A DNA stretch of 63,965 nucleotides, the filler included, from Reticulomyxa filosa (Eukaryota > Protista > Foraminifera), in assembly GCA_000512085.1 (NCBI GenBank). It is 16 parts of 16 records of this genome, joined end to end, with 100 filler letters (N's around TTAATTAATTAA, not from the genome) between each part and the next. Parts side by side here need not be neighbours in the genome. Positions count along the whole stretch, not along the records: positions 49,575 to 57,269 come from ASPP01017689.1; positions 57,370 to 61,164 come from ASPP01036818.1; 14 more parts are not named here. The stretch is one strand, 5' to 3'. Below the pieces are notes generated by a model. That model saw only the letters and a program-made list of their open reading frames with translations, had not been told where the DNA came from and ran no database searches. Every line of letters begins with the position of its first letter. Position 1 is the stretch's first letter. Shown here in pieces: positions 1 to 63,965 of the stretch. The translations under genes and the position numbers were made by a program.

Positions 1-33
1 TTTTTTTAATTCATAGTCCCCCTTTTTTGATAG

Positions 34-443
34 CTGTGAAAACATGCCCACAAAACGCGTACATACCCTATATGCAATGCATACAATCCTAAAGGCGCAG
101 ATAATCCTGCGAGAGGTGGAAAAGTGGCTCGAAGTGCTCCCTATGGACCAACCCGCCCTGAAAACGAAGTGCCGCTGGTGTGGAAGCTGGCCAATGAAAG
201 AGCTGCGGAAGAAAGGATCAACAGTGTTGAGCCGAAAAAAAAGAGCCATTGGTATGGAAGTTGACCCGAGAAAAGGCCGTGGAAGAAAGAGCTAAACATC
301 TAGAGCAAGCCAAAGGATCGATGTGGACATTCGCCACTCCTCCGTCTGGGAGATCACCGATCACAACAAACGTGCAAAAGGCCACCACGCTATCCGTGAT
401 GAGTTCTTCCAAAGATTATCCCACTTTATATGCTAAGCCGTGA
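34..443 (+). CDS. Terminal exon of an unknown protein with a short internal repeat; apparent frameshift in an A8 run at about 235-242
   Basis: One frame reads ..EVPLVWKLANERAAEERINSVEPKK and another continues KEPLVWKLTREKAVEERAKHLEQ..YAKP*. A candidate TAG acceptor lies at about 31-33. Confidence 0.5.
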
Positions 444-1393
444 AGTCTTTTCAAATGGGAAAAGAGAGAGAAAGGGAAAGACAACAATAATTCATTTTCC
501 AAAATCGTCATCGAATTTGTTTGTTTTTTTTTTTAAACTCTAAACTACGTATATAAAAAAAACAAAAAAAAAATTCAATGAACCAATGACACCCCCCCCT
601 CTCAGGAACTTATATTTTATGCTTCAGATGTTGCTAATCGAAAATTTATTTGTTGTTGTCCCACTCTTTCCAACAAAATTTTTTGGTCTGGATACACGAA
701 AGCAGAACTAAGGAAAAGGATTTTTTTTTCCCTTCTTTTTTCCATGTTTTTATTTGCTCTTTCTATTTTTTCGTCCTACAGTCTTTTATTTTGTTTTTAT
801 TTTTTTATTTTTTTTTTTCTTTGTCCAAGAGAAATTGCTGTCGCTTGGTGTTATTATTTTTCAAATTTGTCCGTTGCAAAAGTCAAATTCTTTTTTTTTA
901 CAGCAGGTTGAAAAGCTCATGTTCTGCACCGGCAAAGTGGAAAGGCCTGACCGTGTGACTTAATTATGCAACTTGTTTATTATATGTGTGCGATGGTATT
1001 GGTATCTTTGTTTGTTTATTTTTGTTTGTTACTTATTTGTTTTCTTTTTTTTAGAAACAATGTTCACCATGAGGTCTTTTCCCAGATGGCACAATTTCTC
1101 CTGTCATGGTTTTTTTTAGTTTTTCCATTCAATCTTGTTGTATGGAAAATGTGCAGTTTTTATGTATTGGTTGTATTATAACAATTTTTACAATAATAGT
1201 GATTGTTGGGTTCAACCAATTCAATTTCTTTTTTTTTTGTACAAACCATGACAACAACACTCGTAAATTTTGACATTACAGAAATATTGCAAAAAGTAAG
1301 GCTGTTTCAAGTGGAATGAAAAGTTGAACGTATGAAAGGTTTTTTATCCATACTTTTAATTAAGAAATTCTCAAATTAATAAATTGTGTTTAA

Positions 1394-2570
1394 ATGCGTA
1401 CATCACAAACATATACTCAAGCTTCATTTTCTGGGATGGAATATCTTCGTCGTCTCTTTAGCACGTCCCAAATGGACTTCCAATACGCTGTTTGGCAAAT
1501 GCGATCTCTTCTCTCCTCTCCAAAAAGCGTGTATGCTCGTTATTTTTTTCCTTTTCCAAATATCAAAAAAAAACAAGTGACAACACCAAATGAGCTGACA
1601 ATCACTCTGATATTGATTTGACTGATAGATACAACGCAACAAAGACCCGAAAGCGTAAGTAACGCAAAGTTTTAAAAATGTTTGAAAAATACTTAGAGAA
1701 AATCAAAACAAAAAACAAAATAAAACAAAATTGTAAATCTTGAAGATATCAAGAATCAATGGGCACGTGACGATCCAGCGTTCGTGGTAATATTATTAGT
1801 AGTAATGTTGTCTTCAAATTTATTGCATACATTAATATTCGGAGAACGAACGCTTGGAAATCTTTTTGTTGTCATTTTACAAACAATTTTTATTGATTTT
1901 TTATTTTTCAGCGTTGTTTTTTCGTCGATATTTTGGTATTGCCCACAAACAAAATACATCCATGTCCTTTCCAAAACAATGACTTGAATGTAATCGTCTT
2001 CAAAAAAACGAAAACACGAATGCGTGGTTTGTGCTTTGTGTTTTAATGATATGAACAAAGGATAATCGTAAATAGGTCATTGTTGCGAAGTCGTACGGAA
2101 GCATCAATGTTTAGCTTGCTGTCAATGGAATACAACAAATTAAATAGAGATGGAAGCACTGTGGAATGGCTTTATTCATTTGATATTCATTGCAATTCTT
2201 ATTTTATTTATTTTGTTGTTTCCAATGTCATCATCTTGTTGTTAGCACCCTTTTTATTGCGAAGCAACTTATTTAGTTTGATTTCTGGGAATTCTATCTA
2301 TTTGATTGCTGTCATTGGCTATTTTTATGTATCATTTCTTGGATATGATGGTCACTTCTTATTTTACTTTTGTTTGTCCATTCTTTTGTCTGCTTTGGTC
2401 AATTGTGTTTGTTGTTTTTGTGCTACATCACAGCATTACCAATGGTTAGAAATGCCGAGCGATTATTGTATCCATTGCCGGTTGTTGCGATATTGTATTT
2501 ATTATCTATGTTGCTACACTTTGATGTGGCGCATATGCTGCTGAGGTTTCACTACGGATATGATGCCTAA
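1394..2570 (+). CDS. UNC50: UNC-50/Gmh1 family Golgi membrane protein (about 5 exons)
   Basis: Family motifs YLRRLF..QMDFQYAVWQM..L.SPKSV, KNQWARDDPAF and VEWLYSFDIHCNSYF lie in separate exons with GT..AG introns. Stop TAA at 2568-2570. Confidence 0.93.
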
Positions 2571-3120
2571 ACAATATAAAAATTATGAAACATTTACAAA
2601 CGTAAAAATTGCCTGAGGGTTTTATTTCTTACCTCAAATATAATCAACACGTATTTTCAAACTAACTGCAATACATTTCATCAATTTGTTTTGTTTTTTT
2701 TTCTTTACTGACCCAAATCCTATCGTGCAATTTGAAATGAAATATCTGTAACGTGTCCCTAAATTACAGGTCACTGAAAAAATTGTTGTTTTTGTTGAGT
2801 TTAATTGCAATGATCAATAACATTAAAATTCATCAATGAAAGTCCCGTGTACTTACTTCCTTTACACTTTAGACAAATTTTCCTTATTCACAAAAAGATA
2901 AGAGTACAATTTTCCAGTCACAACTCTAAATATCCATATCATGCCAAACCAAAAATTGGACAACCTTTAATAATATCTCTGATTTGTTTTTTTCAAGAAA
3001 TAGATGACTGTGCAACTTGCAAACGAAAAACAACAAAATCTCACATTTGACTCAACAACAACAAAAAAAACTGGACGAAGAAAAAAAGTAAACACAAAAG
3101 AAACACCCGCATGGACATCT

Positions 3121-4568
3121 TTATTCTGTCTTAAGGAGCTTCAACACATTTTTTTTGGAAAGAAAATCAGGTGTGCCATTAGTTTTCAAATAAAACAGAG
3201 ATTGGAATTCTTGCATGTTGAAGACAACATCATGTAAAGAGTTTTCACGAACGACACCACTTTTGCGGTTAATTTGAAAGGGCTTCTTTTTTGACGTATC
3301 GATTTCGATGGTGTGTTGTGCTGCACGCAATGATTTTTCAGTGCCATGTCCACAAACTAGTACCAATGCCGCTTTTTTACGACTAAATCGAAATAGGCAA
3401 GTGCCGGGCTTAATTTTTAATTGTTCTTTCTGTTTGTTTTTTTTCCATCAACCAAAAAAAGGAGCATATTATCATACAAAAGTCATGTCAGCAATGCAAC
3501 ATACACTATTTTGTATGCAAGAAATACAAATAACAAACGAATGATAGCACTTTAACTTTGCTGACATAATAAACGGCCCTCGTGGATGGGATCATTCCAA
3601 TGATTAGCGTGGGATCAGAACGAAAATAAAAAGGTGCAATTTCTGGCAGCAAGACCAAATCCAACAACTTGTTGAAGTACTCAAAAAACATCCCAAACAC
3701 ATCAATGGGGATGCCATTGGAATTAGTTCGAGAGCCATCACCTATAATGGAAAGATCATTGCCACCACGACTGCTCCCATCTCTGGATTGGCTATATTTG
3801 TCACCACTGTGATCGCGATTCGATCGCTTAGACCCCTCCTTGCTGATATCGTTGCCAGTGATACTCAAGCTACTGCGACGAGGCGTGTGACTTGTTTTTT
3901 TGTGTTTGGATTGCAACCACCTTAACAAGAGATTTTTTTTTTTTTTTTTAGTTTTGTTTTCGGATTGAAAATGTCGTTGCGATTCGAATTCAACCTTTTG
4001 TTTTATGTTTTGAATTGTTTTGTGTTTAAGTTTGCCAAAAAATATATATATTTATATAACAATAAACTCCGGCTAGTGCGGCAAAATGTGGGAATAATTC
4101 ATCCATGATAAATTCATGTTCGAAACTCTTTGGTGAATCAATATTCAATGGTCTACGCTTAGCATTTTCAGTGCCGACTTTTTCTCGATAAAATTTTTTA
4201 ATAAATTGAGTAATGGCAACCCAGTCTCCAAAAGGACTATATTGGAAAGTGGTGACCCAAAATTCCCTTGCGGCTTCGTTATTGATTTTCTCGCGAATTT
4301 GACCAAAGTCCAAAGCATTCCCGCCCGTGGTGGCAGGAAGGTAGTACTTATGATTCATCGTTTTGTAGTTATACTCTGCAGCCTTGGTTGTTAGCTGTTG
4401 AAGTACATTGCCAATTTCCATGCTGTCTTTCTGCGCGTCCCCTTGGGTATATTCCAGCACCGCATACATTACCACCTCCGGATTGCCTTTGCAAGTGCCG
4501 ATTAATTTCTCGAGTCTTTTGTTATTCTTTTGGTCCAGCAATTGTGTATTCAGATGTTCCCGCCGCAA
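3121..4568 (-). CDS. Hypothetical spliced protein(s), probably 5'-truncated by the contig end
   Basis: Coding-like segments 4026-4568, 3506-3928 and 3230-3370 are separated by AT-rich intron-like DNA. No family recognised, and it is unclear whether this is one gene or two. Confidence 0.5.
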
Positions 4569-4633
4569 TATATCAGTATTTTTTTCATCGTTATTATTAT
4601 TAGTATTATTATTAGTATTATTATTAGTATTAT

Positions 4634-4733
4634 NNNNNNNNNNNNNNNNNNNNNNNNNNNNNNNNNNNNNNNNNNNNTTAATTAATTAANNNNNNNNNNN
4701 NNNNNNNNNNNNNNNNNNNNNNNNNNNNNNNNN
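4634..4733. other. Artificial contig-joining spacer (first of 15)
   Basis: N44-TTAATTAATTAA-N44. Identical 100-nt spacers start at 4634, 9899, 12161, 16251, 22026, 23683, 26471, 28056, 37262, 38706, 44959, 49475, 57270, 61165 and 62866. ORFs ending in X..LIN are artefacts of this linker. Confidence 0.99.
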
Positions 4734-7018
4734 TGTAGATGTGAATTTCGATTTCATGTGTTGTGCGCATGGTTTGCAGGATATCACATGCATGTGGAGA
4801 TCAATCATGAAACGGGATCGATAATACCACGGGCGTTTTGTTCGGATCATACTCCTGCCGAGCACGGCGGGAAGGAACGAAAGCTGGTGCATTACCAGTC
4901 GCTCCGCACGTGCGGTCGCACCGACAACAATCCACAAGCTCGGCTGCACGGCAAGCAAACCTTATTAGGAGTCTTTCGCTCCGCTGAAAATGAAACGGAA
5001 ACAGATCAGGGCAGTGTTGTCAACGGAGGGGGACCAGGACCAGTTGCCAATGAGTCCAACCAACGTGACTCAGATATTTACGAGCCGGAGCGGTGTGCCG
5101 TTTGTTTTGATGACAGGTAATTTACGACAATAAAAAGGATATATACATACATATACAATATACATACATATATATATATATATGTATATGTATACATATA
5201 TAAGAACTGATGCCAATCACTTTCGCATGATTCGATGCTGCCAATGCCACATTGATGTGCACTGTGCGTGTTATGGCGTGAATGATAAAAAAGGTCTTCC
5301 TTCTCATTGGTTGTGCGACGCCTGTACAGTGTTACCTTCCAGTGAGCTGATTCAATGCTTGGCTTGTCTACGAAAAGGAGGCGCGTTCAAACCTGATCGA
5401 AACTTCAGACATTGGATCCATTTGTGCTGTGCTCTTTGGATCGACGAGAACATAAAGATTAGCATGCCGCCAATAGGTCCTGTGGGCATCGATGCAGCAT
5501 TGCCAAGCAGTCAAAAGCAAAAAAGAACAGGAGGAGGAAGCAATGGCAATGGCAATGGCAATGACAATGACAATGACAATGATAATGATAATGATAATGA
5601 TAATGAAGAGGAGTATACTACCACTATTCGCATATGTCAGGATTTGAAATCACTGTATCGCAAGTATAATTCCATCAGTTCGACCAGCTCGATTTCCAGC
5701 GATTTTGAAACGTGTCACTTTTGTCGTGTCCCCAAAGGGGCCCTGTTGCATTGCATGGAAGAAAAGTGCAAATTGAGTTTCCATCCTTTGTGTGGGCTAT
5801 TCGCTGGATGCTTTATGGTGATGTCGTCCTCATCGGATGAAAATGCCAAGGCAAAGAACGGTCGAGTGTATTATTGTTTGAGCCATTCGCCGATCTTATC
5901 TCCGGCAGTCGCGCGAGGCAATGCCGGGAATGTCTGTGTTCCAGAGTCATATTTGCGCATTTTACAATTAAAAGAGCTGTGGAATACTTGCAAAATGCAA
6001 TTGCAAGAGTGGAAGCAGTCGAAAATGTATTCGCGAGGGTTGATGGCCACCAGCTATGCTGCCTTTCAAGCTGCAGAATTACAAAGACTATGTTCGGAAG
6101 AGCGAACCATTTCGGATGGACAAGAGTCTGGTCCTGGTCCTGGTCCTGTCCACAATGATCACGAACCGGAAAAGAAGAAAACAACCGGCGCAAATCACAA
6201 AGCCAATACGGATAAACAAACCCCTGCTTTGAGGACTGGCAGAACGCGCAAAACCAAACGTCCAAGAACTGAAACACATTGCCACAGCTCCATTTCTGAT
6301 GGCACTTCAGAGCCACCAACAAAAAAAAGGAGGATTAGCACTCGCACAAAAAAACTCATCTCTTCCTCGCCTCTGGAACGACAATCTCAACAACGCCAAA
6401 AACGGCAAAGGCCTCAACCACAGTCATCTTTGACAACAAAAATACTCGCAGCAAAAAAATTGTTGAGAGTGATACTGAAATTGAATACAATAATGGGTCC
6501 TCTGACGAAAGTGACGATGTTGGAGATATTGTCGATTTCAGCAGGATACGCGACAAGGGATTGGTTCGCATTGAAAAAAGTAAAGAAAGTATTAAGATTC
6601 GTTTCAACAAAACAGCTATTCCGTATGATGTTGAATCTAAAACTTCCAGTTGATATCAAATTTTTGCATAAATAAAGTCACTATAGACAAAATTAATACG
6701 CAATAACAATGAGATTTTGTGTTTGCTTTTTTTTTAGAAATAATGAACCTTATACCACTCCCACCCCCGCTTCCAGTTGTTGAAAGTGCTGCGCATGGAG
6801 GTGCTTCCTTTGCTGTAACAATGCCTGATTCGCAGTCCAAATCCCTTGGAACAACAAAAGAAAAGCCATTACCTTCAGCCCAAGGGAAAAAGCAAGAGAC
6901 AAACAGAGGGCCAACCACGTCCGGGACAAGTTCGGTATCTGAGGGACAGCTAACTTTAGACGTCTTAGCGGCTCTATGTTGTGAAGTATTAAAAGAAAAT
7001 AAACTTTCAAAAAAGTGA
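4734..7018 (+). CDS. PHD-finger chromatin protein with a PZP (PHD-Zn knuckle-ePHD) module, BRPF/JADE/AF10-like; 5'-truncated
   Basis: CAVC..CCQCHIDVHCACYGV..WLCDAC, CLAC..GGAFK..WIHLCCALW and CHFC..GALLHC..C..SFHPLC..YCLSH. In-frame intron 5117-5204 (GAC AG|A ACT). The 3' end is uncertain (6675, or a final exon ending at 7018). Confidence 0.88.
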
Positions 7019-7352
7019 TATCATTGTTTCTTGTTGAACTTTCTAATTTGCGACTGATTAACAACTACTTATTTCAGATTAAATTTGTTCTTGCAACGTA
7101 GGCTCTGTTATCCCGATAACTGGGATACCGTGTGATCTTCAATGTCCATTTTTGTGGAATTAAAATCTGAATATACGGTTCTTAAAAAAAAAAAATGTTC
7201 AAAACTGGAAAGAAGGCATTTTATACAAGGAGCAAAATTTTACTACAACTGTTAATAAAAAAAAGGGAAAAGCAATGTGAAAAAAAAATTGAAAACTAAG
7301 AGAAAAAAGGATGGAAAAACGGCCCAAAATAAAAGTGGTTCAATGCACATCC

Positions 7353-8575
7353 TCAAAGCGCAGCAATTTCAGACTTAATTTTTTGTTTGGAAAAGCTGGC
7401 AGTAAAATTTTGTAATCCAATATGACACGTGGCACAATATTTATTGTAATGATCGGCTCCAAACGAAGTTTGTAAATACAAACCCCATAATATAATAGAC
7501 AAGAAAAAGGAGGACAAAACAGAAAGTGCTACCAGAGAGACAGTTCCTCGCGCAACTTGAGGGGTTCCTAGAGTTGTTTCGATAACCGTTTTTAAGGAAA
7601 TACACAAACTATTTAAAAGAGTGTATTTGGTCATCATCCGAACTAAATCAACTTCCACATTTTTGAAGGGAACAGTGGTTCTAGGGAGTTCAGTTTCAAT
7701 ATCAATCTCTGGTGATAAAGAAGCAACGTTGCCAGTGTTATAAAGAGCGAGCTTTGTGTGAGCAATATACGTTTCCTTATAAGAAACTTTTAATACTTGA
7801 TACAACTTTTGAACAAATAAAAATATCAGCAAAGCACCAGTAAAAGTGTCAACTATGAATATTACCGCATACATAATTGTAATTAATATCATGTCTCTAC
7901 CTTGCCGATTGATCAGCGTTTTTGATTCTGATAAATTTACAGCCGCAAATATTAATACCACAATTATCGATAAAAACAACAAAGCGACCAATCCAGTTGC
8001 TGACCAAGTCACTCTTGGAGAATACTCAAAGACTGAGCCACGAAACGATATAATGATGCGTCTTATAAGCAACAGATATCTGTGTACTCATAAACAAATA
8101 TAATTATACGTTGTTTTCCTTTCACAAAAAATAAGCAAATAAATAAAAACGTAACAAAAAACATGATCCCAACACAAATGTATTCTTTGCAATCAAAATT
8201 TGGGCTCTCTGTTTTATGTCGAGATTATTGTAAATTGTACTGAAGTGATAACCATCTTCAGTGGCTGTCTCAACTACTGCAAATATCGCAAGGGTACATA
8301 ACCAATAGAAAAACATACTTAAATCTATTATTTTTATTCGTTACATACGCCACAACGATTACTTACAATACTTATATTCGTGTCCGATGGTCTACATAAA
8401 AAAATGATTTGTAACTTGTGTAAATTCTTATTCTTAGGTCCACAGGTACGTCGTTTTTTTCTTTTTTAAGATTCTGGTAAAATATCGTGACTACAGCAGC
8501 AGTGGAAATACACGTTGAAATACTGATCAGAATATAGATAAAAGTTTTGGCAGTGTTGTTTTTAATGGATTCCAT
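7353..8575 (-). CDS. Multi-pass (7TM/GPCR-like) membrane protein, spliced
   Basis: Several hydrophobic helices across ORFs 8372-8575, 8122-8316 and 7353-8072, with a long cytoplasmic loop and a C-terminal 'YNKYCATCH' segment. Confidence 0.65.
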
Positions 8576-9279
8576 CGCATAATACTTTAATTCTAGCCCC
8601 TACGAGTTTTTTTGTTAATCAAAAACTGCTTTTCTTATTTGTTAACTAGTTTAGTACGGTATTACAATTAGCAAGTTGTAACTTGAAGAGCTTTGGTTTT
8701 GCCATAAATAAAAAATGGCATATTTTTACTACCAAGTTAGTTCCTCTGTTTTTTCAAGGTGACAATTAGTCTAGCAAAACTTTTAAATATTTAGTTTTCA
8801 AAATAGTAGTTGAAATTGTTGAAACAGTAACCGGGTTAATCACATTACCCAAATTGTTCCCACACCCATATAACAATAAAAATTGGAAAAAAACCTCAAC
8901 AATAAAAGCTCTTTTTTTTTTAAAGAAAAATAAACAAAGCCAATAATGATACTGGGACAATGCACGCAAACTAGCACACCAAACAGAAAGCAGTGTCGTA
9001 TTGACAATAGCTGTCAATAGCACATCTGAATTGTATGTGAACCTTTCATCCAACACAAAGCAGAGAAATATGTGTATATATTATAATAGGGAAGGAGGTA
9101 AAAAATTTTAGTTATCAAATCTGCTGTTTTGAAAGACATATTCTAGGACAAACAAAAAAACCTAAAAAAAAGAGAAAAACTAACTTTTTGTTGAGTCCTT
9201 TTTTTTATCTTAGTATTTTGATTTTTTTTTTTAATTATTGGGAAGTTAAATTTGTTTATTGAATTATGAATTGCACTAG

Positions 9280-9898
9280 CTACGGTTGAGACGCGACGTC
9301 AACGGCAACATGTTGCAGATCAGAGGCTAGCATATTGTCAAAGCGAATTTCGACAGAATCCTTCGCGCTTGGTTCACGAGAGAATGACTGGTGTTGTATA
9401 TCTTGTGCCTGTTGCTCGTGTGCATCGGGATTGTTGTAATTGTCCGTCGCCGTGCACACTTCAATCCCACAAAATTCAAATACCTTTTTAATGATGTTGA
9501 TGACAACACTCAGTGGAATAATTACCGCGATAAACAAGAAAAACAACAGCCAACCGACCCAACAGCCACCTGCACAATTGCATGATTTTTATGCAAATAA
9601 GTTGACCAACCAATCAAACAAAGTGAATTCAATAAACATGACACACGACTGCAAATCAAAAAAAAAAAAAAAAAAAAAAAGTAAAACCTAAAATTCGGGT
9701 GAAAGTGCATTCTCGTTCATCTGTGGGACTCATAAGCAAGCTCTCGCCACACCACACACACGGAAAGCACAAACAAGCTAAAGGGACCGCAATGGCCAAA
9801 GCAGGGATAGCGAAAATGCATCCAAAAAAAACGAGTGTGATGACCAGCCACCGAGGAGGCGGCGGGCCCATTTCCGCTTCCACTCCCTCAAATTGCCG
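9280..9898 (-). CDS. Small Cys-rich membrane protein, spliced, 5'-truncated
   Basis: Exons WLVITLVFFGCIFAIPALAIAVPLACLCFPCVWCG and GGCWVGWLLFFLFIAVIIPLSVV..ASQP* flank a T-rich intron. Confidence 0.55.
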
Positions 9899-12659
9899 NN
9901 NNNNNNNNNNNNNNNNNNNNNNNNNNNNNNNNNNNNNNNNNNTTAATTAATTAANNNNNNNNNNNNNNNNNNNNNNNNNNNNNNNNNNNNNNNNNNNNTT
10001 GAAGAGTTGTGATATCATAAGTGTAATACGATTGGATATGTGAAAGGGCTGGAAACAGAGACCTTGGGTCTGACAATGGACATGCTAATGATATGCACGT
10101 TAGGCTTGAAGAATGCTTGGGAAGAGATATCAAATGTGGTTTTAATGGCGTGCCGCTGGGATTCATTATGTAAATCACAAACAACTTTACAAGCGCTTCC
10201 AAAATATGACGCAGGTGCTACTCAATGATGGCACTAACAATTTTGATCCTGATGTTTCTATTGAGATGGATCCTGGATGGATCGATCAAGCCTATTCTAT
10301 TTTCAAGGAAGGCGCGCAACAACTAATTGATTTATACTCCAGCAAACAAGGTGATCCACTTATCCAAAGGGAAAATCTTAACTACAAATAAGACAGCCTA
10401 CAAAAAAACATCCACTCTATTGTTGAGAGATTTATGAAGCGATGTAATGTTGATGTCATCGATACTAATTTTTTTCTTTCATTTTTGATATCATATTGTA
10501 AAAGAGATAACTGAATTTAAAAAAAAGACGAGCCAAAACAAGTGTCTACCTTTTTTCAAACATACGCATTTATCTTTTCCTCAAAAATTGAATTTTTTAA
10601 AAAGTATTGAAAAGATTACATTTTTGTTAAGGAACAGCAGAATTTATAATGATAGTTTTGTACAGAAGATTGGCACATTTCATCTTCAAACAAAAGAAAT
10701 AAAAATAAAAAAAACCAACAAGTTTAAAATTATCACACAACTCTAAATCCAAGCTGCATGTTTGTACTAATATCACTAGAGTTTTTTGTGGATGATCTTT
10801 CGTGACGAATATTTATTCAAAACGACCACATCTTCAGTTTTGACCTTTTTTGTGAATGCTTCCAATGTTTCAACATATATAATTTTCGGTCTTTGGTTTC
10901 CAACGATTGATTTATTTGTTGACGCGTTCAATGATCCAAAGGACTCTGTTTCTACAAAAATAAGCACTTTTCCGTTTTCATTGATTGATCATTGCTCACC
11001 AGGCAGGCTCCAACATTTTTGTCCATGTCTTTATTCTTATTTGTAATTCCATCACCTGGTCCACAATCAGTCCAATGCTTGTGGCATTAAAGTGTGTTCC
11101 TGTACCATTAGATAAAAAAAAACAACAAATTAATTTTTAAAAAAAGACAAAATAATAAATGTTTTTTGATAGCATACAAAATAAATAAACAAATATTTAT
11201 TCAAAAAATGTTTTTGGATAAATCAAAATAAAGACAAAACAGTTTCTTGCAATTGCACATACAATTATTGTTTTAAAGGCAGTTGAGTCAATGAAATATC
11301 GAATGGAATAACACGATTATTTGCTGCTATTCTTGCTTGACGATGACAGCACAGTTTTCTTATATCAGGAAAATAATCCAATCACCAACATACCACAATA
11401 TTGATATGTTCCATCAATCAATACGGAAATCATATCAATTTGCATGTATGGTGTGTGACATTTGAAATCACATACAACATACTCGATGCAAATATCCGAT
11501 CAACTGGATATGTCCAAATGATGCATATTGATGGTTGGAATGAATGTAATTAATTTTGATCTACTTTTGTTCATGTGAACCCGAACACGCATTGCTTTTC
11601 ATGGTGGGTTCATATTTCTTGTGTCGATACATCGTCGTATGATACTATTTGTCAATATTTTTGCATTTACTCTTTTTCTTTTCTTCTTCCTCCAAATCTA
11701 AAAGTAAAATACTCCAATAGATCCAATCTATGCACCACATTGATTTGATAATACATGTTACAACCACAGAAATACGCTTTTTCGTTTTGATTGATCTTTT
11801 TTTCTTGTGATATTACATGCCTTTTTTTCCACAATATTCTGATGTTGTGTTGTAAAAACACATTCATATACAATGAAAGAATATGTAATCTACTTCAATA
11901 TTTCTCCATTCTCTTCTGCAATCACTTTTGCTATGTTTGATAGTAACCCGTGACACTGTTATGCAACTTTTATTGCTACTGTCAATTGTTATGTTCTTGT
12001 TGTGTAAGTCACTGTACTTTTTTTAAATTAATACCAAATACTAATTTAAAAAATACACCAGGTCTTACACACGACAAACGATAAATCAATATTAATCACT
12101 AACATCATTGCAAGATTTTCTACTTGATTAATTTGGCTATTCTGCAATGGAATGGACCGANNNNNNNNNNNNNNNNNNNNNNNNNNNNNNNNNNNNNNNN
12201 NNNNTTAATTAATTAANNNNNNNNNNNNNNNNNNNNNNNNNNNNNNNNNNNNNNNNNNNNTGTGTATTTTAATGGAACAAAATTTTACGTTATAATCTAT
12301 AATTAAATTAAATTTTTTTAGACAAAAATATGTATCGATCGAAAAGTTTTTTATTAATTGAGTAGATAAGGATCAACAACCACATGTTTTGGATTTTATC
12401 ACGATATATGGATGCACGTTGTTAAAGACACAAACAAAATAAACAGTTTAGAGAGGCATTGCTTAAATAGAAGATTATCTATGAATCTAAATCAATTACA
12501 AGACAAAAGTTAAGTACACTTATACTTTTTTTTAGAAATACTTCTTTGTAAATTGGCAATCAGTTTTGATAGAATTATGAATTGTGCATAAGAAAAGATT
12601 TGAACAATAATTTTAAAATACGGACATTGTATATTGACATATCTGAATAGCTGGTCCTC

Positions 12660-13935
12660 CTATGGAATTATTTTCAGCATAAAAAGAATGACAATTGCTG
12701 CAATGAACAAAATAGCCAATAAACAGCACTGTCTCTATTGTTTAGTAAATAAGACGGATTTATGCGTGCATTACTTTATTATAAACGTAGTAGAAAAGAG
12801 TAACTTTTCGGAAAGATTTTTGATATTCATGAGCCTTTTGTAGTTCTTTGTGCCCTTTTTCTGTATAATTTAAAGTTTGATTGACATTATTTTCAATTTG
12901 ATCTAATACTTCTTGTTGTGAATCCACCAAGAGAGCTAATTGATTGAACATTTCTTGGAGATCTCTTACTCCTTGTTCGATTTGTAAAATACCTTCGTGC
13001 CGCTCTTCAATTTCAGCAACACGGTCCAACACCACTGATTTTTTGTTGATATTTGAAGGTAATATAACAAATATTAAAAAAAAGTGAATAAAATTTACCA
13101 TCTGACACAGTCCACAATTGTTGCATGAAAGCTGATGGATTGGGAGAATTGACAATTTCGTCAATTTGGTCTTGCGTTACATCCTTATTCACTTTTGTAT
13201 TTTGTGTAAAATATCGATTTCGTAAGAGAAAAACGGGAATTTGTTTTATTTCTAACCTAATTTTAATTGTCGAGCAATTTTGTTTCGAAGGCTTTGTTTG
13301 AAGCTTGCAGATGCACTATTAAACCCTGCTATTGCTTTCTGTTGTCAATAGCAACTTTTTTAGATCTATCGTTGTAGATACAAAAAAAAATTTTGTTGCC
13401 TGAAAGTGTAACGACGTGGTGTTCAATTTGTTGTGTCTCCATTGGGAAAGGGTAGAATATTGATGCTGGAGATCATATTCTTCGTTTCTTTGTTTGCATC
13501 CTTGCAATTGTTCTGTAATCCTCTTACCAACACTGCAAGTTTTAAGAATAACATCGTCCAGCTCCTTCATGATTTCTTTTCAAAACAAAAATAACATTTA
13601 TTTTATTCTTTTCACTATGTTGAAATGCAAACAAAACGTTTTTGTTCTGTTTCTGAAGATTCAGTATTACATCTTATTTCCAGCTTGGTAATCTCTTTGG
13701 TATTTTCAATAATGTTGTTGATTAGCTGCTGTACTGCATCAAACTCTTGCTGCGTCTTTCAAAATAAAATAAATTTAAGCAAAGACAAACATTGTTTTGC
13801 TTTTTTGAAAGGTAATCTTACCTCGTCCAAAACGGCAGTATCCTCATTGTTCTCATCTTCGTTTGAATTATTGATCACAACCACATTTTGGTCATTGGGA
13901 TCACCTGTAACTATTTCATCAAGCAAATTACGCAT
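12660..13935 (-). CDS. STX: Syntaxin (Qa-SNARE, plasma-membrane type), multi-exon
   Basis: N-peptide MRNLLDEI, Habc-like helices, SNARE motif EIEERHEGILQIEQGVRDLQEMFNQLALLVDSQQEVLDQIENNV and C-terminal TM CCLLAILFIAAIVILFMLKIIP*. Confidence 0.93.
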
Positions 13936-14937
13936 TTTAAAATTTTTTGAAGCCCCTTACGCCAAAATAAAGCTAATTTCAGTCGATTGGAATGCCACTT
14001 GACGTCAATCATGAGCATAGTTTCAGGGCTTGTTCTGAATCGAAGCGACGTCACGCACACCTGCCTTGTTTTCCAATGTATCGATTTCCATGTCCTGCTT
14101 ACTTTTTAGTGCGCGTCAAACTAAGAGTTTGAAAGTCTCAAATTAAGTTGGATTGAAAGTTAACTTTTAGCAACTGACTGTAATATTGAAGTGAGTCTCA
14201 AGAACCCAAAAAGACGCCAACAATTTTGACATAGATTTTTGTATTGCAAGTATTAAGTGTTTGTTCTTTTGTAGATTGGCATAAGCCGCATTTTTTTTCT
14301 GCCATTGGTACAAATATTTGTTTTATCCCCTTCTTTATGTCTCGTAAAGTGATTATGCTGTAATGTATGAACAACGAAAGCTTTTGTATTTGCGTTGTGA
14401 AATGTTTTGGGTATGTGATGTTGTTGTCATTATTTTGACACTTCTAAGGCACTGTTTATGATAAACAAAAAAAACACCAACCATAAAACGGTGGCGTTGA
14501 AAAAACGACGCTATATTGCAATTTATCAAACACACGCAAGAACTACACATCTAGTTTCATTGTCAGACAACACTCATACGATAGGAAAAAAACATTCAAT
14601 AACATTGCTCATACAACAATTCGATCACACCAATCCGAAGAAAACAACAAGACCACAACGACTCCGAGAACATATCCTCAGTAACTCACGGTGCTTTATT
14701 TGTGAGGTTTGAAATAAAAATTTCTGGAAGAAAAAAAAAAGAAAAAGACATAAATTAGGACGTTTGAAATGAAATTAATGACTTTAAAAAAACACGGCAA
14801 TAAAAATAACATAAAAATAAAAAAAACACACTCAAGCATTAATGACGAGGTGTTACATGAATAAAACAAAGCTGATCCCCTCCTTTATGAGGAGCGAGAT
14901 TACAAACAACAACAAAAAATTGCTAGTCTAAATTTCT

Positions 14938-16200
14938 TTATCCTGTTGACACAACATATCTCATTACTGCTCGCAAGCCATATATCAAAGATGCTTGTTT
15001 TTTTGCTTCAATGGCTAAAATTGCAATGTGAATTCGTTCATGATCTTCAAGTGGAATTCCCAGACGATCGATATCATGTAAAGTAACGCTTTGGGGATAG
15101 CACACAATTTTCTTCAAAAATCTTTTCAATTGTGGCCTCATTGAAATGTTCACCTATTTTTTTTCATGTCCCCCCCCCCCGCCCACATGTGCAACCAGAG
15201 TGTACAGCAAAGAGGAGGAAAAAAAAAAGGGATTGTTATTAGTCTGATGGTTTAAAATAGTCTAAACGTTTTTATAATCATAAGAATCATCATGAATACC
15301 ATAAAACGCCTGAACACAATTCCAAATCGCCAGATAAGTGCTTGATGAGGTTGGCTCTGAATACTTTCTGGTGGTAGTACTGTTTGCCATTGTCCATGCA
15401 GTGCTGAAACAACGGTCAATGTGATCGATGACAAAAGGACAAAATCTTTGTAACAAGGAATAAGCGTGATCCCTCCAGTTGAATGCCACGCGATTCAATT
15501 GTTCAAATTGATGAACATCAAAATCACAATGCACCATATCAATGTTATCCGTGTATTTACCAAAAATCAGACCGCCATGAGTGGGTATGTTCGTCATCGT
15601 TGTGTCTTTGGATGGTTTGTCTCCTCCGCTAGGAAGACAACCGATGCTGTGGCCAACATAGTTGCCATCCTTTTGGTTCAATTGACGACGATACTGCTTT
15701 TTCAAATGTTTGCGCATTCGCTTTTCCGAACGGTTCGCTGGTTTTCGCAAATTATCTAAACCTAGTTTATGGGACACCTTGCCATTTTTTGATTGAGCTT
15801 GAGTTTGTTCATTTGCTCCAGCAACAGAATTGGCTTGCGGTTCGTGATTGGTCTTCTTGGCAGAAACAGGATACGTTTCATTGGCATCATTGCTGGGCAC
15901 ATCTCTTGTCGATGGAAAATGCTTTTTTTTGGGTGGCGTTCGCGACCGTGATCGACTTGATGTTTTATTGGCGAAAAATATTTTTTGAACATATTTGGCT
16001 TTCTTTTTTTTCGCATCACTCGTATTACCTCTTTCTCGGCTTTGATCGCCACCAATCAATTTCTGTTCTGTTGCAATTCGTATTACACTTGGAGATTCGT
16101 TTGTGCAATCACTTTTTGCACAGTTCGACCTCAATTCTTTTGTTCCATCAAATTCCGAAGATTCTGAAGATAATCGTAATGAATGAAATTGTTTTGACAA
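14938..16200 (-). CDS. Hypothetical basic low-complexity protein with a possible C-terminal SAM-like segment
   Basis: A 312-aa ORF plus a downstream exon VTLHDIDRLGIPLEDHERIHIAI that resembles SAM helices 4-5. Confidence 0.55.
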
Positions 16201-16217
16201 TGCCTGTTTTTTTGTTT

Positions 16218-16250
<33 letters not shown>

Positions 16251-16371
16251 NNNNNNNNNNNNNNNNNNNNNNNNNNNNNNNNNNNNNNNNNNNNTTAATT
16301 AATTAANNNNNNNNNNNNNNNNNNNNNNNNNNNNNNNNNNNNNNNNNNNNTAAAAAAAAAAAAAAAAAAGA

Positions 16372-17272
16372 ACTGTTGCGAATGCCCAACAAATGAACGA
16401 GACACTCAAAAGTCAGTTGGAAGCATCCCAACAAAGTGAAAAAGTTGAGTGGATTAAAAAAATATATATTCATATATGTATATGTATATATAAATGCAAT
16501 GTTGCACTTTTTAAATTCAAAGATAAAATCCTAACGGATTTGTATGTTTGTGTGGCATGGGCAAAAGTCAATAATCGTAGAATTTCAAGCCCTCAACAAC
16601 ATCAAGTCGCAATACACGCAGGTACTCTACTCTCATTACTGCTCACGACGTCTCACTCCAAATATTATGCCACTCTTTTTCTGTCGTTCATTTTTGATGT
16701 TATCTTTCTTATTCTTACCACACGAACAAAATAATGGCAACAGTGTGGAGAAGCTTTGAAAGAGAAAAGCGATCAACTCGAAAACGAATTGTAAGTCATT
16801 GCAAACTTGCTTTTCTTCTTTGTTTTTTTGTCACAACAACAAAAAAAACTTTTTTTTTTTTTAAACTGATAAAATAAGAAAAAAGTTGGCCAAGTTACAA
16901 CGTGAAAATGATCAGGTATGATAATGATAACACGCTTACAAATAAGTTTTTTTATTTATTTGTTTTGATCCAATTTAAATAAAGAAGCCAGGTGTGTTGA
17001 TTTATATTTTTTTTCAGAAAACAAAAAGCTTGCAAGAAAAAGAGGAGACAATCGAGGCTCTGAAAATTGAACTCAACCAAACAAAAAAAAAACTCGAAGA
17101 ATCTAAAAAGAATCTCGATCCGGACGAACAAAAAATGGTTGAGTTTCCTTTTTCCCTATATGAGGCTTGTTTGTTCCTTTTAAACTTTTCAAAAATTACA
17201 CAGGACGAGGCATACCTTCGAGAGTGGCAAAACCCAACTGTCTTGATTGTTGAAAAACTAATGATGAGCTGA
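16372..17272 (+). CDS. Coiled-coil protein, 3' exons only
   Basis: Short heptad-rich exons (NETLKSQLEASQQ; KEKSDQLENE; KTKSLQEKEETIEALKIELNQTKKKLEE) separated by GT..AG introns. Confidence 0.6.
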
Positions 17273-18349
17273 TCCTCTGCTTTTTGAACTTTCGATGAGG
17301 CTTTTTTATTTTTTTAGATGAATCGTGATTCTTTTTAAATCTATGAAAAAAGTTTCAAATTAGCTTTCCAATAATTGTTTGACGAAATCACATTTCTCCA
17401 AACCATTAAATGAACTCACACAAAATTTTTTAATTTCTTAACATTATAAATCGAGCAACCAATACACGTAAAAAAAAAAAATCAAATTTAAAAAACCGTT
17501 CCAATCATAACATTTTTAACATAAAATTTAAATTATTTTTTATACAACTTGATGTTTCGGGAAAAAAGTGAAAAATATCAAACTCGGCGACAAAGCTTGA
17601 TTAGTTTCGGTAAGTTGCTTTCAAACAGTTTTTTTGGATGTTGTCATTTTATTCGCATCCGCTTCTTCTGTTTCCACAACTAAATTTTACAATTGATCAA
17701 TTTGATTTAATAAATGGATTTGATTAACTTTTGCAAGCTACTTTTTTAAAAAATGCGTATGTATGAAAAGAGAATAGTGAATGAAACAAAATATATGTCA
17801 AATGAACGGAATTGCAATTTTTTAATCTTCAAACTGACATATGCTCCAAAGTTAGTTATGAGAATTTGAATAACAAAAAGACACATTTAGGATATGGAAT
17901 ATTAAGAGTTCAAATGGATCATTTATTAAAATATAATGAACAAATGTGCATCATTGAGACCAAAAAATGTGATAATGCCGCTGGAATGAAAACAATCAGT
18001 CATATAGTCAACAAAGAGTGAATGTTATTTTAGCCGATGGTAAAAAGAGTTATCAAATCTCAAGATGAAAATCCTTTCAATCGACAGCGCAATTAATATA
18101 ATGTATTATTTTCTTAAATCAAATCGGCCAAACAATAGATTGTTTTGAATGCAGAAATGATAACTTTATTTTGATACAACAAAAAAAAAATTTTGTATCA
18201 ACAACTTTGTTATAAATAATAAAATATTTCTAAGTATTGTCGAAAAAAAATCTAAGTCACTTTCAACAACTTCGTGCATGGAATTTCTTCATCAATCCAG
18301 GAGTGTAAAGCTTCTTCTTTTAAACTTTGAAAATGACGAACAAAACGAA

Positions 18350-18680
18350 TGATGCAACATAAAAAAATAAAAAATCTGGAACTAGACCCTTTTTAAGAAA
18401 CTCTTCAATTCATCATAATTTTGTTTTTGTGTTTTTGGTTATTGAGTTATTTTATCAAATCAATTAAAATAATCATTTGACAACAAAATGCAAGCTTTTG
18501 TGTTTGTGAAAAATTACCAAAAAATATTTTATTAATTACATTAAGTGTAAACATCTTAAAATATTCAGGTTTATGCTCTTTTTTTCTTCGTTCTATCACT
18601 ATTACTTTTCATAATTTACAGAGCCAAAATGTTTGTAAAAAGGGTCTAGTTGTAGTTTTTAAATTTTTTTATTCATCATG
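18350..18680. repeat. Inverted repeat pair (MITE/foldback-like)
   Basis: AACTAGACCCTTTTTA (18380-18395) and TAAAAAGGGTCTAGTT (18636-18651) are perfect 16-bp reverse complements, with imperfect extension outward. Confidence 0.6.
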
Positions 18681-19219
18681 GTTTCAAGAAAAATGCCAAG
18701 ATCGATGTTACTTATCGTTAGTTAGATGTTTGCTGTTTGCAGACAAATCTTTCGTTTCAACTTGTCTGTTTTGTTTCATTTTGAAAGTTATTTCGCTTGT
18801 TATTTTTTTATTATGATTGGAAGATGATTAAAGTTTCGGGAATATGATTTATTATGATTACTTATTTTTCAGATTTGTTGCTGAAAAAACATTTCTAATA
18901 TAAATCAAGATTTAAAGTATTGATTTTTATATTGTGAAATTGTTTGCTTTGAACTGTCCCCGAAACTTTAAAAGACTGTTTGTTCAGCAATAAAAATAGT
19001 TGGAGATTTCTTTATGAGTTAAATATTTCTTTGTTATACTTTACTTATCTTTAAAACTAGTTTAATTTACATTATTGCTTTGCCAACTTTTTACAATATT
19101 GGGGAATAAACCTTTAGTTGTTCGTGAAGCGAATGGACTTAGTGTAATAGCTTTGTGTATTTTTGACTTATGAACCCTAATTTTATAATAACTAATCTTT
19201 GTAAACATAAATAAACAGT

Positions 19220-20116
19220 GTAGCCAAGAGGTCACTTTCATTTTAAATTTTTGGATTCGATCTTCGTGTATTCAAAATAAATGGGTCACCGATTTAAATA
19301 AAATGATTATACCATATGTTTTGTATATTTTTTATGTGTATGTACATCGTGTATTCAAATAAAATACAATCAAATAAATAGGCCAAATATTTCAAACAAC
19401 TTCCATTCTCTTATCATTATCCTGGAGGTATTGTTAATGTAAAATTTACCAGAGATAAAAAACAAATAGTTGCATATTTTAGAAATTTTTTGACTGGAGT
19501 ATTTGATAATAAATTAAGAAAAATTAAATTCTCACAAGAGCCTTATTCATACGAAGGTGAACAATTAACTTATGCTATTTCTGATCCTGATAAAGCATTT
19601 GATTTGTGGCATGATATGGAGTTTGGAGTAGGAACTGAAGTTTCAGAAGCAACCTTATATTATTTAAATAATGTGGAATTCTCACATGATCGTCAATTTA
19701 TTATGGCCGCAATTGGTTATACGATTGGAATATGGAATATAAAAACAAGGGAAATAATAAAGAGAATTTCAGTGTATGGTGGTACATTATGCCATTCACA
19801 TTTATCTCCAGATGATAAATTTGTTAATTCGAGTTTTTATAACAATGAAATGCAAATATGGGATGTGACATCAGGACAACAAGTACAACTTCTGAAAGGA
19901 CATTCAAATATAATTACCGATTTAGCATATTTTCCAAACGGCCAAACGATTGCTACATGTTCATATGACAAAACTATTCAAGTGTGGGATATGCAAACAG
20001 GAAGAGAACTCCAAAGATTAGTTCATTCAAATTGTGTAACAGGAATAGATATTTCATCCGATGGTCAAACTATTGTATCATGTGACAAAGATGGAAGAAT
20101 TCAACTGTGGGAATAA
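19220..20116 (+). CDS. WD40-repeat protein (lineage-expanded family)
   Basis: GH..WD repeats (LKGHSNIITDLAYFPNGQTIATCSYDKTIQVWD). An upstream exon ILNFWIRSSCIQNKWVTDLNKMII matches the family leader also seen at about 59550-59640. Start approximate. Confidence 0.85.
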
Positions 20117-20659
20117 ATACAAGATATTAAGGACAGCTGCTATTATCATTATCATTTTTTCTTTTCTTTTTTTGGGATGAGTATTTTTAGATTATTGGTT
20201 TATTAAACTAGTTAGTAAACTTAATATTTTTTTCATTTTTTCCTCGTTTTTATAAGCGCTCACAATTTAAAGAAAACAGAATAAAAAGATTATTGAATAC
20301 TTTATTTTGTAATAAAGCAACTTTTTAAGCTTAATTTGAATTCAAAACTTTTTGGACTGTTTTAAAAAGATTAGAACAAAACAAAGCAACAGAAAACTCG
20401 GAAATACTTTCAAATTCTGTCTTTGATTCAGAATGTTTACGTTCAGTGTTGTGTATCATTTAAATATGATTGCATTACTTGTGTCAAAATTTGCGAACAA
20501 ATCCGTTAAACAAATATTTAAAATGCAGTTGAAAATTGTTGAGTGAAAAGTAAGAATGCATGATTTTGAGAAAATATAACCTGACGAGAAACCAACCACT
20601 GATGAGAACCATCACATTTCTCAAAAAGTTTTTGTGTGCAAAGTTGAGAAATAAAACAA

Positions 20660-21612
20660 CTACTTTTTTTCAACTTTTACGCTGTACTTGTCCAAAGGAT
20701 TTTGAACAAGTTTTGTTGGAGCCCATAAATCAGGAGAAAGAATTTTGTACGTTTTTCGTAAAGCAAGAAAACAAGCAGTGATGAAGTTTCCGGTGGTACG
20801 AGTTTGACCCCTGGATTTGCAATACACATCCTCAATACCTGCCATGTTCAACATTTTCTTGGTAACTGCAGCAGCCACTAAACCAGTTCCACGAGGAGCA
20901 GGGATGAGACGCACACGAGCAGAACCACATTTTCCTGTAACTTTGCATGGTACAGTGTGAGGTTCTCCTAATTTAGAGCCCCAATATCCTTTGCGCACTG
21001 GCACAATTGATAGTTTGGCCAAAGTGTGGGCCCCGCGAATTGCGATGCCTACTTCTGCAGCGCATTTTTGGCCAAGTCCAACGTGGCCTTTGAAATCTCC
21101 AATCGCGACCCATGTCTTAAAGCGTGTTCTTTGACCAGCGGCTGTTTGTTTTTGCACTGGTTTAATTTTCATAATTTCATCTTTCAAAGGATTGGTTTCT
21201 GTTTCACAATTTATTTTTTTATTTTTTTATTTTTTAACGCATTTTCGAATTTTCCCCTTTTTTTACAACAAAAAAAATGCAAACCTTTTGGAAAGTAACG
21301 ATCAACAATTTCAGGTTCTTTTATTTTAATGGAATGTTGAAAGATGGATTCCATTGTTGGAAATTTTCCCTCTTTGACCAATCTTCCCAATTTGGTGATG
21401 GGTTTCCATTCTTCTTCTTTTTCTCCAAAGCCTCCTCGGCCACCTCCTCGGCCGCCTCCTCTGCCTCCTCGACCGCCACGTTCTCCACCCCGTCCACGAC
21501 CGCGACCACGGCCACGACCTCGTCCGCGAGGACCACTTTCTCTGTCGCCAGCATCACCTCCGCCACGGCCACGGCGAAATCCTCTTCCAAAACCACCTCC
21601 TCTCTCTGCCAT
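20660..21612 (-). CDS. RPS2: 40S ribosomal protein S2 (uS5), one intron 21199-21284
   Basis: RGG-rich N-terminus, [45 protein letters not shown]. The intron splices in frame ([13 protein letters not shown]). Confidence 0.98.
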
Positions 21613-23897
21613 TTTTTTTTATTGCAATGGACTTGGTTCAATTGCACCAAGAAAACAGAGTTTTTGTTGAATGAGCGATTTTGATGAATTTGAACTTTTT
21701 TTGGGAACTGGACCTCAACGTTTTGTCTGTGTGAATATTTCTTTCTTGAAGCTGTTTTTGCTCATTTAAAGTGCTTCACATTAGCTCAAAACACAGTCTC
21801 AACGTACTGCAAGTTTTAGGTGCATTTTGGATGCCTATTGACAATTCTGGTACTGTTTCCTTTCGAAGTTCGTATTTCCTTGCATTGGAGAGTTGTCAGT
21901 TTCATGTCTAAGTAAAATTTAATCAAATAAATGATTGGAAAAAAAAGCAAATAAACATGAAAACACAATAGACCAGAAGAATATTCGGAAGATGAGAGCT
22001 TTTTGACTGATTTTTTTTTTTTTTTNNNNNNNNNNNNNNNNNNNNNNNNNNNNNNNNNNNNNNNNNNNNTTAATTAATTAANNNNNNNNNNNNNNNNNNN
22101 NNNNNNNNNNNNNNNNNNNNNNNNNTATATAAAAAAAATTTTTCAACTAGTAAAAATTTTTTTATCTAACATAAAAAATGTTTATACTAGTTGAAACTTT
22201 CAAGATATCTGAGATTGCGATTTTGCGCAAGATCAAAGATTTACAAGATACCCAACGAAACAGCCGAAAAGGGCTTTCGAAACATAATGCAATTCACAAA
22301 ATTGAACCACTTTTCTATTAAATGAGCCACAGGGAAGAGGCTAGAATATGAGGTATCCCTCTCTTCGTTCTGCTTCACACCTCTTTCTTCTTAAGGATAA
22401 TAAAAAAAAACTTTTTTCTTATTACAATTTTACCCCAAAAAAACTGACTCAAACAAAAAAAAAAAATTGAAATTTAAAAAGTTGCAGGTGCTTGGTCTTT
22501 GATGAGATAGGGGCTTTGATTTTTTTTTTTGAAGCTATTAGCAAATTGAATAAGTTGGACAACACATTCTTGTTCTTTAATCCAATGAACTTAATCCTCA
22601 CTTTTTGTTATCAACATCCATCTTGTTCTGCTGCTTTGTCGTTCCATAATCTTGGGAATTCGATAGCCTGGAATTTGAAATATCTCCAATGCCACCATGC
22701 ATACCAGCAGCAAATGGCATTGTTCGGAAGTGTAGTTGTTATCAGCAAGTAGAAGTTACCCAACCCTCGGAGTTCTGCCAATCTGGTATTTACCTCGAAG
22801 TTTGTCAATTTTCCGAACACCCTTAAGGTTGTCTGTTGCCAGTAAAGGAGTTACTATCTCAATTACCAGGAGTTTGCACTTCGGTACACTTAAATCAATA
22901 TACGCGGTAAATTAAAGCACTCCACCTATCACAGTCGATATATCTGCTTGTTCTAAGTTTATTTGAAGTGATATCGAGATAATCTTGGATGATCTTGTTG
23001 ATTCGACGTAATATTTGCTTGTACAGCTGAAAGAGTTGCGTTTCTTTAAAAGTTAGGGAAAAAGGAGCTTAGTCAAGGAGTTTTTTTTAACTGACACTAA
23101 ACATTAAGTTTCAAAATTTTTTAAGCTCTCCTTGCATTGATTAACTGTATTGACAATAGCTTTTTGGTTTGATCAATAATTATTCCATTACCTAACTCGA
23201 ATCCTTGCACTCATTTTGTCTAGTGCATATATTTGATGAGGACAATCAAAATATGCCTCTTTTACATGATGCTTTGAGTGCTTTCTGTCACTTGCTAGTG
23301 CTCCCAGTTTCACATGACACCCTGACAAAATCAAAAATTTGTTCGAGATACTGAAAGACAAATCATGGTCAATACACAATTTTAGAAAAGTCAATTACTA
23401 TATGAAATTTGGTGTCAACAAAAGTATTGAAACATCAAAATGGTACATTCCGAAAACAATAGATTTGATTGAAACACTTAAAATTTGTTTTTTTGAAAAA
23501 CTGTATTGCTGTTGCAATAAGACTTTATCCCCAAATACGAATGCGACATTCTTTGCATCCTTTTTCTTTTTCAATCCAATAAATTTAAGACAACATATTC
23601 CATTATCTGCTATCTTATCTCCTTTGATCATATACAATTCATTCTCAACACATGATGAAAATTTTACACAATATACTTCAGANNNNNNNNNNNNNNNNNN
23701 NNNNNNNNNNNNNNNNNNNNNNNNNNTTAATTAATTAANNNNNNNNNNNNNNNNNNNNNNNNNNNNNNNNNNNNNNNNNNNNACGTTCTTTTTGAGTACA
23801 CATACATCTCTGAGGAAGGAAGGGGGGGGGGGGTATTTTATTTTATTTTATTTTTAAAAAAAGGACAAAATGGAAATCAAATTCCCCTAAACGAATT

Positions 23898-25896
23898 AGT
23901 AATAGTGAACAATTATGGCAAAGGACATGTGAGATTTGTCGGACAAACAATGTTTGACGACACAGGGATATGGTATGGGATCGAGTTGATTGATAGAGGG
24001 GATAAGACAGTGAAAGGCAATAGCAATGGTTCCATTGACAACGTGGTGTATTTCAAATGCGATCCTCACTGTGGTGTATTTGTACGTTTGAATCAACTCA
24101 AGGTTATTGAATCCAACGGTATCGTTGTATGTAGTACACGTTTTGAAGCCTAAAAAAAAAAAAAACTTTGATCATGTCCCTTCATATGATCAATAATAAT
24201 AATAATAATAATGATACACGCATATATAAGTATAAAAAATATAAATAAATAAATAAATATATAAGTATATATATGTACATATATATACATATATATATAT
24301 ATATATACATATATAATATAAAAAGAGGATAGAACATTGGGAGAATCGATAATTCGTACTTTTTCGAGTACGAACATGCTGAAGAAAAAGAAGAAGAAGA
24401 AACTGTCGGACTCAAATCCTCTCAACAAAAATACGCTGAAAAGCACAGCGAACGACGAGGAAAGTGAGTTTCAAATAACGATGAAAAGCCCAATGACATT
24501 GGCGAATCCCTTTGCGAAGCCGACCACACCTGGCACATCTCGCCAGAGTAAGCGCCACAGCATGGGGACCACACCAACGTCGTCTCCTTCGTCTCCGCTC
24601 TTCAACTCCAAGGACAAAGGCAAGGACAAGAACAAAAGCAAGGAGAAGCTGAAGACGAGAGTGAGAGAAGAAGAAGAAGAAGACAGAAAAGAGAAAGAAA
24701 GGGAAAGAGCAAAAACGAGAGTGAAAGACCAAACAAAAAATGATGAGAGAGCTCGAACAAAAACCGAACATCGACCAAGACGTCACAGAGATCGAACCAA
24801 AGAAAACAACAAAGACAAAGACAAAGACAAAGACAAAGACAGAGATTCAAAAACACAACACAAAGACGAGGATCGAACTCTGATCAGACAAGACATGCGT
24901 TTGTCAAAGGTGAAACCGCACTTACGTCCGACCACCCAGCGAAGCAACAGCAATACTCCTATGTCCTACATGTCCAAGAAGCCACTTCAACCTCTTTATA
25001 TGCATACTGAGCAGGATTCGTACTGCTCCAGTGCCGAGGAGGAAGAGGACGAAGAGGAAGAAGAGGAAGAAGAGGAAGACCATCAGAACGAATACGGAGA
25101 GCAAAGAGAAATAAACGGGTCGGCAAATGTCTCCTTTCCTGAGACATCGAAACACAAACACCACAAAAGTGACAGTGTTATTATTGCGCCGGGGACTGTC
25201 TTGGCTCTCGATGTACATTCGGATGCGGACGATGATGATCCAGATGAGGATGGAAATTACAATTTCCATGAAAACTATGACCCTAACGACAATACCTCCA
25301 ATGAGTTTCCTGATGAACATGACAATGAAAATGAAAATGACAATGATAATGATAATGGCAATAACAATGACAATGAAAACGACAATAACAATAACAATAA
25401 CAATGATAATGATAATAATGACAATGACAATGAAAATGAAGAAGAAGAAGAAAATCGAGATAGACATGAAGTAACTCATAATGGCAAAGAAAAAGACAAG
25501 GGACATACGCATGCAAATACAAATGCAAATGCAAATGCAAATGCAAATACAAATGCAAATGAAAGCAATAGCAGAACAGACACACTCAAAAAGCATGGAC
25601 AAAAAACAGACCCGAAAATCAAAGATGACAAAAGAAACACAAAGCAATTGGACAACAAGAGTAAAATAACGCCAAGGACGTTGAAGAGTCGATCGGTGCA
25701 AATCCAAGACGACTACGAAAAGGGTGTCTCCAAAACGACAAAAAAGCCCAATGTGACGAAGACAACGGCAACCACGACCACGGCCAAGACAACAATAAAA
25801 GCGAAAGCAAAGCCAGCAAAGACAACGACAACAGCGAATGAAAACGATATAATAAAAGAGAAAAAAAAGTTCCAGCCAAGACAATACCCATCAAGA

Positions 25897-25957
<61 letters not shown>

Positions 25958-26470
25958 TAACAAAGCCCTCACAAACACAGAGCAAGGTGAAACTGGCCAC
26001 TCCTCGTTCCAATAAGCGGAGTAGCGTCAATATTTCGCCGAAGCCGCAAGCACAACGCAAGAAACCCTCGCCAAACTCGGCCACATTGCTGAAGCCAAAG
26101 CCCATATCCTCATCGACATCAGCGTTGACATCAACCTCCGCGTCGACCTCGACCTCGACCTCGACCTCGACCTCGGCTTCAACTTCGGCGGCTTCAGCTT
26201 CAGCTTCGGTGCCCGCTTCAGCTCCCACAGCCATTGTCTCCACCTCTTCTACTGTATCGGTTGCGTCCACTGCGTCCACCACTTCTTCTGGTCGTGACAA
26301 AGACGAAAACAAAAATGACAGCAAGACCCCCGTTCATGTCAAAATTTCTCGCACTGATTTGGCCAAAGAAGCATCCGACAGTGACTTTCTGGATGGTAGT
26401 CCACAAATGGCAATATATTTGTACTTATTTGTTTATTTCATGAAGAAAAAAGAAAAAGAAAGAAGACAAA
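23898..26470 (+). CDS. CAP-Gly domain protein with a long acidic/Asn-rich/Ser-Thr low-complexity tail; partial
   Basis: GHVRFVGQTMF..GIWYGIEL..GNSNGSIDNVVYFKC..HCGVFVR. An intron of about 200 nt precedes the 729-aa ORF. Confidence 0.85.
25898..25957 (+). repeat. (AAT)n microsatellite encoding poly-Asn
   Basis: About 20 tandem AAT units inside the CAP-Gly gene tail. Similar GAC/AAT/GCA microsatellites occur at 5540-5603, 25320-25440 and 62470-62580. Confidence 0.95.
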
Positions 26471-27677
26471 NNNNNNNNNNNNNNNNNNNNNNNNNNNNNN
26501 NNNNNNNNNNNNNNTTAATTAATTAANNNNNNNNNNNNNNNNNNNNNNNNNNNNNNNNNNNNNNNNNNNNTCACTTGGGCAAAAATCACGCACATTCCGC
26601 TTTCTTTCACAAGGAAGGATTTTGATGTTAAGTCGCGAATATTGCACATATCAAAAATACGCTTAGTTTTGTTGTCGAGCAAACAATACCAATTAGTTTA
26701 CTTTTCCTTACAAATTAAAGTTTACTCTGTGCCCAACAAACTCAGAAAGAGAAGAAAAAAATGTTTAACGAAACGTCCCAGTACTGAAAAATACACATTC
26801 ACAAAACTAAAAAATGGAATTATTCTTGATTCAATAGATTTGATAAAAATATTGAATGCAAAGTAATCATTTAGTGACTTTGCGAAGACAGAACTGTATG
26901 GAAAAAATGTCATAATCAATATTATTTAAATATAATACATATAAGATGCAAACAAATGAAATATCAAACACAAATAGATCTTGGGAAGAGCTCAAATAAA
27001 TGGATCAAAGACGTGTTTGGTGTTTGGTATTTGATTGGAGATATTTTTCTTAACGTCGCAAGCTTTTTTTTTCTTGGGCTTGTGTTTGAGTCGGTTCATT
27101 AGTCACTTTTTTTGTCACTTTAAGACTCCAAAAATGTAAGTATTTTGCATTTGCTGTTAACTCCTTAGGGTGACTTAAGACGAATGTTTGATTTTTTCTG
27201 AAAGCATTTGCCATATTAATATATAGTGCAATACGAACATCAGGTGATTTCATGCAAGCAAAAAACTATTGATTGCACTAAGTCGAAAAAACAACAGCTG
27301 GTGTTATTTGTTTCGAAAAATTCATACACATTACGAATAACCAGGTTTTTGGCTTTGTCTTCATAAACAAAACAAAGTAATTAGATTTTTTGAGAAAATT
27401 GGAAAAAGTTTATATCAATGGCAGGTTTCAAAATTGTGTATTCATAGAGAATGGATATTACTTGTTAATGACAATTTTAGGTGTTGCAAGAGTTTTGTGT
27501 CCTATGTAGCAATTGCTAGCAGAGACAAACTTATTTCGATTTTAATACATTGACTTTCCTTACTCAACACTATGCCATAAATTCTGACTGTAAATTTTGA
27601 ACGCAAGGGAAATCTCTCAGACTAAAAACAGGACAAACAACAGTAGCCTCACTCGAAAGTGTACATTATATCAAAAT

Positions 27678-28055
27678 ATGGCGACAGAAAGTAATTTCAA
27701 AGATTGGTTAATACAAAAAGGCTTTAAGAACTATGCAGAATCAATTATCCAAAACGGAGGGATAACCGATTTAGAGGGTTTAAAGGCGGATTTTGATGAA
27801 ATTTGTGGTATGTTGTCGTTAAACGAGCCAGAGAAAAATTCATTCAAAATTGTTGTTTTCGCAACAAACACAAATGTCCTCTCTGTAATGCAAGTTCAGT
27901 TTTTTAAATTTGTTTTCTCTCTTACTCAATCTGTTTTTTTGTACATCCTTTTTTAACTCTTGGCTTCGTCTTTCTACCACGACACATTTTGTAGTGTTTG
28001 CTGTTACCCACAGCAGTTTTGTGAAGAGCATAGCATTGCCGAGTTCAAAGACGCG
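27678..28055 (+). CDS. Protein with an N-terminal SAM-like domain, 3'-truncated
   Basis: MATESNFKDWLIQKGFKNYAESIIQNGGITDLEGL matches the SAM pattern W L..G...Y...F...GI. Confidence 0.45.
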
Positions 28056-28966
28056 NNNNNNNNNNNNNNNNNNNNNNNNNNNNNNNNNNNNNNNNNNNNT
28101 TAATTAATTAANNNNNNNNNNNNNNNNNNNNNNNNNNNNNNNNNNNNNNNNNNNNGGTGCCATGACCTAGTTTGGTCCATGTACTTTAAACTTGCTTTTG
28201 TTTACACTTTCGGGGTAGTTAGTGCCAATAACAGTGATGAGTGAATGACGAAGCAAGGAGTAGTCGGACACCTTCACGCCCTCCCGGTGCAAAAGCTTTA
28301 AAAAAAAAAAAAGGAACTGAGTTCCTTTCGTATTACACTTAGTCCAGCTAACTGTTCCTAGATTATTATCAATTTATGTCAATTCATTATTAAAATGCTT
28401 GTTATATCAATGCAAATGTATAATTCTGTTTTACTAAAATGTGATTTGATTTCGTTGGTTATAATCTTTACATATCTTGACATTAACTTATTGTAATAGT
28501 ATCTCTATCTACAAACTAATATGCTTATATATTTTTACTTTGTAACGTTGAAGAAGATGAAAAATATAAATTTGCAGAGAAAGTCATTTGATAAATTAAT
28601 GTTGAAGGTTAGATCATTTATCACATTAAGAAAAGCAAATATAATAGAACATAAAAAACACTAATTATAATACTTAATAGTTGAAAATGCAGAAAATTAA
28701 TATCAATGAGAAATCCAACTATCTAAAACTTACTTCTATTCAAAATATGACATTTATTTTGTTTTTCCACGCTTTGCTTACACGAGCTTTCGAACTTGTA
28801 GTTATTTTCCAGAAGGAAGAAAGCAAAAAAATTGTGACATTTTTATTCTTGTTGAAAGAAGCACATTTTACAGTGGATTCACTACACTAAATTTTTTTGA
28901 AAACGCAATTGTGGGCATCAAATAATCGAGTTTGGAAACTTTGACCCAAAACTAGAAATGGAAAAT

Positions 28967-31850
28967 TTACCGCGGGTTTTCAACTAAGTCCTGTTATATT
29001 TACACACATAGCAAACTGTAAAAAAAAAAAAAAGAAGAGAAAAAAGTATAAAACTAGGCATATCAAACGTAACCGTTAGTGCTAAAGACAAATCTCCTTC
29101 GTGTTGTAACAATAATTGCTTTGAAGCCTCACGGGCAAAGCCCATACCAACAAGCGTATGTAATTTGTCGGAATACAAAAAATCTGATCCACTTTGAGGT
29201 CGTGCAAGATTGTCATTGGGTTTGGCATCGTCAACCATAGACATCGGCTCTCCCTCGTCCTCGAATTTTTCCTTTTCCCCTATTGGTTCTGCAATGACGT
29301 TGACAGTGACAGACAGCCGAGGTCCAAAAAGAGTAAGATCGTTGGCGAATTGAAAGTAGCTTTGATAACGTCCAGGTGTTTTGAAAGCAGTGAAGTCCAA
29401 ATTCACCCAGACGCTTTCTCCAGGCAAGCAATCTGGAACGCGCCCATCGTCGATCAATAAATTGTGTCCGTACACAAATGTCAGCCTGCATTTCTCAAAT
29501 GGGGCCTTTCCAATGTTTCGAATATGCCATTTCGCCGACGCACTCGTGTTAGCCACAACATCGTGCAAAGGTATTTGTTCTAATACCTCAGCATCGAAGT
29601 AACCACTTCCTAACAGAGATATCATATCCATCGGCTGTTTGTCTCTTAGAGCTTTACTTGGGTTATTTTCATTGAATGGTAATCCTTTTCTTTCATTCTT
29701 TTCAATTGGTTTCATTTGTTGTTGTTGTTGTTGTTGTTGTTTCGAGCTATCATCACATTTCGGAGCACTCGTGGCTGAGTTGTAATAATCTCCGAAGATT
29801 TGCTGAAAGCCATGCATCGTCTGCAAAGGCAAGGTTTTATATGCACAGCGTATTTTGGCCGTGATGTGGGATTTGTCATGACGTTCCAATTGCTCGCAAC
29901 GCTCGCACAGATCATAATCTTTGCACATTAAACATTTGAAGCGAGTGCCAAGAATTGGCAAGAGTCTACATTCGCTGCACGCGATTCCCTCGTGTCGTTC
30001 GAGCAATGCTTTGCTTTTATTTGACTGTTCACGAGGTTGTGACGAGTCATTGTCACAACTCTCTTTAATGTCGCATCCCTCGAACTGGCTCTCTTTTTTT
30101 CCGTAAAAGAGGACCTCTGTTGTTTTTGCACCTCTCCTTGTTCCAAAAGGAGTTGTTCTTTTTTGATGTATTCTTCCACCACATAACGAGGAGGGATGTC
30201 ATCCAATGAAGGAGGAGGAGATACACTGACCGAAGGAGATCTTTCCCGACGATTGTTTTTGTCTCTGTGTTCCTTTTCTTTTGCTTGTTCCTTCGTGTTC
30301 TGATCCGCACTCTTTTGTTTATGTTTCTTCATCTCCTATTTTCACAAAAAAAAAAGAATGTCAAGAGCCTCTCAATATACGTGTACGTATGTCAAGAAAA
30401 TTACTTCATTGAAAAATTCCGTGTATAGCAAAGGTGTCACATCTAAGTTGAATTCCGGACTTTGACCACACAGAAATGCATTCACCCCACTTAAGATTTG
30501 TGGACTTAATGTTTTGACTACACCCGGGCCTTAACATCCAATTGTATCCACAGACACATGTGTATAAATACACAGATATGCACAAATGTGTTGGTTTGGT
30601 CATGACACCGTTACGAAAATAAAAAGCAAGAAAAAACGGAGGGACAAAAAATGATGAATAAATAAAAGACATTCCCTTTGAGAAAAATGGTGTGTAAGTT
30701 TGTGGGAAAAAACAAACTTTGACAAGATGGTTGTTGTTGTTGTTATTATTGTTGTTGTTGTTGTTGTCCATACCAAATGCTTTTGCAACACTAAAGATTT
30801 GGAGCAACTGCGATCGCAAGATATCACCCTCGCATGTTTCCAAAAAAGGCGCAATGGTGTTGCGATAGGACTCGTGATTAATTAGCGTTGCAAAGCGATC
30901 GGAGTGAGATTCAAGCACCTGCTTCGTCAGCAATCCCAAATGGACTGCAGTCTGGCAAAGGGGCTCACGCACCTGTTCCTGCCAAAGCTGCGCAAACTCG
31001 ACTACAAACACTTCGCCCAATGTAGGGTCCGTTTTTGTTACATATTCATTCGCCATCGCCAAGAACTTGAGTTTGCTGTTTGTTGTGTCAATTGCAATTC
31101 AAGTAACATGTTATAAATATATATATTTATAACATGTCTGATTGCTGTTCCTTCTTCTTGTCGGCATTCTCACTGTTGAGATTCACAGTGCCATCAACTC
31201 GAGGTTTGTTCACGTCATTTGACATCACGTCATTCTCTTCTATCGGCTTGACGTTTTTTTTTATGCTGTTATTTTTCAAACTCGCGATTTCTCCTTTTTT
31301 GCTCTTTTTTTTTGGGGGGGGGGAGGAGAAAAAGGGGGAGAAATTTCTTTTTGTGTACGTATGGGAATTGTGAATATGGAAATACTTGGTATGATGTGAC
31401 GTCGATTGAGTCATATTTGATTTGTTTTTTTAGTTTAGAACGTAATCATACATACATACTGGAAAAGTCCTTGGAGAGACTAAAAATCGAAGTTTTTTGG
31501 TGGATTCAATCGCAAGACTTATGTCCTTGTCATCACTACAAGTTACCATGTCACCCTATGTTTGTTCAGTGTGCACTGTGGTGATCAACACTCCGTCCTT
31601 GTTTTATTTTGATTTTTTCTCCTTAACCATTTTCCTTTCTTTTATAAATATGCATATGTTAAACTTCTTCGTCTTCGTACTGGACGACAAAATCTGAAAC
31701 TGCTTCCCATTTATGCGATTGAACAAATTCGATTAGTGCCTTGTAAGGCTCCACTGACGGGCAAAGAAAGCTTGCATATTTCCCATCTTCCTTTTCCCCT
31801 GCGAATTTTACTTCTATACTTACATAGAAAACTACTGGTTTCAGAGACAT
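28967..31850 (-). CDS. NBR1: NBR1-like selective autophagy receptor (PB1 - ZZ - FW/Ig-like - UBA), multi-exon; one apparent homopolymer frameshift at 30094-30100
   Basis: PB1 OPCA motif spliced as QYEDEE|GDMVTCSDDKDI; ZZ HEGIACSEC..RFKCLMCKDYDLCERC; FW KWHIRNIG..PGRYQSYFQ..FGPRL; UBA LVGMGF..LLQHEGDLSLALT|DLVENPR*. Confidence 0.9.
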
Positions 31851-32725
31851 GGATTCTTCACTTTTTTGAAATTATTCAATTCGAAACCGGGGACTTTACT
31901 AAAAATATAAGCACTAAAACAGTTCAACTCTTGTTCCAAAAGATTTACTTTTAACTTCATCTTTTACTTCAATAACTTGTGATATTATTGTAACTTATTT
32001 GTTTTTTGAAACAAATTTTTCTATACATAAAACTTGAATAATATCATTAAAATTTTTGTTAAATATGTAAAGTTTGTGCTATTTTAAGTACATAATATTT
32101 TTTAATAAATATTTTTTTTTACAAGTTTTTTGCATTTTTTCTGTTATATTTATCATAATTTTGTTAATACAACTTTGAATTTTGTTTTAAATCAACCAAA
32201 TGACATAAAAAATCACCAAATTATTGAAAACAGAAAAAGAGCCAAAAATAAACATAACTATAGTATGTTGTAGAAACCAACAAGCTTCGCAAGGTGCCCT
32301 TTTCGTGTGAACCGTAGCAAAATTTCTCTTTTTGACCGAATTGTGTGTCTCAGATACTTTCATATATCAACAACTAGTGGTATAGTCACATATGCTTTAG
32401 TCTTTACAACGGATTATATGCTATATATCCTTTAGAGTGCTGTTCCAGAGTCACTGCTATGACGTTGCAATTTTTTGGATTCATTTGTTTAGTGACATTT
32501 CGTTTGCTCTTGATTCATATTAGAGTATCCTCAACGAATAGAGAGAAGAATATTTATTCAACAGTTGTATGTGAACAGAAAAGGATTTAATCTATTTTAA
32601 AAAAGAAAAAAAAAGAGGAAAAAAGAGAAAAAAGAAGGAAAAAAGAAATAGACATGAAAAATTAAGAAAAAATGATATAAAAGTGGTCTCAGTCACAAAA
32701 GACCAATAATTAGTGTTTAAAAAAT

Positions 32726-35700
32726 CTATTTAGTACACCCGACAGAAACATGATTGGCAGGAAACCAGCCTTGGTTGTCTTCAAAGTTTTTAACAAAGCC
32801 GTATAACCAACCGTCGCTATTAGTATCGTCTGTAACTACCAACACCGTATCCCTCTTGAAAGTTAGTTCATTTGCTCGATAGCCTCCGCTATAATCAAAC
32901 AGGGCAACGGCAGTTTTTACATTTTGCGAAAGTACCGTGCATGGGCTGTCTGCTTGCTCCGCGTTTTCCTCTTCTGCTCCAGGAACGTTGGATCTTTCCG
33001 CCGTGGGCGACTTTGAATTTTTTTAATCATTTTTGTTCTTTTACATCACTAAGAGAACGTAACAACAGAAAAAGAAGAAAATATTGCCACTTACATCACT
33101 TTGCATAACATCTGTCATAAACCTCTCTAGAGTTTGTAACATTTTCATTGCTTTCTTTTTCTTAGCATTAAATTCGGACAACATTTCTAAAGCGGATTTG
33201 TTTTGAGTTTTGATGTCATTTTGTTTTATTGCCAACGAGATAAAAAAAGTTAACCTTGTGCTTCGATAGTCTGTCCAGCTTTTAACATTTCAGTTATATG
33301 ACTAATAAATACACCAGCTCTTTTTTCAAAAGAATCGACCAAATTTCGAATGTTTGTGTCTCCCTCGCGCAATTGTTCACGAATTAAAGTCGATTTTTTT
33401 CTGTGTTTTGACGTCTGTCGTTGCAAAGGTATAACAGGCGCAGTCTCGGCTTCACTTTCTAAGTAGTGTGCAAACAGAGAAGAACTTAGGGGCCCCAAAA
33501 TCGCGAAGAAAAAAAACTCTTACCGTCACATTCTGGAACAGGTAAGCCTTTCTGTAAACCAGTTGGAGTTGTTACAGGTATCTCAGCCTCTAAAACAATT
33601 TGTGTAGCATTTTCGTCGTCACTGGTAATTTCCAGAGGTTCAACACAGTCACCACCTACGTCTGGCAAGTTTTCGAAACTTGGTCTTTTTTTGTTGGCGA
33701 AAACTTTTGACGAATTTTGGCCATTTGGTAAATGTGCGCTATTGTTATCGCTGACGCCCACTTTGCCTAGTGCCGTAATAACTTGATTTTGGTGTGTTTT
33801 CGTATGTGGATCAATTTGTTGTGAGTTGTGCTGGGACAGGGATTCTCTTCTTACTTTGTTCGATTTATCGATACTGACTCTGCGAGGTTTTTCTCTTTCT
33901 TTCTCAGAGTCGATATTAGCCATGCTCACTATAAAATACCATGTGTCACACAAAAAAATCATTCCAGTTTTACTTTGTTTCTACACCATTATTTTTGATA
34001 ATGCATTTCTCAAAAAAATTTTGCTAAACTAAAAGCCGGAGCAGCCGGTATATTTTTGTTTTGTGTTACTTCCGTTTCTGTCATCTATCGTCGCGTTGTA
34101 AATCAAAAGTGAAAGTAGCAAAAAAAATGCAAAAGCCTTATATATGTGTATGCATACAGTACGTATAAAAACAAAAGTGATAAAAATGTTTTGATTATTA
34201 ACGAGAACTTTGTATAAAAAAAAAAATGAACTTGTGATTGTACACTTCTTGGCAAATCTATTCGCGGCACAGAGATTCTCTTTTGAAAATTCGAAGAAAC
34301 GGGAGGAGGGGGAATCTCAGAGATTTTGTGTTGACATTGATCGAATGCTGCCAAAACAGCAACTTTTCCGTGAGGACTCTCCGCACGGCTCGTAACATTT
34401 GGTGCGATTGCAAATGCCTCACCCCGACTTCTTTCCATTGGTTTCATTTGATCCATTTTACCAATGAAATCATAAGTGCTCGGATTAACTGCCCTGTCTT
34501 GTTCTATTAATTCTCTGTCGTTTGGCAGTATGTCTTCTGTATTGCTTATCATCGTTGCCATCACTGTTTTCATATACTCTATTTTTGTTTTGTTTTGTCG
34601 CTTTTTATGGACGTTTTTTTTTTTCTGATACTTTAGAAAATTTTACTTATACCAAGATCGTTTCTTTCTCTCAATTCATTGTTTGCTCGCAGCATGTTAG
34701 GGCCGATAACAATAGCCAAATTCGAAGCAGTCATTCTACTTGTAGATTCAAATTTTAAACACTGCACACATTCACCCAACAGAAATATATAACAGTGGTC
34801 AGCAAATGAAAGAGAGGAGAAAAAAAATGTGGATACGTAACAAAATGTAAAAAGCGGACGAGTCTGGTCATGATAAAGAGATTTTTCAACGGCAGCTTAC
34901 GAACAAGTGGTTTGAGCTGTTGTATTTGTTGGCTTTTGTCATTATACTGACCAATCCGAATGAATTGTCCGTAAAACTCCAATGGAATCAATGGCGGGTC
35001 AATTGATCGCAGACAGCGTTTAAGCAACGTTGTTTTTGTGTGTACGTCATTTGATTTTAAACTACCAAAGTTTGGCATTCTCCCTTTATTGTCATATAAT
35101 CATTTGTTTTTTTTTTCTCAGCACTCTACAATATAAAGTAAAAAAAACAATTGTTTTGCTTTGTTTGTGAAAGTTTAACAGCAAACCTAATTCGATTTCG
35201 TGTTGTAGTTCTTCAACCCTAGTTCTTTCACCTCCTTCTCGGAATATTCCTTCCGTGGCCATATCTTCTGTCATGTGAGGCAGCAGATTAAATATAGCTG
35301 CGATTTTTATATGCCAGATGTGTTGATTGATTTTATCGACAAATTCGAGCAAGCTTTTTGCATCCTTCGCTTGAAAAACGTATATACCCTTTGCACGATC
35401 AACATGTGCGGGCACCTCAAGTACTATCAAATTATCTTTTCCCACATTCCGAATTATCTCATGATCTGTCTTTGCCATTACACCACCCATTGGCAGATAT
35501 TTTTCTGCTTGCTTTCCTTTCTATTATTTTAATTGTACATTGAAGATTTTCATTTCTTTTTTTTTAATTTACTTTTGGAGTCGGTTTTTGGATAATAAAA
35601 TCCTGCAAAAGTGCAAAAAAAATGTAAAAAAACAAAAATAAAAAGCGCAAGAAAAACCTGAAAGTCTGTCTCATTTTGGTACCAATATAATGTTTGTCCT

Positions 35701-36285
35701 TGATATACAAGATAGCGCTGATGCTTATGGTTAAACAACACACCAATTTTCGAATAATCATCCATCCAGCCATGCCAAAAGATTGGCTTTTTTGGATCAG
35801 CACCTTTTCTTATCTTTTTTTATTTTTGGAGTGAGAAATTAGAAAGAGAGACATTACAAGAAAACAAATTGTTTTTTTGGCATTTTGCTCGCCATTTAAC
35901 CTGACGGGATCGCTTGTCTCCATAATCTTCAGATGACTCCAATAATATGGAATATCTCTTCGGACCTGTTCCTAATGATTCAAATACATGATAGACACGA
36001 ACTAATTCTTCGCTGTTGGTTTTATATTGTTCTTCTAGTACAGGACTTATTGGAATCAAATATATACAATATATATTACATGGTTTGGCTGTCCTCAAAA
36101 TAGGCAGGAACCCAAGTCAATCGAAAACGTGGAGCCGTCTTCTCACCTTCAAAGCCTTCCGGTCGGCAAGTTCGAAGTATCTCTCGAAGTTTACCAAACG
36201 TGACGTTTCCTGGAGCTGTTCTTTGAACGCAAGAACCATCAGCAAATCTTACGTATACAGGATATTTCATATCGCTTGAAGCCAT
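32726..36285 (-). CDS. Rho GTPase-activating protein with PH and C-terminal SH3 domains (possible ubiquitin-like N-terminus), multi-exon
   Basis: PH: GWM..HKHQRYLVYQGQTLYWY..YVFQAKDAKSLLEFVDKI. GAP: EGIFREGG (Arg finger), LKRCLRSIDPPLIP. SH3: AVALFDY..ELTFK..DGWLYG..QGWFPANHV. Confidence 0.88.
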
Positions 36286-37384
36286 TGTATAGTGGTTTAT
36301 TTTATTTGCTTTTTCCCTAAACACTAAGTAAAAAATAATTTTTCGATTGTCCCTTTTTTGGTACAAGTCTTCTTTTACGACATTAAATAAAAAACTACTA
36401 ATGTGATACACTTATATATATACAAATCATAAAGATGAAAACACAGATCTATAACTGTATGAAAAAAATATGTACATTAACGGAAAAATAATAGTGAACA
36501 TATACAGCACTTGCAATTGATAATACACAGTAATGTTTGATTTAGTGCTGTTTGTTGAAAATTAAAGATTATGTTTGTATATATTTGGACTAATACCTTT
36601 TTATAATTTAGTCAAATTTATTTTCTTATTTATTACTTTTTTACAATTACAAGGGTTATTATCCAGATGTATTTTTACATTTGTTCTAGTATCTTCATAT
36701 ACGATTTTGCGTATTCATTTCCCAATTTCAAAAGATATATTTCTCCTTGATGGAAACAAAAGCAGATATGAAATATAGTAGAATCATATTTAAAATTCTT
36801 TTGGGACAACGTTTCATGATCTAAAATGATAGGTTTTTTGTGATCATGACAACGAGAAAAAATGAAAAAAAGGAACACAAAAAAAAGGATTAAGTAAATC
36901 ATTGAACGAAAACTGCAAGTGATTATTACAACAAAGTATCTTGCGTATAACATTAGAATAGATCTACGAACATGGACTCTTTCTTAAATCGCGTATACAT
37001 CACAAAGATGAAAAATAAAAGCGAAAGTCTACACAACAGCAATTACAAATTAATTTTAAACTAGATGGACCAAAAATGGAGTATTGTGAGAGCAAATTTG
37101 CATACACAATGAAATGAAAGATGAATGAAATGATTGAGGAAAAAAAGAATATGTGACAATAGTTTTGTACAATATGTTAAAAAGAAAACTGAACGCCTAA
37201 AACATATCTTATGATGATTGTTGATTTTTCATTGAGAAAATCAATTATCATCATAAGATATNNNNNNNNNNNNNNNNNNNNNNNNNNNNNNNNNNNNNNN
37301 NNNNNTTAATTAATTAANNNNNNNNNNNNNNNNNNNNNNNNNNNNNNNNNNNNNNNNNNNNTTTGATGGCTCTAAAGTAATGGC

Positions 37385-37640
37385 CTATGTGTTCGGAGAT
37401 CGAAACCCCATTTCATTGGCCTTTTCGACAATACGTTCCGGGTTGTGATCAGCCATGACAATGATCAGTTCGGCCAAGTGAGTGTGAAAAGGTACTTCAA
37501 CTGGCCGTAAGGTTGATAGGCCCGAGACGTCCATCGAGCATGATCAAGATGTTGCCAGGATGAGTGTCCACATTGAACTCCACGTTTTTGAAAGAGATCA
37601 TATCTTTGCACCAATTGCAATGTCTTCAGAAAAAGCGCCA
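37385..37640 (-). pseudogene. ABC1/ADCK (UbiB) atypical kinase remnant
   Basis: Three different frames read EFNVDTHPGNILIMLDGRLGPIN / YGQLKYL / HLAELIIVMADHNPERIVEKANEMGFRS*, matching the ABC1 consensus FNADPHPGN..GRLGLIDYGQVK..EMGF. Confidence 0.7.
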
Positions 37641-38083
37641 GATTGGGCATCACGGGCGCGTCATATGAGAGATAGGACACTGACGCCGACAAGCTGTCAG
37701 GCCACGTCAGTGGAATGAATAGCAGGGCAAGCGTGCAATTGAGTAAAACGTTAGTGCGTTGTGCAAATATCTCAACTTTTTTAATGTGTATAATAGAAGA
37801 AAGATTATCATGCACAAGCACGAAGGGGGAGAAAAAAGTTCGTCAAAATAACAATTACATGTATGTGTGCAAACATAATAATATATGAATAAATAAATAA
37901 AAAGTTTATTAATTTTGGGAAATAAAATTGGAAAATAAGTTTTTTTTTGATTTGATATGATGCTAATGAGTTAAATAAACAAAGCGGAACGGGTCCTGAG
38001 AATTAAAAAAGTTTTTTTTGATGTTGTAATCAATGATCTTTAAAAGTGAAGACAGTTATTAAATATCCAAAAAAAAGAAAACG

Positions 38084-38705
38084 ATGAAAAAAAGTGAGTC
38101 ATTGTGGTGGGTGTTATGGTGTAGCACTTTGGCTTTGTGGATGGTACTGGTAACAACTGGCGTTATGAGCATATGTCAGTCGAATGGCCCTTGCATTGGG
38201 CGTAACCAAGTGCAAAAATGTTCAACAGAAGACTGGGTGTGTGCGACGATACCAGCAAATGGACACTACATAGATACACACAACGAGGAGTTGTTAGTGG
38301 AGAATGAACTGAAACGGTTTAACGAATGTAACCACACTCACATATTGCGTAGTGTTCCATTAACTTATCCTTGCGACATTAACATATGGCATGCTCGAAC
38401 ATAAACAAGTTGTTTGAGTTTTCGCAAGGCTTTATTCCGAACATGCATTTTCTGATGGACGTCAGTACTTGCCTCGATCCGCAAGTATACGTAGCTCAAA
38501 GTAATATGATCGCTATCGACGAATACGGATCGTTTACCGCTGTGGGAAATCGGGACAAATGACCTTTATGACCTTTGTCAAGGCACTGACTCAGTGCATT
38601 TGGGGATGACACACATTAGACTCTATTCACTTATAATTTAATTCCACAAGAACCACCTGCATGGACCATCTTACCAGCTCCTACTCTACTTTGGTGGCAC
38701 TGAGG
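38084..38705 (+). pseudogene. Secreted/Cys-containing protein, disrupted
   Basis: Signal-peptide-like start. Coding-like composition continues past several stops and frame changes. Confidence 0.35.
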
Positions 38706-40140
38706 NNNNNNNNNNNNNNNNNNNNNNNNNNNNNNNNNNNNNNNNNNNNTTAATTAATTAANNNNNNNNNNNNNNNNNNNNNNNNNNNNNNNNNNNNNNN
38801 NNNNNCGAAGGCGAATAATTTCATATAAAAACAAGCAAATTGACTGATATAAATCAAAAAAACATCTAAAACATAAGTTTGTACTATGACTAGTGACAAA
38901 GCCAACATCGAAATTATCAAACGAAAGAAAAGCTTACAAAAGAATATAAAGGTAGTTATAATATCAAGACAATGTAAATGATGTCATTTTATGTATATAA
39001 ATCAATCATATGTTGTATCTAAAGGAAAACAATAATATTCAAAACAAATGCAACAACATAACACTATATATCAAAATTTGTCAATATATCAAATGAATAC
39101 AACTGATAATTTTTTGTAATATATACCAAAAAAGTAATAAACAAAATGAAAGTGAATGTGATGCTAAATTGTAAAGAATAACACGTGACAGCATCAAAAA
39201 AATGAAGATATAAGCAACAAATAAAAAGAAAAAAGTAAAATTTATAGTATCATAAAAAATATTAACACAATTTGAAGAAATTACATATATTGACCTTGAC
39301 AACATGTTGAAAAACGATTGAACAATTGTTATAAATATGTTATTGAATCAATTTGCAGTAATTATTTTACATATTGTTGATCATATTGACTTGTACTTGC
39401 AGAAACAACATGTAATCAAATACTTGAATATTTTATAGAATTGAAATAGACTAAATATAAACTAAAATATAATAAAATTACTATTACTTTAAGTATTAAC
39501 AAAGCTACAATATTTCAAAAATATCAAAAAAATTATTTCAAATTGAAAATTGTTGTAAAATAATATGAATTAGAAAAATAACACATTAATGAAAAAGATC
39601 TTGAATTACAAATTAAAAACAAATACTGTAATGTAAAATTCACAACATTATTTGAAAAATAAAGTAACATATGTTATTCAATATATCCAAGTAATCAAAG
39701 AAGAAATACTCAAAAAAAAACAAAATAAAAACAATGTATACTATAAATATTAATGCTTAAAGAACAAGCAAAAGCAAAGAGTAATCAATATTAGTAACAA
39801 TGAATACATTACTTATGTAATGGAACTAATTATTTCACCAAAGAATCTATACGAAAAAAACATAAAAGTGAAAGTGAATAGCAAAAAAATAAAAAAGAAA
39901 AATAACAAAATGAAAATTTTGCAACTAAGATGTACATGAGCGCTGTGTCAATCAAGATATCAAAACTGTAAAAATTATGTAAGCAAATCGAAACAAACAA
40001 TATTCAGATCAAACAAAATTGGATTGTACAACTAGCAGAACATTTGTTCTACTTGGTAAATATGATTTTTTTGCAATTTGTCGTGAGTTATTATTAATAA
40101 GAATTATCATCATCATTTTTACATTGAACGCTTGACTTAA

Positions 40141-41770
40141 CTATATGAAGCAATTGATTTTTGTCACATTTGTTGCACTCGAATTGAATGTGAAAGCTAA
40201 GACATTACCATGGCGGACAGCAGCACCAACGTTGTATAAATATAAATATCCGAACCCATTACGCTCGAATGAAACCAGTGTTCCAGTCTCTACCAACGAT
40301 ATTCGGACGACAGTATCAACGACTCCTTTCAATAGTCGGCGCTGGTGTTATACCAAAAACACCACAACATATCCATTTCAAAGGTAAATACTAATGACTT
40401 TATTCCAATGCTGCTTAAACTCACGGACATGTTGCATGTTTTCGTCATTATTTATGTATTGGCTATTGGTATCGATACCTGTATTTTGTAATTTTGTTCC
40501 CAATTGCATGTCTCGAATATGTGCTTATGCTGTTGTAGCATGCCAAGTGCACAAGGTTCAGACTGGCGGTCAGCGCTTGCAGCACTTCGGACGTGTAAAT
40601 GTATTTGTACAGCAAGAGGTTGTTGAGCAGACCAGTAGCGCACAGTTGATGATACTGTGGAAGTCGTTCATTGTAACGGACAGAAATCGCCCGTTGATGT
40701 TGATGATGATGGTTTAGAAGAATCGGGTAGAAAGTAATATAGCAAGTGTTTCTTGTCCTTTGCAAAAGGGGCAGAAAAATATCAATAATGAAGAAAACGA
40801 AGATTGAACGATCACGGAATTTAGAGTGAATACACTTCTTCCAAATAAGGGAAAAGAGAAAAACTCGCATCTTTATTTTTGTCACTGTTTTCGTCTACAT
40901 TTGCATTAGCATTGACACTTGTAGCTGTCTTGGCACATATGGCATAAATCACCGTAGATTTGTAATCATTGTCTTTGGAGCTTTCATTACGAAACGTTAA
41001 TATTCTTTTTGGTCTTTTTTTGTATTTCTTTGTTTTTGATCTTATTGTCATTGTCATTTTCGTCATTGTTGGCCTTGTCATTGTCATTGTCATTACTTTT
41101 CATCACCTTCATCTTTTTGTCTTCTTCTTCCTTCAAGGCCATGACCTTCTTGTACTCAATCGTACTCATCGTCATCGACGCCAGCTCTTTCATGTGCGCG
41201 TTGAGATATAACTTTTTTATTTCCATCTTCTCAATTCCAACAACTCTGATTTTGAGCAAATGTGAGTGCAATTCTACAGTTTTTTCGTCGTTGTGGATAG
41301 ACGACAACAGCGTATAGCAACTTTGCACAATATTGTTACCTCTCATGATAGTGCTATGTGCATTCTGCATAGTGATTGTCCACACGATCCTCGATAGACT
41401 GTCTTTAGTGACACTGCGTGCACTATGCACGTGCGTGTAGACTGCGGACAGCCTTCTTGAGCAATTGGCTGCATGTGGAACATATATTCGAGCAGAGTTA
41501 GATTATATAAGGCCACATGTTATCGCTAACGGCACAAGCAAGCATGGCCATGCACTTGAGCACATGTTCGAACATTTTTTCGAATTTTTTTGTTATCGGC
41601 ACTGGTGCCATAGCCGTATCCAACGTAGGTCGATCCCATTTTCATCGACCCTACCTTGCAACATTGAGTCTTGAATATTCCTTGATGACTGTTTGTGTGT
41701 CCTGCAATTGGAATCGACCCTTTCTCAACCTTAATGATTGAGAAAATTTGCAGCAATATGTCGACTACTT
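40141..41770 (-). pseudogene. TOR: TOR kinase (HEAT-repeat region) degenerate remnant
   Basis: Ordered fragments in shifting frames: LQIFSIIK..VLKCMAMLACAV..LLEYMF (cf. VFTCISMLARAM..LLEPML), CAKLL, LLKIRVVGI (cf. LSKLLVVGI), RDRS..RNTCYITFYPILL (cf. QDSS..STGYVVEPYRKYPTLL). Many stops. The similarity is recalled, not computed. Confidence 0.5.
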
Positions 41771-42599
41771 TTTTTTATCACACATACCTTATGCGTCATT
41801 TTCTTGGACTAGCCAAAGTACATTTAACAAAAAATTTCTCAAAACTTACGTGAACTTGAAGAATGACATGTTCTAAAACAAAAAATATCTTTTTGCCATA
41901 GATCCATAAAAAAATGTTAAGAACTTCAACATAAAAATCATATACATGTGTTAATGATGATGGTGTTGGAATTCCCATGAATGAAAAAAAAATGACAAAT
42001 TCTTTTTTTCTAAATTAAGTGATTGTATTTGATATGCATTTTCAATGATTTTGGAATGCTGAAAGAAAAATTATTAAATATGAATGACAAGAACACTAAA
42101 AGTTATTTTTTTAACAACAAAAAAGAAAACATTTATTCTCTGCAGACAATTATCTATTAGCAAAAAAAAAAAGAGGATATTTGACATATTGTAAAGTATT
42201 TCTTTTGACGTCAATTATTCTTCAATTTGCACTTGTTTAAAGGAATTATCAAGTACACATTACAAGTTTAATGATATGATAAAAATAATTATCGTAAATA
42301 TTAATAATTTACTATCTTTGTAGAAAGACGTTAGAATCAAAATTTTATAATAAATGACATGAATTTCTTTTTCAAAATTCTTATACATTCTATTTTATTC
42401 ATAAATATAAAAAACACTTTTATAGTAAATAGATAAAAGATTAAACTTTATAACAAATCAGCAATTTACTTTGTTTTTTTTTTAGTAAAGATTATTTTTT
42501 GCTTTTTCTTTGAAAAATAAAAAAAATACAAAATATTTTGTCGTTGTCTTTTATTTTTGACCTTTTTTTTAATTTGAAAAAAACAAACTATTCATCATT

Positions 42600-43340
42600 G
42601 ATAATGATAATGTTGTTGCTATATGCTCAAATCATGGAGATTTGAAGTTGTACTTTGTTTTGAACTACTACAAATGTGAGAATATCTTCTTCCATTTGAA
42701 GCTTTTCTTTAGAACAAGACTGCCTAGATTGGTATGTCTTTGTGACATTTACACTACTTTGACATTATCTATATAGACTTAAAACCAGAAAATATTTTAT
42801 TGGATCAATCTAGTTATGCGTATTTGACCAATTTCGGCTTGTCCAAGGAATTGACCAATAGAGAAAAAGCAACTGTTTGTTTTCACTTTGACACTACCTT
42901 TTCTGTTCTCTTGATCGGTTTTGATCTTTTCCAGAATTATTCTATACCTTGTTTGTTATTTATTTTTAGATGTTTGGTGGGACCCCAGAGTACTTGGGTA
43001 TGTTTACTATCTTGTTATCTTTATGCGCCGAACATTGTATGGATTAATTTGTAGCTCCGGAAACTATAAAAAATTAGGGACAAAGCAAACCAGTTGGTGT
43101 CGTAGTTCCTCCCTTTTATTTTTAAAATGTTCATAAAATGTATTATAAAATCCAAGGTATTCCTTTATCATCACTTCCTAATTTGCAAAGACGTCATTTC
43201 TCATGTTTGCTTTTGTCTTACTTTATCATTTTTCTGCAAATGTGTATAGCAATGGAGACACACCAAATCTGACTGATTAAATATGTGTTGATAGTTGCTG
43301 GTGAGACCCAAGTAAAAGACTTGGTAATGTGAGAGTTCAT
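42600..43340 (+). pseudogene. AGC-family Ser/Thr kinase (Akt/S6K-like) pseudogene retaining introns
   Basis: KLYFVLNY..FFHL, IY(I)DLKPENILLD..LTNFGLSKE and FGGTPEYL|APE across a GT..AG intron. The RD and DFG motifs are degraded and there are frameshifts. Confidence 0.8.
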
Positions 43341-43469
43341 ATTGTAATGTATGGACAAACACAGGAGCGAGTACACAGACGCTGCCCCATTAGAGACGAA
43401 ATGGATGAAAGCTTTGTGATGAGTTACAATCTGTGTCCGATGTTGTTATTCTTTTAGGCAGACGTCTCA

Positions 43470-44520
43470 CGACGAAGGTATAGAACTGAGTATGTACACA
43501 CATAATGATGCATGCCTTTCAATGGCATCGCGAGGCGACGACCAATTGGTAGATACGTTGTTGCCATTGATCAAGTGGTGCATCTACTCCAAGGTTACTA
43601 CAATCACGTTCAGATCAAAAGATTCGCTGCGAACAGCTATGACCAGACTGATCATTTGTATGTATGCGGAGCTGTTGCAATTCAGTAAGATTAGTCAAGA
43701 AAACCAGCAGAAGAGAAAAAAATAGATTGAATTGGTCGATTAAGCAGAATACTAACGCTAGTAAACCAATTATTGCAAATGTTTCAAATCAAGATGCTGT
43801 GAATTGTGACGTTGTGAGTACCTTGAGAGACTTTGGTCACAAGTTCAAGTCGTTGATTTGAGACTACCTCACCAGCATGTGCAATAACGAACGAGCGGCC
43901 TACATCATCAGGAACATGAACTCACATTGAAACGCCTTTACTTCTTGTTCCACCAAAACATCTTCGCAACTGATGTCAAAAACATGCATTGGACAGGGTT
44001 TCATCTTCTACTAGATCCGCGATGCTGATATACATGCTCTTATCACACATCCTACTTTGAGTAGCTTTCGACTGGACTTGGAACAGATCTTCATCTTTTT
44101 CACAAATGTGCTATGTCAAGATAGTCTCGACAAACATTCACTCCAGGCACTGTTATGTATGTATATAAGTATAAGCATATATGTTTGTGTTCCAGCCGAA
44201 TTTACACTTATGCTTTTGCATTAGTCAAAGGATTATCTCCATCATGCTCCATGTACCCTCCCCAGATGCTATGGAAACGTTCCAACAAGCAATCATGGAT
44301 TTACTGCCTCAGCATTTGCGAAAATCTGTTTCCAAACTCAACAATGAAAGTCCTACCTTTACATATTGGAGATATCAACTGATGGCAACAGCATTGCTTT
44401 GTGCGGACCTTCGACCCAATATTGCAACGAGCCAAGAAGTTGTGCAATAATTTTGTTCATTGGTATCACAAGATTTACAATCAAATGACACAATCTTCGC
44501 GAAAAAAATGTCAGTTTCAA
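43470..44520 (+). pseudogene. Large helical-repeat protein remnant, possibly PA200/PSME4-like
   Basis: Coding-like fragments in several frames, including TYWRYQLMATALLCADLRP, which is reminiscent of a PA200/Blm10 segment. Many stops. Confidence 0.3.
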
Positions 44521-45058
44521 ACACATGACGGTCGGTTTTCGATTCATAACACAACTCGATAGTCCATTTTGCTTTTTAGATTGTGACGATCAAATATTAC
44601 AGACATTCTTTGGGACGAATAAAAAATTTATTTTCTCAAACATATGATGCATTTCAACATTGGATAAGTCTATTATATTGTTTTTGCTATTGTTATTGTT
44701 GCTGTTGTTGTTGTCGTTATTGCTATTGGCGTTGGTAATGACAATTCTTTTTCTAGACAATCGGTCCCTTTCTTTATCGCAGCCCACATTTCAATGCATT
44801 TTTTTTGCTTGAACAACAGATAGTTGAGCATCCACGTTGACGATAGTATCATTTCGAATGGAGCGATATGCCGGACATAACAAAATGGGGCTAGGCAAAA
44901 GTCGTTGGCAGCCACGCGGGCGGTCATCACTTAAATGTGTTGCCACTTTGACCGAATTNNNNNNNNNNNNNNNNNNNNNNNNNNNNNNNNNNNNNNNNNN
45001 NNTTAATTAATTAANNNNNNNNNNNNNNNNNNNNNNNNNNNNNNNNNNNNNNNNNNNN

Positions 45059-45800
45059 ACATATACCACACCATCATTTTCACCCACATATACCACACCA
45101 TTATCTTCACATATGTAAATCACACCATCACCTTCCCCAACATATTCCACACCACCATCTTTACTCATATACACCACCTACACCGATATATACCACACCA
45201 CATATACACCACCATTTTCATCCATATATATCATCACCCACACACACCACTGCACCACACCGCTTCATCCACATATACCACACTACTGCTTTCACATATA
45301 TATAACAAACCACCACCTTTATTCATATACACCACCACCTTCACCCATATACACAATACCACCATTTTTACCTACACCACCACCTTCTCATATATATACC
45401 ACACCAAAATCTTCAACTATACACCGCACCAATATACAATACACCACCTACATCACAATGCTATCTTTACCCACACATAACACACCCCACATCATCTTCA
45501 CATATATAAACACTACCATTTTCATTTATATACACCATATAATCACTTTCACTCACATATACTACACTATATTCATATACATATATATATCAGCACAATA
45601 TTTTCATCAATATACACCACACCATCAACATCACCTTCACCTATATACACACCACTATCTTTATTTATATGCAACACACTACTTTCGTCAATATACATCA
45701 TCCATATACACCAAAGCACAACGTTCATCTATACACACCACAAACATATGCCACACCATTACCTTCCTTTATATTACGTTCACCCATATACACAACATTA
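45059..45800. repeat. Degenerate C/A/T-rich (G-poor) low-complexity repeat tract
   Basis: Recurrent ACACCACCAT / CATATATACC motifs, with very few G on the + strand over about 740 nt. Confidence 0.85.
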
Positions 45801-46206
45801 CATTTTTTTTTTTTTTTCGAAAACTACGAAAAAAAAATTATATGTATACGTTATGTGGGAATGTTCATTTGTGATTTAGTATCCTTGACTTTTGCTTCTT
45901 CAAAATTTCTTTATTTGACTCATTTCCTTGCGTGCTTGCTGTCTCCATTTTTTTTTTCCTTCTTTTTGCTTCTCCAAGTTCTTGTTTGATATCCTATCTT
46001 TTGTACAATAACTTTTCTCTTTGAATCGAGTTAAGTTTGTGCACAAGAAGAATAACATGAATCGTTTAAATTTCTTATGTATTTGCTTTACTTATATTGA
46101 ATCCGAACTGAACTCTAAAAAGAGTTAAGGATTAAAATTAACTTTTATTTTATTTTTGATTTAAGAAAAATTACTTGTGGAAAAAAAAATAGAATGAATT
46201 AAAAAA

Positions 46207-47663
46207 TCATTGAAAAGAAGCTAAATGTAAAATATGAGCAACATAATAAATAAGCTTTTTACAAAAATCAATATGTAAAAATTCATTAGGACCTAAAAAA
46301 ACACCAGTAACAACAAATTGAGATTTTGGAAATTTATATAATTGACCCATTAAAGTAATACTACCACATTCATAAGAGCAGATTGATTAAAAAAGATTTT
46401 ATATGAAGAATAAATAGCATTTAAAAGCCAAGAACAAAATCAGTACACACAAAACGTTAATTAGTAATAAAATCAATCTTAGAATTAAAAGGTGGATCTT
46501 TTTCAAATAACTTGTTTAATAAATAGTTAAAAGCATATAGATAATTTAAGTGTAATATATTGTCTTAATACATTACCCCTTTTAAATTAGGAATACCATC
46601 ACAACCAGTAATAGTTCATTGTGGACGCAAGTACTATTTAAAAGTAATTCATAAGAATTTTCATGATTAATAAATGTAATTCTGTCCATATTAATTTACC
46701 AATATGTTTTGACACATTATATATTATTATCTGGTATTTTACTATTTAATTCATTAATTTTACATTTTCCAGTAATATTATCATCAAAACGGTCACGATC
46801 CACTATGTATTCCTTCTTTTAATAATTGTGCACGAATATAACCCTATTAAAATACCACCAAGTGATATGTTGTTATCACATAATTGTTCATAATTACCAG
46901 AACCAGAATTTAAACATATTACTAATGAATGTTCTCCTATTTTATTTTTTAAATAATGATATAAATGTGGTGGTCCTGATTCTTCACTTCCTTCTATTGT
47001 TATAATACATCGTGGATGTGATGCAATACTATCTATTGCAGCAAATATACTATATCCATCATCAGCACTACCTCTACCATAAAGCTATATATGTATTGTA
47101 TATGTACATGTATTATATATACATATATGTATACATATATTATCATCCTATAATCCTTTATAACTTTTCCATCTCTAATTACAGGTTTATATGGATGTAA
47201 ATCTTTTTCCCATTGATCTGTTACTGGCTATATTATATTTATATAAAATAAAATATTCGTTTATAAAATATACTATTTTATACAACACTCTCAACTCGTT
47301 GCTTATCAAAATAACCATACATTAATACTGTTTCTTCTACTTCTATAAATATAAATGGTGTCATATTCTTTTCTTCTAATACTTCCATCTTTAATCCTTT
47401 TATTAATAATTTTACGCTTTCTCTTGTTGTCCATTTTCAATATCTTTTCATCATAATCTGGTGATTTATTCTCAATTTTTATATATTCCTATATTTAAGA
47501 GATATACATACATATTTAGTATATATATGTACATTTTCTTTTTCTTTTTCTTTTTTAACGTCTTCAATACGCTCTTTTCCCACGACTTTTCCACAAAGTC
47601 TTTTAGTTTAGCAGTAGCTAAAGTTAAAGAAGAAGAAGATACTGTAGCCCCTGATTTTAACAT
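46207..47663 (-). pseudogene. M20 family dipeptidase/metallopeptidase pseudogene with introns
   Basis: YGYFDKQ, LYGRGSADDGYSIFAA, IEGSEESG, VICLNSGSGNYEQL, EGIHSG, GSI..FPKSQFVVTG..GPNEFLHI. Internal deletions, frameshifts and loss of metal ligands. Confidence 0.85.
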
Positions 47664-48318
47664 TAGCTTTCTTTAGAAAAGACTAAAACAAACCAAGAAA
47701 CAAAACAACTGGTAACTAAAAAACAAACCACTTCCCCCTTTGCACTTTCAAAAAGTTCTTTCACTTTTTTGTACTGAGGAACACTTGCTCTGCACTCCCG
47801 TTTTAAGTGTTTTATCAAAGCAATAAATATTGAGTGAATTACTGACTGACCAATGTTAATTGTTCTATTATACTGTAAAGAACGATAAATTTTGGATTTA
47901 CCAAAACTTATTAAAATATTCAAGAAGAAAAATACTTTATGAGATTATTGATATTGTCAATGATATGTGCAACTTGGTTAGATTGTTTCATTAAAAAACT
48001 TGAGGATAGGACCAAAAATGAAAAGAGACTAAAAAACAGAGTATGAACCTTGGCAATGCGATAATAAATTGTTGCATTCGTTTATTCATTATTTATATTT
48101 TGTTCCTTTTGTTTTTTTTGTTATAACACTAACAAAAGAAATACACAAAGAACAAAAAAAAAAGGAGAAAACATGAGAAAAGCCCATTATAAAAAAAAAG
48201 AGTGAATAAATTTAAAAAAAAATGGGCAGATAAGGTACTTAAAGAGGGGGGGGGGGACACCCACGACAACAACACACAAAAAAAAAAAATGTGTATTATA
48301 CTTTGACTGTAAAGAAAA

Positions 48319-49474
48319 TTACATAAATCCAACTTCATTTAGACTACGTTGAATGACGATATGGGTGACATCATCAAAAACACGCCTAACATTGTTGGAG
48401 TCCATCGCACAAGTAACATGAATAAAAATTTTGTGATTTTGTCCGGTACGCGCGTGACATTTAGTGAACTGTTTTTTGATGTAGCCCAAGCAGTCGTCAT
48501 ATTCATCCTTGCCGTCATATTCAGGAAAGCAAACGGTTAAAGGTACATGATAAGGGGATTCCGTGTTAATCTTCGCGCGAAACAAGTCATCCTTGTTCAA
48601 AAACAATATTATGGGAGTAGTGTGAAAATATGAACGATTGCAAACTTCAGTAAACAAATTCAGCGAGTCATGCATCACGTTTTCTGTCTCTTCTTCATAC
48701 ATCGATTCTTCATATCCGCTCAACGACGCTACAAATATCACCGCTGTTACGCCAGTAAAGCAATGAATCCATTTTTTACGTTCTGCTCTTTGTCCACCTT
48801 TGGCATATGTATACATATACATATACATACATGTATATATGTATGTACATATATATATATACATATATATTTAGATATTCAAAATGTTTTTTCTTTTATT
48901 TGTTTAGAGTGTATATTGTATTAATTATAGATTCGATTGATTCTAATGAAATATATATATATATATATATACATATATGTAATATTTATATACGTGTATA
49001 TATAGCCTTACCGACATCAAATATTCGAAATTTGGTATTGTTGATTTCAAAGTGTTTGTCCACGACACCTGTCGTTCGGTGTCGTGCGTGAAGAATGTCA
49101 TCTGCGGTTGGAATGTAATTTGGTCCGCCGATACGATTTATTTCATCAAAAAAATATGCCGTCGAATCCGCCACCCCAAACCGACTTCGCTTTGAATACG
49201 TTTGTTGGATTCCCTGGTCTTTCCATAATATCTCTATCAACGATCTTATCTCTTGGGTTATGTCACTGTCATCACGGATCGTTTCAAAACTTTCCGCTGC
49301 TGACTGAGCGTCTTCACTCATTCTTTTTTTTTTTTTTTTAAAGTTGTTATTATTCACTAAATAAAAAATACGTATACCTGCTCACTATCACAGTTTTTTT
49401 TTTAAGTTGTAACTAATCCATCTCTCTCAAAACAAACAAACTCGACAGTCTCCATATTTCGTCCGGGTAAAATC
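48319..49474 (-). CDS. Heterotrimeric G-protein alpha subunit, 5'-truncated, spliced
   Basis: RHRTTG, FDV|GGQRAERKKWIHCF, LFLNKDD and HVTCAMD. An (AT)-microsatellite intron lies at about 48802-49009. Confidence 0.96.
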
Positions 49475-49631
49475 NNNNNNNNNNNNNNNNNNNNNNNNNN
49501 NNNNNNNNNNNNNNNNNNTTAATTAATTAANNNNNNNNNNNNNNNNNNNNNNNNNNNNNNNNNNNNNNNNNNNNCTCCTTAACTTGACGCGTATGGTTCT
49601 TTAAACGCTCCCGAAAATCTTAAATATCGAT

Positions 49632-50150
49632 TCAAAATTTAACTTGATTATAATCAACCACAAACCGCCAAAGTTTTTCCTTTCCTTTTGAAATGCCTAT
49701 TCTAGGGGTGGTTAAAACACTAAAATTCAAATCTATATCGGCAATATAAATCTCATTATCTCCAATGATATCTATATTATTATGCGATCTATCTATATTA
49801 AGTAGTTTGCACAATTTTCCCGGGCCATTTATAATTGTTTTCCTTTCATAATGCATACCCCCACGTATTAGGACTGCAGATCCTATTCCTTCTCTTTCAG
49901 TGACAATATTTAAGCAATTATAAATTCCATAAATAAGATATACATATAATTTACCAGCATCTCCAAACATTGGGGCTGTTCTTTTAGTTAAACCTTTAGC
50001 TGAATGAGATGCTGGATCATCTATTCCAACGTACGCCTCTGTTTCAGTTATAATAATCTTTTGATCTTTCCATACTAATTTCTTACCTATAAGGCTCTTG
50101 GCAACTTCAAGTGTAGGGTTTAAGAAAAATCCTCGATCTAATTTAATCAT
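49632..50150 (-). CDS. mpg: DNA-3-methyladenine glycosylase (MPG/AAG family)
   Basis: ITETEAY.G.DDPASH, YVYLIYG, AVLIRG, NGPGKLC, PRIGI, WRF. Confidence 0.95.
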   Translation of the reverse strand: MIKLDRGFFLNPTLEVAKSLIGKKLVWKDQKIIITETEAYVGIDDPASHSAKGLTKRTAPMFGDAGKLYVYLIYGIYNCLNIVTEREGIGSAVLIRGGMHYERKTIINGPGKLCKLLNIDRSHNNIDIIGDNEIYIADIDLNFSVLTTPRIGISKGKEKLWRFVVDYNQVKF

Positions 50151-50155
50151 GCTAA

Positions 50156-50488
50156 TTAATTGGTGGTTTCTTCTTTTAAATCTCTAAATTGATTTAAAGT
50201 TGATAGTAAGCAATTATGAAAATTGTTACTAATGTAAAATCTTAATTCATCGATAGTCATATTGCTTATTGAAGGTATTTTGCGTACTTCTTTGATAAAT
50301 TGTACTAAATTTTGAATTAAATAAGTAGAAAAATATATTAAAGAAGTATTAATTACTTGATAATTCTCTAACGTCAGGCCCGATTCTTGAAGCAGAACCT
50401 TTACTTTTTCATTTTCATGAGTACATAAAAATCTTAAAGATTCTAATCCATAATAAAATTTAGTATCTTTAAATTCAGGATCTACCAC
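50156..50488 (-). CDS. Hypothetical protein (bacterial)
   Basis: 110-aa ORF ending 5 nt before the mpg start on the same strand. Start uncertain. Confidence 0.6.
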   Translation of the reverse strand: MVDPEFKDTKFYYGLESLRFLCTHENEKVKVLLQESGLTLENYQVINTSLIYFSTYLIQNLVQFIKEVRKIPSISNMTIDELRFYISNNFHNCLLSTLNQFRDLKEETTN

Positions 50489-50512
50489 CTGACCTAGAAC
50501 ATTTAATATTGT

Positions 50513-50734
50513 TTAAAATTCCTTAGTTTCATAATCCGATGTAACACATCTTAGAAATAATTCTGATTTTTCTAAAAATTCTACGCTACTGAAACCAGCC
50601 TTTTTAATTTCATCAAAAATTACTTCCATGAAATTTTGAATTGTAAGCGCTATGATTGCCATACTTTCAGGAGAAAGGTTATTCAACTCTTCCTGTGAAA
50701 ATTCTTCAAACTCCCCTTTTACTACAAATCCCAT
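50513..50734 (-). CDS. Hypothetical small acidic protein (bacterial)
   Basis: 73-aa ORF co-oriented with the mpg cluster. Confidence 0.55.
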   Translation of the reverse strand: MGFVVKGEFEEFSQEELNNLSPESMAIIALTIQNFMEVIFDEIKKAGFSSVEFLEKSELFLRCVTSDYETKEF

Positions 50735-50799
50735 ATCAAGGCATAATTGTTTATACCTTGTATGCTAGCAATTAAATATTAACGATTTATTAACAAAAA

Positions 50800-51001
50800 T
50801 TATATTTTTTGGTAGGGAATAGGTTTACCTGATGAATCCAAGGCTAATTCACCATTTTCAAAAACTGCTGCGATATAATTGCCATGCCCAACTGTTTTAC
50901 CCATATACATAACAGGTTTAACTTGTTTTCCATTCAGCTTTTTCAATTTTGCAGATGAACCACGGTTTTCAATGTTGTTTTTCGAGCCTTTTTTTTGCCA
51001 T
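50800..51001 (-). CDS. Small basic hypothetical protein missed by the ORF track (+1 frameshift in an A8 run)
   Basis: Removing one A gives MAKKGSKNNIENRGSSAKLKKLNGKQVKPVMYMGKTVGHGNYIAAVFENGELALDSSGKPIPYQKI*. It is preceded by an AAGGT RBS-like site and a promoter. Confidence 0.7.
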
Positions 51002-51028
51002 TTTTAGTACCTTTATATTATTTTACAA

Positions 51029-51057
51029 TATATATGATTTTTAATGAGAAATGTCAA
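51029..51057 (-). promoter_or_regulatory. Sigma70-like promoter
   Basis: TTGACA-17 nt-TATATA on the minus strand, about 28 nt upstream of the ATG at 51001. Confidence 0.6.
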
Positions 51058-51083
51058 GAAGTGAGAAGATGTAAAATAATGCT

Positions 51084-52406
51084 TTAAATCACCTTAAAAT
51101 TAACTGAGATTTTAGGGCAAAAAAGCAATTGTAATCCATTAGCATTATTACGTATTTGGAACTTTAATGATTGCCATGGTCGCTTGCGTAAATCATCTTC
51201 CTTTACTGCAAATTGATACCATTCATATGATAATGCCCCTAACTCTGAATGTATTTGAGGAGTTTTATAATCGAACTCATAGCCTATTCCCTCTATCATA
51301 GCCTATTCCCTCTAATTCAAAATTTAATTCATTCAGTTTAGAATCTACATCGCTATGATATTGTTTCATTGCTCTTAAACATACCAACCTTTGACGCTCA
51401 ACAAATGGTTGATTAGATACAATTAACACATTAACTTTATCAACTTTGCTTTCTTGACTTGATAATACATCAAAAAGTAATTTACTTGAAAATATGCTGT
51501 ATCATAAGTTTCAGCTCTGTAGCCAGTTTTAACTACAGGAGGGAGCACTTCAATAGGCCTTTCACCGAAAACTACCTTTTTAATATCTTCAGACATAATA
51601 GCTTCGTCTAAAACTCTAGTTTCTCCATCAGCATAATTTATATAAGTTCTATTCTTAACCCTACCTAAAGGTAAATTCTCTTCTTTTTCATATTTAACAA
51701 ATGGTTGGTTATCATTGATTTTAAAGCCATTTTTAATAGCTAAATCCAGCATATATATTTTACCTAATTCAATATCGATATTCGGGCCATTATTAACTCC
51801 TTCGATTTCTGCCCATAACTCTCTATCCCCATTAAGAATACGTATAGTTTCAAATTGAATACCTGCATCTTCATATTTTTTAATGTACTCAAGTCGATCA
51901 AGAAGAGCTTGTCTGGAAGCACCTTGCACCCATACCTCATCATAATATCTATATTTAGGCTCTATTTTTGAAACCAAACCAAGAACTTGTGCACTTTTCA
52001 AATATTCTTCAGCGAAAACTATCAGCCAATCTTTTTCAAATATCTCATTACGCTCCTGTTTAATTTTTCTATCAAATGCAGTTTGTCCCCAATACGTGAT
52101 AAAATCTTGTATATCTTGCTTATCAAATAGTTCATTATTGAAAAGATTTTTTATAACATAAGTGCTGTTAAATGCCATAGGATCTATAGGATATGCCTTA
52201 GCATCATTCATAACGTTTAAAATATGTTCATAAATTAATAACGGATCTTGAAATCCACCCATTGAATTTACATCTTGCCATACTCTTTCTGGTAAAAAGT
52301 ACCCAGGAATATATAACATTGTAATAAAAGCTTTTTGCTGAGGTAGATTTTGCAAATACCCATCAACTCCGAATTCAGCTAGTACTTCCTCAAAACTATA
52401 TGACAT
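51084..52406 (-). pseudogene. Hypothetical protein (YdcF/DUF218-like fold suspected), split by two frameshifts
   Basis: The 327-aa ORF continues in another frame after a T-run at about 51471-51476 (DVLSSQ..VLIVSNQPFVERQ..ELEGIGY), then a 19-bp tandem duplication leads to EFDYKTPQIHSELG.. Confidence 0.7.
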
Positions 52407-52409
52407 AAA

Positions 52410-53045
52410 TTAAAGACTTTTTATCAGTTTTATTAATTCATTATGATCCAAGATATTAACAATATCTTTTTCAGGCATTTTACCATAAAAGATAGGAATA
52501 CATCCAGCTTTTTTCGCGCATTCAACATCTACTGGTGTATCTCCTACTAACCAAACTTGGCTATAGTCTTCTATTTCCAACTCTTTTAATATTTCAAAAA
52601 TGGGAACCGGGGATGGCTTATCTTCTGAAACATCCATGGAACCTATCATCTGATAAAAATATTTATTCCAACCAAAATGGTTAGCTTCTTTACGTAAAAT
52701 TGTTCCTAGTTTATTGCTAACAACTCCTAGATGAAATTTCTCTCGATGTAAATGTATCAACAATTCTTCTGCATATGGTAAAGGTTTTAAGTGTTCAAGG
52801 TGCATTTCATAATAATGCTTGTAAAATGTCTCTCTAGCTTTTTCATAATCACTACCAAAAATAGCTGGAAAACTGTCTTTAAGAGATTTATGGGCTTGTT
52901 CCATAGTTTCTTGTAAGGTAAGAACAGGTTTATTAAATTCTACAAAAGTCTTATTCAGAGTTTGATGAATTAATTTCCAAGTACCAACTAAGGTATTATC
53001 CCAATCAAAAATTATAGCCTTTGGTTTTTTTAAATTTTTAATCAT
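52410..53045 (-). CDS. gph: HAD-family hydrolase (phosphoglycolate phosphatase-like)
   Basis: IIFDWDNTL, VVSNK, KPSP, VGDTPVDVECA. Confidence 0.88.
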   Translation of the reverse strand: MIKNLKKPKAIIFDWDNTLVGTWKLIHQTLNKTFVEFNKPVLTLQETMEQAHKSLKDSFPAIFGSDYEKARETFYKHYYEMHLEHLKPLPYAEELLIHLHREKFHLGVVSNKLGTILRKEANHFGWNKYFYQMIGSMDVSEDKPSPVPIFEILKELEIEDYSQVWLVGDTPVDVECAKKAGCIPIFYGKMPEKDIVNILDHNELIKLIKSL

Positions 53046-53046
53046 G

Positions 53047-55367
53047 TTATTTTCTATTTAATCTTAATGAATTTATTATGACGCACAAAGAAGATAAAGA
53101 CATAGCTATTGCAGCAAACATAGGGTTAATATATCCCAAAATTGCAATCGGTATTGTTATAATATTATATAAAATAGCCATCGATAAATTCTGTTTCACT
53201 AATTGGTCTGCTTTAAACGCTACTTCAATTGTTTCTAAAATTCCAAATAAATCCTTTTGATAAATAATATCAGCATTATTTTGTGCAATATCTATCGCAG
53301 AAGAAGGAGACATAGATACATACGCTTTTTTTAAGGCAGCGGAATCATTCAATCCATCGCCAACCATCATACAATACTCCAGATTGGAAACAAAATCATA
53401 TTTTTCCTGTGGCTTTATTTCAGCAGTGTAGTTTTCAATACCTAAACCATTAGCAACTCTGGTTACAACAGATCTTTTATCTCCTGACAAAATCCAAATA
53501 TTATATTTACTCTTAAGCTTATCAATCACTAATTTAGCTTCATTTCTAATTTCATCACTAAACAATAATCTAATTGGATTTTTTTCCCCTTGCTTAAACC
53601 ATATCTCTGTAACCCCGTCTTCGATAATTAATTTTTTATCAATGTTGCATAAGTCCTTACTACCTAATAATAACTTTTCATCTTTATACTTAGCACTCAA
53701 TCCCATCCCTTTGATTTCATCAACTTGTAAATCAATGATATCACCATCGTATTCAGCTCTTAACGCTATAGATATGGGATGTTTACTCTTAGCAGCAAGT
53801 GAGGCTATCAACTGCATGGTAGGATCTGCTATCTGCTGTGAATTAATCAGTTTAAGTTTACCATATGTTAGCGTACCTGTTTTATCAAAAACTATTGTCT
53901 TAATATTAGCAATTTTTTCCAGAGCATCTTGAGATTTTAATAATATTCCTCTTTCCATCAATCTACTACTAGCAATGATCTGAACAATTGGAACAGCTAA
54001 ACCCAATGCGCAAGGACAAGTTATAATTAAAACAGCAACTGCATTAAGAAGGGCATTAATTGCGTCATAGTTATAAATTAACCAACCTATAAATGTTAAT
54101 GCTGATAATAATAGAACAACTGGAGTATAATACCCTGCAATTCTATCCGCTAACATAACGTATTTTGCTCTACCTTGCTCTGCGATTTCAATCAACTTAA
54201 TTATTTCACCTAAAACTGTAGAATCACCAAATTTTGTTATTCGTATTTTAATTGGTACTAATAAATTAACTGTGCCTGCATATACATAATCGCCTTCAGC
54301 TACATTAATTGGCGTCGTCTCTCCAGTTATTAAACTATTATCAACTTCGCTTTTTCCTTCTAGAATTACGCCATCTACAGGAATTTTTTCACCAACACTT
54401 ACAAAAGCAATAGCTCCTAATTCTACTTTGCTAATATGGATTAATTTTAACTTCCATCCTCAAAAATAGTGACTGTATTAGATTGTTGTAATATTAATTG
54501 TCGAGCTTTTTCTCTTGCTTTATGGCGAGAATGAATATCCAAAGATCTGCCTATTAAAAGAGCTAAGATCAGCATAGTAGCAGAATCAAAGTAAGTGTAA
54601 TCACCTCCTCTTATGAACTCCTCAATACTAATTAATGTTGTAGCAATAATTCCAATAGAAATAGGAACATCCATGTTATTGCGTCCTGCTTTTAATGTAC
54701 TGAACGCATTTTTAAAAAATAGCGAACCTGAATAAATGATGCATGGAATCGCAATTATCATACTAAATAAATGTAATATTTTACGAGTATATTCACCCAT
54801 TGAACCAAAATTATCTGCAAACCAAATTCCCATAACGATCATCATTAGCTGTACAGTTGCAAACCCTGAGACAGCTATCCCTCTTAAAATACTTTTTTCT
54901 TTTATATCATCTTTATCTTCTGTGATATCATGATCTACGGGCAGCAATTTATATCCGAGCTTTTGAATAATCTCTATAAATTTCAAATAATCATTTTTTT
55001 CACCATTCCAAGCAATATGCAATCTATTAGTTGAAAGATTTACTCTTGCATGAGTGACTAGAGGATCGGTTTTCAATGTTTTCTCTATTAACCAAATACA
55101 GGATCCACATTGGATGCCTTCTACCAATAAATTAATTTCAAACTGTTTTTCAAAAATGTGCTTAATTGAATTTTGGTAATTTAATTCGTTTTTAAATTCC
55201 TGAACTTTCATAGGGGTAGTGTTATAAAGGGTTTTACAATAACTATAATAATCATTTAAATTTAAAGCATTTATTATTTTAAATGCTGATTCACAACCAA
55301 AACAGCAAAATTTTATATTTTCTTTAGATATTTTTGAATTACAATGCAAACATTTATCATTTTTCAT
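53047..55367 (-). CDS. ccoI: Heavy-metal (Cu) P1B-type ATPase CcoI/FixI; single-base frameshift at about 54450
   Basis: N-terminal CxHC..FCCxGC, GIQCGSC, then after a one-base shift GEKIPVDG/TGE, CPCALG, DKTGT, HP, GDGLND and YN..AMSLSS. Confidence 0.9.
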
Positions 55368-55504
55368 TTAGTTTACCTAGAAAATACAGGCCCTGCCTAT
55401 CTAAATAGGTGTTTACAATCTTATAAAAACAACTATTTTAAATATAAGAAAATATAGTATCATTCTCTCGATTTGTTTAACATATAAATTAGTGGTAACT
55501 AATA

Positions 55505-56792
55505 ATGAAAGTAGAAATTCTCGAAAAAAGCGAACTTAAAAGAAAATTCAAATTTTCAATACCAGCAAAGCCTTTGCTCGAAAAAATAGACAACAAAATT
55601 GAAGAAGAAGCAAAAACTTTTAAGATGGCTGGGTTTAGAGAAGGAAAAGTTCCTGTTAATATTGTGAGAAAGCGTATCGGCGCGAATGTTTTATCAAGTG
55701 TTATTGAAACCTCTGTAGATGAAACTCTAAAAAGCTATTTTGAAACTAATAGTATCAGACCAGCTTTGCAGCCATTTGTTGAGATAGTATCTTTTGATGA
55801 TAAATCTGATTTAGTTTTTGATGCCACTATCGAGGTCTTTCCTGATTTACCTAAAGTTACATGGGATACCTTAGAAATTGAAATGTTTGATGTAGATATT
55901 ACCGATGAAGATTTAAAAAAGGCGCATGAAGACATATTAAAGAATTTCAAAAACTTTAATAAAGCTGACGATGCATATAAAGCGCAAAAGGTGATGCAGT
56001 CATTATTGATTTTGTTGGTAAAGTCGATAATAACGAATTCGAGGGTGGAAAAGGAGAAGGTATCAGACTTGAGCTAGGTTCCAACCAATTTATTCCTAGT
56101 CTTGAAGAGCAATTAATCGACGCTAAAGCTAGTGATAATATAAACGTTAATGTAACTTTTCCTGCTGATTATGCAAATAAGCAATTAGCTAGTAAACCTG
56201 CTGTATTTGAAGTTAAGGTACATGAAGTTTTAAAACCTGAATCTGTAAGTGATATAGATGATGACTTTGCCAAAAAATTAGGTTTAGAAAATTTAGATAA
56301 ACTAAATGAGATGATTAAACAAAAGATAAAAGCTGATTTTGAAGGCTTAGCAAGGCTTAGAACTAAAAAATTACTGTTTGATCTCATTGATGAAAAGTAT
56401 CAATTTTCAGTTCCTGAAGGCATGTTCAAGTTAGATTTTGATATGATGTGGAGCGAAGTTAAGAAACAACATGAAAAAAACCCTTCAAATTTTAACAAAC
56501 CTTTAAATGAACTTGAAGAGGATTACAAAAAAATTGCTGCTAGAAGAGTAAGACTTGGAATATTACTAGCTGAAACTGCTACAGAAAATAACATAAATGT
56601 AGATGATAAAGATCTTCAGCAAGCAGTATATGCAGAAGCCATGCAAAGGCCTGGCCAAGAGAAACTAGTTATAGATTTCTACTCTAATAAAGACAACTTA
56701 GAAAGATTAAAAAGACTTATCCTTGAAGAAAAAGCTGTTGATTTTATTTTAACTAAGGTCAAGACTAATAAAAAGAAGATAACTTTAAAAGA
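55505..56792 (+). pseudogene. tig: Trigger factor, frameshifted at about 55990, with degraded conserved residues and its C-terminus fused to clpX
   Basis: GFREGKVP, IIDFVGKVDNNEFEGG, VTFPADY, RRVRLGILL, EEKAVDFIL. Confidence 0.92.
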
Positions 56793-57004
56793 GCTATTAT
56801 GGAAGAAGCTTTATTAGATCTGATGTATGATGTCCAGGTACTAAAGGAATTAAAGAAGTTGTCATTACCCCTGAAGTAATTAAATCAAGTTCAAAACCAA
56901 TATTTATTCATGAAAGTAAAGAATCAAACCCTAATGACCCTAAAGGTTCTAATCATGAAGGCCATTCATCGGAAAAACCTTCTCAAAGTAAGAAAGTGAG
57001 CTAG
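56790..57004 (+). pseudogene. clpX: C-terminal remnant of ClpX ATPase
   Basis: RAIMEEALLDLMYDV / PGTKGIKEVVITPEVIKSSSKPIFI matches the ClpX tail (GLRSI.E..LLD.MY..P....EVVI...V....P). One-base frameshift at about 56833; stop at 57002-57004. Confidence 0.85.
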
Positions 57005-57389
57005 TTTTAATTACAATGTTTAATATAATTTTATAAATTAAACTATACCGTAATATCTTTTTAATATATAAAAGTTATTGTTCTAACCAATAATTGATTT
57101 GTATGCTTGAAGAATTGCTTGCTCCCTCAACACCTAGGGTATTTGACACTACCAAACCAGTTGAAAAATTACAAACTAGAAACCCTTCTCATCCTACATC
57201 ACTTGGAGTTTATCCACTTGAGAGCCTTTACCAATAGGTAGTTATACCATTTCCTGAAGTTAAATTAGTNNNNNNNNNNNNNNNNNNNNNNNNNNNNNNN
57301 NNNNNNNNNNNNNTTAATTAATTAANNNNNNNNNNNNNNNNNNNNNNNNNNNNNNNNNNNNNNNNNNNNAAAAAAAAAAAAAAGGGGAA

Positions 57390-58248
57390 CAAACCGCAGG
57401 GTCGAAAATTTCCTTCAAATCTTTGCCGTCAACCCACTTCAATTGCTTGCGGATTGCCGTATATGCCTTCGGCAACAACCCTTTGCCCTCACTTGCAAAT
57501 TGGTCTTTCAACTTGCCAATCACCTCGTGGGTTGCCTTTTCGACGTCAGCACGGCTGACATGAACACCTTTTTTTTTTTTTTTTGAAAAACGTTTTCAAG
57601 ATTGGCTGACTGAGAAATTTCTTGAGAAATTTCGCGTGTTGCTTCTTTTTGCACCCTCTTCTTTCTTAAAAAAAAAAAAAAAAAAGTATGCACACCAACC
57701 GACACCACATAAAGATTCAAATTGCTTTTTGTCGAAATTCTCCGTTTCGATACAATATTTCATCGCTTCCTCTAATTTTGGGATCATGTCAATTCCTCTG
57801 TGATCAACACACACACACACATACATACAAATAAACAGATTTGAAAATTATTAATTAATTGATTAATAAAAAAAAAAAAAAAAAAAAATAATTACTTGTT
57901 TACAATGTACTCCAATAAAACTGGACGATTTTTTTTTGCATTTGCGGTGTTCATGTTCATTCGCGTAGCGACATCGTAAATCAATTTACCAATGTTACTG
58001 TTCGGGTCAACGCCTTTGGTCAATGATTCGATTTTTGCCTTTATTTTTTTTTTTTTAATGCATGTTTTTTTTTTTTTTTTGTGGTGACCTGCGACTTGTT
58101 ACAAACACTTGTCTCTCACCTCTCGAATGCAGGCTTCCAAATTTGTCGACAATTTCTTGTTTTTTAATGTGTTCTCCAACACCGACGGATTAAGATGGAG
58201 TTTCTCAAACAATTTCTTAGTTGTGTCGTCTGTTTGTTCTGAAGACAT
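57390..58248 (-). CDS. QARS: Glutaminyl-tRNA synthetase, eukaryotic N-terminal domain (4 exons; 3'-truncated)
   Basis: LFEKLHL..ENTLKNKKLS, IGKLIYDVAT, LLEYIV, LEEAMKY, FESLCGV|GVHVS, LKWVDGK. Confidence 0.85.
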
Positions 58249-58999
58249 GATTTCACTTTTTTTTTGAGTTGTCAAATGTGAAACACCAACCAACAAAGGT
58301 GATCTTGTCAAAGGATTTAAAAAGCTGCAAGAATTATATTTCACAGGACGAAAAGCAAACACGAGCCGGCGAACAGAGAACATATAGGGGAACTCCAAAA
58401 AATTTTGAACCTTCTTTTTTTACTTTCAGTGTTTTTTCTTTATACCGTATTACTAGCTTCAAATTTGGCACTTATCTAGAATTTCTTTTGGATAACCCTT
58501 TTTTTAACATTTGTTGTGCGATAAAGTAAATGTATTCATCTGAACATTGCAAGCACATCTGATTTATTATGGTAATCTAGATTATCTACGTTTCAAGCTA
58601 TACTCAAATTCAAATCCGTGCATATAATGTTGAAGGTAACACGTGTAAAATTTGTTATAAGCATTTTTTGTACTGCTATATTTTTTCCTACTGTAAATAT
58701 AAAATGATAATGCTTAATTGAACTTACTTCTTTTGTTAATTGTTAGCTAATCTAAATTATCTCTAAAATGTATTTACTTTTCTAATTTTTTTTTGATTTT
58801 TTAGGAATTTCATATTTTACTGTTATACACTTTGAAACATTCACACATTTAGGTTACATATTTCATAAATTAGCTACACTCGGATCCCAGATCTTGATTG
58901 ATTGAAAAGACTGTTGTGTTTTTCTTTTTCCAGTTCATTTATTTAAAATTGGAATGTTGTTAATTTTTTTTAATCAATACAAATTCATTTAAAACAAAC

Positions 59000-59774
59000 T
59001 TTTATCAATTTTTCTTCAATTAAATTAAATGCGTATTCACCCACAAATACGAACAAAACCTTCGAAAGAGCAAATATAAATTAGCATTAAAATCACCATT
59101 TGATTTTTGTTGGCTGTTCTTTGCTTTCTTTCTCAATGATAAAAAAAAAGACATATTATTCTTTTTTATCTACTTTAGTCACATATAATTCTTTCTTATT
59201 TGATCGAATATCCCAAAAACAAATTGTTTTGATAATGATATTGAAAATGTCACACAAATACATGATCTGATATATTGAATGATTGAATTTGCTTGTAGTT
59301 TCAAAATCAATACACGAACTGTTTTATAATCTGATCCAAAGCAAATCAATTGAAAATTATCAAATATTGAATAATCAATACTATTCACACAATCTTTGTG
59401 CAAAGTGAATGCTTTGAGTAATGTAGATGATGGACAAAACGTGTCAATCAGGAAGGCTGTAACTGCCTACATAAATAATAATGAATAATAATGAATAATA
59501 ATACCAAATAAGCATTTTAAGTTAAATGAAAAACAAAAAACATAACATATTTGATGACAAGCTTATCAAAATCCGGGATCCATCCTAATTTAATGTCTAA
59601 TATTCGAATCCAATGCTGAATAATGATTTGGATTTCTTCTTCTGACTGACTCAAGCATAAATCAAATTAATAAATACAATACAAACTTCGTGACAGCTCA
59701 CTTTGAAAGAATGAAACAAACTTTATCAATGATAGTTGCTTTAAGTTTTTCTTTTCATTGCTAAAAGTAGGCAT
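59000..59774 (-). pseudogene. WD40-repeat family pseudogene
   Basis: Leader EEIQIIIQHWIRILDIKLGWIPDFDKLVIKY, then HKDCVNSIDYSIFDNFQLICFGSDYKTVRV, followed by frameshifts and decay. Confidence 0.8.
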
Positions 59775-60431
59775 TTTTTAACCTTTTGTTTTATCTATCG
59801 AGCTTATCTTAGATGATATAAGATGAAAAATATTTGAACTTTTTATATCAAAATCAACGAAGGGGTTTGTCAAAATATTTTGACAAAAATAAAAATAAAA
59901 ATTGAACATATTCCAAAAGGTATTTACAGGTTAAAAATGTAAAATAAACATAATCGTATTTCCTTTGAAATTTGGAATTTGTTTTTCATGTTAACAACCA
60001 CAAAAAACATAAAATAAGATGCTCTAAGTAACAACGAGTTCTATCCACTTAAATTAAAACGATCATAAAAGTTTCTTCCTTTGATTTCACTAACTTGCTT
60101 TTGTTATAACCACCAAATATTTCATAAATCCACAAATAAAGTCAGTCTTCAGGAAAAAAAAGAGTAAATAAAAATTCACAACCCATGCAAATATTTTTTG
60201 GGTATACTTCTATTTCCCTGCTGCAAGCTTTCAAATCTAAAATACAAAGATAAGCTTTTTTTCCTTTTTCTGGTTTTTGTTTTGTACACGCGAGATAAAA
60301 ACTTGAATATGTGATTGTACCAACAAATGCAATTCAATACGGAATGAAAAACCTGTCGTTGCACCTTTGGAAAAGTGGGTTACTCTTTTAAGATTTCACA
60401 AGCGTCTGTTCCAACTTTTTCAAAAAGACGT

Positions 60432-61164
60432 TATGCGTTTAAATGCTCAAAAAGCAGGTTTCCATTCGGAGACTGGCTTGCTTATTAATCTCGTGTTCAA
60501 TTTGTTGTGTGGTCTGTACTGTCTCGGACTGTTGTATGTAGTCCGGTGCAATCTGTGGACGAGAGAGAGAGTAAGTAGTGAGACGACGAAAGAAATTCCA
60601 TCGCCTGTCCAAAGAGTAGACACGATGAAGACGACGATAGAAACGAGTGTAAGTATATCTATCGCTCCAGAGAAAGACGTGAAAAGATCTTCAGTAGTTG
60701 ATGTGAGAATCAAGTGGATCGTAACTACGTATATATTTGGGAGTTTTGGGATATGTATTGGAAACGTGTGTGAGCAACTAGTTTATGCATTGGTGGAGAA
60801 TATTGAGAAAATATGCGTTGGTGGGATATATGTAGTGTACTTGCGAGTGATTGTGGAAGGGTTGTTTTTTTCGTTTTACTTGGTGCGTACGATGATACTT
60901 TTGCAAGGGAGTGTCTTTGAAATTTCAAAATGCAAACAATATTGGTTAGGAATTGCGCCGGCGGCTACCTTTGGCACTGCATTATTTGCCTATAACATAT
61001 ATTCACAGCTGTCTGACTGTGATGAGGCAGGTGTCATTGTCAACATGTTGCTTGTATTGCCTATCTTCGTTCACTTGTTTTGGAATGTCACTTTATTCAG
61101 TTTTTTGGCGTATCATGTTTACAAAGTTGAAAAAATAAAAAACGTATCTTTTTTTTTTTTTTTT
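60432..61164 (+). CDS. Multi-pass (7TM/GPCR-like) membrane protein, 3'-truncated
   Basis: At least five hydrophobic helices. The segment 'YLVRTMILLQGSVFEIS' parallels 'LIRRIIISFRGSVFEYS' in the 7353-8575 protein. Confidence 0.65.
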
Positions 61165-61264
61165 NNNNNNNNNNNNNNNNNNNNNNNNNNNNNNNNNNNN
61201 NNNNNNNNTTAATTAATTAANNNNNNNNNNNNNNNNNNNNNNNNNNNNNNNNNNNNNNNNNNNN

Positions 61265-62865
61265 AGAAGAAGAAGAAGAAGAAGAAGAAAAAAAAGGAAT
61301 GGTAACAGCAGTTGCAACAACAACAACAACAACAACAACTCCTATTATAACAACAACAGCTGCTACTGCTATTTCTACGACAGCAGCAGCAGCAGCAGCA
61401 GCAGCAACGGGTACAGTCACGAAAAAAGTCTATCTCAAACCTAATGAGCCGAAAGTTCCAAGTTTATCGGCAAGCTCCAGTGAGAGAAGTAGCGGTCCGA
61501 CAAACGTGGCTCAATCAAAACAACAACAACAACAACAACAACAAAATGAACAACTTCGATGGAGATTGCGTGTGACTGACTTGTCCCCCAAAGTACCCAA
61601 GAAACACGTTTCGTTCCAACGAACGTGGTCGCGCACCCCTACGCTGACTCATTTGCCCAACGCAAAGCCGATTGGCTCGATTATGCTGCCGTCCACGAGA
61701 CCACCCATCGGAGGAGACGCAGACAAAGACAAAGACAAAGACAAAGACAGTGAGAAAGAAAAGCAATACAAAATAAACATAATCAATGGTGAAGACAAAG
61801 AAACATCAAAAGGCGAAGAAGAAGCCATTGAGATCGAGGACGAGTACTGCGACAGCGAGTATGGAAGAGACTCCAATTTTGAGAGCAAAGCAGAGACAGA
61901 CGTAGAAGCAGCAGCAAACGAAGATGAAGATGAATATGAAGAAGAAGAAAAGCGGTGTCAACCGAAAAATGGAGCCAAAAAGTACCGCAACGTAGAAACA
62001 GAGGAGGATGACAATCAGCTGCCTTTGCAACTGTGTCCGGAAATAAACAAATGCTCACGAAGCGTAGATACGATCAACACCTCGAATTCGAAGATGCACT
62101 ACCGACCAATGTCAGTGTCGAAGATCATACCGATGGCAGTGACCATCGACGCGCTGACGAAGCCTCTCCCGACACGTAAAAAAAGAGCGTCCTCGGCCGC
62201 CAATATTAATGCGCCCAACGACGAGGTGGATGCGAAAGCCAAACTCAGACACAACATACAGTCACGACCGCTCGACTTGACTAGTATTCATCACAATGCA
62301 CCGATTCAACTGGAACCACTCCGAAAACTCGTCAAAACAACTGCCACTGACACTCCACGCGCTGTTCAATTCACTGGCAATAATAATCGCTTCCTCTCCA
62401 TCGTCGACTCGTCACTTCCACTTGTGGGCTCAAAAGTACTTCTTCTTAATGGTACTGCCAATGCCAATGGTAACACAAATACGAATACAAATACGAATAC
62501 GAATACAAACATGAACACAAAGACTAATACTACCACTACCACTACCACTACCACTGCTAATGTCAATACCAATGCGAATACAACAGTGAATGGTATTCGC
62601 TGCACGGAAGAGCAAGAAAATGAGGAAAAGATGTCACAGACTCCAATGGCCATAAATGAATCCAATTGGGCTCATAAGGTGTTGCAACACGAAAACAAAG
62701 AGACATGGACAGAAATTCGATTGGCCGATGAGCAACGGAAAAAAAAAGAGTTTCACGAACGTGATATGATCGAAGCTAACCATGAACCTGTTTATGTCAC
62801 TATTTATCTTGCATTGGATTGGAATTATCTTATTCCTGGAGGTTCCAAAAAAAAAAAAAAAAAAA
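61265..62865 (+). CDS. Low-complexity protein fragment (poly-T/A/Q, acidic, NT repeats)
   Basis: An open frame spans the whole contig. No domain recognised. Confidence 0.6.
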
Positions 62866-63965
62866 NNNNNNNNNNNNNNNNNNNNNNNNNNNNNNNNNNN
62901 NNNNNNNNNTTAATTAATTAANNNNNNNNNNNNNNNNNNNNNNNNNNNNNNNNNNNNNNNNNNNNGCATTGCGACAGAACAAATAAAAGAAGTTTGTACA
63001 ACTGGGCAAGCATCACCAGGACGAAAAGTATTCTTTATCTTGGACTGCACGGACCTATTCATAGTCCAAATTGTGAAGAAGCAAATCATAAACTAGTTAC
63101 CATCTATGCGGCCAAGGGATTTAAGCATAGTCGAATATTTCAATCCAGATAAGCTCCAAAAACGTATACTAATTGGAAACAGTAGGAACTGAAATGAAAA
63201 ATTCCTGCAGGACGAAACAGTGCAATCCATTATTATATAAGAACTGGGAATCAAAGCTAAACGAAACAAATGACAATAGAAAATAATAGCAACTATCAAA
63301 AATAGCTGCAGTCAACATTTAGACAATAGCAGAATAACTATAGCAGGGTATATACGTATAATCAAAAGATTAATTTTCATCCAAAACAGAATTATCGAAT
63401 AAATATTATTTGAAAGAACTTACCATTGGAGACATAACAAAGACCATTGTACTATAGGCAACCAAGTTAGCGAATGGAATGGATACCCAAATATAACAAC
63501 AATAACGACTTAGATAATTCATATGATAACATTAATTTCTACCAGCAAAATAATGGTAATTGCTTTCAACAAAGTAATAGCAATTGGTCTCAACAAGAAG
63601 TGAAAAGCATACAATACGTTCCAATGATGAATATTTGCTCTAGAGAGCGCATGGATATTGCAATAACTGAGGACGCAGTCGCTACTCCTCAAGTAACAAC
63701 AATAATCAATCAAAATTATTTAATACATCTACACTATGTAATGATTTTAAAATAAATATATTTAAAGCTAGACTTACCTGCAAGCAAAATCAGCTAATCA
63801 AAAATATAGTGCAAATAATCACAATTAGTACATAATTCTGTTCTTGAATATGTGTGGAGGACTGGAAACAAAAGTTCAACGAGATGTCGTATTTATGAAT
63901 TTTTATAATAATCACTTCAAAAATATACTTGGATGTTGTGAACTAAGACAAGATCAATGGATTCA

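Follow-up and report, generated by a model that had tools for sequence, protein, structure and literature searches.

A broken bacterial locus of Rickettsiales origin in the genome assembly of the foraminifer Reticulomyxa filosa

Does a contig of broken bacterial genes in the deposited genome of Reticulomyxa filosa come from a bacterium that lived with the host or from the host's own nucleus, and are its lesions mutations or errors of sequencing? A preliminary description of this DNA had seen in it decaying, Rickettsiales-like operons of a degrading endosymbiont or of a symbiont-to-nucleus insertion. The DNA in question, ASPP01017689.1, is a complete contig (7,695 bp) from the GenBank assembly of R. 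filosa, and occupies positions 49575-57269 of the window, i.e. of the entire stretch of 63,965 nucleotides (filler included) that was analysed. Bacterial sequence runs throughout it (49632 to 57004), with mpg, a gene of a 191-aa family, a gene of a 67-aa family, an additional gene (here "extra gene"), a HAD hydrolase gene, ccoI, tig and a stump of clpX (Table 1). Six of these eight genes are broken, and a ninth, clpP, has been deleted. The GC content of 0.308 is uniform (~0.31), with GC3 of 0.20-0.24 in every gene and ~0.21 in the core genes. No rRNA or tRNA gene was found on the contig, and the tail (57005-57269) yielded no Rfam family and no tblastx or blastn match at E<0.05 to any fetched locus.

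Table 1. Features of contig ASPP01017689.1, in window coordinates.
Feature	Position	Strand	Details
mpg, DNA-3-methyladenine glycosylase, intact, 172 aa	49632..50150	-	Pfam PF02245, E 1.1e-52
Conserved 191-aa family gene, interrupted	50156..50734	-	In-frame TAA 50513-50515
Conserved 67-72-aa family gene, frameshifted	50800..51001	-	A8 run 50989-50996
Extra gene, broken	51084..52406	-	1-base shift 51489-51492 and 19-bp duplication
Perfect tandem duplication, 2 x 19 bp	51277..51295 and 51296..51314	.	Repeat search, 100% identity, spacing 19
HAD-IA family hydrolase, intact, 211 aa	52410..53045	-	Pfam HAD_2, E 2.4e-37
ccoI/fixI-type copper P1B-ATPase, frameshifted	53047..55367	-	1-base shift 54452-54453
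tig (trigger factor), frameshifted	55505..56817	+	1-base shift 55986-55989; Pfam Trigger_N, Trigger_C
Deletion junction AAAAGAG	56787..56793	+	tig codon ~432 joined to clpX codon ~363
clpX 3' stump, residues ~364-434	56790..57004	+	Frameshift at CC 56834-56835, one base short
Unassigned tail	57005..57269	.	17% GC spacer, then 170 bp at 38% GC

The trigger factor, deposited as the R. filosa protein RFI_20447 (100% identical), falls in a maximum-likelihood tree of 47 rows into a 100/100 clade with Namur, P0122, P0124, P0125, P0126 and P0129, which has Jidaibacter and three Ca. Midichloriaceae MAGs as its sisters in a wider 100/100 group; the best named genome matches are also Ca. Midichloriaceae. 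Of 30 alphaproteobacterial loci that were compared, most have tig, clpP and clpX contiguous, and only L001-L006 have ccoI next to tig. The full local order, with ccoI divergent from tig-clpP-clpX and the mpg, 191-aa, 67-aa and HAD genes upstream, is common to a JGI contig (3300045996), the Namur locus (L001) and L002. A relative from a soil metagenome (L083) has a GC content of 0.307 and the HAD-to-extra-gene order of the contig. Tree and synteny together establish the taxonomic origin and bear out the epithet "Rickettsiales-like": judged from its sequence, the contig is Rickettsiales DNA of a Midichloriaceae-related intracellular bacterium of the Namur clade, next to or within Ca. Midichloriaceae.

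The closest genome, "Holosporaceae bacterium Namur" (GCA_014116815.1), is that of "Coprolita marseillensis", an endosymbiont of Acanthamoeba castellanii strain Namur (bioRxiv 10.1101/2023.09.22.558946); its NCBI label Holosporaceae conflicts with its placement beside Midichloriaceae in the Tig tree. It shares with the contig the order of the 191-aa, 68-aa, HAD and ccoI genes, followed by tig-clpP-clpX on the opposite strand, at identities of 79% (Tig), 61% (CcoI), 52% (HAD hydrolase), 51% (191-aa protein) and 58% (68-aa protein). In Namur, however, every gene of the region is intact, the GC content is 0.343, mpg is not adjacent, and the extra gene is lacking, while a 257-aa and a 65-aa gene are found at a different place. 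A Midichloriaceae endosymbiont of R. filosa has already been published (Castelli 2024, PMC10847448; Zenodo 10.5281/zenodo.10324454), and hence a Rickettsiales associate of this host is not the undescribed system that it had been taken for. The published MAG (1.31 Mb, 85% BUSCO completeness) and the contig share the host culture, the original read set and the same or a neighbouring family, but when compared by base composition they fail to match (0.375 versus 0.308), whereas in Namur the corresponding region has exactly the GC content of the whole genome (0.343). The composition of the contig and its nearest relatives suggest that the R. filosa material contained a second lineage of Rickettsiales, from which the contig may come rather than from the symbiont with 37.5% GC.

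The lesions were placed against homologues from the syntenic relatives Namur, L002 and the soil contig L083. About eight were located, in agreement with the preliminary description: a one-base frameshift in each of five genes (the 67-aa family gene, the extra gene, ccoI, tig and the clpX stump), one TAA, one 19-bp duplication and one deletion of ~1.8 kb. The two genes said to be intact are so. The mpg product exceeds the cut-off of NCBIfam NF002004 (237.5 versus 211 bits) with 0 of 41 near-invariant sites changed, and the HAD hydrolase has a dN/dS of 0.13 versus L083. The name "gph" previously given to the latter was too specific, as the protein falls below the cut-off of every NCBIfam phosphoglycolate phosphatase and PpaX model.

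In the 191-aa family gene (no Pfam or NCBIfam match), a single tblastn HSP with the Namur and L002 proteins spans the stop codon (51-52% identity, E 1e-58 to 1e-61), and the TAA is aligned with an Asp conserved in both relatives (KEF*TIL versus KEFDTLL). In the adjacent small gene, the A8 (minus strand) lies immediately 3' of the ATG and is the sole 8-base run on the contig; A7 would restore the frame, and the 68-aa Namur and 72-aa L002 proteins align by tblastn from residue 5 or 10 through the end (58-59% identity). The extra gene belongs to a family of ~430-520 aa (209 representatives at E<=1e-3) without a Pfam match; Namur, L002 and the JGI contig have no counterpart of it at the corresponding position. 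Its homologues match successively in frames -1, -3 and -1, while the soil relative L083 keeps one frame across both lesion sites and lacks the 19-bp duplication; T5 instead of T4 (minus strand) would repair the one-base shift. For ccoI, A3 instead of AA (minus strand) would do the same. Two tblastn HSPs span residues 1-305 and 306-780 of Namur CcoI without a missing residue, the Pfam domains ATPase-cat_bd, HMA, E1-E2_ATPase and Hydrolase are found, the score against TIGR01511 is 437.8 bits (cut-off 397), the catalytic motifs TGE, CPC and DKTGT are all present, and conserved sites show no excess of change.

In tig, A5 instead of A4 would restore the frame, and tblastn HSPs cover residues 5-164 and 162-434 of Namur Tig (67% and 79% identity). 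GenBank model RFI_20447 bridges the shift with a GT..AG "intron" (56018-56181), which is a gene-finder artefact. The terminal branch of Tig is short (0.16) and protein divergence on the contig is not raised, except that 3 of 44 near-invariant Tig sites are changed (median 0 in 115 relatives); two near-invariant motifs each carry a pair of substitutions (PGFE -> PSLE and KGP -> KRL). At the 3' end, the last ~13 codons are swapped for 7 from the junction of the deletion, which on the scale of Namur removed ~1.83 kb, i.e. clpP and clpX codons 1-363. The Namur sequences at this point, CAAGAG|TTT in tig and TTAAGAG|CAA in clpX, share a 5-base microhomology. The clpX stump was detected by tblastn as RAIMEEALLDLMYDV in frame +1, followed by PGTKGIKEVVITPEVIK... 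in frame +3 (50-60% identity), and its stop codon (57002-57004) gives a protein length equal to that of Namur ClpX. The second HSP has an E-value of 1e-9 to 1e-10, and those of ccoI and tig are effectively zero, so chance does not account for the homology of these three.

How many of these lesions exist in the organism? Genuine slippage mutations share the homopolymer bias of pyrosequencing errors. All five one-base shifts can be placed in homopolymer runs (observed lengths 8, 4, 2, 4 and 2), and hence up to five lesions could be 454-type errors, as had been supposed for some of them, although the bias by itself does not tell error and mutation apart. The three other lesions (stop codon, 19-bp duplication, ~1.8-kb deletion) are beyond pyrosequencing error and are plausibly read as real mutations, which we infer to be present in the organism; the microhomology at the deletion junction is too short to have misled an assembler. 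It is unlikely, in our view, that every lesion is an artefact and the genes are intact in the bacterium, with the homopolymer shifts due to low 454 coverage, the stop to a base-call error, the duplication to an unmerged contig overlap and the deletion to a chimeric read or join. Such an origin would agree with the confinement of the shifts to runs of 2-8 bases, including the only 8-base run, with the otherwise well conserved proteins (complete CcoI motifs, unchanged mpg sites) and with the fragmentation of the assembly (N50 3.6 kb; PMC13746701), and 19 bp would be k-1 at word size 20, like an unmerged de Bruijn overlap. Yet all six 7-base and all fifteen 6-base runs are unshifted while two 3-to-2 runs are shifted, the change of a conserved Asp/Glu codon to TAA takes one or two substitutions, which are rare in pyrosequencing, the deletion keeps strand and order and leaves a stump with a frameshift of its own, and the paired Tig substitutions would have to be explained as well. 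"Decaying" plausibly holds for the three larger lesions and is consistent with the three Tig substitutions, but the frameshifts could be errors; with no excess change at conserved sites of CcoI and mpg and the short Tig branch, the erosion is either recent or not real.

The explanation that we consider best, and hold with even confidence, is that the locus belongs to an associated bacterium and is partly, genuinely eroded. The contig would be part of the chromosome of an obligately intracellular alphaproteobacterium from the Namur clade, which lived in or alongside the sequenced culture and whose DNA was deposited and annotated as the host's. From an ancestral order of mpg, 191-aa, 67-aa, HAD and ccoI genes, with tig-clpP-clpX following on the opposite strand, the locus would have acquired a nonsense codon, a 19-bp duplication by strand slippage and a microhomology-type deletion of clpP and most of clpX, the shifts in A, T and C runs being either further slippage mutations or pyrosequencing or assembly miscalls, and all lesions being recent compared with the time since the lineage diverged. 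We infer that the DNA sits in a bacterial cell rather than in a host chromosome. The low GC content is a property of the lineage and not of nuclear decay: the free soil relative L083 has the same GC content and HAD-to-extra-gene order. Against this explanation, the breakage of so many genes together with the loss of clpP, and the involvement of tig, clpP and clpX, would be extreme for a living Rickettsiales; the composition mismatch with the published MAG, the restriction of the frameshifts to homopolymers and the unremarkable conserved sites of CcoI and mpg also count against it, and so does the lack of a second, intact R. filosa tig or clpX among the best 120 matches. The matching contigs from sequence runs are only synthetic-metagenome copies of the assembly, and cover no lesion. 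A redundant copy decaying in a living symbiont genome that keeps an intact one elsewhere seems very improbable: relatives such as Jidaibacter and Namur do have large, repeat-rich genomes (1.9-2.4 Mb) in which a copy would be free to decay, but the same 120 matches hold no second copy, and within the loci fetched the region is present once per relative. The preliminary alternative, a fragment of a Namur-clade symbiont decaying neutrally in a Reticulomyxa chromosome, was not supported by the contig and we find it unlikely; that the fragment is specifically a fossil of a second, ~31%-GC lineage of that clade we regard as more doubtful still. About one lesion per kb strikes nearly every gene whatever its importance (tig, clpP, clpX, ccoI), which together with the unraised amino-acid divergence would fit a simultaneous, recent release from selection; the two intact genes span only 1.15 kb and could have escaped by chance; and the contig, unlike the extant symbiont in GC content, remained in an assembly seemingly purged of organelle and main-symbiont contigs, in which mitochondrial genes were not detected (PMC10127745) and from which no other Tig or ClpX is among those matches. 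On the other hand, the contig contains no host sequence, repeat, real intron or host junction, its 57-bp head and 265-bp tail being without match or host feature; the only annotated intron is the bridge across the tig frameshift, and in assemblies of protists, contigs from symbionts or contaminants far outnumber nuclear insertions.

RFI_20447 is a frameshifted bacterial tig misannotated as a "eukaryotic" gene by means of an invented intron. One survey took the presence of introns in prokaryote-derived genes of R. filosa as proof of non-contamination (bioRxiv 10.1101/2023.01.27.525846); as such an intron can be an artefact, counts of lateral transfers in this species need checks at the level of contigs. 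If the lesions are real, the locus has recently lost tig, clpP, clpX and ccoI, which would be unusual for Rickettsiales. A nuclear fossil, if confirmed, would be the first documented transfer of symbiont DNA to the nucleus in a foraminifer, and a record of a symbiont since lost or replaced.

Nuclear Wolbachia insertions in insects and nematodes consist of bacterial operons with frameshifts, stops, duplications and deletions but with little amino-acid divergence. The contig resembles them in the types of lesion and in its low divergence, but what defines them is a junction between host and bacterial DNA together with a nuclear read depth, and the contig carries no junction. Another parallel is the rickettsial DNA sifted from the genome project of Trichoplax adhaerens (Driscoll et al. 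2013, PMC3641634), where contigs of Midichloriaceae type were hidden in a eukaryotic assembly and raised the same question of symbiont versus lateral transfer. That work drew on many contigs with depth information, whereas R. filosa offers one heavily broken contig, known from the assembly alone.

Positions 49575-57269 form a single complete contig, with a GC content of 0.31 along its entire span, on which genes were mapped by Pfam, NCBIfam and tblastn searches with the proteins of relatives (see the table); neither tRNAs nor Rfam families were found on it. The HAD-IA hydrolase had been called gph in the preliminary description, but this name could not be secured, every phosphoglycolate phosphatase model scoring far under its cut-off for this protein. 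Pfam and NCBIfam scans gave no family for the 191-aa gene, the 67-72-aa gene or the extra gene, the last of which belongs to a family of ~430-520-aa proteins with 209 representatives. A protein-atlas lead for the extra gene, Rv3785_N (score 0.92), found no confirmation in the Pfam scan and is kept as a lead. In the tail of the contig (57005-57269), a spacer of 17% GC precedes 170 bp whose GC content is 38%, with a 47-codon stop-free frame; the tail may be what is left of the next gene, or something different.

Genes mapped on the contig, with the evidence for each
Gene	Position	Strand	Basis and state
mpg	49632-50150	minus	Pfam, NCBIfam; intact
conserved 191-aa family gene	50156-50734	minus	tblastn
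conserved 67-72-aa family gene	~50800-51001	minus	tblastn
extra gene	51084-52406	minus	homolog family ~430-520 aa
HAD-IA hydrolase	52410-53045	minus	Pfam, tblastn; intact
copper P1B-ATPase, CcoI/FixI type (ccoI)	53047-55367	minus	Pfam, NCBIfam, tblastn
tig	55505-56817	plus	Pfam, tblastn
clpX 3' stump	56790-57004	plus	tblastn

Three related loci share one arrangement: the 191-aa gene, the 67-aa gene, the HAD hydrolase gene and ccoI lie on the same strand, and tig and clpP (and clpX, where the contig extends so far) run divergently on the opposite one. L001 comes from 'Holosporaceae bacterium Namur' (GCA_014116815.1), which lives as the endosymbiont in Acanthamoeba castellanii strain Namur (bioRxiv 10.1101/2023.09.22.558946); L002 is part of the metagenome assembly GCA_009771425.1; and the third, a contig of JGI sample 3300045996, additionally has mpg at its far end. 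Among 30 alphaproteobacterial loci compared, tig-clpP-clpX is nearly universal, and ccoI adjoins tig only in L001-L006. The two small genes stay together beside the HAD gene and ccoI in all relatives of the Namur clade (L001:4722-5297 and 6609-6815; L002:1891-2466 and 3026-3244). In the Tig tree the contig protein groups with Namur and five metagenomic proteins (support 100/100), this clade is nested, again at 100/100, in a group that also holds Jidaibacter and three Ca. Midichloriaceae MAGs, and the terminal branch of the contig (0.16) is not long; because of this placement, the earlier label "Rickettsiales-like" is correct. The tree disagrees with the NCBI label 'Holosporaceae' for Namur and, since both Tig and gene order place this bacterium beside Jidaibacter and Ca. 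Midichloriaceae (Rickettsiales), the family label of GCA_014116815.1 looks wrong. A scan of genome contigs with the CcoI piece alone recovered no close relative, and a metagenome scan with the Tig piece recovered nothing closer than L002. The closest DNA relative is L083:1-1539 from the JGI soil metagenome 3300003319 (75% identity, GC 0.307), whose HAD-to-extra-gene order matches that of the contig.

Every item of the lesion list in the preliminary description proved correct when each lesion was placed against homologs, and mpg and the HAD gene were indeed intact. Both tig and ccoI were read through with an X at the break in our scripts. Over residues 1-305 and 306-780 of Namur CcoI, ccoI is colinear with no residue lost, and it is one base short at AA (54452-54453). 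Likewise, tig follows Namur Tig colinearly over residues 5-164 and 162-434 and is one base short in A4 (55986-55989). Past tig codon ~432 the sequence runs on as ClpX residues 364-434, so that ~1.83 kb is missing, all of clpP included; the deletion junction AAAAGAG (56787-56793) matches a 5-base microhomology of the Namur tig and clpX sequences. A false join made by the assembler at a repeat was rejected as the cause, because the sequence shared at the junction, only ~5 bases, is far too short. The clpX stump has its own frameshift at CC (56834-56835), and its stop gives a protein length equal to that of Namur ClpX. The 191-aa gene aligns as one HSP, colinear with both relatives, with TAA at 50513-50515 where the relatives have Asp; an alternative genetic code was rejected, because five further genes of the contig also end in TAA. 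In the 67-aa gene, A8 comes immediately past the ATG (50989-50996); A7 would restore the frame in which the gene matches its relatives from 'GSKNNI' onward.

Alignments of homologs to the extra gene pass from frame -1 to frame -3 and back to -1. The first switch is a T4 run (51489-51492) and the second a perfect 19-bp tandem duplication (51277-51314); L083 stays in one frame across both sites, which confirms that both lesions are derived. The frameshift of -1 and the duplication of +19 add up to a multiple of three, and the original frame is therefore regained for the final 71 codons; the ~60 codons between the two lesions hold several stops. The L083 copy carries in-frame TAG and TGA at sites that are Gln and Leu in the contig, and dN/dS between the two copies is 0.16. 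Each of the two lineages thus appears to be losing the extra gene on its own.

The C-terminal reading frame of tig matches 'hypothetical protein RFI_20447 [Reticulomyxa filosa]' at 100% identity. This gene model joins 55505-56017 to 56182-56814 over the tig frameshift, using GT at 56018, and the invented GT..AG intron (56018-56181) drops most of the FKBP domain. Elsewhere, introns in 'prokaryote-derived' genes of R. filosa have been taken to prove that such genes are no contamination (bioRxiv 10.1101/2023.01.27.525846). In practical terms, the annotation of this assembly presents bacterial genes with frameshifts as eukaryotic genes with introns.

That some of the single-base shifts are probably pyrosequencing errors, as had been proposed, holds in so far as all five lie in homopolymers (runs of 8, 4, 2, 4 and 2 bases) of an assembly that we take to be 454-based. 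The single 8-base run of the contig is shifted, as against none of its six 7-base and 15 6-base runs; however, real slippage fits this pattern as well as miscalls do. The TAA, the 19-bp duplication and the deletion fall outside the homopolymer class and are probably real, although a chimeric template or, for the duplication, an unmerged 19-base overlap is a conceivable source of artefact; that all lesions are artefacts we regard as unlikely. Only two public runs hold parts of the contig, both copies of a synthetic metagenome, and they lend no independent support, because their contigs (158-224 bp) do not differ from the assembly and none of them reaches a lesion. Counting changes at sites at least 97% conserved, to test for relaxed selection, we found 3 of 44 changed in Tig (PGFE to PSLE, plus P405L adjoining a G-to-R change), which puts the contig third of 116, the median among 115 relatives being 0, and none of 41 in mpg. 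CcoI shows 16 unique changes over 242 columns, most of them conservative; L005 and L006, likewise lone branches, show more. It follows from these counts that any decay is recent. As synonymous sites are saturated against Namur and L002, dN/dS against them is uninformative for recent relaxation.

Two origins were envisaged at the outset, a degrading endosymbiont or symbiont DNA inserted into the nucleus; nothing host-like was found on the contig. We lean, with belief and doubt about evenly balanced, towards an associated bacterium of the Namur clade with a partly eroded locus. Several observations nevertheless speak for nuclear insertion, which we regard as unlikely. Core genes are struck indiscriminately by lesions. 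The deposited assembly is without mitochondrial genes (PMC10127745), and a second intact copy, for which a search had been proposed, did not appear: there is no other R. filosa Tig or ClpX among the best 120 matches. High-copy non-nuclear contigs had probably been filtered out, but this one was kept. The Midichloriaceae symbiont of R. filosa described in the literature has a GC content of 0.375 (PMC10847448) versus 0.308 for the contig, and in Namur the GC of the homologous region exactly equals that of the genome; but a second, rarer bacterium would explain the gap equally well, the sole annotated intron is a gene-finder's bridge across the tig frameshift, and the two contig ends (57 bp left, 265 bp right) match nothing in any fetched locus. 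Low GC as a mark of decay inside the nucleus was rejected: L083 shares it, which makes it a property of the lineage. A decaying duplicate inside the symbiont genome appears very improbable.

A Rickettsiales bacterium associated with R. filosa is already known (PMC10847448). The Reticulomyxa sheet of supplementary file 7 of that study lists one Rickettsiales rRNA set, 93-94% identical to the Acanthamoeba UWC8 endosymbiont, and a partial 23S whose identity to a Rhodospirillales MAG is only 87%, with no obvious second Midichloriaceae rRNA in this census of R. filosa reads. Beside that known association, a second lineage and the condition of the present locus may be new.

Follow-up and report, generated by a model that had tools for sequence, protein, structure and literature searches.

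The window analysed here is a stretch of 63,965 nucleotides from the assembly of the foraminiferan Reticulomyxa filosa (GCA_000512085.1), and one of its parts is the whole of contig ASPP01017689.1 (7695 bp, positions 49,575 to 57,269). On the minus strand, the contig carries genes for a methylpurine-DNA glycosylase (49632..50150), two conserved proteins of 191 codons (50156..50734) and 67 codons (50800..51001), a protein of about 440 codons (51084..52406), a HAD hydrolase (52410..53045) and a heavy-metal P1B ATPase of CcoI/FixI-like architecture (53047..55367). On the plus strand lie tig, encoding trigger factor (55505..56793; Pfam Trigger_N, FKBP_C and Trigger_C, and TIGR00115), and a C-terminal remnant of clpX (56790..57004). 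Only the glycosylase and hydrolase genes are intact; of the nine genes, the other seven are either damaged or missing. Where a frameshift splits a protein, its pieces were joined solely by an X or N at that point.

Bacterial origin and donor clade

The contig is DNA of bacterial origin and belongs to the Midichloriaceae, in the Jidaibacter/UWC8 clade. Its Tig is 76-80% identical to the homologues of 'Namur', UWC8 and Ca. Jidaibacter, and the Tig tree groups it with Jidaibacter, UWC8 and 'Namur' (support 98/97). Its end branch is 0.17 long, and the relatives' branches are no shorter. Gene order is shared as well: as in other Midichloriaceae (e.g. UWC8 CP004403, 'Namur' and Ca. Jidaibacter), the HAD gene, the P1B ATPase gene, tig and the end of clpX follow one another. 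A scan of metagenomes gave no closer tig locus. An Rfam search of the sequence returned no match, and a scan for promoters and terminators returned nothing exceeding chance. Nothing resembling a toxin, an effector or a human sequence was encountered.

This placement of tig matches a known symbiont of the host. A Midichloriaceae symbiont of R. filosa, from the same sequencing project and the same clade as the contig, has been reassembled from the project's Illumina reads, and its 16S is 93.6% identical to that of UWC8 (Castelli et al. 2024, PMC10847448; deposit Zenodo 10.5281/zenodo.10324454). The reassembly spans 1.306 Mb in 242 contigs (N50 7721 bp), is the best of nine new genomes with 85.4% complete and 1.8% fragmented BUSCOs, and has an incomplete type IV secretion set (PMC10847448). 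It is mostly intact with a listed GC of 37.5%, whereas the contig is damaged and has a GC of 30.8%. This gap in GC would point to a different donor. We give it little weight and reject it as proof of a second organism, since the GC values in one sheet of the supplement look inconsistent. In the Reticulomyxa sheet of Supplementary Data 5 (PMC10847448), GC seems too low for contigs that are mostly rRNA, and unrelated organisms all stand at 73-133x depth. Because these values look implausible, the GC and depth columns were left unused.

In the host annotation, the gene caller modelled three genes on the contig. One of them, RFI_20447, is 100% identical to the contig's Tig in the Tig protein search and skips the frameshift by means of a predicted intron. 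The eukaryotic gene models on the contig (1849-7243) bridge frameshifts by predicted introns in this way, and the HAD gene is fused to a neighbouring gene in one of them, which is why an exact look-up of the HAD protein gave no match. Both UniRef and EukProt list RFI_20447 as a protein of a foraminiferan.

The junction between tig and clpX

The operon tig-clpP-clpX is whole in all eight relatives that have it in view. The contig, in contrast, has lost 1.84 kb of it and carries frameshifts in both tig and the clpX tail; with no intact tig, clpP or clpX in the contig, there is no functional operon. At the junction the tig frame reads ..KVKTNKKKITLKE (..KKITLKE), followed by LLWKKLY and a stop at 56815-56817. 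A second frame runs from 56790 (RAIMEEALLDLMYDV); the loss of one base at 56832-56835 then shifts the reading into a third, PGTKGIKEVVITPEV..SKKVS*, which ends in a stop at 57002-57004. An earlier note on this DNA had described tig joined to the ClpX C-terminus in another frame. That description holds, including the different frame of the clpX tail, while the frameshifts within tig and within the tail itself had been missed.

The last ~70 codons of clpX are therefore present after tig, from residue 364 onwards, and out of frame. A tblastn search with the relatives' ClpX places 56790-57004, the stretch previously assigned to ClpX, against residues 364-407 of the closest relatives (62-73% identity, E 2e-9, for a search within the 7.7 kb piece), and at this E value a chance resemblance to ClpX was rejected. 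Since the join is out of frame, it is the DNA that is fused and not the proteins. A Tig-ClpX fusion protein was rejected on these grounds, as the tig frame stops shortly after the junction and clpX lies in another frame.

Neither clpP nor the remainder of clpX has a match anywhere in the 7.7 kb piece, which fits the earlier note's claim that both had gone from this copy. With both sides aligned, the missing stretch measures 1826-1883 bp across the eight relatives (1841 in both 'Namur' and UWC8) and takes in the final 13 codons of tig, the spacer, the entire clpP gene and codons 1-363 of clpX. The flanks are collinear and in the same orientation, with tig and clpX both on the plus strand. In 'Namur' and UWC8, each of the two aligned breakpoints carries the pentamer AAGAG, of which the contig retains one copy (56789..56793, plus strand); its presence at the parental breakpoints is thus read from relatives rather than from the parent allele. 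Homology stops at AAGAG: on either side of it, the conserved codons no longer agree. Under a null for microhomology length, random breakpoints in these genes have at least five bases in common in about 1% of cases. The idea that the junction holds a long repeat was considered and rejected.

A microhomology deletion of 1.84 kb fits the contig sequence, much as the earlier note had proposed with a loss of roughly 2 kb through shared TTAA/AGAG. The shared sequence shown by the alignments is AAGAG. TTAA could add no more than an imperfect extension to it; in the contig the residue is Leu, and in 56 of 57 relatives it is Ser.

The join may instead be an artefact. Here the contig would be a thinly covered, error-rich piece of the normal symbiont chromosome, its 1-bp indels would be homopolymer miscalls, the tig-clpX join and a 19-nt duplication (described below) would stem from false joins or a chimeric molecule, and the operon would be intact in the bacterium; we regard this as a serious possibility, with somewhat less than an even chance of being right. 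In its favour, the junction sequence resembles a blend of both ends, with a T run from clpX and an A run from tig. On the other hand, an assembler needs an overlap of more than five bases to make a join, and mate-pair junction reads yield duplication-type rather than deletion-type joins.

Lesions along the rest of the contig

Five 1-bp indels are found on the contig, all in or at homopolymer runs and all changing homopolymer length. In tig, one base is lost from the A run at 55986-55989. The 67-codon gene has one extra base in an 8-base run (50989-50996), the ~440-codon gene has lost one base near 51489-51492, and the frame of the ATPase gene shifts near 54452. Such changes are also the error signature of pyrosequencing, and the R. 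filosa assembly is said to rest partly on 454 reads; both points count for an artefact and the first counts against genuine decay. Part of the 1-bp indels may be sequencing errors.

Three lesions are of other kinds than homopolymer miscalls. Besides the deletion, these are an in-frame TAA in the 191-codon gene (50513-50515, where relatives have E or D) and a perfect 19-nt tandem duplication (51277..51314, no strand assigned) that shifts the frame of the ~440-codon gene and has no flanking microhomology. Tandem duplications without microhomology are usually put down to end-joining repair, and they can also come from uncollapsed assembly overlaps. One stop in 6.3 kb corresponds to only about 0.3-0.5% substitution, which is little for so many indels.

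The substitutions in tig bear on the question from both sides. Where columns are conserved to 95% or more, the gene shows five radical changes (G to S, F to L, G to D, G to R and P to L), and a single transition accounts for each. This is the top count among 58 Tig sequences, the mean being 1.16 in comparably distant ones. Transitions at invariant codons are atypical of 454 errors and speak against an artefact. The changes are clustered rather than even, which speaks for one: the excess is local to two tig clusters, and the ATPase shows none. Non-conservative changes fall at 56098-56119 and 56713-56717, and the first 161 tig codons, with just 14 conserved columns among them, have none. Synonymous sites are saturated in a branch dN/dS model.

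The ~440-codon gene (Atlas lead Rv3785_N) has homologues of 430-550 aa that cover all three of its frames. They form a family of about 200 clusters without a confident Pfam match or any NCBIfam match. The gene is absent from the same position in UWC8 and 'Namur'. A homologue follows the HAD gene on a soil contig (L046), which at 75% DNA identity is the closest relative seen.

Possible origins of the damaged contig

With seven of nine genes damaged or missing and a published reassembly that is largely intact, it is unlikely that we see in the contig the ordinary chromosome of the live symbiont. The proportion of broken genes, set against the 14.6% of BUSCOs that are fragmented or missing, gives a binomial probability of 4e-5, a rough figure given that the two gene sets are unlike. 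This leaves either a separate, dead copy or a faulty assembly. The intactness of the same-project Illumina reassembly (PMC10847448) is also what an artefact would lead one to expect.

The reading that we favour, at about an even chance of being correct, is that a copy of symbiont DNA, dead and recently decaying and probably a nuclear insert, underwent a genuine deletion at a microhomology. The contig would be a copy of Midichloriaceae DNA sitting in the nuclear genome of R. filosa, released from selection, decaying and yielding nothing useful. A break would have been rejoined, or a replication fork would have slipped, between the AAGAG near the end of tig and the AAGAG in clpX. One AAGAG would have been kept, and clpP and most of clpX lost with the 1.84 kb. 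We infer that the junction belongs to a real molecule; the repair route is a candidate one, and the host nucleus is the likely setting in our analysis.

Several observations argue for such a dead copy. A bacterial contig of 7695 bp was retained in the assembly of a eukaryote, the lesions are of mixed types (three go beyond simple homopolymer miscalls), tig has radical changes at near-invariant columns, and the 5-bp microhomology is non-random and yet below the length at which an assembler would make a join. Moreover, no intact R. filosa-named Tig of the clade appears among the matches listed, and no R. filosa-named ClpP or ClpX of the clade appears in the best 120 matches to 'Namur' queries, a search with a length filter in which many entries are unnamed and the proteins come from a eukaryotic gene caller. 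That no ClpP or ClpX of the clade was seen there, though three genes of this contig were modelled, also speaks weakly against an artefact.

Other observations argue against a dead copy. Host DNA is recognisable at neither end of the contig, the 1-bp indels and the localised substitution excess have the properties described above, the substitution level is low for the number of indels and the end branch of tig is ordinary. The final 265 bp (57005-57269) have no match among the loci compared and may stem from a bacterial spacer or from the host. They include a 47-codon ORF (57094-57237) with no Pfam match.

Loss of the protease in a living bacterium is a further alternative. ClpXP would be gone from the living symbiont, or from one of its lineages in the host, and the bacterium would be shedding tig and its neighbours, with Lon/FtsH or a sister lineage to fall back on; we consider this improbable. 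We think it very improbable that ClpXP and trigger factor have both been lost, with most other core genes kept, from the living symbiont or from one among several degenerate lineages residing together. The lack of an intact copy among the R. filosa proteins in the best 120 matches listed would agree with a living loss, as would the fragmented symbiont assembly (N50 7.7 kb) with its incomplete type IV secretion set (PMC10847448). The BUSCO scores of the symbiont (PMC10847448) go against it, as does the whole operon in eight of eight relatives, and the clpX remnant and tig bear further lesions, as in dead DNA.

A Rickettsiales cell without ClpXP, as implied by the earlier note, finds no support in a contig where most genes, tig included, are damaged and whose published counterpart is mostly intact. 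The accompanying premise, that ClpXP is essential in studied alphaproteobacteria, is only partly true. ClpXP is essential in Caulobacter (PMC5324124), whereas a clpP deletion in Brucella abortus is viable (PMC10464072), which makes the premise too strong and leaves somewhat more room for a living loss.

The contig is a fresh case of a known phenomenon, or an artefact, and is not evidence for Rickettsiales living without ClpXP. Nuclear Wolbachia transfers occur in nematodes and insects. The contig resembles them as Rickettsiales DNA that turns up in the assembly of a host and shows numerous small indels and non-functional genes, and no constraint on indels acts on inserts of this kind as they evolve (PMC12693587). 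It differs in that the donor belongs to the Midichloriaceae and the host is a foraminiferan. Symbiont contigs also remain in other eukaryote assemblies, an example being the rickettsial DNA in the Trichoplax project (PMC3641634), and there too bacterial DNA is annotated as host genes; the R. filosa contig differs in that it is not intact but heavily damaged.

If the contig is a dead nuclear copy, R. filosa nuclei would hold Midichloriaceae DNA in blocks of several genes, the protist equivalent of the nuclear transfers known for Wolbachia. Such blocks could help to explain why the symbiont assembly is fragmented, and would advise caution in inferring gene loss from it. If the contig is an artefact, models of the RFI_20445-20447 type are mis-annotated bacterial sequence. 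Only the unlikely living loss would surprise specialists, as a case of Rickettsiales lacking a protease that, in Caulobacter, drives the cell cycle.

Two loci in other bacteria show how this neighbourhood can vary. In a distant Rickettsiales MAG (L002, 3403-6526), tig is followed by peroxiredoxin-like and thioredoxin reductase-like genes and by no clpP, so the tig-clpP-clpX operon can be split. In a relative (L043, 3657-5890), the P1B ATPase gene beside tig is in pieces while tig-clpP-clpX is intact, which shows that the ATPase can decay in this family.
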